This document shows positions 1 through 48,036 of a stretch of 48,036 nt of DNA, piece after piece; within the stretch, counting starts at the first letter, position 1, and every line of letters starts with the position of its first letter. The position numbers were made by a program, and so were the translations under genes. Location: assembly GCA_002687935.1 (NCBI GenBank), contig NZBN01000008.1, positions 1 through 48,036 on the forward strand. The letters run 5' to 3'. Source of the stretch: Methanobacteriota archaeon (lineage in GTDB: Archaea; Undinarchaeota; Undinarchaeia; Undinarchaeales; Undinarchaeaceae). The notes under the pieces were generated by a model, which did not search any database, had not been told where the DNA came from, and worked only from the letters and a program-made list of their open reading frames with translations.

Positions 1-114
1 TCATATATAAATCATTCTATTGTTAGTTATTTCTAATAAAAGTATAACCATTCTCTAACATATCTGTTATAGAGCATTAACAGAGCTGTAAAAACAATAA
101 CAAGCGAGCAATAA

Positions 115-534
115 TTATACTAATTCGGATTCACTAAAGAATATTGGAATTTCTCTCTCAGCTGATTTAATAGAATCTGAAGCGTGAACTAAGTTTCGAG
201 GAAGTTCTTCTTCCCCAAGATCTCCACGGATTGTTCCAGACTCGGCATTCTCAGGATTAGTTGCACCGATTAAATCACGAACTTTCTGAACTGCTCCTTC
301 TGACTCAAGAACCAATAGGAGAGCAGGACCTTCCATAGCGAAATCAACAAGTCCTTGATAAAAGTCTCTTTCTGAATGCTCCTGATATAATGTCTCTGCC
401 TGTTCCTGTGAAACATTGAAAAGTTTCGCAGCCCTTATTGTAAAACCGGCACCTTCTATTCTCTTGATTATTTCACCAACAAGTCCTCTTTTTACAGAAT
501 CAGGTTTTATCATGCAAAAAGTTCTCTCAGTCAT
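115..534 (-). CDS. ndk: Nucleoside diphosphate kinase
   Basis: ERTFCMIKPD N-terminus, GTIRGD, RNLVHASDS with catalytic His; lies in the conserved L7Ae-S28e-L24e-ndk cluster. Confidence 0.97.
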   Translation of the reverse strand: MTERTFCMIKPDSVKRGLVGEIIKRIEGAGFTIRAAKLFNVSQEQAETLYQEHSERDFYQGLVDFAMEGPALLLVLESEGAVQKVRDLIGATNPENAESGTIRGDLGEEELPRNLVHASDSIKSAEREIPIFFSESELV

Positions 535-859
535 TTTTCTTTTCCTCTGCTTCTTTCTTCTCTTCTTTATTCTCTGTTGTTTTTACTAGTTCAGCTTCAT
601 TTTCAGGTTTTGGAGGCTTACCCTTTTCCTTCTTTGGCTGAGCTTCCGACTTTGCACGAACCTCAGCTGCTACATCTATTCTTCCTTTTGCCTTCTGATA
701 TTTTCGTGTCCAACCAAATTTAACAGGATTTCTTCCGAGTTTGAGAAGGTTCTTCTCGCACTTGTTAGAACAGAAATAGAGAAGTGAACCCTCTTTCTTG
801 ACGAAAATCTTACCAGTACCTCTTTCAATCTCGGTACCGCAAAAAGAACATCTTTCCAT
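527..859 (-). CDS. rpl24e: 50S ribosomal protein L24e (eL24) with Lys/Glu-rich C-terminal extension
   Basis: CSFCGTEIERGTG...FCSNKCEKN zinc motif, RNPVKFGWT; operon context. Confidence 0.95.
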   Translation of the reverse strand: MERCSFCGTEIERGTGKIFVKKEGSLLYFCSNKCEKNLLKLGRNPVKFGWTRKYQKAKGRIDVAAEVRAKSEAQPKKEKGKPPKPENEAELVKTTENKEEKKEAEEKKND

Positions 860-860
860 T

Positions 861-1241
861 TTAAACTCTCTTTATATCTCCTACATCCATAAGACCGCGT
901 TTTAGAAGAAGTATATCTCCTTCACGAATAGGTCCTTTAACATTTCTTTTTACAACGCGCCCTTTGTCTCTTCCGTCGAGAACCTCAGCTCTAACCTGAA
1001 TAATTCCTCCAGTTGCACCAGTTCGTCTCATTATTTCAGTAACTCGTGCAGGAATTGAAGATTCTGCTGCAAGAGGTGCGCCTTCCTGTTTTGACTCTTT
1101 TTTTGAAGTTTTCTTTGATTTTTCTTTTGAAGGTTTTTTAGAGACCTCTTTAGGAGCTTCAGAATCTTTGGAATCTTCCTTTGAGTCTTTTGACTCTTCA
1201 GTGAGTTCCTTCTTTTCAGGCTCGGCCTCCTTCTTCGCCAT
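861..1241 (-). CDS. rps28e: 30S ribosomal protein S28e (eS28) with ~60 aa charged N-terminal extension
   Basis: [12 protein letters not shown]...[30 protein letters not shown]; start codon overlaps the L7Ae stop (TAATG). Confidence 0.93.
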
Positions 1242-1729
1242 TATTCAGATTTTTCCTCTTCAGTGGGTGCTTCAGGTTCTGCAGGTTTTTCTTCTGCTTT
1301 TTCTTCAGCGGGTGCTTCAGGTTCTGCAGGTTTTTCTTCTGCTTTTTCTTCAGCGGGTGCTTCAGGTTCCTTTGCCGGCTTCTTACTTCCTGCCTTTGAG
1401 AGCTCGCTTACAAGGTCTGTAAGTTGCTTCTTACCTTCACCAGCGTCGACAATTGCAACACATGCGGTAGGTACATTGAGGCCTGCTGCCTTTCCAAGCT
1501 CTGCTCTGAATGGAACTCCTATACAAGGAATTTCACGCTCTTTGCAAAGCGGTGTTATGTGAGCCACTACTTCTGGAGGAGAAACATCCTCAGCAAAAAT
1601 GACGAGTTTTGTCTGCTTCCTCTCAATGGCTTTTGTGGACTCATTGGTCCCTTTCCTAAGCTTTCCAGTCTCTGAAACTATGTTTAGAAGACTGTAAGCC
1701 TTATTTACAAGTTCTTGGTTTTCTGTCAT
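1241..1729 (-). CDS. rpl7ae: Ribosomal/RNP protein L7Ae (eL8) with repetitive acidic C-terminal tail; start reassigned from 1759 to ATG at 1729
   Basis: [16 protein letters not shown]...[16 protein letters not shown]...ELGKAAGL; SD GAGGTGA just upstream of ATG 1729. Confidence 0.96.
1265..1369. repeat. 45-bp tandem repeat (2 exact copies plus a 15-bp partial copy) encoding [15 protein letters not shown] in the L7Ae tail
   Basis: GGGTGCTTCAGGTTCTGCAGGTTTTTCTTCTGCTTTTTCTTCAGC at 1265-1309 and 1310-1354, partial at 1355-1369. Confidence 0.95.
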
Positions 1730-1766
1730 ATCAATCACCTCTCTTTCGAGATCAATCACGTGGCGT
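1730..1766 (-). promoter_or_regulatory. L7Ae 5' leader with putative kink-turn overlapping the SD
   Basis: Minus strand UUGA-[UCUC-GAAA-GAGA]-GGU-GAUU: 4-bp stem with GNRA loop, 3-nt bulge, tandem G.A/A.G and U.U pairs; the bulge and GA lie within SD GAGGUGA. Confidence 0.65.
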
Positions 1767-1784
1767 ATTTAGAGTTTAAAGATG

Positions 1785-1792
1785 TATATAAA
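1785..1792 (-). promoter_or_regulatory. TATA box for the L7Ae-S28e-L24e-ndk operon
   Basis: TTTATATA on the minus strand in the gltX-rpl7ae gap. Confidence 0.6.
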
Positions 1793-1804
1793 TGTTGAGG
1801 AGAG

Positions 1805-3406
1805 CTACTCATGTGTAAAAATGAACTTAATTGGCTTGTCTGACGACTCTACACGTGCGAAACCGACGCGTTCGAACTGAACAATTTCCCCAAGCTTAAG
1901 TTTGGAAACTTCCTTTTGTGCAAGACCTTTGATTGTTTTTCCTGTTTCAGAAATAAGTAATTCTGTATCTACTGCATCAGTGTCAACCCACTGTAATTTT
2001 TTAGTGTCCGCCTTAACTTCATCCGAGTCAAATTCGGCTTTTCCCTTAGTTGTGAGCTTCACATTGAAAAGGTCTTTAAGCCTGAATATTTCCCCCTTTT
2101 TCATTGATTTTGCATCAGCCTTTGGAATGTAGAAAGTTCCTTTAGACTTCACTTCGATTTTCTCAGGAGAGGGAACAAAAAAGTAATGTTTTGTTTTTGG
2201 ACTGAGAATTTTCCTGTTTATTGTGTTTAAAGCATCAATGCTTATTGTTGTACTTCCGGAAGTCATTCTCACCTCCTTGGCAAGACGTTCGAGTGTTTCC
2301 GGAACAATACCGCGACGCTTTATAGCTTTGAGTGTTGCGAGACGTGGGTCATCCCAGCCACTTACCTTGCCGTTGTCAATAAGCTTCTGAATTTCTCTTT
2401 TTGAAGTTGGAGTACCCTCCAGATTTATTCTCGAATACGATATAATATGAGGATTATCCATACCAAGAAGCTCCCTTATTTTGTTCTGCAGTTTATTTCT
2501 TTGCTGAAACTCATTGGAACGGAGGACGTGAGTCACACCACATTTTGCATCTTCTATTGCATTTGCGAAATCATATAAAGGCCAGACTCTGTATTTATTG
2601 CCTTGTAGAGGATGTTCAGCTTCGACGATTCTCATTATAGTTGGGTCACGGAAAGTTGTGTTCTTCGACTTCATATCAAGTTTCAGGCGAAGGCTTGCAC
2701 TTCCCGGCTTGAGAGTAGTCTTCATTTCAGTGAAGAGTTTATCACTCTTTTCAGGAGAGATTCTGCGACATGGACAATTCTTACCGTCATAACGAAGCTT
2801 TCTTGATTTTTCAACAGGACATACGCAAACATAGGCATCGCCTGAATTTATGAGAGCCTCAGCATGTTTATAGAATAAATCAATATCATCAGAATTTCTT
2901 TTTACCTTGTCATATTTTATACCAAGCCATGCAAGATCTTCCTTAATTGCCTCATAATATTCTGTTCTTTCCTTCTCTGGATTTGTATCCTCAAACCTGA
3001 GAATTAATTTTCCGGAATATTTTTGTGCATAATAATGATTGAAAAAGAAGGAAACTGCGTGCCCAATATGAAGATAACCATTAGGCTCAGGTGCAAGTCG
3101 TGTTACAACCTTCCCTTTTACAGCCCCAGGAAGCTCAGGAAGTTCTCGTTCCACCTTCTCCTTTTTCTCGAAGAGTTCAGGTTTTTCCTCTTTTAGGATG
3201 ACTTCCATTTCACCAATACTAAGTTTGTTGGCATCCTTTACAGCTTTTGAAATAAGTTTACGTAAAGTTGGAAGATCCTTCTTTAGAGATTGATTTGAAG
3301 AAAGTGTCTTCCCAAGGACAGCTCCTTCACTTGCCTTTCCTTTATGAAGAAATGCGTTTTCAAGGGCAAAGAGGAAAACATCACGCTCTATTTTTTTGGC
3401 GACCAT
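1805..3406 (-). CDS. gltX: Glutamyl-tRNA synthetase (archaeal type)
   Basis: RLAPEPNGYLHIGHA (HIGH), LRFEDTNP, YDFANAIEDAKCGVTHVLRSNEF, GWDDPRLATL. Confidence 0.97.
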   Translation of the reverse strand: MVAKKIERDVFLFALENAFLHKGKASEGAVLGKTLSSNQSLKKDLPTLRKLISKAVKDANKLSIGEMEVILKEEKPELFEKKEKVERELPELPGAVKGKVVTRLAPEPNGYLHIGHAVSFFFNHYYAQKYSGKLILRFEDTNPEKERTEYYEAIKEDLAWLGIKYDKVKRNSDDIDLFYKHAEALINSGDAYVCVCPVEKSRKLRYDGKNCPCRRISPEKSDKLFTEMKTTLKPGSASLRLKLDMKSKNTTFRDPTIMRIVEAEHPLQGNKYRVWPLYDFANAIEDAKCGVTHVLRSNEFQQRNKLQNKIRELLGMDNPHIISYSRINLEGTPTSKREIQKLIDNGKVSGWDDPRLATLKAIKRRGIVPETLERLAKEVRMTSGSTTISIDALNTINRKILSPKTKHYFFVPSPEKIEVKSKGTFYIPKADAKSMKKGEIFRLKDLFNVKLTTKGKAEFDSDEVKADTKKLQWVDTDAVDTELLISETGKTIKGLAQKEVSKLKLGEIVQFERVGFARVESSDKPIKFIFTHE

Positions 3407-3428
3407 AGTTTAAAGTTGAATAATAAAT

Positions 3429-4766
3429 TTAAATAGATATCCTCCTGCCGTTTCTTAGCAGGTGGACATTCTTTCCAATAATATATTTATCCTGCCCTAG
3501 CTCCTTGTTTATCTCCTCAGCGAGAGTTCCAAAGGCGGCCAATTTCTCAATATCTCCATGACAAGGTATTATGTGCTCAGGCTTAACCATGTGAAGAAAT
3601 TCACGGTGGTCCTCTCGGGCAGAGTGACCAGAAACATGAACATCTCTAAATATTCTGGCTCCCTGAGTAGTGAGCACATCCTCTAAACGCTTCCTGTTCT
3701 GTATATTTACAGGCGTTGGGATCGTAATACATGAGAACATTATTTTGTCACCAGGGTCGATTGTGAATGTATATTCCTTCCTGGCTATCCTTGAGAGAAT
3801 TGCATTTGGTTCACCCTGACCTCCTGTGCAAACGATGATATATTTTGACTTGTCACGGGCTATTTTCTTAAGTATGGCTCTTACAGCCCTTTGATGCCCG
3901 GCTATTTCAACATTAGGGAATTTTTTGAAATTGATTTTCTTTGCAACATCTGTGTACTTTCCGATAGACCTTCCAAGGAAAACAACTTTTCTCCGCATTC
4001 CTTTTGATGCCTCAACAATAGTATTAAGCCTTTCTATATGTGAAGAAAAGCATGCAATAACTATTGCATTTTTTGAAGCCATATTATCGCGCAGAGTATC
4101 TTTTAGCATCTCCAGAGCAACAGATTCAGAAGGAGTCTTTCCTTTTTCTCCAGATCTGATTGCCTCTACAATAAGAGCATGAACTCCTTTATTTCCAATC
4201 TTCCTTATGCGCTTATAATCAGGAGGAGGTGAGAGTTTCTGTTTGTTATCTAGCTTGTAATCAATTCCATAGAAAACCGCACCATATTTTGTATGGAGAA
4301 CAGGGAAAACAGTCTGTGGAACGGAGTGAGTACTGTGAATAAACTCCAAAGTAACGTCTCCGAATTCCAGTTCCTCGCCGGCATTCATAACCACGAAATT
4401 ATTGAAATTTAATTTATCATCCTTGATATTTGATTTAAGAAGTTCAATTGTAAAGGGAGTTCCTATAACGGGAGCATTATATCTTGCAGCAAGATAGCCT
4501 ACTGCCCCAATATGGTCAAGATGCGCATGTGAGAGTATTATCGCTTCAACCTTTCCTTTGAACTCATCTAGAATTGAATCGTCAGGAATTGCGCCAGACT
4601 GCAGAAGATTTTTTTTGTTTATAGGCAGACCTGACTCCTGTAACAAAATCATTTTGTCAAGAGCTATCCCCATATCAAGAATAAAGACCTTCTCATCAAT
4701 TTTCACAGCGGTCATATTCATACCGACTTCTTCGTATCCGCCGATTGCAAAAACATCTACTGCCAT
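3429..4766 (-). CDS. rnj: Ribonuclease J (beta-CASP metallo-beta-lactamase)
   Basis: IGGYEEVGMNMTAV, SHAHLDHIG, GGQGEP, HVSGH. Confidence 0.93.
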   Translation of the reverse strand: MAVDVFAIGGYEEVGMNMTAVKIDEKVFILDMGIALDKMILLQESGLPINKKNLLQSGAIPDDSILDEFKGKVEAIILSHAHLDHIGAVGYLAARYNAPVIGTPFTIELLKSNIKDDKLNFNNFVVMNAGEELEFGDVTLEFIHSTHSVPQTVFPVLHTKYGAVFYGIDYKLDNKQKLSPPPDYKRIRKIGNKGVHALIVEAIRSGEKGKTPSESVALEMLKDTLRDNMASKNAIVIACFSSHIERLNTIVEASKGMRRKVVFLGRSIGKYTDVAKKINFKKFPNVEIAGHQRAVRAILKKIARDKSKYIIVCTGGQGEPNAILSRIARKEYTFTIDPGDKIMFSCITIPTPVNIQNRKRLEDVLTTQGARIFRDVHVSGHSAREDHREFLHMVKPEHIIPCHGDIEKLAAFGTLAEEINKELGQDKYIIGKNVHLLRNGRRISI

Positions 4767-4811
4767 AAGTCTCTAAACTGTTTTGTATTTATTAAGCTTA
4801 GCCTTTAAGAA

Positions 4812-5447
4812 CTACTGGGGCTGAACTTCGGAAATATCCTCAAATTCTTCCAAGGGGACTTTGAAATCGTCTGCACTCTTCAGTTTTCCACGCTTAAGCA
4901 GGACTTCTCGGGCAAGAACCCAGAAGACGAGAGCAAGTGATTTCTTTCCTTTGTTATTGACAGGCAGAACAAAATCAATGTTCTGCGTCATATTATTGGT
5001 ATCGCAAAGAGCCAGAACAGGAACATTATTTGAACAGGCTTCTGTAATTGCCTGCTTGTCACCTGCAGGGTCAACAGCGATTAGTAGCGCAGGCTCCCTG
5101 AATCCCTTATACTCAGGATTTGTGAAAGTTCCTGGCATGTACCTTGTAGTATAGGAATTTGCCCCTGTAACTTCTGCAAATTTATCAGCAGCCTTCTTTC
5201 CGGCATCTCTTGCACAAACAACAACCACTTTTGCAGAGGGATGCTTGGCAATGTAATCTGATGCCTCACCGAGCTTCTTGTCAATTAAACCTATATCAAG
5301 AATTGAGAGACCATCAGGTCTTATTTTGTAAATGTACAGAAGCATATCCTTCATCTTTCTCTGCGTCCCAATGTGGACTCCTGCTGCAAGATACTTGTCC
5401 AGTGATACAAGATTTCCATCAGGTATTGTCTGTATTTCGTCTTTCAT
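4812..5447 (-). CDS. rps2: 30S ribosomal protein S2 (uS2)
   Basis: YLAAGVHIGT, RYMPGTFTNP, PVLALCDT, PVNNKGKKSLALVFWVLAREVL. Confidence 0.97.
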   Translation of the reverse strand: MKDEIQTIPDGNLVSLDKYLAAGVHIGTQRKMKDMLLYIYKIRPDGLSILDIGLIDKKLGEASDYIAKHPSAKVVVVCARDAGKKAADKFAEVTGANSYTTRYMPGTFTNPEYKGFREPALLIAVDPAGDKQAITEACSNNVPVLALCDTNNMTQNIDFVLPVNNKGKKSLALVFWVLAREVLLKRGKLKSADDFKVPLEEFEDISEVQPQ

Positions 5448-6661
5448 TAGATTCTAGTTTTTGCCATCTCGAGTTCGGGATTCTGTTCTTCAATTCTGAG
5501 AACTTCATTTAATTTTGCGACTCGTTCGCCTCCGACAACCCCTGTTTTTATTAGTGGTGCCGAGAATCCGACTGCCAGATGGGCTATCGAATTATCGCTT
5601 GTCTCTCCCGAACGATGGGAGACAACAGAAGCGTATCTGCTCTGGTTTGCCTCTTTTATAACCTTTTCTGTCTCAGTAAGGGAACCGACCTGATTTGGTT
5701 TGATTATAATTGAATTGCAGGCTTCTTTGTCTATTGCGGTCTTTAATCGTTCAGAGTTTGTTACAGTTAAATCGTCAGCAACAACAAGACATTTCTTTCC
5801 GACAGACTTCACTAATTCGGAAAACCCGTCAAAATCATCCTCTTGCATTGGGTCTTCCAGATAGAAAATACCAAAGTGCTCAACAAGTTCAGCCATATAA
5901 TTTGCCTGCTCTTCTGGAGACAGTTCTTTGTGCCCATAGGAATATTTTCCATCGCTGTAAAATTCACTTGCCGCCACATCAAGACCAGGATGAATTTCAA
6001 ACCCGAGGTCTGCTGACACTTCCTGACACGATTCTGAAAGAACTTGAAGTGCTGAATCAGTTGTAATTTTTGGAGCCCAGGCACCTTCATCATTTCTTCC
6101 GCGTGTAAAATCTTTTATTGAAGAAGCTAGTTTTTCACCTGCCTTTTTATGTACAAGAGAATTTGCAAAAGATGCCTCAGAAAAGGATGGCGCTCCAGTA
6201 GGAATGCACAGAAATTCCTGTATTTCCGGACTGCCTTTTCCTGAATGAACTCCGCCACCGATTACATTGCCAACTGGGCGAGGAAGTGTTGAGCCTCCAA
6301 AAAGCTCATAGAATTGTATTTCCTTTTCGAGTGCCTCAAGACGGGCTGTTGCCAGAGAAAGGGCAACTGAGAGATTTCCTCCAAGATTTTGCATACCCTC
6401 ATCTTCCTCTGCCAGAAGACTGTCAAGAGCCTTGTAAGTGATTTCAGTTCCAATAATTTTATCTCGGTAAGTACTGTTAAAAGTAGCTATTGCCTGTGAG
6501 GCTCCTCCTTCTGGAAATGCTTGTACTTCATGAGCCCCTACACTCGCCCCGGAAGGAGCCGCAGCACGTCCATAAAAAGCACCTGAATAAACCTGTACTT
6601 CAACAGTCTTGTTTCCACGAGAATCAAAGATTTCCCGAGCAAGAACATTTGTGATTGTCAT
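5447..6661 (-). CDS. eno: Enolase
   Basis: AREIFDSRGNKTVEV, PSGASVG, GLDVAASEF, LEDP, IKPNQVG, SHRSGET, KTG. Confidence 0.97.
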   Translation of the reverse strand: MTITNVLAREIFDSRGNKTVEVQVYSGAFYGRAAAPSGASVGAHEVQAFPEGGASQAIATFNSTYRDKIIGTEITYKALDSLLAEEDEGMQNLGGNLSVALSLATARLEALEKEIQFYELFGGSTLPRPVGNVIGGGVHSGKGSPEIQEFLCIPTGAPSFSEASFANSLVHKKAGEKLASSIKDFTRGRNDEGAWAPKITTDSALQVLSESCQEVSADLGFEIHPGLDVAASEFYSDGKYSYGHKELSPEEQANYMAELVEHFGIFYLEDPMQEDDFDGFSELVKSVGKKCLVVADDLTVTNSERLKTAIDKEACNSIIIKPNQVGSLTETEKVIKEANQSRYASVVSHRSGETSDNSIAHLAVGFSAPLIKTGVVGGERVAKLNEVLRIEEQNPELEMAKTRI

Positions 6662-6773
6662 TATTAAACAGAGTTTCTGAAGTCTTATATAATTTTAGAT
6701 GTGCATATCAGAAAGTATTTATAATAAGTTTTTTAGTCTTATAATCAGAGTTATTGAAATAGTGGTGAATTTT
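6662..6773. promoter_or_regulatory. Divergent promoter region eno / psmB
   Basis: TATATAA on minus at 6691-6685, 23 nt before the eno ATG; TTTATAA on plus near 6718-6724; GGTGA SD at 6764-6768. Confidence 0.6.
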
Positions 6774-7406
6774 TTGGAAACAAAGGAGATGCAAAAATAT
6801 TTGAAGGGAACCACAACCCTTGCGTTCATATGCAAGAGCGGTGTTGTGGTAGGAAGCGATACCCGCTCAACTATGGGTTTTCTTATCTCTGATAAGAAGT
6901 CCAAAAAAATATACAATATAGATGACCGCATGGCGCTTACAACTGCAGGCCTTGTTGGTGACAATGTAACTCTTGTCCGAGTGATGAAAGCTCAGGCAGC
7001 ACTTTCAAGACTGGAGAAAAAACCACTTACAATAAAGGGAGCAGCGAACCTCCTTTCAAATATACTCTACTCAAGAAGGGGTTTCCCTTTCATGGTTCAG
7101 CTTGTTCTGGCCGGCTATGATTCAGCGCCACATGTCTATGAGCTGGATGCAGTAGGTGGAATGAGTGAGAAGAGTGTTTCCGCAACAGGTTCAGGAAGTC
7201 CGACAGCATATGGAGTTCTCGAATCTGAGTACAAGGAAGGAATGTCATTAGAAGACGGAATAAAGCTGGCAGTAAAGGCAGTTAAATCAGCCATGGAAAG
7301 AGACGCAGCAAGCGGAAATCACATAGACATAGTCACAGTCACGGGGGATGGATACGCAGAAGTTCCACAAGAAACCATCAAAGAAATACTGAAGAGTTTT
7401 GAATAA
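6774..7406 (+). CDS. psmB: Proteasome beta subunit; start likely TTG 6774 (alternatively ATG 6789) rather than 6699
   Basis: LKG|TTT processing site, GSDTR, GSGSPTAYGVLE, RDAASG; GGTGA SD 5 nt before the in-frame TTG. Confidence 0.95.
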   Translation: METKEMQKYLKGTTTLAFICKSGVVVGSDTRSTMGFLISDKKSKKIYNIDDRMALTTAGLVGDNVTLVRVMKAQAALSRLEKKPLTIKGAANLLSNILYSRRGFPFMVQLVLAGYDSAPHVYELDAVGGMSEKSVSATGSGSPTAYGVLESEYKEGMSLEDGIKLAVKAVKSAMERDAASGNHIDIVTVTGDGYAEVPQETIKEILKSFE

Positions 7407-7445
7407 ACTCATTGGATTTCTTTTGACAGATATTAAACAACTATT

Positions 7446-9362
7446 ATGAAGAAATTTGTAGAAGAGCTCAACGAAAAAATACCGAGCGGTGCGCAACTTA
7501 CGGAGGTTCAAGTAGAGGGATCTAAAATTATTCTTTATTCAAAGAATCCTGAATACTTTAGTGAAAACCCTGAACTGATTAAAACTATCGTAAGCAATTA
7601 CAAGAAAAGAGTAGACGTACGAGCGACACAGGAAATTTTGGCAGACCCAGACAAAGCTCGTCAGATTATAAACGAGCTTGTTCCCGATGAAGCCGGAATA
7701 GAAAATGTAACTTTTGTAACCGACATTAGTAGAGTAATAATTGAAGCTGACAAACCAGGTCTCGTAATAGGAAAGAGTGGAGCCACGCTTAAGGAAATAA
7801 AGGAAAAGATAAAGTGGTCTCCACGAGTTGAGCGAGTTCCTGTGATGAAGTCCAAGATTGTTGATACAGTCAGACAAGTCATTTACACAGATATGGACGC
7901 CCGGAAGAAATTCCTTGAGAAGCTTGGGAAGAAACTTCTGACAAAGAGTTCAAGTGGTGGACAGAAGGAGGAGAAAAGGGATTACTGGGTCCGAATGACT
8001 GCACTCGGAGGATTCAGACAGGTAGGAAGAAGCTCCGTTTTCGTTCAGACGCCAGAAAGCAGAGTCCTCATAGATTGCGGAGTCAATGTAGCAGCCACAG
8101 GAACAAAGGAATTCCCCTACCTCAATGCACCGGAATTTAAAATAGCAGACCTTGATGCAGTAGTCGTAACTCACGCACATTTGGACCATTCAGGAGCAAT
8201 ACCCTATCTTTTCAAATATGGCTATGACGGACCGGTTTATTCTACTCCGCCAACGCGTGACCTGATGACAATGCTTCAGCTAGATTATGTTGATATTGCC
8301 CAGAGAGAAGCAAAGAAAGTCCCTTACGGAAACAAGGACATACACGAGCTCATAAAACACAGCATAGTTCTTGATTACAAGGAAGTTACAGACATAACTT
8401 CAGATATGAGACTGACATTTTACAATGCAGGGCACATACTTGGCTCAGCTCAGGCACACCTGCATATAGGCGACGGTCTTCACAATTTAATCTATACCGG
8501 GGACCTAAAATATGCAAAAACTAATCTTTTGGACCAGGCAGAAACCAATTTTATGCGACTTGAAACTTTGATAATGGAGAGCACATATGGAGGAAGAACT
8601 AATATACAGCAGTCCCTTGAAATTGCGGAACAGCAGATGACAGATGTAATTAAGAATACTATACGCAAAGGAGGAAAAGTTCTTATTCCTGTACTTGCTG
8701 TAGGAAGAGCCCAGGAAGTTATGATAGCCCTCGACAAAATAGTCAGAAAAGAGTCCATGGATGGACTAAAGTGCTATCTTGACGGAATGATTTGGGATGC
8801 AACAGCAATACACAGTGCATATCCTGAATATCTTTCATCCAGCCTCAAGCAGAAAATGCTCAATGAGAACACAAATCCCTTCCTTTCAGGAATGTTCAAG
8901 AGAATAGGTGGGCATAAAGAGAGAGAAGAACTCATAACGAGTGAGGTTCCTGCTCTTATAATGGCAACATCCGGAATGATGCAAGGAGGGCCATCTGTTG
9001 AATACTTCAGGAGACTGGCAGAGAATCCGGATAATAGCATAGTATTTGTCGCCTACCAGCCAGAAGGTTGCCTTGGAAGACGAATCCAAAAAGGAATTCC
9101 CCAGATATCTGTTGAAAAATTAGGAGGGGGAAATGAAATGGTTAATGTCAAGATGGATGTTAACACTATAAGTGGTTTCTCTGGACACTCTGACAGAAAC
9201 CAGTTGATGAATTTTGTTTCAAGAGCAAGACCACGTCCTGAGAGAGTTTTAACCTGCCATGGAGAAAGTTCAAGATGTATTGACCTAGCAAGCTCTATTT
9301 ACAAGACATTTAAATTTGAGACCAGTGCCCCAAAGAATCTGGAAACTGTACGAGTACGCTGA
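7446..9362 (+). CDS. fttA: aCPSF1/FttA beta-CASP ribonuclease with N-terminal KH domains (transcription termination factor)
   Basis: KPGLVIGKSG (KH), LGGFRQVGRSS, THAHLDH, AGHILGSA, MESTYGG, FSGHSD; conserved psmB-aCPSF1 pairing. Confidence 0.96.
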   Translation: MKKFVEELNEKIPSGAQLTEVQVEGSKIILYSKNPEYFSENPELIKTIVSNYKKRVDVRATQEILADPDKARQIINELVPDEAGIENVTFVTDISRVIIEADKPGLVIGKSGATLKEIKEKIKWSPRVERVPVMKSKIVDTVRQVIYTDMDARKKFLEKLGKKLLTKSSSGGQKEEKRDYWVRMTALGGFRQVGRSSVFVQTPESRVLIDCGVNVAATGTKEFPYLNAPEFKIADLDAVVVTHAHLDHSGAIPYLFKYGYDGPVYSTPPTRDLMTMLQLDYVDIAQREAKKVPYGNKDIHELIKHSIVLDYKEVTDITSDMRLTFYNAGHILGSAQAHLHIGDGLHNLIYTGDLKYAKTNLLDQAETNFMRLETLIMESTYGGRTNIQQSLEIAEQQMTDVIKNTIRKGGKVLIPVLAVGRAQEVMIALDKIVRKESMDGLKCYLDGMIWDATAIHSAYPEYLSSSLKQKMLNENTNPFLSGMFKRIGGHKEREELITSEVPALIMATSGMMQGGPSVEYFRRLAENPDNSIVFVAYQPEGCLGRRIQKGIPQISVEKLGGGNEMVNVKMDVNTISGFSGHSDRNQLMNFVSRARPRPERVLTCHGESSRCIDLASSIYKTFKFETSAPKNLETVRVR

Positions 9363-9399
9363 GCTAAAGCTAATTTAATAAATTAAATTTTAACCAATT

Positions 9400-9816
9400 T
9401 TATTCTGACTTTTCTGAGTCAGCTACAAGTTCATGTGAACTTTCAGATACTGCCCCGATTCTTACAATTCCGACTGAAGGTGGAGAGATGAGTATTACAT
9501 CCTCTTTTATTCCTACAATGTCCCCTCCGATTGCCTGGCAGGTTCTTTGTATTCTCTTAAGCGCTCTTTTTAGCTCAAGTTTTTCCTGCATAAGCCTTGG
9601 CTTAACCTTCAGAACTATGATATTATTTCTATCTCTTAGATTATCAAGAACTCCCTCAACATCAGAAAAATCATTCATAGACAAAACTCTGATTGAAGTG
9701 CTTGACTGCGGTTCGTGACCCTTCCAGTCGATTTCAACAAATTTTGGTTCCTTCATTACTGAAGTTGGTGTTGAAGAATTCGAGCTTCTCTTGAATATGT
9801 TTTTGAATCCGGCCAT
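9400..9816 (-). CDS. sepF: Cell division protein SepF (archaeal); start reassigned to ATG 9816
   Basis: IRVLSMNDFSDVEGVLDNLRD-NIIVL...LKRALKRIQRTCQAIGGDIVGIKEDVILISPPSV; GGGAG SD upstream. Confidence 0.8.
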   Translation of the reverse strand: MAGFKNIFKRSSNSSTPTSVMKEPKFVEIDWKGHEPQSSTSIRVLSMNDFSDVEGVLDNLRDRNNIIVLKVKPRLMQEKLELKRALKRIQRTCQAIGGDIVGIKEDVILISPPSVGIVRIGAVSESSHELVADSEKSE

Positions 9817-9870
9817 CTTATTTTCTCCCATCATACACTATATACAGTTGTTATTTAAAGTTTTCCAAGG

Positions 9871-10227
9871 CTATTGGGCTCCACCCTGCTCAGGCGGCTT
9901 GAAAGAGCCCTCTAGTTTTTCCTGGATTGACTTGAGCTTGTCATTGATTGAAGATTCCTGTTTTTTTAGTGATTTAAGTCTGACATCAATCATTTCTGCC
10001 TCATCATCCAGCCCTTTTTTTGCTTTTTCTGAATCTGTTTTTAGCATAATCTGGCCAACTATTTTGTAGACCTCAGAAGGATTGTGTTGGGATATCTCTT
10101 CCAATGCTTTTTTGGTTTCAGCAAGACGCATTTCAAGTTGTGTCTTCTGAGTCAATATCATCCTGAGCTGCTGCTGATATTCCTGAAATTCCCTCAGGGA
10201 GTTTTTTGTTTCTTCTGACATATTCAT
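9871..10227 (-). CDS. pfdB: Prefoldin beta subunit
   Basis: Coiled coil, KALEEI...VYKIVGQIML, GGAGG SD; superoperon position. Confidence 0.93.
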   Translation of the reverse strand: MNMSEETKNSLREFQEYQQQLRMILTQKTQLEMRLAETKKALEEISQHNPSEVYKIVGQIMLKTDSEKAKKGLDDEAEMIDVRLKSLKKQESSINDKLKSIQEKLEGSFKPPEQGGAQ

Positions 10228-10454
10228 TTTTTATCCTCCATATTACTGTCAGCAAGCATGCCGACAAGTTTGAGATAGGAATTGATAGCCGCCCGCATTG
10301 CTGCTGCGTCTGTCGCCTCGAACTCCATCACTATTTTTCCGTCTTCAGACCCCAGCTTTACTTTGAAGCGTTCTGCGTCGTCAAGGTCAGGTTCAAGGGA
10401 AATGACGATTGCTTCTGCGTCGTCCGCTTCAACCTCAATTATTGCTTTATACAT
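10224..10454 (-). CDS. pcc1: KEOPS complex subunit Pcc1; start reassigned to ATG 10454
   Basis: ISLEPD...KIVMEFEATDAAAMRAAINSYLKLV; position between rpoP and pfdB. Confidence 0.88.
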   Translation of the reverse strand: MYKAIIEVEADDAEAIVISLEPDLDDAERFKVKLGSEDGKIVMEFEATDAAAMRAAINSYLKLVGMLADSNMEDKK

Positions 10455-10461
10455 CTTAACA

Positions 10462-10602
10462 CTATACAGCAGGAACTGTTCTGGCAACCGGCTGTCTCTT
10501 TTTGACAAAAATCTTGTAATCACACTTAACACAGCGAATTACACCAGATGCATCTCTGAGTTCCTCAGTATTTGCTCCACAGCTTACACATCTATATGCC
10601 AT
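10462..10602 (-). CDS. rpoP: RNA polymerase subunit P (Rpo12), 46 aa; not in the supplied ORF track
   Basis: Manual translation MAYRCVSCGANTEELRDASGVIRCVKCDYKIFVKKRQPVARTVPAV; two CxxC; GAGGAGG SD; canonical position after L37ae. Confidence 0.93.
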   Translation of the reverse strand: MAYRCVSCGANTEELRDASGVIRCVKCDYKIFVKKRQPVARTVPAV

Positions 10603-10903
10603 CTAGAACCTCCTCTTGAGACTGTTCTGAATCTTTTGTTTTTTGGGAAACCCCAGAAGACGAGAGTCTTGCCTTTATCTCTTCAATTGAAGAGGAAGGC
10701 GAGTAGGCCCCTGCTGAAAATTGTAGGTCGCACTTTCTGCAGCGCCACACACCAACAAATTCCCTTCGGACTTTCTTGGCTTTGCAGCTTGGGCATGGGT
10801 GCTTGGCTTTGGAATACTTTTCAATTGCAGCAGTCCTAAGCCTAACCTTACGACCATATCTCTGGCCGAATCTTCCTGCTGAGCCTACTAGTTTTGTTCT
10901 CAT
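10592..10903 (-). CDS. rpl37ae: 50S ribosomal protein L37ae (eL43)
   Basis: GSAGRFGQRYGRKVR, CPSC...GVWRCRKC, GAYSP. Confidence 0.96.
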   Translation of the reverse strand: MRTKLVGSAGRFGQRYGRKVRLRTAAIEKYSKAKHPCPSCKAKKVRREFVGVWRCRKCDLQFSAGAYSPSSSIEEIKARLSSSGVSQKTKDSEQSQEEVLDGI

Positions 10904-10907
10904 TGTC

Positions 10908-11660
10908 TTATTTTAGAAGCTTTCTTGTTTCCTTGGATCGTTTTGCTGCTATCTTGACACAGGAAAGAATTTCCTCTGTAGTCCAGTTGTTTGAACCAGC
11001 TTTCTGCATTGCGCAGACATTGCCCTTGTCCTCAAGAGTAACGGTGAAACGTGCGTCAAGAACCTTCTCTTCATCGAGAGAGGGATCCAGCAGTATGTGC
11101 TCACCTATCTTTATAAAGGTGTTGGCAATTGGCTTCTTTACAACTGGAAGCTTTCCAAATTCTTCATCATCTACGTTGTGCAGAGCTGCAACACCTGCAA
11201 GAGATGCTGCATCGATTGGATTCCCTGAATAATTGAGAGTCCATAGATCCACAAAGACAGATCTTACTTCAACGCCTGATTCAATAACAAGCTTGTCCAT
11301 TTCAATGGCCTTAGACTCGCGAATTCCGCGATCGACAACCCTTGACAACTCTATATCGTTGTCGCTTGGCGGGCCCAGTGAGAAGTGCTCGTAAGACAGA
11401 GGAGTCAATTCAGCGCTAACTGAAAGAGTTCCACTGTCTGGAGAGTCAGGATAAGGTTCCATTTTTCCAAGTGAAATTCCTGCCGCAACTTCCATTTTTC
11501 CAAGTTTTACATTAGCGGAGCCTTTTGCCCTGCCATACAGACCTGTTTCAATTATGATTGGTCTGATTTCGTCAAACTTTCTTCCGTCGAGACGCTTACC
11601 AGCATCGGCAAGAGCCAGAACGTGTTCTCTTTCAATTTTAGAAATTATTGCTCTACTCAT
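10908..11660 (-). CDS. rrp42: Exosome complex component Rrp42
   Basis: [54 protein letters not shown]. Confidence 0.95.
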
Positions 11661-12372
11661 TTTTGTATCTCCTCTTCAGAGCATCTTTCTGAAGTCCATA
11701 TATTGTTTTGCAACCATCTATTGCATATTTGAGTGCCTGTTCGAACTCGTCTTCTGTCATCAAGCCATCCATTTGTAGGAGGGTGATTTCGTCGAGTCCG
11801 GCGGCATATGCAACAGGCAAATCAGCCTGACCTGTATTGTCCTCTATTCCGTTTAGGTCGAGAACAACAGTATCATCTATTTTACCTGCGGCGCATGAGG
11901 CGACCATGTCGCGCATCTTTATTCCCGCATCAGCAAGAGCAACAGATGCTGCTGTAAGACCAGTAACTCTTGTACCTGCATCTGCTTGTAGAATTTCTAT
12001 GTGCAGTCTTATTGCAGACTGTGCATAGTCCTCTACATATATTACAGATTCAAGGGCTTCTTTGGTAACCTTTGCAATTTCCTTGGACCTTCTGTCAGGA
12101 CCAGGTCTTTTTCTGTCCGGAACCGAGAAAGGTGCCATTTCATATTGTGTCTGAAGGACAACGCGGTCCGGAAGCATTTTGTGCCTTGGATGCATTTCCA
12201 CAGGACCGTACACAGCAGCAAGTACATGTGAACCGCCCATTTCAACATATGCAGAACCGTCAGCCTGTTCAAGGACTCCGGCTTCTATCTTGACTGATCT
12301 TAGTTCGTCGAACTTTCGACCATCGAGACGCTTTCCATCCACTATAAGGGCTTCTCCGTTTGATGATCCCAT
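11653..12372 (-). CDS. rrp41: Exosome complex exonuclease Rrp41
   Basis: [59 protein letters not shown]. Confidence 0.97.
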
Positions 12373-13130
12373 TATTCTTCAGCCTCCTTTGATTCTTCAG
12401 TTTCAGCTTCAGGTTCTTTTGACCCTACAGGCTTTGGTTTCAGGGAAGATTTGTTTCCGGTTGATTTCTCCAGAAATTCCCTGATGTTTTCAGTTAATCC
12501 AGGCATATGAGCTTTGCTTTCGATAAGTCTTATCGCTTCTACAGCGAGTTCTTCATTATCTCCACTAAGCCATACACGGCCATTTTGACCTACAGTTATC
12601 TTGCAGCCAGTCATGTCCTTTATCATCTGGACCATTGTTCCTTTTCTTCCTATTACACGAGGAACTTTCGTAGAAGTAATAGTTATAATTCGGCCGCCGT
12701 TAAGCTTGTATAGACCGCGATCCTTCATTGTCAGACCTGCGTTCATTGCCTTAGATACATTCATTACTTTTGCAACAACTGTATCTCCAATTCCATATAT
12801 CTTGGATATATCTTCGTCATCAAGATTAACAAAGTAATCTGTTCCATTAGCCACAGTCAAAACTCCGCCATAAGCTGAGTTGAGGTCTAGTGACCAGTGT
12901 GAGAACGAGATGTCTTTGACAACTCCGATGACAACATCCCTTGGCTTTGGTATATATCTACCATTAAGCGCTATCACCTTGATGAAATTCTCTTTAGAAT
13001 CTACAAGGCCCAGGATGTTCGAATGTACATTTTTTCCACTCTTGTAGGTGCCTTCACCAAGCAAGAGGTCTCCAGTTCCTAGAAGTTCTCCAGGAACTAC
13101 AATATCTCTATTTTTTATTTTCAATGTCAT
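12372..13130 (-). CDS. rrp4: Exosome RNA-binding cap protein Rrp4; start reassigned to ATG 13130
   Basis: [19 protein letters not shown] (S1), [12 protein letters not shown] and VGQNGRVW (KH); AGGAG SD before 13130. Confidence 0.95.
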
Positions 13131-13155
13131 TTTTTCTCCTTTTGTTTTTTTGTTT

Positions 13156-13851
13156 TTATTTCTGCAATTTCTTGCATTCAAATGATCCCTGTGTGGCTCC
13201 GTTGAGCTCATTATAGAAGCTCTCCTCGACCCCCGCAGGGATTTTGATTGTTACCTTGAGGCTTCCGTCATTAAGCCACTGTTCACTTTCTATTCCAAAA
13301 TTACGCAGCATTCCATACGCTTTTCCGGTGTGAACGGCAGGCACAATAACCTCTAGCCTCAGTTTTTCTACACTGATTGGAAGAAATTTCGAAATCGCCT
13401 CTACGACCGTTTGAACTTGGTCTTCGGCTTTTCTTAGAGGATCAATATGAATCTTGGACTCTTCCATCGCCACCTCTATTCTATTAGGGGGGTGTGGATG
13501 TCCTGTCTGCGGGTTGAATGCATCCCGCGCAATGAGAGTCGATATCATCTTTTTCTTTTTATCGAGTAACTCTCTTCGCTGATCCGTCGTCAGCTGAATT
13601 TCTCCTTTCAGTACTATTTCTTTACCCACTTGTAGCGGATTTGTTGTATTAAATACTTTTTGTAAGTCCGCTTCTGGCACTCTTTCGGCTTTTCTGGCAT
13701 CAGAATAGACTTCCTGAACTGCCATAAGCTCTGATAATTCGACATCTTCACCTGCTTTTAGAGCCTGCGCTTTATCAGAATCAACCAAAACTTCAAAATG
13801 TTTTCCGCCGGATGAATACCGGGCAAGAGTAGAATCCTCAATACTTACCAT
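13156..13851 (-). CDS. Ribosome maturation factor SBDS/Sdo1
   Basis: ARYSSGGKHFEVLV, GEIQLTTDQRR, NPQTGHPHPPNRIE; superoperon position. Confidence 0.96.
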   Translation of the reverse strand: MVSIEDSTLARYSSGGKHFEVLVDSDKAQALKAGEDVELSELMAVQEVYSDARKAERVPEADLQKVFNTTNPLQVGKEIVLKGEIQLTTDQRRELLDKKKKMISTLIARDAFNPQTGHPHPPNRIEVAMEESKIHIDPLRKAEDQVQTVVEAISKFLPISVEKLRLEVIVPAVHTGKAYGMLRNFGIESEQWLNDGSLKVTIKIPAGVEESFYNELNGATQGSFECKKLQK

Positions 13852-14585
13852 TATTCCTTCTTTTTCTTTGAGCCAGAGAGTTTAGACATGTGAGACTTGC
13901 ATTCTTCCTGTGAAAGTATGTCAAACTTACCGCCTTTTTCAACATACGCGAGCTCTATATTTTGCTCGTTGAAACGGCTTGCATCCGCGCTTCGCATGCC
14001 TTTGAGGGCAAGATCTATAGCTTGGTCACGGGCCATATCATCCTTGTAATGCTTTGTAAAATAATCCCGGACCTTGTCAGAATTCTCTCCAATTGCTGCT
14101 GCCATATATTCCCAGTATGAACCGGAAGGATCTGTTTCGAAAAGCCTTGCATCTCCGTCAACACCGCCAATAAGCATAGATGTTCCAAAGGGCCTTACGC
14201 CGGCAACTTGTGTATGAAGCTGCTGATAGTCGCAAATTTCCTTTGTAAGAGAATCAACAGCCATTGATTCTTCATAAGTTATTCTGTGAGATTGAGCCAT
14301 AACTCTGGCTTTGTCCACAATCCTTCTTCCGTCTGCTACAAGACCAGATGTTGCAGCACCTATGTGCTTGTCAACTCTGTATATTTTTTCAATTGAACCA
14401 GGAACCATAAGTTTCTCGGACACGTTTTTGTCCGCGGCAAGCAGAACTCCGTCTGCATAAACAATTCCTAAAGATATTGTACCTTTCTTAACAGCTTCCC
14501 TTGCATATTCGACCTGATAGAGTCTTCCTTGTGGAGAGAAAACCGTTATCGCACGGTCATAACCCATCATCTGTGGCGGTTGCAT
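13851..14585 (-). CDS. psmA: Proteasome alpha subunit
   Basis: GYDRAITVFSPQGRLYQVEYAREAVKKG, RPFGTSMLIGG, FETDPSG; AGGAGGT SD. Confidence 0.98.
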   Translation of the reverse strand: MQPPQMMGYDRAITVFSPQGRLYQVEYAREAVKKGTISLGIVYADGVLLAADKNVSEKLMVPGSIEKIYRVDKHIGAATSGLVADGRRIVDKARVMAQSHRITYEESMAVDSLTKEICDYQQLHTQVAGVRPFGTSMLIGGVDGDARLFETDPSGSYWEYMAAAIGENSDKVRDYFTKHYKDDMARDQAIDLALKGMRSADASRFNEQNIELAYVEKGGKFDILSQEECKSHMSKLSGSKKKKE

Positions 14586-14608
14586 AATTTACCTCCTTTC
14601 TTTTAACG

Positions 14609-14962
14609 CTACTTTCGTTTTCTGTTTAAGTATTTATCCTTTGTCTTTTTAATGGTGCCGGAAACTCCGAGGACTCTGAAAGTCATAGGGGAGCCTCCAA
14701 TACTTGTTATTATGGCGAGTGATGCGATGACTTCCGTAAGTGCTTTGTTTGAGCAACGGACTATTCCACTGGATGTTTTTGAGTCATATTCTATAAGCCA
14801 GAGATTTGCATTGCTTGTTCCAAGCTCTCCAAGGAAGGAAAGGAGTGAGTTTAAGATCTTGCTGACAATCTGCTTTTCGCTTATTTTGGTCTCAGACAGT
14901 AATTCGAATGAGATATATCGCCAGTTCTCCTTTAGCGTTGGCTTAACTTTGAACTTAACCAT
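14609..14962 (-). CDS. rnp2: RNase P protein Pop5/Rpp14
   Basis: PTLKENWRYISF, GIVRC, VLGVSGTIKK. Confidence 0.92.
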   Translation of the reverse strand: MVKFKVKPTLKENWRYISFELLSETKISEKQIVSKILNSLLSFLGELGTSNANLWLIEYDSKTSSGIVRCSNKALTEVIASLAIITSIGGSPMTFRVLGVSGTIKKTKDKYLNRKRK

Positions 14963-15620
14963 TTTTAGTTATACCTTCCTTGACAGTAACACCGCTGTGC
15001 TTCCGTCTGTTTTTTTCAACAAGTTCTTTTGGAAATCCCATAACGGCTCGCTTTGCTTCAGCATTGCTCATACCCAGGACTTCTGCAAGCGCCATCATCT
15101 GACGAGGCTGTCTTAACCCATACTTGCTTGAAGCGCCAGTTGTCATGACGATATCAAGCTTGTATTTTCTTGCAAGAAGGAGATTGAACTTTATTTTTGA
15201 AAGGAGTAAAGACCTTTTTATTCCCGTGAGCTCGAGAATATCCGCAAGGTTTATTTCAAGTGCAACATTGTTCTTAGAAGCCAGTGCTGCAGAGGACTGG
15301 TCTATAAAGGCGTGTGAAATTACATCGACAAGGGAAGACTCAGCAGCGGCTCTCATAGCACGCGGGCTCTTGGTATTTATCATAAGAATATCTACGGACT
15401 CTCGGTTTTTCAATGCAGTTTTTACATCACCTGATTTGTCTGCATTCACTTCGAGAACTGAGAAAATATCAACACCTGATTCTTTTGTAGACTCTTTCAC
15501 AGCTTCGTACTGCTCTTTTTTGAAATTATTTCTAAATAGAATCCCGGCTCCGCTTATCCCAAAACTTTCAAAATCTGGAAAACCTTCCTTCAAAATAACT
15601 GAGTTGTGTAGGTCGTACAT
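14955..15620 (-). CDS. rnp3: RNase P protein Rpp30
   Basis: MYDL start, RAAAESSLVDVI, LASKNNVALEI, GASSKYGLRQPR; position between L15e and Pop5. Confidence 0.88.
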   Translation of the reverse strand: MYDLHNSVILKEGFPDFESFGISGAGILFRNNFKKEQYEAVKESTKESGVDIFSVLEVNADKSGDVKTALKNRESVDILMINTKSPRAMRAAAESSLVDVISHAFIDQSSAALASKNNVALEINLADILELTGIKRSLLLSKIKFNLLLARKYKLDIVMTTGASSKYGLRQPRQMMALAEVLGMSNAEAKRAVMGFPKELVEKNRRKHSGVTVKEGITKNG

Positions 15621-15647
15621 AATTTTCTGAGCACAGGAAGCTTTAAA

Positions 15648-16217
15648 TTAGTTTCCTCTGTTTTTATTTGCACCAAGGCTCGGTCTCGATTTCTCAACAC
15701 CATAGCCCTTCTTGTGAAGGCCTCTTCCCCTCTTTCCAGAAGAAGTAAGACCGCGGTAAACACGCTTCTTGTGCTTGTTTGAACATATCCAGTTTATTCT
15801 TGAATCTGCCACTATTTGAGGATGATAAGGATCAACAAGGATTACTTCGTACCATACGTTTTTTCCGTCGTCTCCGACCCAGTAAGAGTTTAGAACTTCC
15901 ATGTTCGGATACTTTCTTGAAACCCTGTTTTCTAAAAGTGATTGTAGGCTCTTGCCCGGAGTAACAAAACGACCGTAGCTTGTCGGCTTCCTTGCAGCTC
16001 TAGGTGCAGGACGCTTTCTGCCTCCTTTGGTCATTCTTGTTCTGACAATAGTATAACCGCCCTTTGCACGATAGCCAAGAGATCTTGCACTATCTATTCG
16101 TGTGGGACCTTCGATTCTTGTGAATCTCTGCTCGGCTCTCCACTTAAGATAGCGCTTCCTCTGAAGCTCAACATTCGGTTTTTTCCATGCCTCCCGCATG
16201 TATTTGTAGTATCCCAT
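15648..16217 (-). CDS. rpl15e: 50S ribosomal protein L15e (eL15)
   Basis: PTRIDSARSLGYRAK, LEVLNSY-like MEVLNSYWVG, WYEVILVDP, RGLTSSGKRGRGL. Confidence 0.98.
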   Translation of the reverse strand: MGYYKYMREAWKKPNVELQRKRYLKWRAEQRFTRIEGPTRIDSARSLGYRAKGGYTIVRTRMTKGGRKRPAPRAARKPTSYGRFVTPGKSLQSLLENRVSRKYPNMEVLNSYWVGDDGKNVWYEVILVDPYHPQIVADSRINWICSNKHKKRVYRGLTSSGKRGRGLHKKGYGVEKSRPSLGANKNRGN

Positions 16218-16267
16218 TTTGTGTCTCCGATTTGCACTCAGCCTGAAGCATCATAGTACGGATAGGT
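16218..16267 (-). promoter_or_regulatory. Structured L15e 5' leader containing a box C/D-type kink-turn
   Basis: Minus strand UCCG-UAC-UAU-GAUGC-UUCAG-GCUGA-GUGC-AAAU-CGGA-G: C-box-like AUGAUG and D-box CUGA, with an outer helix pairing into SD GGAG. Confidence 0.7.
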
Positions 16268-16288
16268 CATTCTTATGAGCTGTCCGAC

Positions 16289-16295
16289 TTATAAA
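16289..16295 (-). promoter_or_regulatory. TATA box of rpl15e (divergent from the promoter of ORF 16346, TATAAA at 16318-16323 on plus)
   Basis: TTTATAA on the minus strand. Confidence 0.6.
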
Positions 16296-16345
16296 GCTTT
16301 GGGAGAAGGAAAATATCTATAAAGAAGTAAAACTAAAGGCAGAAT

Positions 16346-17281
16346 ATGATTAGTCTTGAACAACTTGATACATGGGAAAAGAAAGTTCAGAAAGCGATTG
16401 AGGAAGGAAATATTGACAACTCATTTGCAAAAATATTGAAATCTATCAAAAATGTTCAAAAAGCCAAACAGGCCGGACGAGGCTTAAAACATCAGAGACC
16501 TACAGCAGAAATAAGAGAAAGGGCAGAAGAAATTTTTAACAATTTTATTGACAGTTATATAATCAGCGTCCTCGAAAAAGAAGGACAAGACATTGTAAAT
16601 GATGTAATTGGACAGAAAGGTGTGGAAGTCAGAAGTCTTTTCCACAGGAGACTTGTTAATGAATTGAATGATAGGAGGACGGTTTCGACTCAGAACTGTA
16701 TTGATTCACTAAATAGAGTTCAGGAAAGAGCTAAAGAAGAATCTGAAATTGCTGAGAGTTTGAAGTATTACGAAGCGGCTCGTTATATGAATGAAGAATA
16801 CAAGGTAAACATTTGGACTTATATGAAATTTATTGAGAAAGAGCCTGATATAGATTATGAAAGTCTTGAAAACCGCTTCTGGTGGAGAGGTGAAGGCGGA
16901 GTAAGAGACGCTAAGAATCTGAAAATTCTTGAGAATGCTTCAAAGGACAAAAAAATACCAATGAAAATGAGAGAACGTATTCTCAATATTATTAAAGCGC
17001 GAAAGTCAGGACGTGAAAAGCTGGCAATTGCAGAGACAAAGTTGGCGACATCTATTGTAAACAAGCTCTCTGAACTTTTAGAAGCCAGACCCGACATAAC
17101 CGAAAAAGAAGCATTTGACGAATTATTTAACATAGAAGGAATTGAAGAAGACAATATAAGAGAACTTATACGGATGGCCGCACGGAACCTCAGTGAAGGT
17201 GGTGAACGTGATTCAGTTGTATATAGATGTCTTGTAACGTTGTATGGAAGACCTTCAAACAAAAGACTTGTAAAAGAATAG
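16346..17281 (+). CDS. Hypothetical protein, highly charged, predicted helical; no family recognised
   Basis: 311-aa ORF filling the gap, TATAAA 22 nt upstream; no motif recognised. Confidence 0.7.
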   Translation: MISLEQLDTWEKKVQKAIEEGNIDNSFAKILKSIKNVQKAKQAGRGLKHQRPTAEIRERAEEIFNNFIDSYIISVLEKEGQDIVNDVIGQKGVEVRSLFHRRLVNELNDRRTVSTQNCIDSLNRVQERAKEESEIAESLKYYEAARYMNEEYKVNIWTYMKFIEKEPDIDYESLENRFWWRGEGGVRDAKNLKILENASKDKKIPMKMRERILNIIKARKSGREKLAIAETKLATSIVNKLSELLEARPDITEKEAFDELFNIEGIEEDNIRELIRMAARNLSEGGERDSVVYRCLVTLYGRPSNKRLVKE

Positions 17282-17318
17282 GCTAAAATATATAACTGTA
17301 TGACAGCTATTTCTGACT

Positions 17319-17792
17319 ATGGCAGTGTTCGGAGACCTCTATAGTGGATTTATGAATATGTTGATTTTTATGTTTCTGTCAATATTAGTGATAAGCCTGA
17401 TAGCAGCATTCATAATAATGAAATACGGAAAGAAAAAGGAAGAGAGTGGTGAAAAGGAATCTTCAATCCAGGTAAAATTCCTGACAACAAAAATAGGAAT
17501 AATTTTAGGAGTCCTTCTGCTGATAGCAATGATTATTGTAGGAAGCTCATTCAAAGTTGCATTATTAGTCTTTGTTGTAATAATCGCAATATCTATGATT
17601 ATAGACCTTGCAAAAAGTAGGGGGAAATCTAAGTCACCTGTTTCAAGTTCCAAGAAAACAAAGACCGCCAAAAAAACTATCAAGAGAGGAGAACAGAAAG
17701 GAGTTTTAAACCCAGAAGACCCTCGGACTGCAAAGCTTTATGCGAATTATCCCTTCCTTAAAGAGAAGGAAAATAAGAATAATAAATCTTAA
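17319..17792 (+). CDS. Hypothetical membrane protein (about 3 TM helices, basic C-terminal tail)
   Basis: Three hydrophobic stretches; TATATAA 23 nt upstream of the ATG. Confidence 0.7.
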   Translation: MAVFGDLYSGFMNMLIFMFLSILVISLIAAFIIMKYGKKKEESGEKESSIQVKFLTTKIGIILGVLLLIAMIIVGSSFKVALLVFVVIIAISMIIDLAKSRGKSKSPVSSSKKTKTAKKTIKRGEQKGVLNPEDPRTAKLYANYPFLKEKENKNNKS

Positions 17793-17845
17793 GACTTGAG
17801 GAGATTTCCGATAGGTTAAAATACATTTTTCTTCATATAATAACT

Positions 17846-18913
17846 ATGCAAAAACTTGATGAGCAGATTCTTAATATAATAAGAAATGCCGGACCCTCGA
17901 CTCCGATGGAGATAGCTAGCAGGATTAACGGAACGGACTCCTTGATAGTTGGTGCAGTTCTCGCAGATGCGGCAAGTCAGAAGAAGATAAAAAAGTCAAA
18001 ACGAAGGATTGGTGGTGGTCTTCGATACTATTATTTTCCGGACCAGTTTGGAACTCTGCAGAAAAAAATAAGCAGTTCACTTACAACGCATGAGAAGGAA
18101 GTTCTTCAGATACTTATGAAGGAAAATCTTCTTGGAGAATTTGAAATATCAAACCAGATAAAGTTAATTCTTCCAAATCTTGAGGATTTGATTCGGGCTT
18201 TCAACATAGAACATGGGGGAACAACATACAGATGTTGGAGTGCCCCGACAATGGATGAAAAACTTGCATTTGAAACTGCTATGGAGAAAATTACAGGAAG
18301 AGTGGGCAGCGTAGAACCTGAAGTAGCAAAGGTGGAAACTGCAGAAAAGAAAATCCAAGAAGTTAAAAAAGAAGAGCCGGCTGCCAAGATAGAAAAACCA
18401 AAGGAAGAAGAAAAGCCTGAAGCAAAAATCCAGGAAAAGTCCAAACCAGCGTCCAAGGTCGCAAAGAAATCTAAAACTTCTGACTCAAGACAGATAAAGC
18501 TTTCAAAGGAAGACACGACGCAGAAGGAAACTGAAGAGGAAATGCGGGACCGCATACGGAAGGAGATATTAAGAGAAATTGAGGGAGATTTTGGAGATAT
18601 TGTTCTTAGATGGCTGGAGACCCAAGATATTGACGTTCGTTCAGAAAACTCAGTGCCGGATGAGAATACATATGAACTTGATGTGAAAGTTCCGACACCA
18701 CTTGGAAGGCAAACATACATGGTAAAAATACTTGATTTTCCAAAGAAGCCCGCAAGCCAGAATGATGTAGCAGCGATAGGAACAGAGGCAGTAACACGAA
18801 GAGTTCCAGCAATGGTCATAAGTTCAACAGGCTTTGCGAAGACAGCAATAAAATATGTTGATAAGGAGCTGAAGGATTTGGTCTTCCTTATTGACAAAAA
18901 TGACATAGAATGA
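17846..18913 (+). CDS. N-terminal winged-helix-like domain, charged linker, and C-terminal Mrr-like restriction-endonuclease-fold domain (probably degenerate)
   Basis: ILNIIRNAGPSTPMEIASRI (wHTH-like); C-terminal AMVISSTGFAKTAIKYV...VFLIDKNDI resembles the Mrr_cat pattern. Confidence 0.55.
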   Translation: MQKLDEQILNIIRNAGPSTPMEIASRINGTDSLIVGAVLADAASQKKIKKSKRRIGGGLRYYYFPDQFGTLQKKISSSLTTHEKEVLQILMKENLLGEFEISNQIKLILPNLEDLIRAFNIEHGGTTYRCWSAPTMDEKLAFETAMEKITGRVGSVEPEVAKVETAEKKIQEVKKEEPAAKIEKPKEEEKPEAKIQEKSKPASKVAKKSKTSDSRQIKLSKEDTTQKETEEEMRDRIRKEILREIEGDFGDIVLRWLETQDIDVRSENSVPDENTYELDVKVPTPLGRQTYMVKILDFPKKPASQNDVAAIGTEAVTRRVPAMVISSTGFAKTAIKYVDKELKDLVFLIDKNDIE

Positions 18914-18978
18914 CAAGCTGAGATAAAGTTTATAAGCAAATCTCAGCAATAATAAATAGAAGGTGAACTTCACCCTTA

Positions 18979-19587
18979 ATGGCAGACGAAACCTACGAAG
19001 TAGATGAAATTGTGGATGAACTTCTGAATAAGAAGCGCGGCATAAAGGAAATTATAAAGGAGATGAAGAATGTCTCCGAACTTATGGTTGACCTTGCGTA
19101 TTCAGCAATACTTTTCAATAATGATGATTTGGCTGAGGAAGTCAAGGGACTAGAGGAGGAGATGAACAAACTCCGCCTTCAGATTGAGATAAGCGCAATG
19201 CTGGCGGCCCGAACATCAGAAGATGCCTCAAAACTGAGTGGAATAATTAGAGTTGCCGCTGCAGCGGAGAGTATATCCAATGCCGCCGAAAAAATAGCAG
19301 ATACAGTTCTCAGAGATATAGAGCTTCACCCTGTTCTAAAGGAGGCGCTTGAAGAAGCTGAAGAAACTGTTCAGCGAGTTGTAGTAAAAGCGAAATCTGA
19401 AATTGATGGAATGGCAATAAAAAATATCCGTGACAACAAAAAGTACGCGGTTGATATACTATGTATCAAGCGCGGGGGAAAATGGATTTTTGACCCGAAG
19501 TGGGAAAGTAAAGTTAAAGCTAAAGATATGGTAATAGTTACAGGCTTCAAGGAAAATGTTGAGCAGTTTAAGGACCTTGTGAAGTGA
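18979..19587 (+). CDS. PhoU-like plus TrkA-C (RCK_C) domain protein
   Basis: EMKNVSELMVDLAYSAILF, AAESISNAA, C-terminal DILCIKRGGKWIFDP...DMVIVTG. Confidence 0.88.
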   Translation: MADETYEVDEIVDELLNKKRGIKEIIKEMKNVSELMVDLAYSAILFNNDDLAEEVKGLEEEMNKLRLQIEISAMLAARTSEDASKLSGIIRVAAAAESISNAAEKIADTVLRDIELHPVLKEALEEAEETVQRVVVKAKSEIDGMAIKNIRDNKKYAVDILCIKRGGKWIFDPKWESKVKAKDMVIVTGFKENVEQFKDLVK

Positions 19588-20126
19588 AATCCTTCTATAG
19601 AGATTTTATGTTTGAAGTTTCTGACGATGTTTATTCTCCCAGGGAGGACTCTTTTCTTATTGCAGATTCCCTTGAACTGAAAGGCAATGAAAAGGTGTTG
19701 GATATGGGGACTGGTAGCGGAATTCTTGCAGTTGTCGCAGCGTCTAAGGGTTGTGAAGTTACAGCAGCAGACATAAATCCAGGGGCTGTAAAATGCGCGA
19801 AAGAAAACGCTGAGAGAAACCAAGTTTCAATAGAAGTTCTTGAAAGTAATTTGTTTGAGAATATCTCCGGAAAATTTGACCTTATACTATTCAACTTGCC
19901 TTACATCAAAATGAATGAAAAGCCTAAGAAAGTAATAGATCTCAGTTATAATAGCCCAGGAACTATTGAGGGCTTTCTCAAAGAATACAAAGAACATTTG
20001 AAGCCAAGTGGGAGGGCGATTGTTGTAAGTTCCAGCCTCTCAGGCATCGAGCCGGAGAGTCTTGGGAAGATTATTGCACGGCAGAAGCTCCCTTTTGAAG
20101 AGATTTTTGTTGTTGAATTAGAATAA
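19584..20126 (+). CDS. HemK2/N6AMT1-like SAM-dependent methyltransferase (putative release-factor glutamine methyltransferase)
   Basis: VYSPREDSFL, VLDMGTGSG, DLILFNLPY (NPPY-like); GTG start at 19584 or ATG about 19608. Confidence 0.88.
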   Translation: MKSFYRDFMFEVSDDVYSPREDSFLIADSLELKGNEKVLDMGTGSGILAVVAASKGCEVTAADINPGAVKCAKENAERNQVSIEVLESNLFENISGKFDLILFNLPYIKMNEKPKKVIDLSYNSPGTIEGFLKEYKEHLKPSGRAIVVSSSLSGIEPESLGKIIARQKLPFEEIFVVELE

Positions 20127-20633
20127 AGATATCAGCAAATAAACTGAAGCAAGCCCTAAACCCAGCAAGGATTTTATGACAATAAAATTAAGAGTAAACT
20201 CCAGCCAAGGAGCTGATTTGTTTTCGAACTTCTTTATTATGAAGAAGGCAGGAATTGAAGCGACAATTATTCTTGACGCAGAAAAGGATAGAATTGGTGC
20301 TGTGTGGGGATTTACCACTCTAGATAGGGCTGAGAAGAAAAGAATAGCCAAGGAAGCTCCTGCGAGGTAGCCAGTAAAGAAGCGCCGTGTATTATCACTT
20401 TCAGTTCCGAGGACAAGTTGAGCAAGACCGTCCAGAGCCATTGGAGTCATGAAAACTAGAGGTAGTAGAAGTCCTGAAATTGCATTAAAGGGGCCAAACC
20501 AGAGCAAAAGAAGAATGGTAGAAACGAATGCCCCGAGATAAACACCTGTGCACCTTGAGCAAACGACTAAATATTTGGAGAACTTGAAAGAGCGTTCAGG
20601 TCTCTGATGGCACATAAATTTTTTCAGTTTCAT
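20118..20633 (-). CDS. DUF2085-like membrane protein
   Basis: CHQRPERSF...VCSRCTGVYLG, PMALDG, NTRRFFTG. Confidence 0.85.
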   Translation of the reverse strand: MKLKKFMCHQRPERSFKFSKYLVVCSRCTGVYLGAFVSTILLLLWFGPFNAISGLLLPLVFMTPMALDGLAQLVLGTESDNTRRFFTGYLAGASLAILFFSALSRVVNPHTAPILSFSASRIIVASIPAFFIIKKFENKSAPWLEFTLNFIVIKSLLGLGLASVYLLISLF

Positions 20634-21703
20634 CTTTTCTGTACAATAGTAAGTAAATCGCCGTCCTTTAATACATGATTGAGACCAGCTTTCTGGTTGG
20701 CAAATTTTGCGCTCTTCCCCGTCACCATTGCATAACGGAAGTTCTTTCGGAAGGTCTTATGAAGCTTTGAGCAGACTTCCCCAACAGTCGAATCGGCCTT
20801 GACTAAGAGAGGCTCCTCTAAATCAGCTTTTTCGCCCTGAGGTTTCATAAAAATTCTAATGAGCTGGAGCTTAGTAAAAATACTCTCTTTCAAATCTTCG
20901 AGACCTTCGCCCTCTTTTGCAGATATAGAAACCTGCTCCTTGTGAAGTTTTGGGAGCTCCTTCACAGAATCAGATTTGTTAACAATCACAAGTGAGGGAA
21001 GATAAACCCGGTTCTTGACAATGCCGTCAATAAGCTGGTCAAGATCAACCGCATCTTGTATAGTAATTGAAGCATTGAGATAGCCGAATTCTGAAAGAAC
21101 GCTTTTTATGAGAGAGTTTGCAAGTTTGCATTTTGATATTTTTTCGATTTGTATTCCACCATAAGCTCGCTTCTCTATTGAAATTCTTGGAGGCCTCTCA
21201 TCAAGACGGAGATTTGCATCATAGAGTTCTTTCAACATTTGTTTATATTGCTCTGGTTTGTTGGCATCAATTACAAGGCAAAGCAGGTCACCCATTCTTA
21301 TAACAGAGAGAACTTCCCTTCCGCGACCTTTTCCTGATGCCGCACCTGCAATCAGCCCGGGAACGTCCAGAAGCTGGAGCTCGGCTGATTTGTATTTCAT
21401 TGCCCCCGGAACTACAGTAAGAGTCGTAAAGTCGTAGTGACCAACTTCACTTTTTGCATTTGTCAAAGCATTAAGAAGTGTACTTTTTCCAACAGATGGA
21501 AAGCCGGCAAAAATAACAGTTGCGTCTCCGCTCTTTTTTATTCCATAGCCAAGACCACCCCCCTGAGAAGAACCCTTTTCAGCAGAGGCTCTAAGTTTTG
21601 AGAGTTTTGCCTTCAGCTTTCCGATGTGGTGCTGAGTCGCCTTATTGTAAGAAGTTTTGCGGATTTCATCCTCAATCTCCTTAATTTTATCTTCTACTGA
21701 CAT
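20630..21703 (-). CDS. DRG/Rbg-family OBG GTPase with TGS domain
   Basis: NKATQHHIGKLKAKL, GFPSVGKS, FTTL, DVPG, NKSD, C-terminal TGS. Confidence 0.95.
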   Translation of the reverse strand: MSVEDKIKEIEDEIRKTSYNKATQHHIGKLKAKLSKLRASAEKGSSQGGGLGYGIKKSGDATVIFAGFPSVGKSTLLNALTNAKSEVGHYDFTTLTVVPGAMKYKSAELQLLDVPGLIAGAASGKGRGREVLSVIRMGDLLCLVIDANKPEQYKQMLKELYDANLRLDERPPRISIEKRAYGGIQIEKISKCKLANSLIKSVLSEFGYLNASITIQDAVDLDQLIDGIVKNRVYLPSLVIVNKSDSVKELPKLHKEQVSISAKEGEGLEDLKESIFTKLQLIRIFMKPQGEKADLEEPLLVKADSTVGEVCSKLHKTFRKNFRYAMVTGKSAKFANQKAGLNHVLKDGDLLTIVQKR

Positions 21704-21730
21704 AGATAGAAAGAGTTCCCCTCGAAGTAT

Positions 21731-22021
21731 TTAACGATACTTGTTCTTGTTTACAACTTTGGTGACGAGCTTCTTCAGAAGTTTCATTTCCTCGTCGTGT
21801 TTTGAGAACTGATAAATTCCTACACCAAGGAAAATTATTCCGATTGTGATTGCTGAAAGCCCTATAGTTATGAACCAGTTGGTTATATGAGAAAACCCCA
21901 TGAATGCGAAACCAAAGAGTATGAAGGCAATTGATGTTCTGATGTGGGCAAGCACAGTCCTCTCGTGTGCCAGTTCTGTTCTTTTGTAAGAGAGGTGAGT
22001 CCTCACATCATTTTTTGCCAT
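21731..22021 (-). CDS. DUF202/YidH-like small membrane protein
   Basis: RTHLSYKRTELAHERTVLAHIRTSI followed by two TM helices. Confidence 0.85.
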   Translation of the reverse strand: MAKNDVRTHLSYKRTELAHERTVLAHIRTSIAFILFGFAFMGFSHITNWFITIGLSAITIGIIFLGVGIYQFSKHDEEMKLLKKLVTKVVNKNKYR

Positions 22022-22059
22022 AAACTTAGTTTCTGTTTAGAGTATTTATTAATTTCGAG

Positions 22060-22683
22060 TTAGACCAGATCGATTTTGAGGGGGTACATAGCTTCGTCAT
22101 TCCATCGGACAAAATAGGCCTTCATCGGAAGTTTGCGCCAGATATACTTCCTCTTGTTCACCATAAGAATGACTGCACCCATACCATTTGCCCTATTTTG
22201 TTCGGAAATAAAAGTCCTTGCAGATTCCAAATCATTGGTAGATGGAACAAGGAGCCTCTCTTTAACTGGCTTATTGTAAAAGTCGCTTTCAAATGTAGAA
22301 TCATTTTTTGGGAACTGGTTTGGAATGATGTGTTCAACATGAGAATGGGCAATCCCTATCATATCGGACTCCCCACGAGAAAGATGGGAGGTTTTTACAA
22401 TGTAAGGAAAACAATACTTTTCGTCAACGTGCTCAACATCAGTTACACGAAAGTAACCATCTTGGGAAGAGCCAGGCTTTTTTCCTTCTGAAAGTATTTT
22501 TACTCCGCCTTCTCTTCGGCCTCGAAGAACTCCAAGATACTCGATTCCAGTTTTTTGGAAAGTCAGCCTTTTCCTTGAAACTTTTGTTATTTTCTTAAGA
22601 ATTTGTGAAGGAAGAACAAGTTTTTCTGGAATTCCTGACGTGCCAACAAGGGCTTTTTTAGTTTTAATTATTTTAAGAGACAT
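22060..22683 (-). CDS. Putative JAB/MPN+ (JAMM) metalloprotease-like protein with an enlarged motif spacer
   Basis: E-x-x-G-x-L-x-G (EYLGVLRG), IGIAHSH, PSTND. Confidence 0.55.
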   Translation of the reverse strand: MSLKIIKTKKALVGTSGIPEKLVLPSQILKKITKVSRKRLTFQKTGIEYLGVLRGRREGGVKILSEGKKPGSSQDGYFRVTDVEHVDEKYCFPYIVKTSHLSRGESDMIGIAHSHVEHIIPNQFPKNDSTFESDFYNKPVKERLLVPSTNDLESARTFISEQNRANGMGAVILMVNKRKYIWRKLPMKAYFVRWNDEAMYPLKIDLV

Positions 22684-22733
22684 ATAAAGAGAGTAGATAA
22701 CATATTATAAATGACTTATGCAATCCTATATCT
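22684..22733. promoter_or_regulatory. Bidirectional promoter with a single shared TATA element at 22705-22711
   Basis: TTATAAA on plus 22 nt before the trmJ ATG; the same bases read TTTATAA on minus 21 nt before the JAMM-like ATG. Confidence 0.5.
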
Positions 22734-23417
22734 ATGGTTTCAGTAATTCTTCTTAAACCACTTTACCAAGGAAATATAGGTTCAGTAACCAGAGCTATGA
22801 AAAACTTCGGATTTAATGAGCTCCTCATTGTAGGTGCAGAAATTGAAGACGAAGCGAGAAAGATGGGAATGCACGCACAAGACATTTTAGATGGGGCAAA
22901 ACTTTTCGACACTCTCGAAGACGCTGTAAAGAGTTTTGACCTTATTATAGGTACAACTTCATATGAAAGTGGCAAGGACGACAAATTTCTGAAGATGAAT
23001 TTTACTCCGACGGAATTGAAAGAAAAATTAGAACAGGTGAGTGGAAAAACCGCTTTAATTTTCGGACCTGAGGATTCTGGACTCTCAAATGACGAACTCT
23101 CCCGCTGTGATATGACAGTAAGTATTCCAACTGCAGAAGAATACAGGTCTATGAACCTGTCCCACGCAGTGGCTGTTTTACTTTATGAGCTCTCAGGACT
23201 GGAAGGAAAACGGGAGGCAAGACTTGCATCAAGAAAAGAGCTTGACATTATGCGAAATAATATTGAAGAGATTTCAGAGCTTTCAGGACACACTGAAAAA
23301 GAAAAGCTATTTAATGAGATGGTCGGTAAGATATTAGGAAGGTCGATGATTACAGGTCGTGAGGCAAGCACACTTATCGGTTTTCTTAAAAAAATTAAGG
23401 GAGAACTTAAGAAATAA
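22734..23417 (+). CDS. trmJ: SPOUT RNA methyltransferase, TrmJ/TrmH family
   Basis: GNIGSVTRAMKNFG, ALIFGPEDSGLSNDEL, SIPTAEEYRSMNLSHAV. Confidence 0.9.
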   Translation: MVSVILLKPLYQGNIGSVTRAMKNFGFNELLIVGAEIEDEARKMGMHAQDILDGAKLFDTLEDAVKSFDLIIGTTSYESGKDDKFLKMNFTPTELKEKLEQVSGKTALIFGPEDSGLSNDELSRCDMTVSIPTAEEYRSMNLSHAVAVLLYELSGLEGKREARLASRKELDIMRNNIEEISELSGHTEKEKLFNEMVGKILGRSMITGREASTLIGFLKKIKGELKK

Positions 23418-23423
23418 TACAAA

Positions 23424-24695
23424 ATGGTTATTGGAATTCCGGCAGACACAAGCATTTGGGGAACAATTGTTAATTGGACAATATTGCTGATAATGTTTAT
23501 GTATGTTCTTCCGAAGCTTTACCTCTATCAGATTTTTTCAAAGCTTGAAATGGCGGCTCAAAAGTTTGAGGCAATGTCCAAAAAAAGCCAGGCCATGGTA
23601 GTGAAAAACACATCACCTTTTGGAAGAGCAAAAAAAGACATACCAGAAAGAGTTACAAGATTCGTTGACTTTTTTATAGTCCCTCCAGTAAGTCTTGATC
23701 CTTTTGGAATAATAAAGAAGCTCGACCACATTATAGACAATTCTGATGCACGATTTAGGAAGGCTGCAGATTACATAGCACCTGATGCAGACAGTGAGCA
23801 GAAGATGAATGTGTTTATGGGAATGCAGGCAGCCGTTATGATAAATATGGTGGCAAAGGTAGTCAGACATTATGTTGAAATGACGAAAAAATTCAAGAAC
23901 CTGCAGTTTGCAATGCTCCTGCAGATGCAACTTCCAATGTTGGAGAAGATGGTGGAATCAGAAGTAAAGGGTCTCCACGCCTTCTTAAATGGGCACGCGA
24001 TAGGAGATGGAATTGGCCCGATGGTAATTGCAAGTCAGTTGGATACTGAAGGAAAGGAAATCGCAAAGGAGGCAATAGCAGCAAGTAGAACCGTCAATGG
24101 ACGGAAAGTCACATTCATAAAAGCAAGAGGTCCAGGTGGAAGACTCGGAAAAATTGGAGAAGCAGTTGAAAAAATAGCGGCAAAGGGGAAGGTTGCACGG
24201 ATAATAACAGTTGATGCTGCCCAGAAGCTTGAAGGAGAAAAAACCGGAACAATTTCAGAGGGAGTTGGAATCGCCATGGGAGGTCCTGGAGTCCAGCGCT
24301 ACAAAATAGAGGAAGTTGCTACGAAGTATAAACTTCCAATGGATGCAATAGCAATAAAAATGAGTCCATTCGAAGCTATATCACCAATGCCTGAAAAGGT
24401 TGTGGACTCTCTGAAAAATGCAGTTGACATGCTCAATGAAAGAATAGCTGAAGTTCCAAAGGGCAAGCACATTATTGTTGTAGGAGTTGGAAACACCTGC
24501 GGAGTTCCGAATACCAAGAAAAACCTTGAAAAATATGTGAAAAGTATAAAGGAACGAGCAAGGAAAATTAAGAAAGCAGAAAAAGAGAAGAACAAGACTT
24601 GGTGGGGCGGAACAAAGAAGGAAGCTGAGATGTGGAATTTTAACCGTGCAGATATTTTAAATTTAGGAAAAACCGCAGGGTTTATTAAGCAATAG
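23424..24695 (+). CDS. DUF1512-family conserved archaeal protein (N-terminal TM)
   Basis: PVSLDPFGIIKKLDHI, IGDGIGP, ARGPGGRLG, IITVDAAQKLEGEKTG, GVGNTCGV. Confidence 0.85.
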   Translation: MVIGIPADTSIWGTIVNWTILLIMFMYVLPKLYLYQIFSKLEMAAQKFEAMSKKSQAMVVKNTSPFGRAKKDIPERVTRFVDFFIVPPVSLDPFGIIKKLDHIIDNSDARFRKAADYIAPDADSEQKMNVFMGMQAAVMINMVAKVVRHYVEMTKKFKNLQFAMLLQMQLPMLEKMVESEVKGLHAFLNGHAIGDGIGPMVIASQLDTEGKEIAKEAIAASRTVNGRKVTFIKARGPGGRLGKIGEAVEKIAAKGKVARIITVDAAQKLEGEKTGTISEGVGIAMGGPGVQRYKIEEVATKYKLPMDAIAIKMSPFEAISPMPEKVVDSLKNAVDMLNERIAEVPKGKHIIVVGVGNTCGVPNTKKNLEKYVKSIKERARKIKKAEKEKNKTWWGGTKKEAEMWNFNRADILNLGKTAGFIKQ

Positions 24696-24717
24696 AGAAA
24701 CATTTTGAGATAAACAA

Positions 24718-25266
24718 ATGGCAGAGAGAGCTGGAGGCGTATATGCAAGAATGGATGGGAGACCTTACACAAGGGTTTCCAACAAGAAGCCACGAAAGGC
24801 TTATGTAAAGGGAGTTCCGCACAACAGAATACACAACTTTGAATCCGGAACAAAGCGTAATGATTATACAGCTGAATTAATACTACGAGCCCAGAGAGAT
24901 GTGCAGATAAAGCACAACGCTCTTGAGGCTGCCAGAGTTGCAGTTACAAAAACTCTTTCCCCACTTGGAAAGGAATATTTTATGAAAATTAGAACTTATC
25001 CACATCACGTTCTCAGGGAAAACCCTCTAGCAACAGGTGCCGGAGCTGACAGGTTCTCAACGGGAATGAGCAAGGCTTTTGGAAAGATTGTCGGAAGGTC
25101 TGCCAGAGTCACAAAGAATCAAGCAATAATCAGTGTTAATGTAAAGAAGGATCAGATTATTCTTGCAAAAAATGCTCTCAGAAAGGCTTCAATGAAACTT
25201 CCAATTAAGTGCAGAACAGAAATAAATGAGCTTGCAGAAAACAGTAAAACTGTAGCAAGTAAATAA
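24718..25266 (+). CDS. rpl10e: 50S ribosomal protein L10e (uL16)
   Basis: YVKGVPH, QIKHNALEAAR, YPHHVLREN..ATGAGADRFSTGM..AFGK. Confidence 0.97.
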   Translation: MAERAGGVYARMDGRPYTRVSNKKPRKAYVKGVPHNRIHNFESGTKRNDYTAELILRAQRDVQIKHNALEAARVAVTKTLSPLGKEYFMKIRTYPHHVLRENPLATGAGADRFSTGMSKAFGKIVGRSARVTKNQAIISVNVKKDQIILAKNALRKASMKLPIKCRTEINELAENSKTVASK

Positions 25267-26382
25267 TTATTTAGATTTCCAGAAGCGGGCTATTAGAGCT
25301 TCTTGTGAATATGATTTATGTGACGGTTTTCCCTTCTTACTCCTACCTTTTTTTGCCTTACCTTTTGTAACTTTTACTCTGAATCCAACTTCAGAAGCTT
25401 TTTTCTCGAAACGTTGTTTTGTCCAGCCCTGATGTAAATTACTAAATGCTTCAAGGGGCATAACAAGAACTTCACTGTTAGTTATCGCTGAGAACTCCCC
25501 TCTGTCAATTCCATTTTTGTCTTCATATGCTTCATATTCTTCTATGAAATTTATTAACTCGTCCTCGACTTCATCAATATTTCTCCAGATTCCAAACTTA
25601 CTCATATGGCAAGGATATGTTTTGTCAAATGTGAAACGCTCCATAAGATAAGGGGGGTGTGTTTTTTTGTCATCTATGTATCTTTTAATTTCATGTCCGA
25701 ATTTTTTGAAACTGACATCCTGACCGTGTTTTGCTTCACGTGATTTAAGACAGGGCTCCACACCATACATAGACTTGACAAAATCATCCCTCTTTTTGTT
25801 GAAGTATTCAACAGGCTCACCGACCATATACAATTCATCATTAACTCCACCCTCACCGCGCTTTCGAACATCCATTAAATTGTAGACGTTTTCAAGTATT
25901 CCCCTCTGATATATAGAAGTATATTCAGAAAATTTGAATCCAAACATTGTGAAGATGTCCATATAGGGCTCCTCAAAAAGCTTCTTTATTTTCTTGTTTT
26001 CTGAAATTCTGTCAAGAAGCTCTTCAATAAAAATAACTTTTTTTATGAATTTTGGTGAATAGTGACCATTTTTTCTAAGATGTTTCTTGGCAAGTTTCAT
26101 CAAATTGCCTGTTGGCTCTATTGCAATTATTTGCTGAAGACTCTCTGGAAAGTCCTTGTGTAAGTCAAATAAATCAGAAAACTCGCGTCCTGTCCCAATT
26201 CCAAGAACGATTATTCTGGTTTTGAGACCCTTTTTCTTGGCTTTTTTTATTCTCTTCTTTAGTTTTTTGTAAATCTTTTCCTCATAATTACGAGGCGATG
26301 TTGCTAATCTCTTGTTAACAAGAGGGGCAGACGCCCAGTAGGCTTCCTGTCCGCTAGAATAATATTTCCTCCAGTCGACCAT
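25267..26382 (-). CDS. Divergent class I SAM-dependent methyltransferase-like protein (possibly EgtD/Methyltransf_33-like)
   Basis: IIVLGIGTGRE motif I, IAIEP motif II; Lys-rich insertions. Confidence 0.45.
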   Translation of the reverse strand: MVDWRKYYSSGQEAYWASAPLVNKRLATSPRNYEEKIYKKLKKRIKKAKKKGLKTRIIVLGIGTGREFSDLFDLHKDFPESLQQIIAIEPTGNLMKLAKKHLRKNGHYSPKFIKKVIFIEELLDRISENKKIKKLFEEPYMDIFTMFGFKFSEYTSIYQRGILENVYNLMDVRKRGEGGVNDELYMVGEPVEYFNKKRDDFVKSMYGVEPCLKSREAKHGQDVSFKKFGHEIKRYIDDKKTHPPYLMERFTFDKTYPCHMSKFGIWRNIDEVEDELINFIEEYEAYEDKNGIDRGEFSAITNSEVLVMPLEAFSNLHQGWTKQRFEKKASEVGFRVKVTKGKAKKGRSKKGKPSHKSYSQEALIARFWKSK

Positions 26383-26477
26383 AAAAGAATTTTAAGAGTG
26401 GAAATTAATATAGTTTTTCAATCTGGGAAAAATTTAGCAAATTTTATAAGCACATGAACGCTACCAGACTTAATATT

Positions 26478-29111
26478 ATGAATGATGAAAGTTCTGCCAT
26501 AGTTCTCTGGTTTGATTCTATTTCAAAGGGTGATATAGGGAAAGCTGGAGGCAAGGGAGCCAATCTTGGAGAGATAACATCTTTTGGACTTCCAGTTCCA
26601 CCGGGCTTCGTTGTAACTGCCCAAGCCTACGAACTGTTTCTGAAAGAGGCAAATATAGTCGTCGATATGAAGGATATTTTAAAGGACCTTGATGTGGATG
26701 ACACAGAAGCTCTAAACAAGGCTGCAACGGCGATAAAGGGGATGATAAAGAATGCCTCTATCTCAGACGAAATTTCAGGACCAATAAAGGAAGCCTATGA
26801 AAAAATGTCAAAGAAGACTGAAAAGGGGATAATACTTGCAGGAACTGGAGAAGAGGGAGAATTTGTTGCAGTAAGAAGTTCAGCAACCGCAGAAGATTTG
26901 CCTGATGCCAGCTTTGCAGGACAGCAAGCGACCTTCCTCAATATCAGAGGAAAGAAGGACCTCGTTCAGGCAGTCAAGGACTGCTGGGCATCACTATTTG
27001 AGCCGAGAGCAATATTTTACAGGGAACGAAAAGGATTCGAACACGAAAAAGTTCTTATGTCAGTCATTGTGCAGAAGATGGTGGATTCTGAGAGCGCAGG
27101 GGTCATGTTTACATCTAATCCAGTTACAAATGATGAATCTGAAATATCTATAGAGGCAGCATGGGGACTTGGAGAGGCCGTTGTAGCTGGCCAGGTGAAT
27201 CCAGACAGATATCTGATAGACAAGGAAACATTAGGTATAAAGAAAAAGGATGTGCCACGCAAGGACTTTATGTACATTCGTGATATTTCAACAGGAAAAA
27301 CCGTCAAAGAGAATCTGACTGAGGAAACAGGAAGTAAGCAAGTTCTAAAGGAGGAGGATATGCAGGAATTGGCTCGTTTTGGAAAGACCATAGAGGAGCA
27401 TTACAACTGGCCACAAGATATTGAATGGGCTATTGAGGACGACAAGATATACATACTTCAGACAAGGGCTGTTACCACACTAGGAGAAAGAGGAGGAGAT
27501 AAAGTTGAAGAACGGAGAAGTGAAACAGTCCAAGAAGCTGAAACAAGTGTCTCTACGCCGGTGAGTGAAGATGGACCAGTAATAGTTGAAGGTTTCGGAG
27601 CAAGCCCAGGAATAGGGGCAGGAAAGGTAGTTCTTGTACAAGACATATCTCAACTTTCGAATGTTGAAAAGGGAGCTATAATGGTGACAGAAATGACAAC
27701 ACCCGATATGGTTCCCGCAATGGAAAGGGCGGCGGCAATTGTCACGAACTCCGGAGGTTTGACCTGCCACGCTGCGATAGTTTCAAGAGAACTTGGAATT
27801 CCATGTATAGTTGGAACCAGCAATGCAACAGAAGTTCTGAAGAATGGACAACAAGTAACAGTTAATGCAAATGATGGAAAGGTTTACGAAGGAATTGTTA
27901 AAAAAATGATAGAAGAGGAGGAGGCAGTTTCAGAAGAGGAAGATGACGAACCAGTCCCTGAAACACGGACAAAGATATATATGAATTTGGGAGTTCCGAA
28001 AAGAGCTGAGGAGCTGGCAAAACTGCCTGTTGATGGAATTGGTCTGATGAGAGAGGAATTCATATTCGCGAGCTCAATAAGAGAGCATCCGCTCGCCATG
28101 ATAGAACGAGGAGAGGAGCAGAAATTTATAGATTTACTTTCAGATGAAATTGCAAAAGTTGCCAGAGCTTTCAGCCCGAGACCGGTGGTTTTGAGACTGT
28201 CGGATTTCAAAACAAATGAATACCGAGCATTGAAAGGCGGAGAAAAGTACGAGGAAAAGGAAGAGAACCCAATGATAGGTTGGAGAGGTTGTTCCAGATA
28301 TACTACTGAGGAATACGGTCCGGCATTCAGGCTTGAGTTAAAGGCAGTACAGAAAGTAAGAGAGGATATGGGTCTGAAAAACATCATCATAATGCTTCCC
28401 TTTGTAAGAACTCTTGATGATGTGAAAAAGGTGACTGCGCTAATGGAGGAAGAAGGTCTTCACAGAGGTCCTGACCTGAAACTGTGGATGATGGCAGAAG
28501 TCCCAAGTAATGTTATACTTGCAGACAAATTCGCTGAGCTCGTAGACGGCTTCTCTATCGGAAGTAATGATCTGACGCAGACTATTATGGGTGCGGACAG
28601 GGACTCTGAACTTCTTCAGAGACTTGGATATTTTGATGAAAGAAATGAAGCAGTGATGAGATCCATAGCAAGGCTGATTAAAGTAGGAAAAGAGAAGGGA
28701 ATAACGGTTTCGATATGTGGACAGGCTCCTTCAGTTTATCCTGAGTTTACGAAATTCCTAGTTGAAGAAGGAATAACATCAATAAGCGTAAATCACGATG
28801 TTGTGAAAAAGGTCAGGAGACTGGTGGCAAAGGTGGAAAGTGAACTCAGAGAAAGCATCCCGAAAGCAGAAAGTGCCCAAGAAGAACCAATCAGTGACAC
28901 CGCTGAGGCGGAGGAAATTGTGCCTGAAAGTGAACAGAAACCATCCGGAGAAGAAAGAGAAACTGAGAAAACAGAAGAGGCTCCAGTTGAATCATTTGAA
29001 GAAGAATCAGAAGATGAAAATGATGAGAAAGAAGATAGCACAAATCACTCTGAAGCAGAATCTGAGTATACTGAGCCGGAAGAGCACAGTGAGGGTCAGC
29101 AGACACTCTAG
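26478..29111 (+). CDS. ppsA: Phosphoenolpyruvate synthase with acidic C-terminal tail; start likely 26478 because the TATA lies only 4 nt before ATG 26454
   Basis: GGKGANLGE, VAVRSSATAEDLPDASFAGQQ, TCHAAIVSRELG (phospho-His), FSIGSNDLTQ, ICGQAPS. Confidence 0.97.
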   Translation: MNDESSAIVLWFDSISKGDIGKAGGKGANLGEITSFGLPVPPGFVVTAQAYELFLKEANIVVDMKDILKDLDVDDTEALNKAATAIKGMIKNASISDEISGPIKEAYEKMSKKTEKGIILAGTGEEGEFVAVRSSATAEDLPDASFAGQQATFLNIRGKKDLVQAVKDCWASLFEPRAIFYRERKGFEHEKVLMSVIVQKMVDSESAGVMFTSNPVTNDESEISIEAAWGLGEAVVAGQVNPDRYLIDKETLGIKKKDVPRKDFMYIRDISTGKTVKENLTEETGSKQVLKEEDMQELARFGKTIEEHYNWPQDIEWAIEDDKIYILQTRAVTTLGERGGDKVEERRSETVQEAETSVSTPVSEDGPVIVEGFGASPGIGAGKVVLVQDISQLSNVEKGAIMVTEMTTPDMVPAMERAAAIVTNSGGLTCHAAIVSRELGIPCIVGTSNATEVLKNGQQVTVNANDGKVYEGIVKKMIEEEEAVSEEEDDEPVPETRTKIYMNLGVPKRAEELAKLPVDGIGLMREEFIFASSIREHPLAMIERGEEQKFIDLLSDEIAKVARAFSPRPVVLRLSDFKTNEYRALKGGEKYEEKEENPMIGWRGCSRYTTEEYGPAFRLELKAVQKVREDMGLKNIIIMLPFVRTLDDVKKVTALMEEEGLHRGPDLKLWMMAEVPSNVILADKFAELVDGFSIGSNDLTQTIMGADRDSELLQRLGYFDERNEAVMRSIARLIKVGKEKGITVSICGQAPSVYPEFTKFLVEEGITSISVNHDVVKKVRRLVAKVESELRESIPKAESAQEEPISDTAEAEEIVPESEQKPSGEERETEKTEEAPVESFEEESEDENDEKEDSTNHSEAESEYTEPEEHSEGQQTL

Positions 29112-29602
29112 GAAATTAGTTTATCTTTGTATTTCAACGCAAGCCAGCCTATGCCATATCCAAGAAGTGCTCCGAAAATAACATCCAAAGGATAGTGGTA
29201 TCCGAGGTAAATCCTGCTTACACCAACAAGTGCCGCAAGTGAATATAGAATCCAAGCACGATTCTTCATTTGCACAGACAAAATAGAGGCTGCAAAAAAT
29301 GCTCTTGAACTGTGTCCGCTGGGGAAAGATGTTGCTATTTCCGACAAAGGTCTTAGTCTACCTATAGAAATTTTAAGAAATCCTGTAAGGATTTCGCTAA
29401 CGATGAGTCCAAGAAGAAGGAGTTTGAAATATTTCTTTTCTTTTCCATCGTAATAGTAGACAATCGGGACTACTATAAGCCATAACCAGAAATCTGCCAA
29501 GTGACTCACTGCCGAAAAGAAAAAATCAGGAAGCGTGCTACCGGATAAACTATAAATATAAAGGAACAGGCTCTTATCAAACGCAATAAGCTCTTCTAAC
29601 AT
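29108..29602 (-). CDS. PAP2-family membrane phosphatase
   Basis: KISIGRLRP, SFPSGHS, SRIYLGYHYPLDV. Confidence 0.92.
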   Translation of the reverse strand: MLEELIAFDKSLFLYIYSLSGSTLPDFFFSAVSHLADFWLWLIVVPIVYYYDGKEKKYFKLLLLGLIVSEILTGFLKISIGRLRPLSEIATSFPSGHSSRAFFAASILSVQMKNRAWILYSLAALVGVSRIYLGYHYPLDVIFGALLGYGIGWLALKYKDKLIS

Positions 29603-29628
29603 AGCTTGTATTTGAAGAGGTAATATAA

Positions 29629-30606
29629 ATGTTTGAGGAATATTCCGACGAAATAAAGGAGAAGAAAGCTAAGAGAATAGCGATACAGCTACCCAGCGGA
29701 CTTAAGAGGAAGACACCGGAAATACTTTCAGAACTGAAAACGATTGTTGGTGACGGAGTTGAACTTCTTGTTCTTGGAGATACTGCATACGGAGCCTGCG
29801 ATTTGAGAGATATAGAAGCAGAGAAAATCGGGGCTGACCTTATGATTCATTTTGGACACGCCTCTTTCAGAGTCAAGGAAGCAGTCCCTACAGTCTACGT
29901 TGAATTTTTCTCTGAGCAGGATATAGGACCAATAGTTGAGAAAGCAGCTAAGGAGATTAATGAGAATACGATAGGACTGCTTTCCGTTGTTCAATTTTCA
30001 AAGCAGATTGAAAAGGCCAAGGAAATTCTTGAGAAAACAGGAAAGAAAGTAATAATTGGACAATCGCGATCAAGATCAAAGCACGCTGGGCAGGTACTTG
30101 GATGCGATTTCACAGCAGGAACCAGTATGGAGAAGGATGTTGACTGCTTTTTGTATATAGGAACTGGGAATTTTCATCCAGGAGGCGTTGCAATGGGAAC
30201 TGAGAAAATAGTTTATGTTGCAGACCCTGAGCGGGAAGAGATACGAGATATGAATGAACTTAAAGACAAACTTTTGAGAGTACGATTTGCCAAAATTGAA
30301 GCAGCGAAGAAAGCTAAGCGATTCGGAATTATAGTAAGCCCGAAAGGAGGTCAAAACAGACTCCCTTATGCGAGAAAAATTGCAAGCCTTCTTAAAACTG
30401 CAGGAAAGGAGGCATTCATAGTTGTTGTTGATGAAATAACACCTCACAAACTGGATGAATTTATGTTCGACTATTGGGTATGCACTGCATGCTCCCGTAT
30501 AGCATATGATGATGAAGCAGTGTATAAGAAAATGATAACGCCACAGGAGGCAGAAATAGTTGCCGGAAGCAGAGAGTGGAAGGACTACGTAGTTGACCAC
30601 TTTTAG
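29629..30606 (+). CDS. dph2: Diphthamide biosynthesis protein Dph2
   Basis: IQLPSGLK, YGACD, HFGH, GQVLGCD, CTACSRI (three cluster Cys). Confidence 0.95.
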   Translation: MFEEYSDEIKEKKAKRIAIQLPSGLKRKTPEILSELKTIVGDGVELLVLGDTAYGACDLRDIEAEKIGADLMIHFGHASFRVKEAVPTVYVEFFSEQDIGPIVEKAAKEINENTIGLLSVVQFSKQIEKAKEILEKTGKKVIIGQSRSRSKHAGQVLGCDFTAGTSMEKDVDCFLYIGTGNFHPGGVAMGTEKIVYVADPEREEIRDMNELKDKLLRVRFAKIEAAKKAKRFGIIVSPKGGQNRLPYARKIASLLKTAGKEAFIVVVDEITPHKLDEFMFDYWVCTACSRIAYDDEAVYKKMITPQEAEIVAGSREWKDYVVDHF

Positions 30607-30678
30607 ACTAGTACTTGGATAATAGCTCAATCTTATTTTTGAAAACTATTTAAAGCATATAAGTTATAAAAGACAGCC

Positions 30679-30951
30679 ATGGAACTTAATATTATAAAAG
30701 AAGAAAAGGACATGCTGCAAGTCGAGTTAGTCGGAGAAACACATACTCTTGCAAATATCCTTAAAGAGGAGCTTTACGAGGACCCGAAGGTCAAGGGAGC
30801 TGCTTATGTAAAAGAGGATTCTCTTACATCAAATCCGAGGATTGTTATAAGAACTTCTGGAAAGAAGCCAATGACAGCTCTAAAGGATGCTGCAAAGAGA
30901 ATTCAAAAACAGACGGATGACTTCGTCTCAAAATTTGAAAGGGCTAATTAA
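30679..30951 (+). CDS. rpoL: RNA polymerase subunit L (Rpo11)
   Basis: ELVGETHTLANILKEEL..DPKV..AAY, divergent at the usual HPL (EDSL). Confidence 0.92.
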   Translation: MELNIIKEEKDMLQVELVGETHTLANILKEELYEDPKVKGAAYVKEDSLTSNPRIVIRTSGKKPMTALKDAAKRIQKQTDDFVSKFERAN

Positions 30952-30983
30952 GCACTTTTCACATTCTATGTTATGAGGCTGTA

Positions 30984-31502
30984 ATGGACAGAAAAGAGGT
31001 AGCAGAAACTATATTGTACATGTTTTTTGGTTTTGTTATAGCTGTACTTGGGCATGCGGCTCTCGGCTATGCCCTGGAAACTGATTATCCGGTTGTCTCT
31101 GTTGTTTCAGAGAGTATGGAGCATGACGATGTCAGAACTTACAGAGAGTGGTTTACAGACAGAAATTTTGATGAAACTGAACTAGAAAAATGGCCCTTTT
31201 CTAAAGGAATGAACAAAGGAGATTTGGTATTAGTTAAGGGCTCAGTCATAAACGAGCTTGAGGCAGGAGATGTAATTGTATATAGAGTCGGTGGAGGAAA
31301 ACCAATTATACACAGAATTGTATGGATAAATGATTCAAGGATATATACGAAGGGAGATAACAATAAAAATACAGACCAAGAAGGAGTTCATCTTGCCCCA
31401 CCAATACAGGACCAGCATGTACAAGGAAGAGCGGTATTTAGAGTTCCCTTGCTTGGTTGGATAAAAATAGCATTTATGAATATTACGGGGTTGTTTGGAT
31501 GA
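30984..31502 (+). CDS. sec11: Signal peptidase I, archaeal/Sec11 type
   Basis: N-terminal TM, VVSESME (Ser), IIHRIV (His), TKGDNN. Confidence 0.9.
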   Translation: MDRKEVAETILYMFFGFVIAVLGHAALGYALETDYPVVSVVSESMEHDDVRTYREWFTDRNFDETELEKWPFSKGMNKGDLVLVKGSVINELEAGDVIVYRVGGGKPIIHRIVWINDSRIYTKGDNNKNTDQEGVHLAPPIQDQHVQGRAVFRVPLLGWIKIAFMNITGLFG

Positions 31503-31810
31503 AGTTTTGTGAAAAATGTGGAAGTCTTATGAAGCCAAATGAAAGTGGAAGCTCTTTTGAATGCGACTGCGGACATAGTGAAGGTGCAGGAAATGAGCAT
31601 GTGACGACAGAGAAAATTGAAAGAGAGGTTCCCGATATTGTTGTAAAGGAGGAAGGAGATAAAGTGCTTCTTCCTGAGACAGAGGCAGACTGTGAATGTG
31701 GAAACAAGAAAGCCTACTATTGGATAGAACAGACAAGAAGCGCTGACGAAGCACCAACACGATTTTACAGGTGCACAAAGTGTATGCATACTTGGAGAGA
31801 ATACTCCTAA
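31499..31810 (+). CDS. tfs: Transcription factor S; start reassigned to ATG 31499
   Basis: MKFCEKCGSLM, QTRSADEAPTRFYRCTKC with the acidic DE hairpin. Confidence 0.95.
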   Translation: MKFCEKCGSLMKPNESGSSFECDCGHSEGAGNEHVTTEKIEREVPDIVVKEEGDKVLLPETEADCECGNKKAYYWIEQTRSADEAPTRFYRCTKCMHTWREYS

Positions 31811-31864
31811 TCCAGTAAATTTATAAGACAGCCGGCTTTAGCACTCAGGTAAAGGAGGTGCAAA

Positions 31865-32062
31865 ATGGCAATAAAACACGGAAAAGTCTGGGAATCTTTG
31901 CTTGTCGCAGGCTCCATAATTTTCGCATTTGGAATTATATGGGGAGCTCTACTTCTGGCAAAGGAATTTACAGAGGCACAGGGAGCGCTTGTTCTCATAA
32001 TAATAGGAACAATCTTATTGATTCTTTCTGAGACAAGTCTTCTCTCAAAGGGAAAGAAATAA
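31865..32062 (+). CDS. Small two-TM membrane protein
   Basis: Strong SD AAGGAGGTG; two hydrophobic helices. Confidence 0.65.
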   Translation: MAIKHGKVWESLLVAGSIIFAFGIIWGALLLAKEFTEAQGALVLIIIGTILLILSETSLLSKGKK

Positions 32063-32082
32063 AAGATTAAAACTCCAAGCTG

Positions 32083-32430
32083 GTGCTTATGGAAAAATTA
32101 AGAAGGGCGCCAGCTCTGGAGAGATTTGTTAAGGACATACGTCCTGAAGATATCAGAGTTCGTGTTGTAGGAATTGTATCTGACAAAGGAGACGATTCAT
32201 TTATGCTTGAAGATGAGACAGGGAAAATTCTTGTAAAATCTGCAAGTGGTTTGTCATTTGAAAATGGGAGTAAAGTCCGCATCTTTGGAAGACCAGCTAC
32301 AGCAGAACAGGGCATTATATTGGAATTTGAAATTGCTCAGGATATGAAACTTCTTAATCAAAAACTATATAAGAAAACCGCCACTTTAAATCAAAATAAG
32401 GACACTGATGGAAACCAAAATAATCCTTAA
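32083..32430 (+). CDS. Single OB-fold protein, RPA small-subunit (RPA14/RPA3)-like
   Basis: RRAPA...DIRVRVVGIV...LEDETGKI.V...VRIFG...EIAQDM. Confidence 0.7.
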   Translation: MLMEKLRRAPALERFVKDIRPEDIRVRVVGIVSDKGDDSFMLEDETGKILVKSASGLSFENGSKVRIFGRPATAEQGIILEFEIAQDMKLLNQKLYKKTATLNQNKDTDGNQNNP

Positions 32431-32671
32431 AACCGCATTGATAGCACTAGTTGTGTTTGTTGCAATAATCTCTGTTGCAGAAGCACGAAGAGGCGCAGCT
32501 GATGAGGATGCAGAGAACTGCATTCTTAAGCCTGAAACAGGACTCAGTATCGCTTCAGTAACTGGAGGCTTTGCCTACATATTTGCAGGCGGAGCAAGTC
32601 CACTAATAATACTTGCTGTTGCATTCATTGTTGGTTTTATATCATCACACTTCATATGGCACGGATTCTAG
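32408..32671 (+). CDS. Small exported/membrane protein (signal peptide plus hydrophobic hairpin)
   Basis: Hydrophobic N-terminus ending in AEA, then two C-terminal hydrophobic segments. Confidence 0.6.
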   Translation: METKIILKTALIALVVFVAIISVAEARRGAADEDAENCILKPETGLSIASVTGGFAYIFAGGASPLIILAVAFIVGFISSHFIWHGF

Positions 32672-32716
32672 GGAATCTTATGACTTTATGAGAAATAGAA
32701 AGAGTGGGAACAGTAG

Positions 32717-33463
32717 ATGGCATTTAAATTTATATTAGACGAACCGGACCTTTTGAAAGAGTGCGTAATAGCCGCATCAAGTATGCTCAATGAGGCACTT
32801 CTTTCAGTCGACAGTAATGGAGTCAGCCTTGTGAGTATGGACTCAGCAAATGTTGCTCTTGTAGAATTTAATATTCTTGCAGGAGCATTCAGAGAACTGG
32901 AAGCTTCTGAAAAAACTGGATTTGGTGTCAATATGACAGACCTTGTTTCTGTAATGCGAAGAATAAAATCTACAGAAAGTCTTGAAATGTCTATGAATGA
33001 CGGCATGCTATCTATGAAGATATTTGGAAATGCAAAAAGAGCCTTTCAGATACCTCTGATAGATGTGAAGAAAGAGACTAAAATCCCGCAGCTGGACTTT
33101 CCTGCAAGTATTGAGATAAAGGCCAGCTTCCTTGAGGACGGAATAAGCGATGCAGAAATAATTTCAGATGCAGTTATACTGGAAGCCGACCCTGACTCAT
33201 TCACAATCCGCTCGAGAGGAGATAACAGAACTGCCGAACTCAAGATGCAGAAAGGGGAAGACGGAATAGTTAGTTTGGAGGCAAAGGACCACGTTAAATC
33301 AACCTTCTCCCTGGATTATTTAAAGAAAATGATAAAAGCATCAAAGATATCTGATGTTGCCAGTGTAAGAATTGGAAATGATTATCCTCTGAGAATGACC
33401 TTCACAGTAATAGACAAAGCCCATATAGGATTTGTTCTTGCTCCAAGAATAGAGAATGACTGA
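32717..33463 (+). CDS. pcn: PCNA sliding clamp
   Basis: SMDSANVALV, STFSLDYLKKMIKA, GNDYPL, FVLAPRIE. Confidence 0.97.
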   Translation: MAFKFILDEPDLLKECVIAASSMLNEALLSVDSNGVSLVSMDSANVALVEFNILAGAFRELEASEKTGFGVNMTDLVSVMRRIKSTESLEMSMNDGMLSMKIFGNAKRAFQIPLIDVKKETKIPQLDFPASIEIKASFLEDGISDAEIISDAVILEADPDSFTIRSRGDNRTAELKMQKGEDGIVSLEAKDHVKSTFSLDYLKKMIKASKISDVASVRIGNDYPLRMTFTVIDKAHIGFVLAPRIEND

Positions 33464-33531
33464 AATATTGTCAATATTTTTTCTGAAAACCGAGCGATAC
33501 CTTTATAATTAAAAACGAATTACAAGCTCTG

Positions 33532-34386
33532 ATGAGTAAAAAAAAAGATTTTAGTTTCTATTACAGTATAGCGCTTTTATCACTGCTCGCTCTAATTATT
33601 TTTATGCAACCGCAGGCAGGAGAAACAATTCCTGACCTTGATGAAGTTACAAGTGTGGAAGGTGTGATTGTTAACGGGGAAGCAGTTCAGGAAATTGAAA
33701 TTCAGGAAGAACTTGTTGAGATTGTAAAATTCGAAGGAACTTTACAGGAAACAACCTGTAATATTGATGCAGGATGGCCTGCGCATTGCCCGATAAAAAA
33801 AGGAAGTAGAGAATTTAGAACCTGTTGGATTGAATCAACAAGTGGAAGTTCTGACCTTTTCGCAAATATAGGATGCGGGGCGATGACCATTCACGCAGAA
33901 TTTAAGCAGATGGCATCAATGGCAACATCAAGAGAAGCCCGGCTTGTTCTTCTGCCCGGACCAAATATAACAGCAAGATATCTTCTGTCTCTTGATATGA
34001 GAATAAACGGTCTTCCGACAACGGAAGCCGACGACCAAGGTCTTGTTATTAATGTTGAGGAAGTGCAGAATCATAGAAAAATTGTGATAAGTGTTTCTGA
34101 GGGGAAAATATGTGTGAGAGAATCCGCTGAGGAATGTGTAGAGAGTTCTGAAGTTATAGAAGCAACACAACCCGGGAGAAATAAGTGGGAAATTGTAGGA
34201 GAAGATTCTGACCTAAGAATATATGTTGATAACTCATTGATTGCAGAGTTCTCGGAACTTACACTTCTGTCCTACCAGCAAAGTGGAAACCTGCTGTCAA
34301 TATATGCCAGGCTGAATCCGGACGATATGAGTGGGAGCGTCTTGGATGTTGAAATTAGAGAGGCTGAATTTTACAATATAATATAA
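33532..34386 (+). CDS. Membrane-anchored exported beta-rich protein, possibly ConA/LamG-like fold
   Basis: N-terminal TM; KWEIVGEDSDLRIYVDNSLI resembles the ConA-like C-terminal strands; TTTATAA 23 nt upstream. Confidence 0.45.
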   Translation: MSKKKDFSFYYSIALLSLLALIIFMQPQAGETIPDLDEVTSVEGVIVNGEAVQEIEIQEELVEIVKFEGTLQETTCNIDAGWPAHCPIKKGSREFRTCWIESTSGSSDLFANIGCGAMTIHAEFKQMASMATSREARLVLLPGPNITARYLLSLDMRINGLPTTEADDQGLVINVEEVQNHRKIVISVSEGKICVRESAEECVESSEVIEATQPGRNKWEIVGEDSDLRIYVDNSLIAEFSELTLLSYQQSGNLLSIYARLNPDDMSGSVLDVEIREAEFYNII

Positions 34387-34468
34387 AAGTTTTTTAGAAT
34401 TCCATATAAGTAGTCGGAGCAAGCTATTTAAAGAATACAGGAAAAGAAAGGAAGAGTGGGAGAAAAGT

Positions 34469-35569
34469 ATGGTAGAAAAAACAACACTTTCAGTAATAAA
34501 GGCAGATGTAGGAAGCGTCCCAGGGCATGTAGTAGCACCGCCGGAACTTTTGGAAGAATGTGAAACCATTCTCAATAAAGGACTTTCAGAGAACACAATA
34601 AATGATTTTTATATAACACGGTGCGGAGACGATATTCAGTTAATAATGACGCACTTTAATGGAGAAGATAACAAAGATGTTCATAAACTTGCATATGATG
34701 CCTTTGTATCTGCAACAAACAAAGCAAAGGAAATGAAACTTTATGGTGCAGGACAGGACCTTCTGAAAGACACTTTCTCAGGAAATGTTAAGGGAATGGG
34801 ACCTGGTGTTGCTGAGATGGAATTTGAGGAAAGACCTTCTGACCCCGTAATAGTTTTCGCAGCAGACAAGACAGACCCCGGAGCTTTCAGCCTTCCATTC
34901 TACAGGATGTTTGCAGACCCTTTCTGCACACCCGGACTAACAATTGACCCGACACTCCAGGACGGATTCAGTTTTGAAATTCACGACATTAAAGAAAGTA
35001 GGAAAATAACGCTAGACGCTCCTGAAGATACCTACAAACTTCTCGCATTTATAGGCTCAACCGGAAGATACCTCATAAAGAGAGTATACAGGCGCTCAGA
35101 CGGAGAAATTGCAGCTGCGCTTTCCACTGAAAAATTGGCACATATAGCCGGAAAATATGTAGGCAAGGATGACCCAGTTGCGATAGTTCGCTGCCAGTCA
35201 GGTTTTCCAAGCGTTGGAGAAGCTCTTGAGCCATTTGCCTTCCCGCACCTTGTTTCAGGTTGGATGAGGGGCTCGCACAGAGGTCCTTTTATGCCGGTTT
35301 CGCAAGAAGACGCGAGAAATTCCAGACTTGACGGACCTCCACGAGTAATAGCTCTCGGATTCCAGATAAATAAAGGAACACTAGTAGGACCAGAAGACCT
35401 GTTCAATGATATAGCATATGACAGAACACGTGAAAAGGCACATGAAGTTGCAGATTATATGAGAGGACACGGTCCATTTGAACCGCACAGACTTGGAGAA
35501 GAGGAAATGGAATACACAAGCCTTCCGAAAATCCTTAAATCACTGGAATCTAAGTTTAAGAAGATTTAA
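34469..35569 (+). CDS. fbp: Fructose-1,6-bisphosphate aldolase/phosphatase (class V)
   Basis: TTLSVIKADVGS..GH, LYGAGQDLL, GPGVAEM, YVGKDDPV, GWMRGSH, MEYT. Confidence 0.97.
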   Translation: MVEKTTLSVIKADVGSVPGHVVAPPELLEECETILNKGLSENTINDFYITRCGDDIQLIMTHFNGEDNKDVHKLAYDAFVSATNKAKEMKLYGAGQDLLKDTFSGNVKGMGPGVAEMEFEERPSDPVIVFAADKTDPGAFSLPFYRMFADPFCTPGLTIDPTLQDGFSFEIHDIKESRKITLDAPEDTYKLLAFIGSTGRYLIKRVYRRSDGEIAAALSTEKLAHIAGKYVGKDDPVAIVRCQSGFPSVGEALEPFAFPHLVSGWMRGSHRGPFMPVSQEDARNSRLDGPPRVIALGFQINKGTLVGPEDLFNDIAYDRTREKAHEVADYMRGHGPFEPHRLGEEEMEYTSLPKILKSLESKFKKI

Positions 35570-35599
35570 GAACAGGTCGAAACAATACTTTTTGGGAGA

Positions 35600-36853
35600 A
35601 TGTATAAAGAGGCTATCGAGAGTTATTATTCCAGGACGAATGTCCAGAGAGCTATACTGGGAGTTTCAGAGAACAGAGAACTTATACCTGTTCTTTCAAC
35701 AGGATCATTTGGAAGCAGGCCTAATGCCGTCTATTATGAAAAAGATGTAGAACAGATGGTAAAGGGCGGAGCAATAGACTTCCACTGCTCAGTTGAACGC
35801 TGGAAGGACCCTTTGAAGCTCAAAACAGGGATGAGAAAGGAAGACCAGGACGCTTTGAGAATTGGATGGGACCTTATTATAGATATAGACTGCAAGAAAA
35901 CACTGGAAGAGGCCAAAACTGCCTGTATAATACTTCTTGACAGAATTGAAGAACTGAATATACGCAACTATGGCGTTAAATTTTCAGGTAATCGGGGTTT
36001 CCATATTGTAGTTCCCTTTGAAGCATTTCCTACAGAAGTTATGGGAATGGGAGAAATTGCAAAAAATTATCCCGGACTTCCAAGAAAAATGATACAATAT
36101 CTTGCAGACAGCACTTTTGATACGATGTATGAAGCATTTGGAGAAAATCCGAATGATGTTCTTGAAATAGACCATGGAGTTATAAGCCCCAGACATCTTT
36201 TCAGAGCTCCATATGCCCTGAACAGAAAAACCTGGCTCGCAAGCATACCTCTTGATAAAAAGGAAATCAAGAACTTTGACCCTCAAAGTGCACAGCCTTC
36301 AAAAGTAAAGGTGAAAAAGAAATTTCTCAAGGAAGTTGATGAAAATGAGGCAATTGAACTGCTCAGGTCTGCCGCGTATTGGACCTCAAAGCGGGAAAAG
36401 GCCACTGAGAAAAAAACTATTGCGTTTGAAGTTCCAAAGGACGCAATTCCTGTAAAGTTTTTCCCAAGTTGTATACAGAAAATAATGGAAGGACTAGATG
36501 ACGGAAGAAAAAGGAGTGTTTTCATATTGGTTTCCTTCCTTCACAGAATAGGTTGGGAAAGGCAGGATGTTTGGACCTTCTTGGTAGATTGGAATAAGAA
36601 AAATAAGCCTCCTCTGGCAGATACCCTTCTAAAATCGAGTTTCACGAGCCAGTATACAGGAGAAGGACCTAAGATGTCACCAAATTGTAGCAATCCGGGC
36701 TATTATGGAGGCTTTGGAGACAGCACATGCGACCACAGGAATCCTGTGTCATATACTCTGGGAAGAGTAAAGGCAATAAAAAGAAAAAAACCCAGAAGGC
36801 GTAGGGCAAAGACTAAAAAGGAGACCAAACAAGAGAAGGGAGTGGGAGAATGA
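35600..36853 (+). CDS. Fused DNA primase (PriS catalytic domain plus PriL-like C-terminal domain), DPANN type
   Basis: WDLIIDID, KFSGNRGFH, HLFRAPYALN; C-terminal FFPSCI..I..G..DGRKR..FILVSFL...PNC. Confidence 0.88.
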   Translation: MYKEAIESYYSRTNVQRAILGVSENRELIPVLSTGSFGSRPNAVYYEKDVEQMVKGGAIDFHCSVERWKDPLKLKTGMRKEDQDALRIGWDLIIDIDCKKTLEEAKTACIILLDRIEELNIRNYGVKFSGNRGFHIVVPFEAFPTEVMGMGEIAKNYPGLPRKMIQYLADSTFDTMYEAFGENPNDVLEIDHGVISPRHLFRAPYALNRKTWLASIPLDKKEIKNFDPQSAQPSKVKVKKKFLKEVDENEAIELLRSAAYWTSKREKATEKKTIAFEVPKDAIPVKFFPSCIQKIMEGLDDGRKRSVFILVSFLHRIGWERQDVWTFLVDWNKKNKPPLADTLLKSSFTSQYTGEGPKMSPNCSNPGYYGGFGDSTCDHRNPVSYTLGRVKAIKRKKPRRRRAKTKKETKQEKGVGE

Positions 36854-37425
36854 CAGAAGTAATAACATACGAGACACTTCGAGAAATACAAAGAGACGAG
36901 AAAAGGTCTTCAAAGCTTTACTCTCTGGGCAAGAATTTCTATTCTGTTGTTCAGGACTACCTTGGACGAGAACTTCCAGAAGACGATATATCAAGAAATG
37001 AGATATTGAATGCTCGAAAAATACTTGAAGATATACACGATAGGAGAGAGAAGAAGATAATAAATTACGCACTTGCAATAGCAAGAAATAATGAGAAGCT
37101 TGATGTGCCTGAAATGACGCCAGAGGAACATTTGCTTCTCGAAAAGCTTGTAGAAACGCTTAAAAAGTACCGGGGTAACATAGATAACACTTCACCTTCA
37201 GAAGCAAAAGAAGTGCCAGAAACTGAAGTGGTGTCTGCTGAAGAAAAAGAAGATTTAGAAGACAGCGAAACAAAGCTTGTGCAAGTAAAACTTCTCGAGG
37301 AGCTGCCACAGATTGTAGGAGCAGATATGGAAGAATACGGTCCATATTCAGAAGGAGAAGTCGCAGAAATTCCGGAAGAAAACGCAAAAATACTGATTGA
37401 AAATAAAAAGGCAGAAGAAAAATGA
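36850..37425 (+). CDS. GINS subunit (Gins51/Gins15 type)
   Basis: EKRSSKL..L.KNFY, IHDRREKKI, MTPEE; C-terminal B domain PQIVGADMEEYGP..EGEVAEIP.ENAKILI. Confidence 0.9.
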   Translation: MTEVITYETLREIQRDEKRSSKLYSLGKNFYSVVQDYLGRELPEDDISRNEILNARKILEDIHDRREKKIINYALAIARNNEKLDVPEMTPEEHLLLEKLVETLKKYRGNIDNTSPSEAKEVPETEVVSAEEKEDLEDSETKLVQVKLLEELPQIVGADMEEYGPYSEGEVAEIPEENAKILIENKKAEEK

Positions 37426-37700
37426 ATATACCAAAAACATTGAATATGTATTGTGCATGGTGCAAGAAGCACAACGCACACGGAGTATTCGTTTCAAAAA
37501 AGAGACAGAAGAGAGCACTTTCCATAGGACAGAGAAGGTTTAAGAGAAAGATGGAAGGTTACGGCTCATTCCCCAAGCCAATGCCACAGGGAAAGAAGCC
37601 AACACAAAGGCAGGATCTCAGATTTAAGTGCGGAGAATGCAATAAGGCAAACACTCGGGCAAAAATGCCAAGAGTAAAGAAATTCGCTCTGACTGACTAA
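37422..37700 (+). CDS. rpl44e: 50S ribosomal protein L44e (eL42)
   Basis: YCAWCKKH, GQRRFKRK..GYGSFP, LRFKCGEC. Confidence 0.96.
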   Translation: MNIPKTLNMYCAWCKKHNAHGVFVSKKRQKRALSIGQRRFKRKMEGYGSFPKPMPQGKKPTQRQDLRFKCGECNKANTRAKMPRVKKFALTD

Positions 37701-37707
37701 TAAGCAC

Positions 37708-38409
37708 ATGTCGTTGCCAATTTTAGAAATAATCCGATGGAAGAGACTTTACTATTTTAGCCTGTCTGCATTCATTCTTTCAGCTATATTTTTCAAAATT
37801 AATCCCCTCATATCAGCAATTCTTATGTTTTCTATGTTGTCGTGGTGGACTCTTCTTCCAGGAAGAATTTCCCCATATCTTATGGAAATAAATATAGGGG
37901 ATTTTTTCACAGTTATGGTTGCTCTGAATATTGGAGTTGTGGAAGGTGTCATATTCGGCTTTCTAAATATATGGGCCGGACCAATATTTGGAAGGGCTGA
38001 AAGACTGCAATTGACCAGCAGGATATCGATTGTAGCAATTCTTGCAACACTCTTAGTTCCGACAATATACAGCTTTACAAATCAGAGTGTTCTTTATACA
38101 CTCTACGGATATTCAATAGCATTTTACACAATACACCTTACCTCGAGTCTTATGATTTCTCTAAGGGCTTTCCTCAATGTAATGAAATTTTCATTAATAG
38201 CAGTTCCAATGGCATTTATCACCAACAGAGCCTATTTTTCAGTATTTGGAAATTCTTCTACTCACTTTGCCGGAATTGAAATAGGAAGTGAGATGATGTG
38301 GGTAAGTGGTGCACTTCTTACATTTTTCACTATTATGAATTTCCGCGAATTCCTAGCACAAAAAGCCAATATAGGTGGCTCAATCATAAAGAGCGAGAAA
38401 CATATATAG
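37708..38409 (+). CDS. Multi-pass membrane protein, possibly ECF S-component-like, at the canonical rps27e position
   Basis: Six or more hydrophobic segments; GDFFTVMVALNIGVVEGVIFGFL. Confidence 0.55.
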   Translation: MSLPILEIIRWKRLYYFSLSAFILSAIFFKINPLISAILMFSMLSWWTLLPGRISPYLMEINIGDFFTVMVALNIGVVEGVIFGFLNIWAGPIFGRAERLQLTSRISIVAILATLLVPTIYSFTNQSVLYTLYGYSIAFYTIHLTSSLMISLRAFLNVMKFSLIAVPMAFITNRAYFSVFGNSSTHFAGIEIGSEMMWVSGALLTFFTIMNFREFLAQKANIGGSIIKSEKHI

Positions 38410-38430
38410 GCGCGGGGACAGGAAAAGGTC

Positions 38431-39219
38431 ATGGCAACAGAAAAGAGAGCTCAAAAATTCCCTGAAGAAGGGGAATTTGCAATGGGAATTGTATCAAAGA
38501 TTTTCCCCTACGGTGTTTTTGTTAAGCTGACAGACTATAACGGAGTTGAGGGAATGGTACACGTTTCTGAGGTCTCCAATAAATGGGTCAAGAACATAAA
38601 GGACCACGTTAAGGATAAGCAGGTAATTGTTGTAAAGGTTTTGAGGGTCAGCACAGGAAAGGGACATGTTGATTTGTCAATAAAGTCTGTAAAGGACGTT
38701 CACAGAAAAAAGATTCTTGATTCTCATAAGAGAAAGCAGAGAGTTGAAAAACTTCTGGCTATATCTGAAAAAGAAATAAAAAAAGAGAGTGCAGCAGATG
38801 TAATGGAGGCTCTTGAAGATGGTTACAAAGAAGCTTACTCTGCTCTTGAAGCAATACTTTCTGACGGAGGAGAAGCTTTGGAAGGTATTAAACTTTCAGA
38901 TGAATGGAAGAAGGAACTTGTAAAACTTTCGAATGATAATATTGAACTGCCGGTAGTCTCAATAAAAGCTATTCTTAAGCTTGAGAGTGAAGACGGAAAA
39001 GGTGTGGAAACAATAAAATCGGCTGTTAAGAAAGCTCGGAAAGCGAATGATGATAAGGAAGTTAATCTTGAACTGAAATATAAGGGAGCTCCGCACTATT
39101 CAATAAGACTGACAGGTCCCGATTACAAAAAAATTGAAAAGATTATGGAGAAAGTATCATCTGCCGCAATAGATGAAATGAAGGGAAATGGCGGGAGTGG
39201 ACAGCTTATTAGGGAATAA
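38431..39219 (+). CDS. eif2a: Translation initiation factor aIF-2 alpha
   Basis: PEEGE, EGMVHVSEVS..WVKNI (S1), GHVDLSIK, YKGAPHY. Confidence 0.96.
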   Translation: MATEKRAQKFPEEGEFAMGIVSKIFPYGVFVKLTDYNGVEGMVHVSEVSNKWVKNIKDHVKDKQVIVVKVLRVSTGKGHVDLSIKSVKDVHRKKILDSHKRKQRVEKLLAISEKEIKKESAADVMEALEDGYKEAYSALEAILSDGGEALEGIKLSDEWKKELVKLSNDNIELPVVSIKAILKLESEDGKGVETIKSAVKKARKANDDKEVNLELKYKGAPHYSIRLTGPDYKKIEKIMEKVSSAAIDEMKGNGGSGQLIRE

Positions 39220-39389
39220 TGGCAAAAATTCTCAGATGTACGAAATGCAGACAGTATACTATAAAAACTATCTGCCCTAATTGCAAAATAATTACAGCAA
39301 GTCCTGAACCGGCAAAATACGACCCCAAGGACAAGTACGGAAAATACAGAAGACAGGCACGAACAGATGGAAACCTTCGTAAAGTATAG
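39219..39389 (+). CDS. nop10: Nop10, 56 aa; not in the supplied ORF track
   Basis: Manual translation MAKILRCTKCRQYTIKTICPNCKIITASPEPAKYDPKDKYGKYRRQARTDGNLRKV; canonical position after aIF2a. Confidence 0.93.
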   Translation: MAKILRCTKCRQYTIKTICPNCKIITASPEPAKYDPKDKYGKYRRQARTDGNLRKV

Positions 39390-40161
39390 CAAAAAACCTA
39401 AATTAAATAATCCAGTTCTTATAGAGGGACTCCCAGGATTTGGACAGGTAGGGAGACTTGTTTCCGAGCACCTTGTTAAAGAATTTAAAGGAAAGAAATT
39501 TGCAGAGCTTTATAGCCCTCACTTTCCACCACAGGTCATGATAAAGAATGACGGGCTTATAGACATGATTTCAAATAACTTTTTCGCGATAAAGAGACCG
39601 AAGAAGCGCGACATTCTTGTTGTTATAGGAGAGTCACAAGCGGCGACTATAACTGGGCAGTATGAAATCTGTGAAAAGATACTTGATGTCGCCAAGGAAT
39701 TTGGAGTTAAAGATATTATAACAGTTGGCGGATATGCAATGGGCAGACTTATGAAAAGACCGAAGGTGTATGGAGCCGCTAATGACAAGAAAATAATAAA
39801 GGAATTTTCGAAACACGGGGCAATATTCAAAACAAAGGGGGACAGAGGAGGAATTGTTGGCGCATCCGGTCTGCTTCTGGGCTTGGGACAGCTCAGAGGG
39901 ATGAGCGCAGTATGCCTGATGGGAGAAACACCAGGACACCCGCTTTTAATAGATGCAAAGGCTGCTGAAGAGGTTCTTAATATTATAGGAACTTATCTTG
40001 GAGAGGAAATTCCAATGGGAGAGCTTGATAAGAGGGCGAAAGAGCTTGAGAAGTTCAGGCTCGGACTTGAGAAAATGATGAAGAAGGCCATTCAGCAAGT
40101 AGAGAGGCAGGAAGAGAGTGAGCAGAAGAAGACTGAAGAGAAAGTCAAGTATATCGGTTAA
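39367..40161 (+). CDS. PAC2-family proteasome assembly chaperone
   Basis: LIEGLPGFGQVG, YSPHFPPQV, IITVGGY, GIVGASGLLL, CLMGETPG. Confidence 0.92.
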   Translation: METFVKYSKKPKLNNPVLIEGLPGFGQVGRLVSEHLVKEFKGKKFAELYSPHFPPQVMIKNDGLIDMISNNFFAIKRPKKRDILVVIGESQAATITGQYEICEKILDVAKEFGVKDIITVGGYAMGRLMKRPKVYGAANDKKIIKEFSKHGAIFKTKGDRGGIVGASGLLLGLGQLRGMSAVCLMGETPGHPLLIDAKAAEEVLNIIGTYLGEEIPMGELDKRAKELEKFRLGLEKMMKKAIQQVERQEESEQKKTEEKVKYIG

Positions 40162-40166
40162 TTATT

Positions 40167-41123
40167 TTAATTTGTAAGCTGAGCCCTGCAAGTTGTTATT
40201 TCTTCTGAAGAACCATATATTCCGAACTTGCCTTTGAGTTGTTCTGTAACGCGATAGCCGTAATTAGATACGACGCTGATTGTACAGAAGTCCTTGACGA
40301 AATTTATATTCCCAGTATAATTAAGTAAAAGTGTTTTTATGAGGTCCTGCTTGCCGAAGCGGAGCTGTAGCTCAGCATCAGAATATGTGAGTTCTTTGTT
40401 ATTTTCTTCAGTAAAGTTACAAGGACCTGACAAAGTCAGCATAGTCTCATTCATATAGCCAGAGCCTTTGTATCCGGCGAGGCCGTCTCCTGTGTTTTTA
40501 ATTTTTAGGCGGATGCTGAAGCTCGTTGCATTTTCAGAAATAATTAAGGGTTGATTTCTTAGAGACTCTATCTCTATCTGGACCGGACCTGCGCTCGGGA
40601 AATTCTCTCCAGTTCCGCTTGTCTGACCGCCGAGACGCTCTGCTTCCTGTTGAGACATTAGAAGAATTGATGCCCATCCCTCTGATTTGTACATGTAACT
40701 GATAGATGCAGCAACTATGCTTTCACGTGGATCGCAACCTGCCTGCATATCCCACTGGACTGAGTATGCATCTCCCTCGCTGCAGATTGAGAGGTCAGGA
40801 GGATAGAGAGTAGGAACCGCTTTGAACTGTTGAGTGTCGCCTCCGATTCCGAAACCAGGATGACTCCATAAGTCTGCCTGGATATCCGTCGCCTCATAAT
40901 TTCCGCCGTTCTGGAGGTCCATAGAAAGACGTACAGAACCGCCGACAGGAACGTCTTCGTAACCAGGAGAGAAGCTCAGTATTTTTATGGCGTCTGTCTG
41001 TGAAACAACGACTGGGCATTCCTTTGCTTTGCCCTTGCATCCGCTGACGGAAACTGCAAGGAGAATAACAAGTACAACTAGAGCGAATTTTCCGAAGCCT
41101 GTTTTTTGTCTTATCTTAGTCAT
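40167..41123 (-). CDS. Array member A: putative lipoprotein, tandem beta-sandwich scaffold
   Basis: Lipobox VSGC; QNGGNYEA, SYMY, SAGPVQI, KNTGDG, NYGY. Confidence 0.75.
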   Translation of the reverse strand: MTKIRQKTGFGKFALVVLVILLAVSVSGCKGKAKECPVVVSQTDAIKILSFSPGYEDVPVGGSVRLSMDLQNGGNYEATDIQADLWSHPGFGIGGDTQQFKAVPTLYPPDLSICSEGDAYSVQWDMQAGCDPRESIVAASISYMYKSEGWASILLMSQQEAERLGGQTSGTGENFPSAGPVQIEIESLRNQPLIISENATSFSIRLKIKNTGDGLAGYKGSGYMNETMLTLSGPCNFTEENNKELTYSDAELQLRFGKQDLIKTLLLNYTGNINFVKDFCTISVVSNYGYRVTEQLKGKFGIYGSSEEITTCRAQLTN

Positions 41124-41125
41124 TT

Positions 41126-42160
41126 TTATCTTGAAGGTGCGTAGCTTACTCTTGCATTGGCGTCAATCATATATGTGTATTCTACTGAAGCCTCGAAAGC
41201 TGTGGCATCCTGAATTATGTTACTGGCTGTTGATTTTACTGTGAACATAATGTCGTAGCTCCTCCACTGTTTGGTGCTTCCGATGATTTTTAGTTTCATT
41301 GGGTCAGTTTGTCCTGTTATAACAAGAGTGTCTCCATCCCTTAAAAACTCAAAGTCATTTTCACTATCTTGAGTCTGAGTCTGTCCTTGACCTTGTCCTT
41401 GAGTCTGTTCCTCTTCCTCTGTCTCCGGTGGAATGGTTGAAGGAGGCTCAAGAACAGCAGGATCAAATTTCAGCCTTATTTCTTTGAAAGAGTTGTCTTC
41501 AAGAGAACCTCCACCACTATTCTTAACATTCACTGCAACAGAAACTGTTTGCGTAGTATTAGGCTGGAGAATAATTGGAGTTTTCGGAGCGACTATTTCA
41601 AGGCTTATTGGAGCAGGTGAGCTGTAAGAGTTCAGAACATATCCGGTTATCTGACCACCTTTCTGGAGCCAATTGTCGTAAGAGGATAGTAGAGCTTCCT
41701 GTGTTCCTGTGGTGCTGTAATCGTACATTACTCTGAGTCCGAAGTCCTGACCAGTTGTTGCCTTTGGAAGGCTCGTTGGAGCCAGTAAGATAAGCTCTTT
41801 TTCAACTATATCTCCAGGGATTCCCTTGTCGCGATTAGGTCTCTCTAATCGGTCTATTCCATTCGGAACAAATTCACTGTTGCAGGTAAAATTAGAAACA
41901 TCCAATGGTGTAGCAGCTCCGCAGTTGAAAAGTATGAATTTTAGATTCGTCGCATCAAAGTTTCCATTGTTCTGTGCCGCTGAATAGAAGGTTATCGGGT
42001 CGCCGGGATTAACTGTTGAAACAATGGGATAGAAGGAAGTAATTGAAACTCCAGGATAGGAAACCTCTGTCGGAGTTTCTTTATCGTCCACCCCAATCTG
42101 AGTTCCTGTGCATCCTGATACAAGGACTACGAGTGCTATTAGGAGAATTGTGTTTTTCAT
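41126..42160 (-). CDS. Array member B: putative lipoprotein with E/Q-rich insert
   Basis: Lipobox VSGC; QNNGNFDA, YDYST, SPAPISL, KNSGGG, EYTY. Confidence 0.75.
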   Translation of the reverse strand: MKNTILLIALVVLVSGCTGTQIGVDDKETPTEVSYPGVSITSFYPIVSTVNPGDPITFYSAAQNNGNFDATNLKFILFNCGAATPLDVSNFTCNSEFVPNGIDRLERPNRDKGIPGDIVEKELILLAPTSLPKATTGQDFGLRVMYDYSTTGTQEALLSSYDNWLQKGGQITGYVLNSYSSPAPISLEIVAPKTPIILQPNTTQTVSVAVNVKNSGGGSLEDNSFKEIRLKFDPAVLEPPSTIPPETEEEEQTQGQGQGQTQTQDSENDFEFLRDGDTLVITGQTDPMKLKIIGSTKQWRSYDIMFTVKSTASNIIQDATAFEASVEYTYMIDANARVSYAPSR

Positions 42161-43350
42161 TCCTCAATTACGACAGTGGCCTGCCCCTCCTCTATATATG
42201 TATAGTCGGCTTCGGCGCTGAAGCTTATAACCTCTTGTATGATTGCTTCAACAGATTGTGAAGGATTGTATATGTTGGTATTTGGATTTCCGTCTGAAGC
42301 CTCTACTAAGTCAGCTATTCCATCACCATCATCGTCGTCATCTTCATTATCATCCACTCCATCATTATCATAATCAGTTGGGGACGAGTCCATTGCATCA
42401 GGAGTTCCATCACTGTCATCGTCAGGATCTAAATCGTCAGGAATACCATCCCCATCATTATCATTTTCAGACTGGGCAGTTAATTGTGTTTGTTGTTCCG
42501 ACTCAGTGGGTGCTTCAGTTGGAGTTTTTATCTTAAAAATTGCCTTATAGGAATTCCACTGATTGGCTAAACCAATAAGCTGAAGCTTACTTGAATCACT
42601 GACAGTAAGCATATTATCGCTTGCTAGTGATTGTGTGAAGTCTCCAGAATACAGCGAAAGCAATGAAGTATCATAATAGAGTCTGACTTCCCCCAACTCA
42701 CTGCCATTCACTATACCATTTCCTGAGTTTCTTATAATAACCGCAATAGTGATAAACTTGTCCTCATTTGAATCGGCAGGAAGAATAACAGGCTCCGAAG
42801 GAACATTTATTTCTATACTCATTGGAGCATCAGTGCTGTAGGAGTTCAAAGTCCCGACATCAATCTGCTGATTGCTGGCCTTCCAGTTTTCGAAGGAACT
42901 CAGAACTACGTCAGCACCGGCTGATGTGCTGTAATCGTATCTGACGCGGGAAAGGAAGGTGTGTGAAACTTTTCCTCCGATTATATTGTCAGGTGCTGTC
43001 AGTCTGAACTGAGTCTCAGTTATCTCGCCGGGAACATTGAGCTCCAAATCCGGTTTTGAGAGTTTAGCTTCCAAGTCAGAGTACTCATCGCATTCCCAAG
43101 TCGCATCATTAGATTCTTCCGAAGTTCCACAACCGAAGAGCATTACATCAACATCTATTGCATCGAAATGTCCTGTGTTCTGAACCTGGAGAAGCAGGTC
43201 TATCTCGCCGCCTTCCATAACTGTTGATGAAAGTGGATAAAATTCTGTTATTGAAACGCCGGGGTACCCTAATAGGTCTGAGACCTCAGGACTTGCTGTA
43301 CAGCCTGTTACGAGAACTGCCACTGCTATTAGGAAAATTGTCTTTTTCAT
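42157..43350 (-). CDS. Array member C: putative lipoprotein with Asp-rich DxDxDG insert
   Basis: Lipobox VTGC; QNTGHFDA, YDYST, TDAPMSI, RNSGNG, DYTY. Confidence 0.75.
   Translation of the reverse strand: MKKTIFLIAVAVLVTGCTASPEVSDLLGYPGVSITEFYPLSSTVMEGGEIDLLLQVQNTGHFDAIDVDVMLFGCGTSEESNDATWECDEYSDLEAKLSKPDLELNVPGEITETQFRLTAPDNIIGGKVSHTFLSRVRYDYSTSAGADVVLSSFENWKASNQQIDVGTLNSYSTDAPMSIEINVPSEPVILPADSNEDKFITIAVIIRNSGNGIVNGSELGEVRLYYDTSLLSLYSGDFTQSLASDNMLTVSDSSKLQLIGLANQWNSYKAIFKIKTPTEAPTESEQQTQLTAQSENDNDGDGIPDDLDPDDDSDGTPDAMDSSPTDYDNDGVDDNEDDDDDGDGIADLVEASDGNPNTNIYNPSQSVEAIIQEVISFSAEADYTYIEEGQATVVIEE
42310..42470 (-). repeat. Protein-level Asp-rich DxDxDG repeats (thrombospondin type-3-like Ca2+-binding)
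   Basis: DNDGDGIPDDLDPDDDSDGTPDAMD...DYDNDGVDDNEDDDDDGDGIAD. Confidence 0.75.
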
Positions 43351-44252
43351 TCTTTCACCAATATATTGACTGGATCTGTGTCCATTATATATGTATAATC
43401 TCCAAGGACCTCAATTGTATAGGAAGTGATGTCCTCGAGATAGTCCAGGCTGAGATCGCACTTAACACTACGCTCCTGTGTTTTTCCGAAAAGTGATACC
43501 TCGCCATTACTAACATCGTCAGAACAGCTGGTCGTTACATCATTTCTGACTGGTCCTCGCACAATATAGACCACAAAATTCTGTATATCACCGCTGACTG
43601 AACCGGAGCCTGTATTTCTTATTACGATATTTAGGCTCACATCAACGCTCTCGGGAGAAGATGAAACTTTTATAGGAGGGACATCGTAAATTGCGAAACT
43701 GACAGGAGCAGAGGAGGTTGTACTCTGTATAGAGAAAGCTCCTGGACCCTGTTCATTGTAAATGTCTCGGGAAACGAGATGAATATTTGAGGTTGCCAGA
43801 GAGCTATAATCATAACTTATCCTTGCTTTCAAAGACTTCTGCTGATTTACTGAAACGCTTGGGGCAGTCATTACCCAGTAGCTATAGAGGCGTTCTCCGG
43901 ACTGTTCAAATTCCAGGTCAGGCGCAAGCAAAGAAGTAGCAGAAACAGAATTTTCGCTCACTGTTGAGAAACCGCTCTTTTGGAAAAGATTGACAACAAT
44001 ATTTTCTGCGTCGTGGGCACCGACATTCTCAACATCAAGACCAAGCTCAACCTCGTCGCCAGAGTCAACGCTTGACTGTGAAGGACTAAAATCCCTTATG
44101 ATGATTCCGTAAGTCAGGGAAGTTCCGAAACCAGCCGAACTTATTTCTGCTTCCTCAGTAGGTAGTGGAAACTTATCAACTATATCTGCACAGCCAGATA
44201 TAGATAGGGCAAGAGAAATAATGAGAATTGTAAGTAAAAGCTTAGATTTCAT
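43347..44252 (-). CDS. Array member D: putative lipoprotein
   Basis: Lipobox ISGC; ENVGAHDA, YDYSS, SSAPVSF, RNTGSG, DYTY. Confidence 0.75.
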   Translation of the reverse strand: MKSKLLLTILIISLALSISGCADIVDKFPLPTEEAEISSAGFGTSLTYGIIIRDFSPSQSSVDSGDEVELGLDVENVGAHDAENIVVNLFQKSGFSTVSENSVSATSLLAPDLEFEQSGERLYSYWVMTAPSVSVNQQKSLKARISYDYSSLATSNIHLVSRDIYNEQGPGAFSIQSTTSSAPVSFAIYDVPPIKVSSSPESVDVSLNIVIRNTGSGSVSGDIQNFVVYIVRGPVRNDVTTSCSDDVSNGEVSLFGKTQERSVKCDLSLDYLEDITSYTIEVLGDYTYIMDTDPVNILVKE

Positions 44253-44288
44253 CCTTAATGAGTAGGGATAAGGAGTTTATATTTATTT
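44253..44288 (-). promoter_or_regulatory. Internal promoter for members D-C-B-A
   Basis: TATAAA at 44281-44276, 23 nt before ATG 44252. Confidence 0.5.
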
Positions 44289-45179
44289 TTAGTCCGATTT
44301 TAGGACCATCAGACTTTCAATAGGAGAGAGGAGTTTGTAGTGGTACTCTGCTGTTACCTGAACCTGACAGGATGTTGAAACGCTATCATCCGCAATATTA
44401 TATGTAGCCTCAAAACTCTTTCTTCCTTCTTTACCCTGTATGAGTTTTACACCACTTACATTCTGTGTAAAATCTGTGCAACCAGGACCAAGACCTCGTA
44501 CGGTGATGTCGTCAATACATCCAAAGGCCTCTGTGCAGTCTCCTTTTTTGTTGCTAGAACTTATTGTATCAAGACTTTCAACCTTTCCTGTGCCTTCATT
44601 GACAAATATTACTGTGAAACGGACTGGAATATCACCTGTTCCTCTGACCTGAACAGGTTGATTTGCTACTATATCTATGAAAATGGGAGAATGGCTACTA
44701 CTGGATGCATCTGGATATGCTGAAGTGCCGATTTCTCTTAAAACATCACGAGGAACAAAGTGAACAGTAGATACTCCACTTGATTCATAATCATAGGAAA
44801 TTTCTGCCTGAACTTCCTCCAATCTGTTCTGAAGCACATTTGGTGCCTGGAGCTCCCAGAAAAAGGCATCGCTGGCATATGTATCGCCGAGAGGTATTCC
44901 GAGATCAGAGCCATCTATCTCTGTGGCGGTAGTGTTTGTAAATGAACCTGATCTGATGAGCTTAGCCTTTACGTTAGATGCTGTGAAATCACCTCTGTTT
45001 TCGGCGACAAGTGTAATGCTGGCGGACTCTCCGGAATAGACATCACCAAAATCAGACTGGAAACTTCTCACAGCTATGCCATCGCCTGAAGGAGGGGCTT
45101 CTGTGTCCTTTCCGGCACAAGCAGATATAGAAACTACTAAGAGAAGTAATATTAAAAATAAAACTCTGGGGTGTTTCAT
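44289..45179 (-). CDS. Array member E: putative lipoprotein
   Basis: Lipobox ISAC; ENRGDFTA, YDYES, SHSPIFI, VNEGTG, EYHY. Confidence 0.75.
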   Translation of the reverse strand: MKHPRVLFLILLLLVVSISACAGKDTEAPPSGDGIAVRSFQSDFGDVYSGESASITLVAENRGDFTASNVKAKLIRSGSFTNTTATEIDGSDLGIPLGDTYASDAFFWELQAPNVLQNRLEEVQAEISYDYESSGVSTVHFVPRDVLREIGTSAYPDASSSSHSPIFIDIVANQPVQVRGTGDIPVRFTVIFVNEGTGKVESLDTISSSNKKGDCTEAFGCIDDITVRGLGPGCTDFTQNVSGVKLIQGKEGRKSFEATYNIADDSVSTSCQVQVTAEYHYKLLSPIESLMVLKSD

Positions 45180-45199
45180 AGCAATTGACTATCTACTCT

Positions 45200-46555
45200 T
45201 TACTGTAGCTCGACTGAGTTGACATTTCTGTCAGTAGCTGTCTCTCCGAGATAATTTGCGGTTCCTCTGAGAGTTATGTGGTCAGATGTAGTTCCAGTTG
45301 GTGCTGTAACTATTACAGACCATACACCGTTTGAATAGCTGTTTCCACTTGCTGAAACTGGAACATTTAGCTCAGTAGAACCGTTGATAAGAGTGAAATT
45401 CAGATAACTTGCACTTGTTACATCAAAGGACGGGTTTGTATCTGTTACAAGCTCTCCTTGGTATGCTAGAGTGAATGTTATTGTTTCGCTTCCTGAGGAT
45501 GTCCAAGTTCCCTGTGAAGTGGTTGATGGGTCAGTAATCTCGAGAGCGAGTGCGCCTTCAGAAGTTCCTATGATATCGAGACTTGTGGAAACTGACTGTA
45601 CATAGGTGTAAGAAACCTCAGATTCTATTGCAAATGTATTGTAGCCATTGACCCTGTCAGAGTAGGACTGCAAATGGCACTGAACAGTTCTTGTGTATCC
45701 ACCTTCTGTAAGGCGGAGTTTGTTCTGCTTTGCTGAGCTTGAGCTTGAATCTATTAAAAGGACTTTTACACCGTCAAGGCTGTTTGAAGTCCTTAGGTCA
45801 AAGTCGCACTTGGACTCGTCAACTGTCAAACCTGAAGGAATGCTAAGCCTTATAGAGGAAACTCTGTCCCTCTCACCTGTAGCGTCGTAGACAGTTCCAC
45901 TTCCGTCGTTATATACTGTAACTCTTAGTATGAAATCATCCTCTGATCCAGACATTCTTACATATGGTGCTGGTGCTTCCATTGCAATACCTACTGGACC
46001 ATTCCTGGCTTCCTGGGTAGGTGATGCTGGAACTCTCTCCCCACGAGCCTCTAGCTCTGTAAGATGTGATGCTTCCGCGATTACGACTTTTTGTGATACT
46101 ATACTCTTTGTGTCATATCTGACAGCTGCTGTTAGTGAAATTTCTCTGTCAGGAGATGTTGCTGAAACGTATGGAGCTGTTACATCCCACTCAATGTTAC
46201 CAACTCCACCTGCAAGACCTTCATCAGTATTTGGTCTCTCAAGTGTGCCGGGGCTCAGTGAAGTGTAAGTTCCGAGTGCTGTTCCGCTGATGCCATCATA
46301 TCCCTGAAGTCTTACTTCAACATTTTCAGCATTGACAGGTCCTGTATTCTCGGCCTCAACTGAGATAAGGAATGCTTCATTGGAGTCAAACAAGTCTCTT
46401 CCTTCTGTATCTATAGAAAGTACGAGTGAATCTGCGCCTGCAGTTCCGACAGCAGCTCCGGTGTCTCCGCCTGTACAGCCGGTAATAAGAAGCGTAGCTG
46501 AAAGAACAACAAGTGTTAGAAAGAATTTGTTATATATTGTGTTCGACTTTTTCAT
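45200..46555 (-). CDS. Array member F: putative lipoprotein with an extra ~120-aa C-terminal beta domain
   Basis: Lipobox ITGC; ENTGPVNA, VRYDT, RNGPVGI, YNDGSG, SYTY, then an added S/T-rich domain. Confidence 0.75.
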   Translation of the reverse strand: MKKSNTIYNKFFLTLVVLSATLLITGCTGGDTGAAVGTAGADSLVLSIDTEGRDLFDSNEAFLISVEAENTGPVNAENVEVRLQGYDGISGTALGTYTSLSPGTLERPNTDEGLAGGVGNIEWDVTAPYVSATSPDREISLTAAVRYDTKSIVSQKVVIAEASHLTELEARGERVPASPTQEARNGPVGIAMEAPAPYVRMSGSEDDFILRVTVYNDGSGTVYDATGERDRVSSIRLSIPSGLTVDESKCDFDLRTSNSLDGVKVLLIDSSSSSAKQNKLRLTEGGYTRTVQCHLQSYSDRVNGYNTFAIESEVSYTYVQSVSTSLDIIGTSEGALALEITDPSTTSQGTWTSSGSETITFTLAYQGELVTDTNPSFDVTSASYLNFTLINGSTELNVPVSASGNSYSNGVWSVIVTAPTGTTSDHITLRGTANYLGETATDRNVNSVELQ

Positions 46556-46596
46556 ACAACATTAGAGTTGCTAATGGCTTATATACTTTATCAAAT
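46556..46596 (-). promoter_or_regulatory. Internal promoter for members F-E
   Basis: TATATAA at 46585-46579, 23 nt before ATG 46555, preceded by purine-rich GATAAAG (BRE-like). Confidence 0.5.
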
Positions 46597-48036
46597 CTAT
46601 GTCACTGTGACATATTCACCAGTTTCTGGATCGAAGTATTCGTTTATGGTTGCAGTTCCGTTGGGACTGGTATCACAATCACAGGCTGTGCTAGGTCCGC
46701 AGGCATCTGCGCAGGTTCCGTAGATAGTGATTTTTTCCGTTGCAGATTCCTGGTACAAATATTCTTTAAGGCGAACTCTGAAATCATATGTTGCAAAATC
46801 ACGACCTTCTTCAATTTGTGGTGCTATTAGGAGACAGCCGAATGGTGGGTTTTTCAATATATTAGTTCCGGACTCTATGTTAGTAAGAGAGCTTAATGTT
46901 GATTTGATCCCAGGACGGTAAGTCTGATATATAGTACCTGAAGTAGGGTCGGTGAGATTTCCATCAGAATTGTTTTCAAAACCCTCTCTGAAGTAATCAT
47001 CCAAATTATTTGCATTTATAGGATCAAAGTCACAGAATGTTGTGCCTTCCCATGCCTTTGAGAAATTTGCAGGAATGTAGATTACCATATCATCTTGCTC
47101 AATTTTCTGAACAATTCCAGCACCTTTGTTTTGAAGTTGTACAAGGAAGAGTGTAGGGGTGTTGGCTATAACTTGGTCCTCTGCAGTTCCGAAAGCCATC
47201 ATAAGAGGTCCTGCAGGAGAATAACTCTTGCTTATTTTGTTGACTATTTTCTGTTCTGAAGATGTTGATGTAACCTGAGTCTGGACATCCTGTATAACAA
47301 GAGTTCCGACTAAGTCAGTCTTTGGAAGGAAGGTGTAATTTACTGTAAGCATAATATCTGGTTGCTGGACATCTCCGACACCGAGATTTGTTCCTCCGAT
47401 TTGCATTCCATACCAGCGGATTTGTGTTATGTCTTGAGGTTTTAGAGTGCATTCAGTTTTTTCTGTTCCATCGTCAAGAGCAATTGGATAACCGTCTTCG
47501 TCGAATAACTGGCTTCTGCAGGCTCCAGTTACTACGGGCTCGACAGTACTCTCTTCTTTTTGTGTAAGTGGCGAAGAAAAGAGGCAAAGGTGTGTATTGT
47601 AGTATGACTCACCAGACAAGCCACCAACAAAAGACTGGAGTGACTTCCTAACAAGAGCAAATACATCACAATTTATTGTTTCTCCTTTAAACTCTATAAC
47701 AGTCTGAGCTCCGATATTTGAAAGTGGAAGGTGGAAGGTGGAATCTCCGACACCCTTATTCTGGAACTCTGCAACGATGCTAAAGGGCTGATAGTCATAA
47801 ACAGATGCAGGAACCATCTTGAGAGTCGTTATCTCGAAACCCTGCCATATCTCTTTTTTACTTCCGCCTTCAGTAACGCAGAATGGGTGACAGGCTTCGA
47901 AATCCATAGGGCTTGTTATGGCAACTCCGGCAACTGTTGGAGGGAGTATCTTCGCTTTGACGTAGTACCAGCTGTCTACAATACCATCCCATATATGTCC
48001 TGGAACTGCGGAAATCTGTTCAGTTGTTGCCTCGAA
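46597..48036 (-). CDS. Array member G: larger, Cys-rich paralogue, 5'-truncated by the window edge (frame open from 48036)
   Basis: Upstream of ATG 47907 the frame reads FEATTEQISAVPGHIWDGIVDSWYYVKAKILPPTVAGVAITSP with no stop; QNKGVGDS, SPAGPL, QNKGAG, EYLY. Confidence 0.72.
   Translation of the reverse strand, partial: FEATTEQISAVPGHIWDGIVDSWYYVKAKILPPTVAGVAITSPMDFEACHPFCVTEGGSKKEIWQGFEITTLKMVPASVYDYQPFSIVAEFQNKGVGDSTFHLPLSNIGAQTVIEFKGETINCDVFALVRKSLQSFVGGLSGESYYNTHLCLFSSPLTQKEESTVEPVVTGACRSQLFDEDGYPIALDDGTEKTECTLKPQDITQIRWYGMQIGGTNLGVGDVQQPDIMLTVNYTFLPKTDLVGTLVIQDVQTQVTSTSSEQKIVNKISKSYSPAGPLMMAFGTAEDQVIANTPTLFLVQLQNKGAGIVQKIEQDDMVIYIPANFSKAWEGTTFCDFDPINANNLDDYFREGFENNSDGNLTDPTSGTIYQTYRPGIKSTLSSLTNIESGTNILKNPPFGCLLIAPQIEEGRDFATYDFRVRLKEYLYQESATEKITIYGTCADACGPSTACDCDTSPNGTATINEYFDPETGEYVTVT

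Follow-up and report, generated by a model that had tools for sequence, protein, structure and literature searches.

The gene for ribosomal protein L15e (rpl15e) is preceded, in the genome of a tiny marine archaeon of the order Undinarchaeales (DPANN), by a short RNA hairpin, and the locus raises the question of what this element does, where it comes from, and which protein or proteins it would sense. Leaders of ribosomal-protein messages are the main known means of post-transcriptional control of ribosome synthesis, and few of them are understood in archaea; to our knowledge, no archaeal ribosomal-protein leader has a proven ligand except that of L7Ae itself. The analysis was centered on contig NZBN01000008.1 of assembly GCA_002687935.1, and the whole stretch of 48,036 nt that was analyzed is referred to below as the window. 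All coordinates of the rpl15e and l7ae regions are those of the window, and both genes and their leaders are read on the minus strand.

The rpl15e coding sequence (15648-16217; 189 aa; PF00827, E 1.2e-67) begins with the ATG at 16217-16215 and is the first gene of the string L15e-Rpp30-Pop5-PsmA-SBDS-Rrp4-Rrp41-Rrp42-L37ae, whose members were identified by Pfam and which is the archaeal exosome superoperon. The sequence-only reading of this DNA had placed a k-turn at the head of that superoperon, and the position was upheld, with Rpp30, Pop5, PsmA, SBDS, and the exosome genes downstream all supported by Pfam matches. A TATA-like box, CTTTATAA, is located at 16289-16296 on the minus strand, preceded by an A-rich stretch that resembles a BRE, and keeps the same spacing in relatives of the genus; in sister genera, CTTTTTAA is found about 22 nt upstream of the leader element. 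From the CTTTATAA box, a transcription start near 16266 is predicted, which would put the k-turn hairpin at the very 5' end of the rpl15e message. A scan for bacterial-type promoters and terminators, which is not applicable to archaea, returned nothing useful. A second TATA-like box, TCTATAAA, faces the other way on the plus strand, near 16313-16322; the ATG of a divergent 311-aa gene, which has only a weak UPF0147 match, follows after about 26 nt, at 16346. This spacing suggests that the divergent gene is transcribed leaderless, in which case two back-to-back promoters would occupy a common 128-bp spacer.

On the minus strand, the leader reads UCC-GUAC-UAU-GA-U-GC-UUCAG-GC-U-GA-GUGC-AAAUC-GGAG-ACACAAA-AUG from 16262 to 16215, and the k-turn is the 26-nt portion of it that runs from the GUAC at 16259 to the GUGC ending at 16234. 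Its C helix is formed by GUAC (16256-16259) and GUGC (16234-16237) through the pairs G16259-C16234, U16258·G16235, A16257-U16236, and C16256-G16237; across the order, both partners are replaced in three of these four pairs, and GUGC is GUGU in one metagenome relative (G-C to G·U). The bulge UAU (L1-L3; U16255, A16254, and U16253; 16253-16255) is followed by a core in which G1b, A2b, and U3b (16250-16252) face A1n, G2n, and U3n (16238-16240, the UGA of CUGA) as G16252·A16238, A16251·G16239, and U16250·U16240. The core continues into an NC helix of GC/GC with a UUCAG loop (16241-16249; G16249-C16241, C16248-G16242, and loop 16247-16243), the loop being UUCAU in relatives. The 3' end of the k-turn is about 16-17 nt 5' of the rpl15e AUG, and the Shine-Dalgarno (SD) sequence GGAG (16225-16228) lies 5 nt further on, 3' of the C helix and 7 nt 5' of the AUG. 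The sequence features of a standard (simple) k-turn are all present, namely a 3-nt bulge, an in-register GA opposite GA directly after it, a C helix 5' of the bulge (GUAC/GUGC), and a continuing NC helix (GC/GC). The box-C/D-like k-turn that had been claimed for the L15e leader, with its G·A, A·G, and U·U core and its UUCAG loop, was confirmed at every base and, judged by its sequence, is a perfect example of the type.

The same reading had added an outer helix, UCCG with CGGA, that would hide the SD GGAG, and this part did not hold, because G16259 was assigned to UCCG/CGGA and to GUAC/GUGC at the same time; with each base paired once, either the outer helix is reduced to UCC/GGA (3 bp) or the C helix loses a pair and is left with 3 bp. 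GGA at 16226-16228 could pair with UCC at 16260-16262 as a weak and optional outer helix, and nearest-neighbor energies of -2.3 kcal/mol for the k-turn hairpin and -2.8 kcal/mol with the outer helix indicate that it would add about 0.5 kcal/mol. The outer helix showed zero variation inside the genus, had no counterpart in other genera, and was not in the minimum-energy fold of the rpl15e leader. These results bear on the idea of an RNA-only switch, in which UCC(G)/(C)GGA masks the SD and the only part played by the k-turn is to nucleate this pairing. The complementarity is present in the sequence, and UCCG resembles a leftover 3' arm of an ancestral upstream hairpin, described below, such that a stacked helix under the C helix may persist; with one guanosine counted twice, so small a gain in energy, and a helix that lacks covariation and is confined to one genus, we consider such a switch very unlikely. 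An alternative pairing of the loop CUUC with the SD GGAG, which appeared in the 70-nt fold, was dropped since it is not conserved in other genera.

The k-turn was not returned by minimum-energy folding of 96 nt or 70 nt, because its non-canonical pairs are not modeled, and neither fold was significant (z -1.04 and +0.36), the 96-nt fold also taking in sequence upstream of the predicted start. The window k-turn has -1b:-1n=C:G, 3b:3n=U:U, and 4b:4n=G:C, a combination for which ion-induced folding is very impaired (PMC5689011), and it is therefore predicted to depend on protein for its folding.

Chance occurrence was assessed with a strict descriptor (a C stem with 4 bp or more, 3-nt bulge, GA, U·U, at least 2 bp, short loop, and GA), which matched 22 sites on both strands of the 666,542-bp genome, against a mean of 22.1 in 20 dinucleotide shuffles. 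The pattern alone is no rarer than chance in this genome. The rpl15e leader site was the sole match outside long ORFs, the other 21 of the 22 falling inside them, and the descriptor thus yielded no second leader with this type of k-turn in the genome. The significance of the leader k-turn accordingly lies in its being the sole match outside long ORFs, in its closeness to the rpl15e start, and in its conservation across the order.

That conservation was determined in 17 Undinarchaeota genomes, 13 of the Undinarchaeales and 4 of other orders. A covariance model built from Undinarchaeales leaders (R1) matched exactly one site per genome, always 5' of rpl15e, in 12 of the 13 Undinarchaeales genomes, and had no match in the 4 genomes from other orders or at 100 further rpl15e loci of archaea. 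The single miss (genome G006; locus L011, 1392-1481) carries an insertion of about 60 nt in the NC hairpin that forms a long extra stem, and its k-turn core is intact; in genome G011, for which the L15e search was negative, the model matched at a contig end with the first rpl15e codons next to it. A second model constructed without the genus of the window (R2) recovered the window's site at the correct place (18.5 bits, E 0.005).

Over the 7 Watson-Crick pairs and 13 distinct sequences, 86.9% of cells were paired compared with 71.2% in shuffles (0/500), double-sided changes occurred in 6 of the 7 pairs (4/500 shuffles), and the covariation score was 0.557 compared with 0.276 in shuffles (0/500) and 0.159 or less in slid controls, all on an alignment that was fitted to the model and whose 13 sequences are related. 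The NC pair 4b:4n covaries as GC, GU, UA, and AU. The two outermost C-helix pairs were unpaired in 5 of the 13 sequences, those in which the C helix abuts an upstream hairpin, and the exact fold in several sister genera (a 2-bp C helix beside that hairpin) is uncertain; a three-way junction, in which UUAGC pairs with GCUAA around the upstream hairpin, fits three sister-genus genomes and does not fit G009 or G006. In the 13 aligned leaders (alignments A2 and A5), the core is invariant at L3=U, G1b, A2b, U3b, U3n, G2n, and A1n; L3 is U in all 14 Undinarchaeales leaders when G006 is included, and the G006 leader also keeps GA opposite GA. Changes within the genus were limited to L1 (U/G), the loop (G/U), and one C-helix pair (G-C to G·U). 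Covariation across related genomes, by which the sequence-only reading could be judged, is present in Undinarchaeales, where both helices covary around a constant core.

A different arrangement was noted in genome G007 (locus L008, approximately 2040-2310, minus strand), where, after the k-turn leader, L15e opens with 12 codons (MGFYKYLAKAWK) and then gives way to unrelated sequence; a second, complete rpl15e, which lacks the leader, begins about 210 nt beyond. Possible causes are a partial 5' duplication, an insertion, and an assembly artefact.

The comparative data already contradict the notion that the hairpin is a chance motif or a box C/D-like small RNA gene with no tie to rpl15e control. 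The pattern does occur at chance frequency genome-wide, and C-box-like and D-box sequences are present: AUGAUGC/CUGA agrees with RUGAUGA/CUGA of the k-turn or k-loop of archaeal box C/D sRNAs at 6 of 7 and 4 of 4 positions, and U:U at 3b:3n and G:C at 4b:4n are shared. The window element differs from those sRNAs in that it is 26 nt within an mRNA leader, its C-like and D boxes are 7 nt apart with only a 5-nt loop between them, and it has no guides (at least 10 nt in the sRNAs), no C'/D' boxes, and no second box pair; the Rfam search of the window returned no sRNA family. With a single covarying site at the same place in 12 genomes as well, we regard this explanation as exceedingly improbable.

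The element was compared with the leaders that are already known for this gene. The sequence-only reading had mentioned a proposed euryarchaeal eL15 leader without deciding whether the window matched it; that family is RF03144, the eL15-Euryarchaeota ribosomal protein leader (Eckert and Weinberg 2020, PMC7247131), with the consensus CCGGauacguCCGG-A-cGG-gAUGU-GGCCc...gGGCU-GAA-CCa-cAAA. When Rfam was run on the window and the genome, neither gave a match to RF03144, even at E <= 10 (gathering score 33.7 bits), and none of the 17 Undinarchaeota genomes reached the gathering score. The element shares its gene, rpl15e, and its position in the 5' leader with RF03144, and also the architecture, both having an outer helix, a 5-nt strand with U-G-N at its end, a hairpin, a short strand that contains GA, and a tail rich in A. 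It differs in the internal loop, which has UAUGA opposite GA in place of gAUGU opposite GAA, and in the absence of the upstream hairpin. In the sister genera, a GCGG-AUACGU-CCGC hairpin stands directly upstream of the k-turn and has the same hairpin and loop as the CCGGauacguCCGG of RF03144; this AUACG-type hairpin is missing from the genus of the window, and some members of the eL15 leader family also lack an upstream hairpin according to Eckert and Weinberg (PMC7247131). The Undinarchaeota of other orders carry the RF03144-type loop. Because the sister genera retain the first hairpin of RF03144 and the relatives in other orders carry its loop, the window element is, by sequence, a diverged homolog in which gAU-GU-G/U-GAA became UAU-GA-U/U-GA and the first hairpin was lost. 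The proposed match thus stands as homology and fails as membership by score.

A Kt-15-type descriptor (C stem, any 3-nt bulge, GU, hairpin, GAA, and C stem) matched 47 of the 147 distinct sequences upstream of rpl15e in archaea, compared with 4.6 in shuffles. The descriptor leaves the bulge sequence free, and this was GAU or AAU in 45 of the 47 and ended in U in all 47. Leaders of this type extend beyond the euryarchaeal name of RF03144 to records labeled Woesearchaeota, Thermoplasmata, and Methanomassiliicoccales (L064, L035, L037, L108, and others), and most of them lie 14-37 nt from the start codon. Four rpl15e loci from marine metagenomes (L093, L094, L096, and L099) were without either type of k-turn and have a conserved ACC/ACU-GA-GGCGAACCGCU-GA-UA about 47 nt before the start, together with a longer conserved leader.

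The loop of RF03144 has a counterpart in the ribosome. Helix 15 of the organism's own 23S rRNA (G000, contig 7) reads ACU-GAA-UCUGUAUCC-GCGA-GGAUGUAGA-GAU-GU-GGU, with 9 bp and a GCGA loop, and the RF03144 loop (NAU-GU/GAA) is identical to it in sequence, being the same 5+3 loop; the archaeal LSU consensus has the same gAA/gAUGu loop. This helix contains Kt-15, in which L7Ae reads a bulged U, a change of that U to G costing about 100-fold in affinity (PMC3553981). Kt-15 was described by Lilley's group as a complex k-turn, with the 2b adenine donated by the strand lacking the bulge, plus a G2n-U-A2b triple (PMC4005666), a geometry that GAA opposite NNU-GU fits, and it is unfolded in ions alone (PMC5061560). 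According to a passage in PMC1808587 that cites Klein 2001, its extruded U is said to occupy a pocket formed by L7Ae and L15e. In sequence, the RF03144 loop is therefore Kt-15 with the terminal loop shifted to the other helix, and in Undinarchaeales the complex loop appears to have been rewritten to a simple, box-C/D-like form (NNU-GA-U opposite U-GA). The window element keeps the flipped-out U at L3, the G1b·A1n pair, and the NAU bulge of Kt-15, and its related leaders have the exact GAA/NAU-GU loop, whereas its own k-turn is simple where Kt-15 is complex, and the helix capped by the terminal loop is the NC helix in the leader and the C helix in the rRNA. Since the loop of the window leader differs from the Kt-15 of its own genome, strict mimicry fails in Undinarchaeales.

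Eckert and Weinberg likened the loop of the eL15 leader to a bulged-G module, with no mention of k-turns or L7Ae, and took L15e alone as the ligand, it being the only ribosomal-protein gene regulated (PMC7247131). Our literature search found no paper linking eL15 leaders to k-turns. Autoregulation by L15e alone would have the leader recognized like the rRNA site, with no role for L7Ae and with the k-turn consensus being simply the shape that L15e needs. Such a scheme agrees with the published assignment and with the tie of the element to rpl15e in every lineage, as in nearly all ribosomal-protein leaders, and the conserved AUACGU loop of the upstream hairpin, which has no L7Ae-binding role, may be an L15e contact. 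It is harder to reconcile with a model rRNA site that is a natural L7Ae site, with an invariant L3=U, which is an L7Ae-specific determinant, and with an order that exchanged the complex loop for the form that L7Ae binds best while the genus of the window lost the upstream hairpin. The sequence also predicts no k-turn folding without an L7Ae-type protein, and L7Ae is present and abundant in function, since the genome also encodes Nop5, fibrillarin, and proteins of RNase P. We judge that L15e acting alone is rather unlikely.

The presumed k-turn-binding partner is encoded in the same window. The l7ae gene (1241-1729, minus strand) is the only PF01248 match in the assembly, which is 86.6% complete, and its start is likely the ATG at 1729 and not the GTG at 1759 chosen by the ORF finder. 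L7Ae of this organism ends in an acidic tail of about 45 aa (1241-1420, minus strand) with a tandem repeat of 15 residues, present twice, and a fragment of the repeat also matches at the start of contig 10. The l7ae leader (1730-1759, minus strand) has a k-turn of its own, composed of GA, a UCUC-GAAA-GAGA hairpin as C helix, the bulge GGU, and GA, with the SD GAGGUGA running across the bulge; its polarity is opposite to that of the rpl15e k-turn, its NC side has only G·A and U·U pairs, and the architecture, with a covarying C helix, was found in 5 genera of the order. A k-turn in the 5'-UTR, next to the SD, allows L7Ae to repress its own mRNA; the protein has bound and folded all k-turns tested, and nop5 is one of the other mRNAs that it represses or binds (Daume 2017, PMC5539422; Huang 2019, PMC6298567). 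The rpl15e leader resembles that system in having a predicted protein-dependent k-turn stem-loop beside the SD, in either of the polarities that occur. It differs in residing on the rpl15e mRNA, in having the SD 5 nt outside the hairpin where that of l7ae is inside, and in that a second protein, L15e, is likely the ligand that is sensed.

Given these properties of L7Ae, cross-regulation by L7Ae alone, the stronger version of the sequence-only reading, was weighed, in which its binding to the k-turn represses rpl15e and so makes the output of L15e depend on free L7Ae. In favor of it, the element comes close to the consensus of box C/D k-turns, of a kind that L7Ae would be expected to bind. What such a scheme leaves unexplained is why only rpl15e has the element, in one copy per genome, and why most archaea use the complex loop specific to Kt-15 and not any k-turn; L7Ae, moreover, regulates itself, and its free level should be buffered. 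This makes control by L7Ae alone distinctly unlikely. The sequence-only reading had proposed that L7Ae acts "rather than or together with" eL15, and of its two options "together" fits better and "rather than" fits worse, because the related leaders copy Kt-15, whose flipped-out U the passage cited above places in the pocket of L7Ae and L15e.

The preferred reading is that the rpl15e leader k-turn is probably a feedback brake on L15e synthesis in which both proteins may take part. The free leader would be poorly structured, its k-turn not folding on its own, and binding of L7Ae would kink it. Surplus L15e could then join the L7Ae-RNA complex, docking as on the ribosome, and the resulting particle beside the SD would exclude the small subunit and block initiation, so that less L15e, and possibly less of the downstream superoperon, is expressed. 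L15e is taken as the protein sensed because the element is unique to rpl15e and because most archaea copy the one k-turn that L15e touches, and L7Ae is brought in on account of the invariant L3 uridine and the switch to a box-C/D-like form. A structure prediction of L15e with L7Ae from Undinarchaeales alignments gave a score of 0.25, the mark being 0.32, which weighs neither for nor against the scheme. We give this mechanism of the two proteins acting in turn about an even chance of being right for the rpl15e leader. Its extension to the whole eL15 leader family, as a mimic of 23S Kt-15 and a two-protein sensor in which L7Ae folds the RNA, L15e is sensed, and lineages such as Undinarchaeales rewrote the complex k-turn as a simple one, is put forward more tentatively, as plausible but somewhat short of even.

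New here are a simple-k-turn form of the eL15 leader, specific to one order and missed by the Rfam model, and the reading of the family as a candidate mimic of Kt-15. For annotation, the consequence is that RF03144 misses the Undinarchaeales entirely. If the eL15 leader is a copy of Kt-15, a direct test of its ligand and mechanism comes within reach, for which two small recombinant proteins and an RNA of 40 nt are needed. In the Undinarchaeales form, a complex k-turn has been exchanged naturally for a simple one between homologous elements, a case that can inform the rules by which k-turns fold and are recognized, and the rewriting, if it is as proposed, would be a natural demonstration that complex and simple k-turns are interchangeable. 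Were the two-protein sensor to prove true, the family would represent ribosomal-protein feedback that needs a second, different ribosomal protein, and L15e synthesis in these archaea would be under the cooperative control of two ribosomal proteins that are neighbors on the ribosome.
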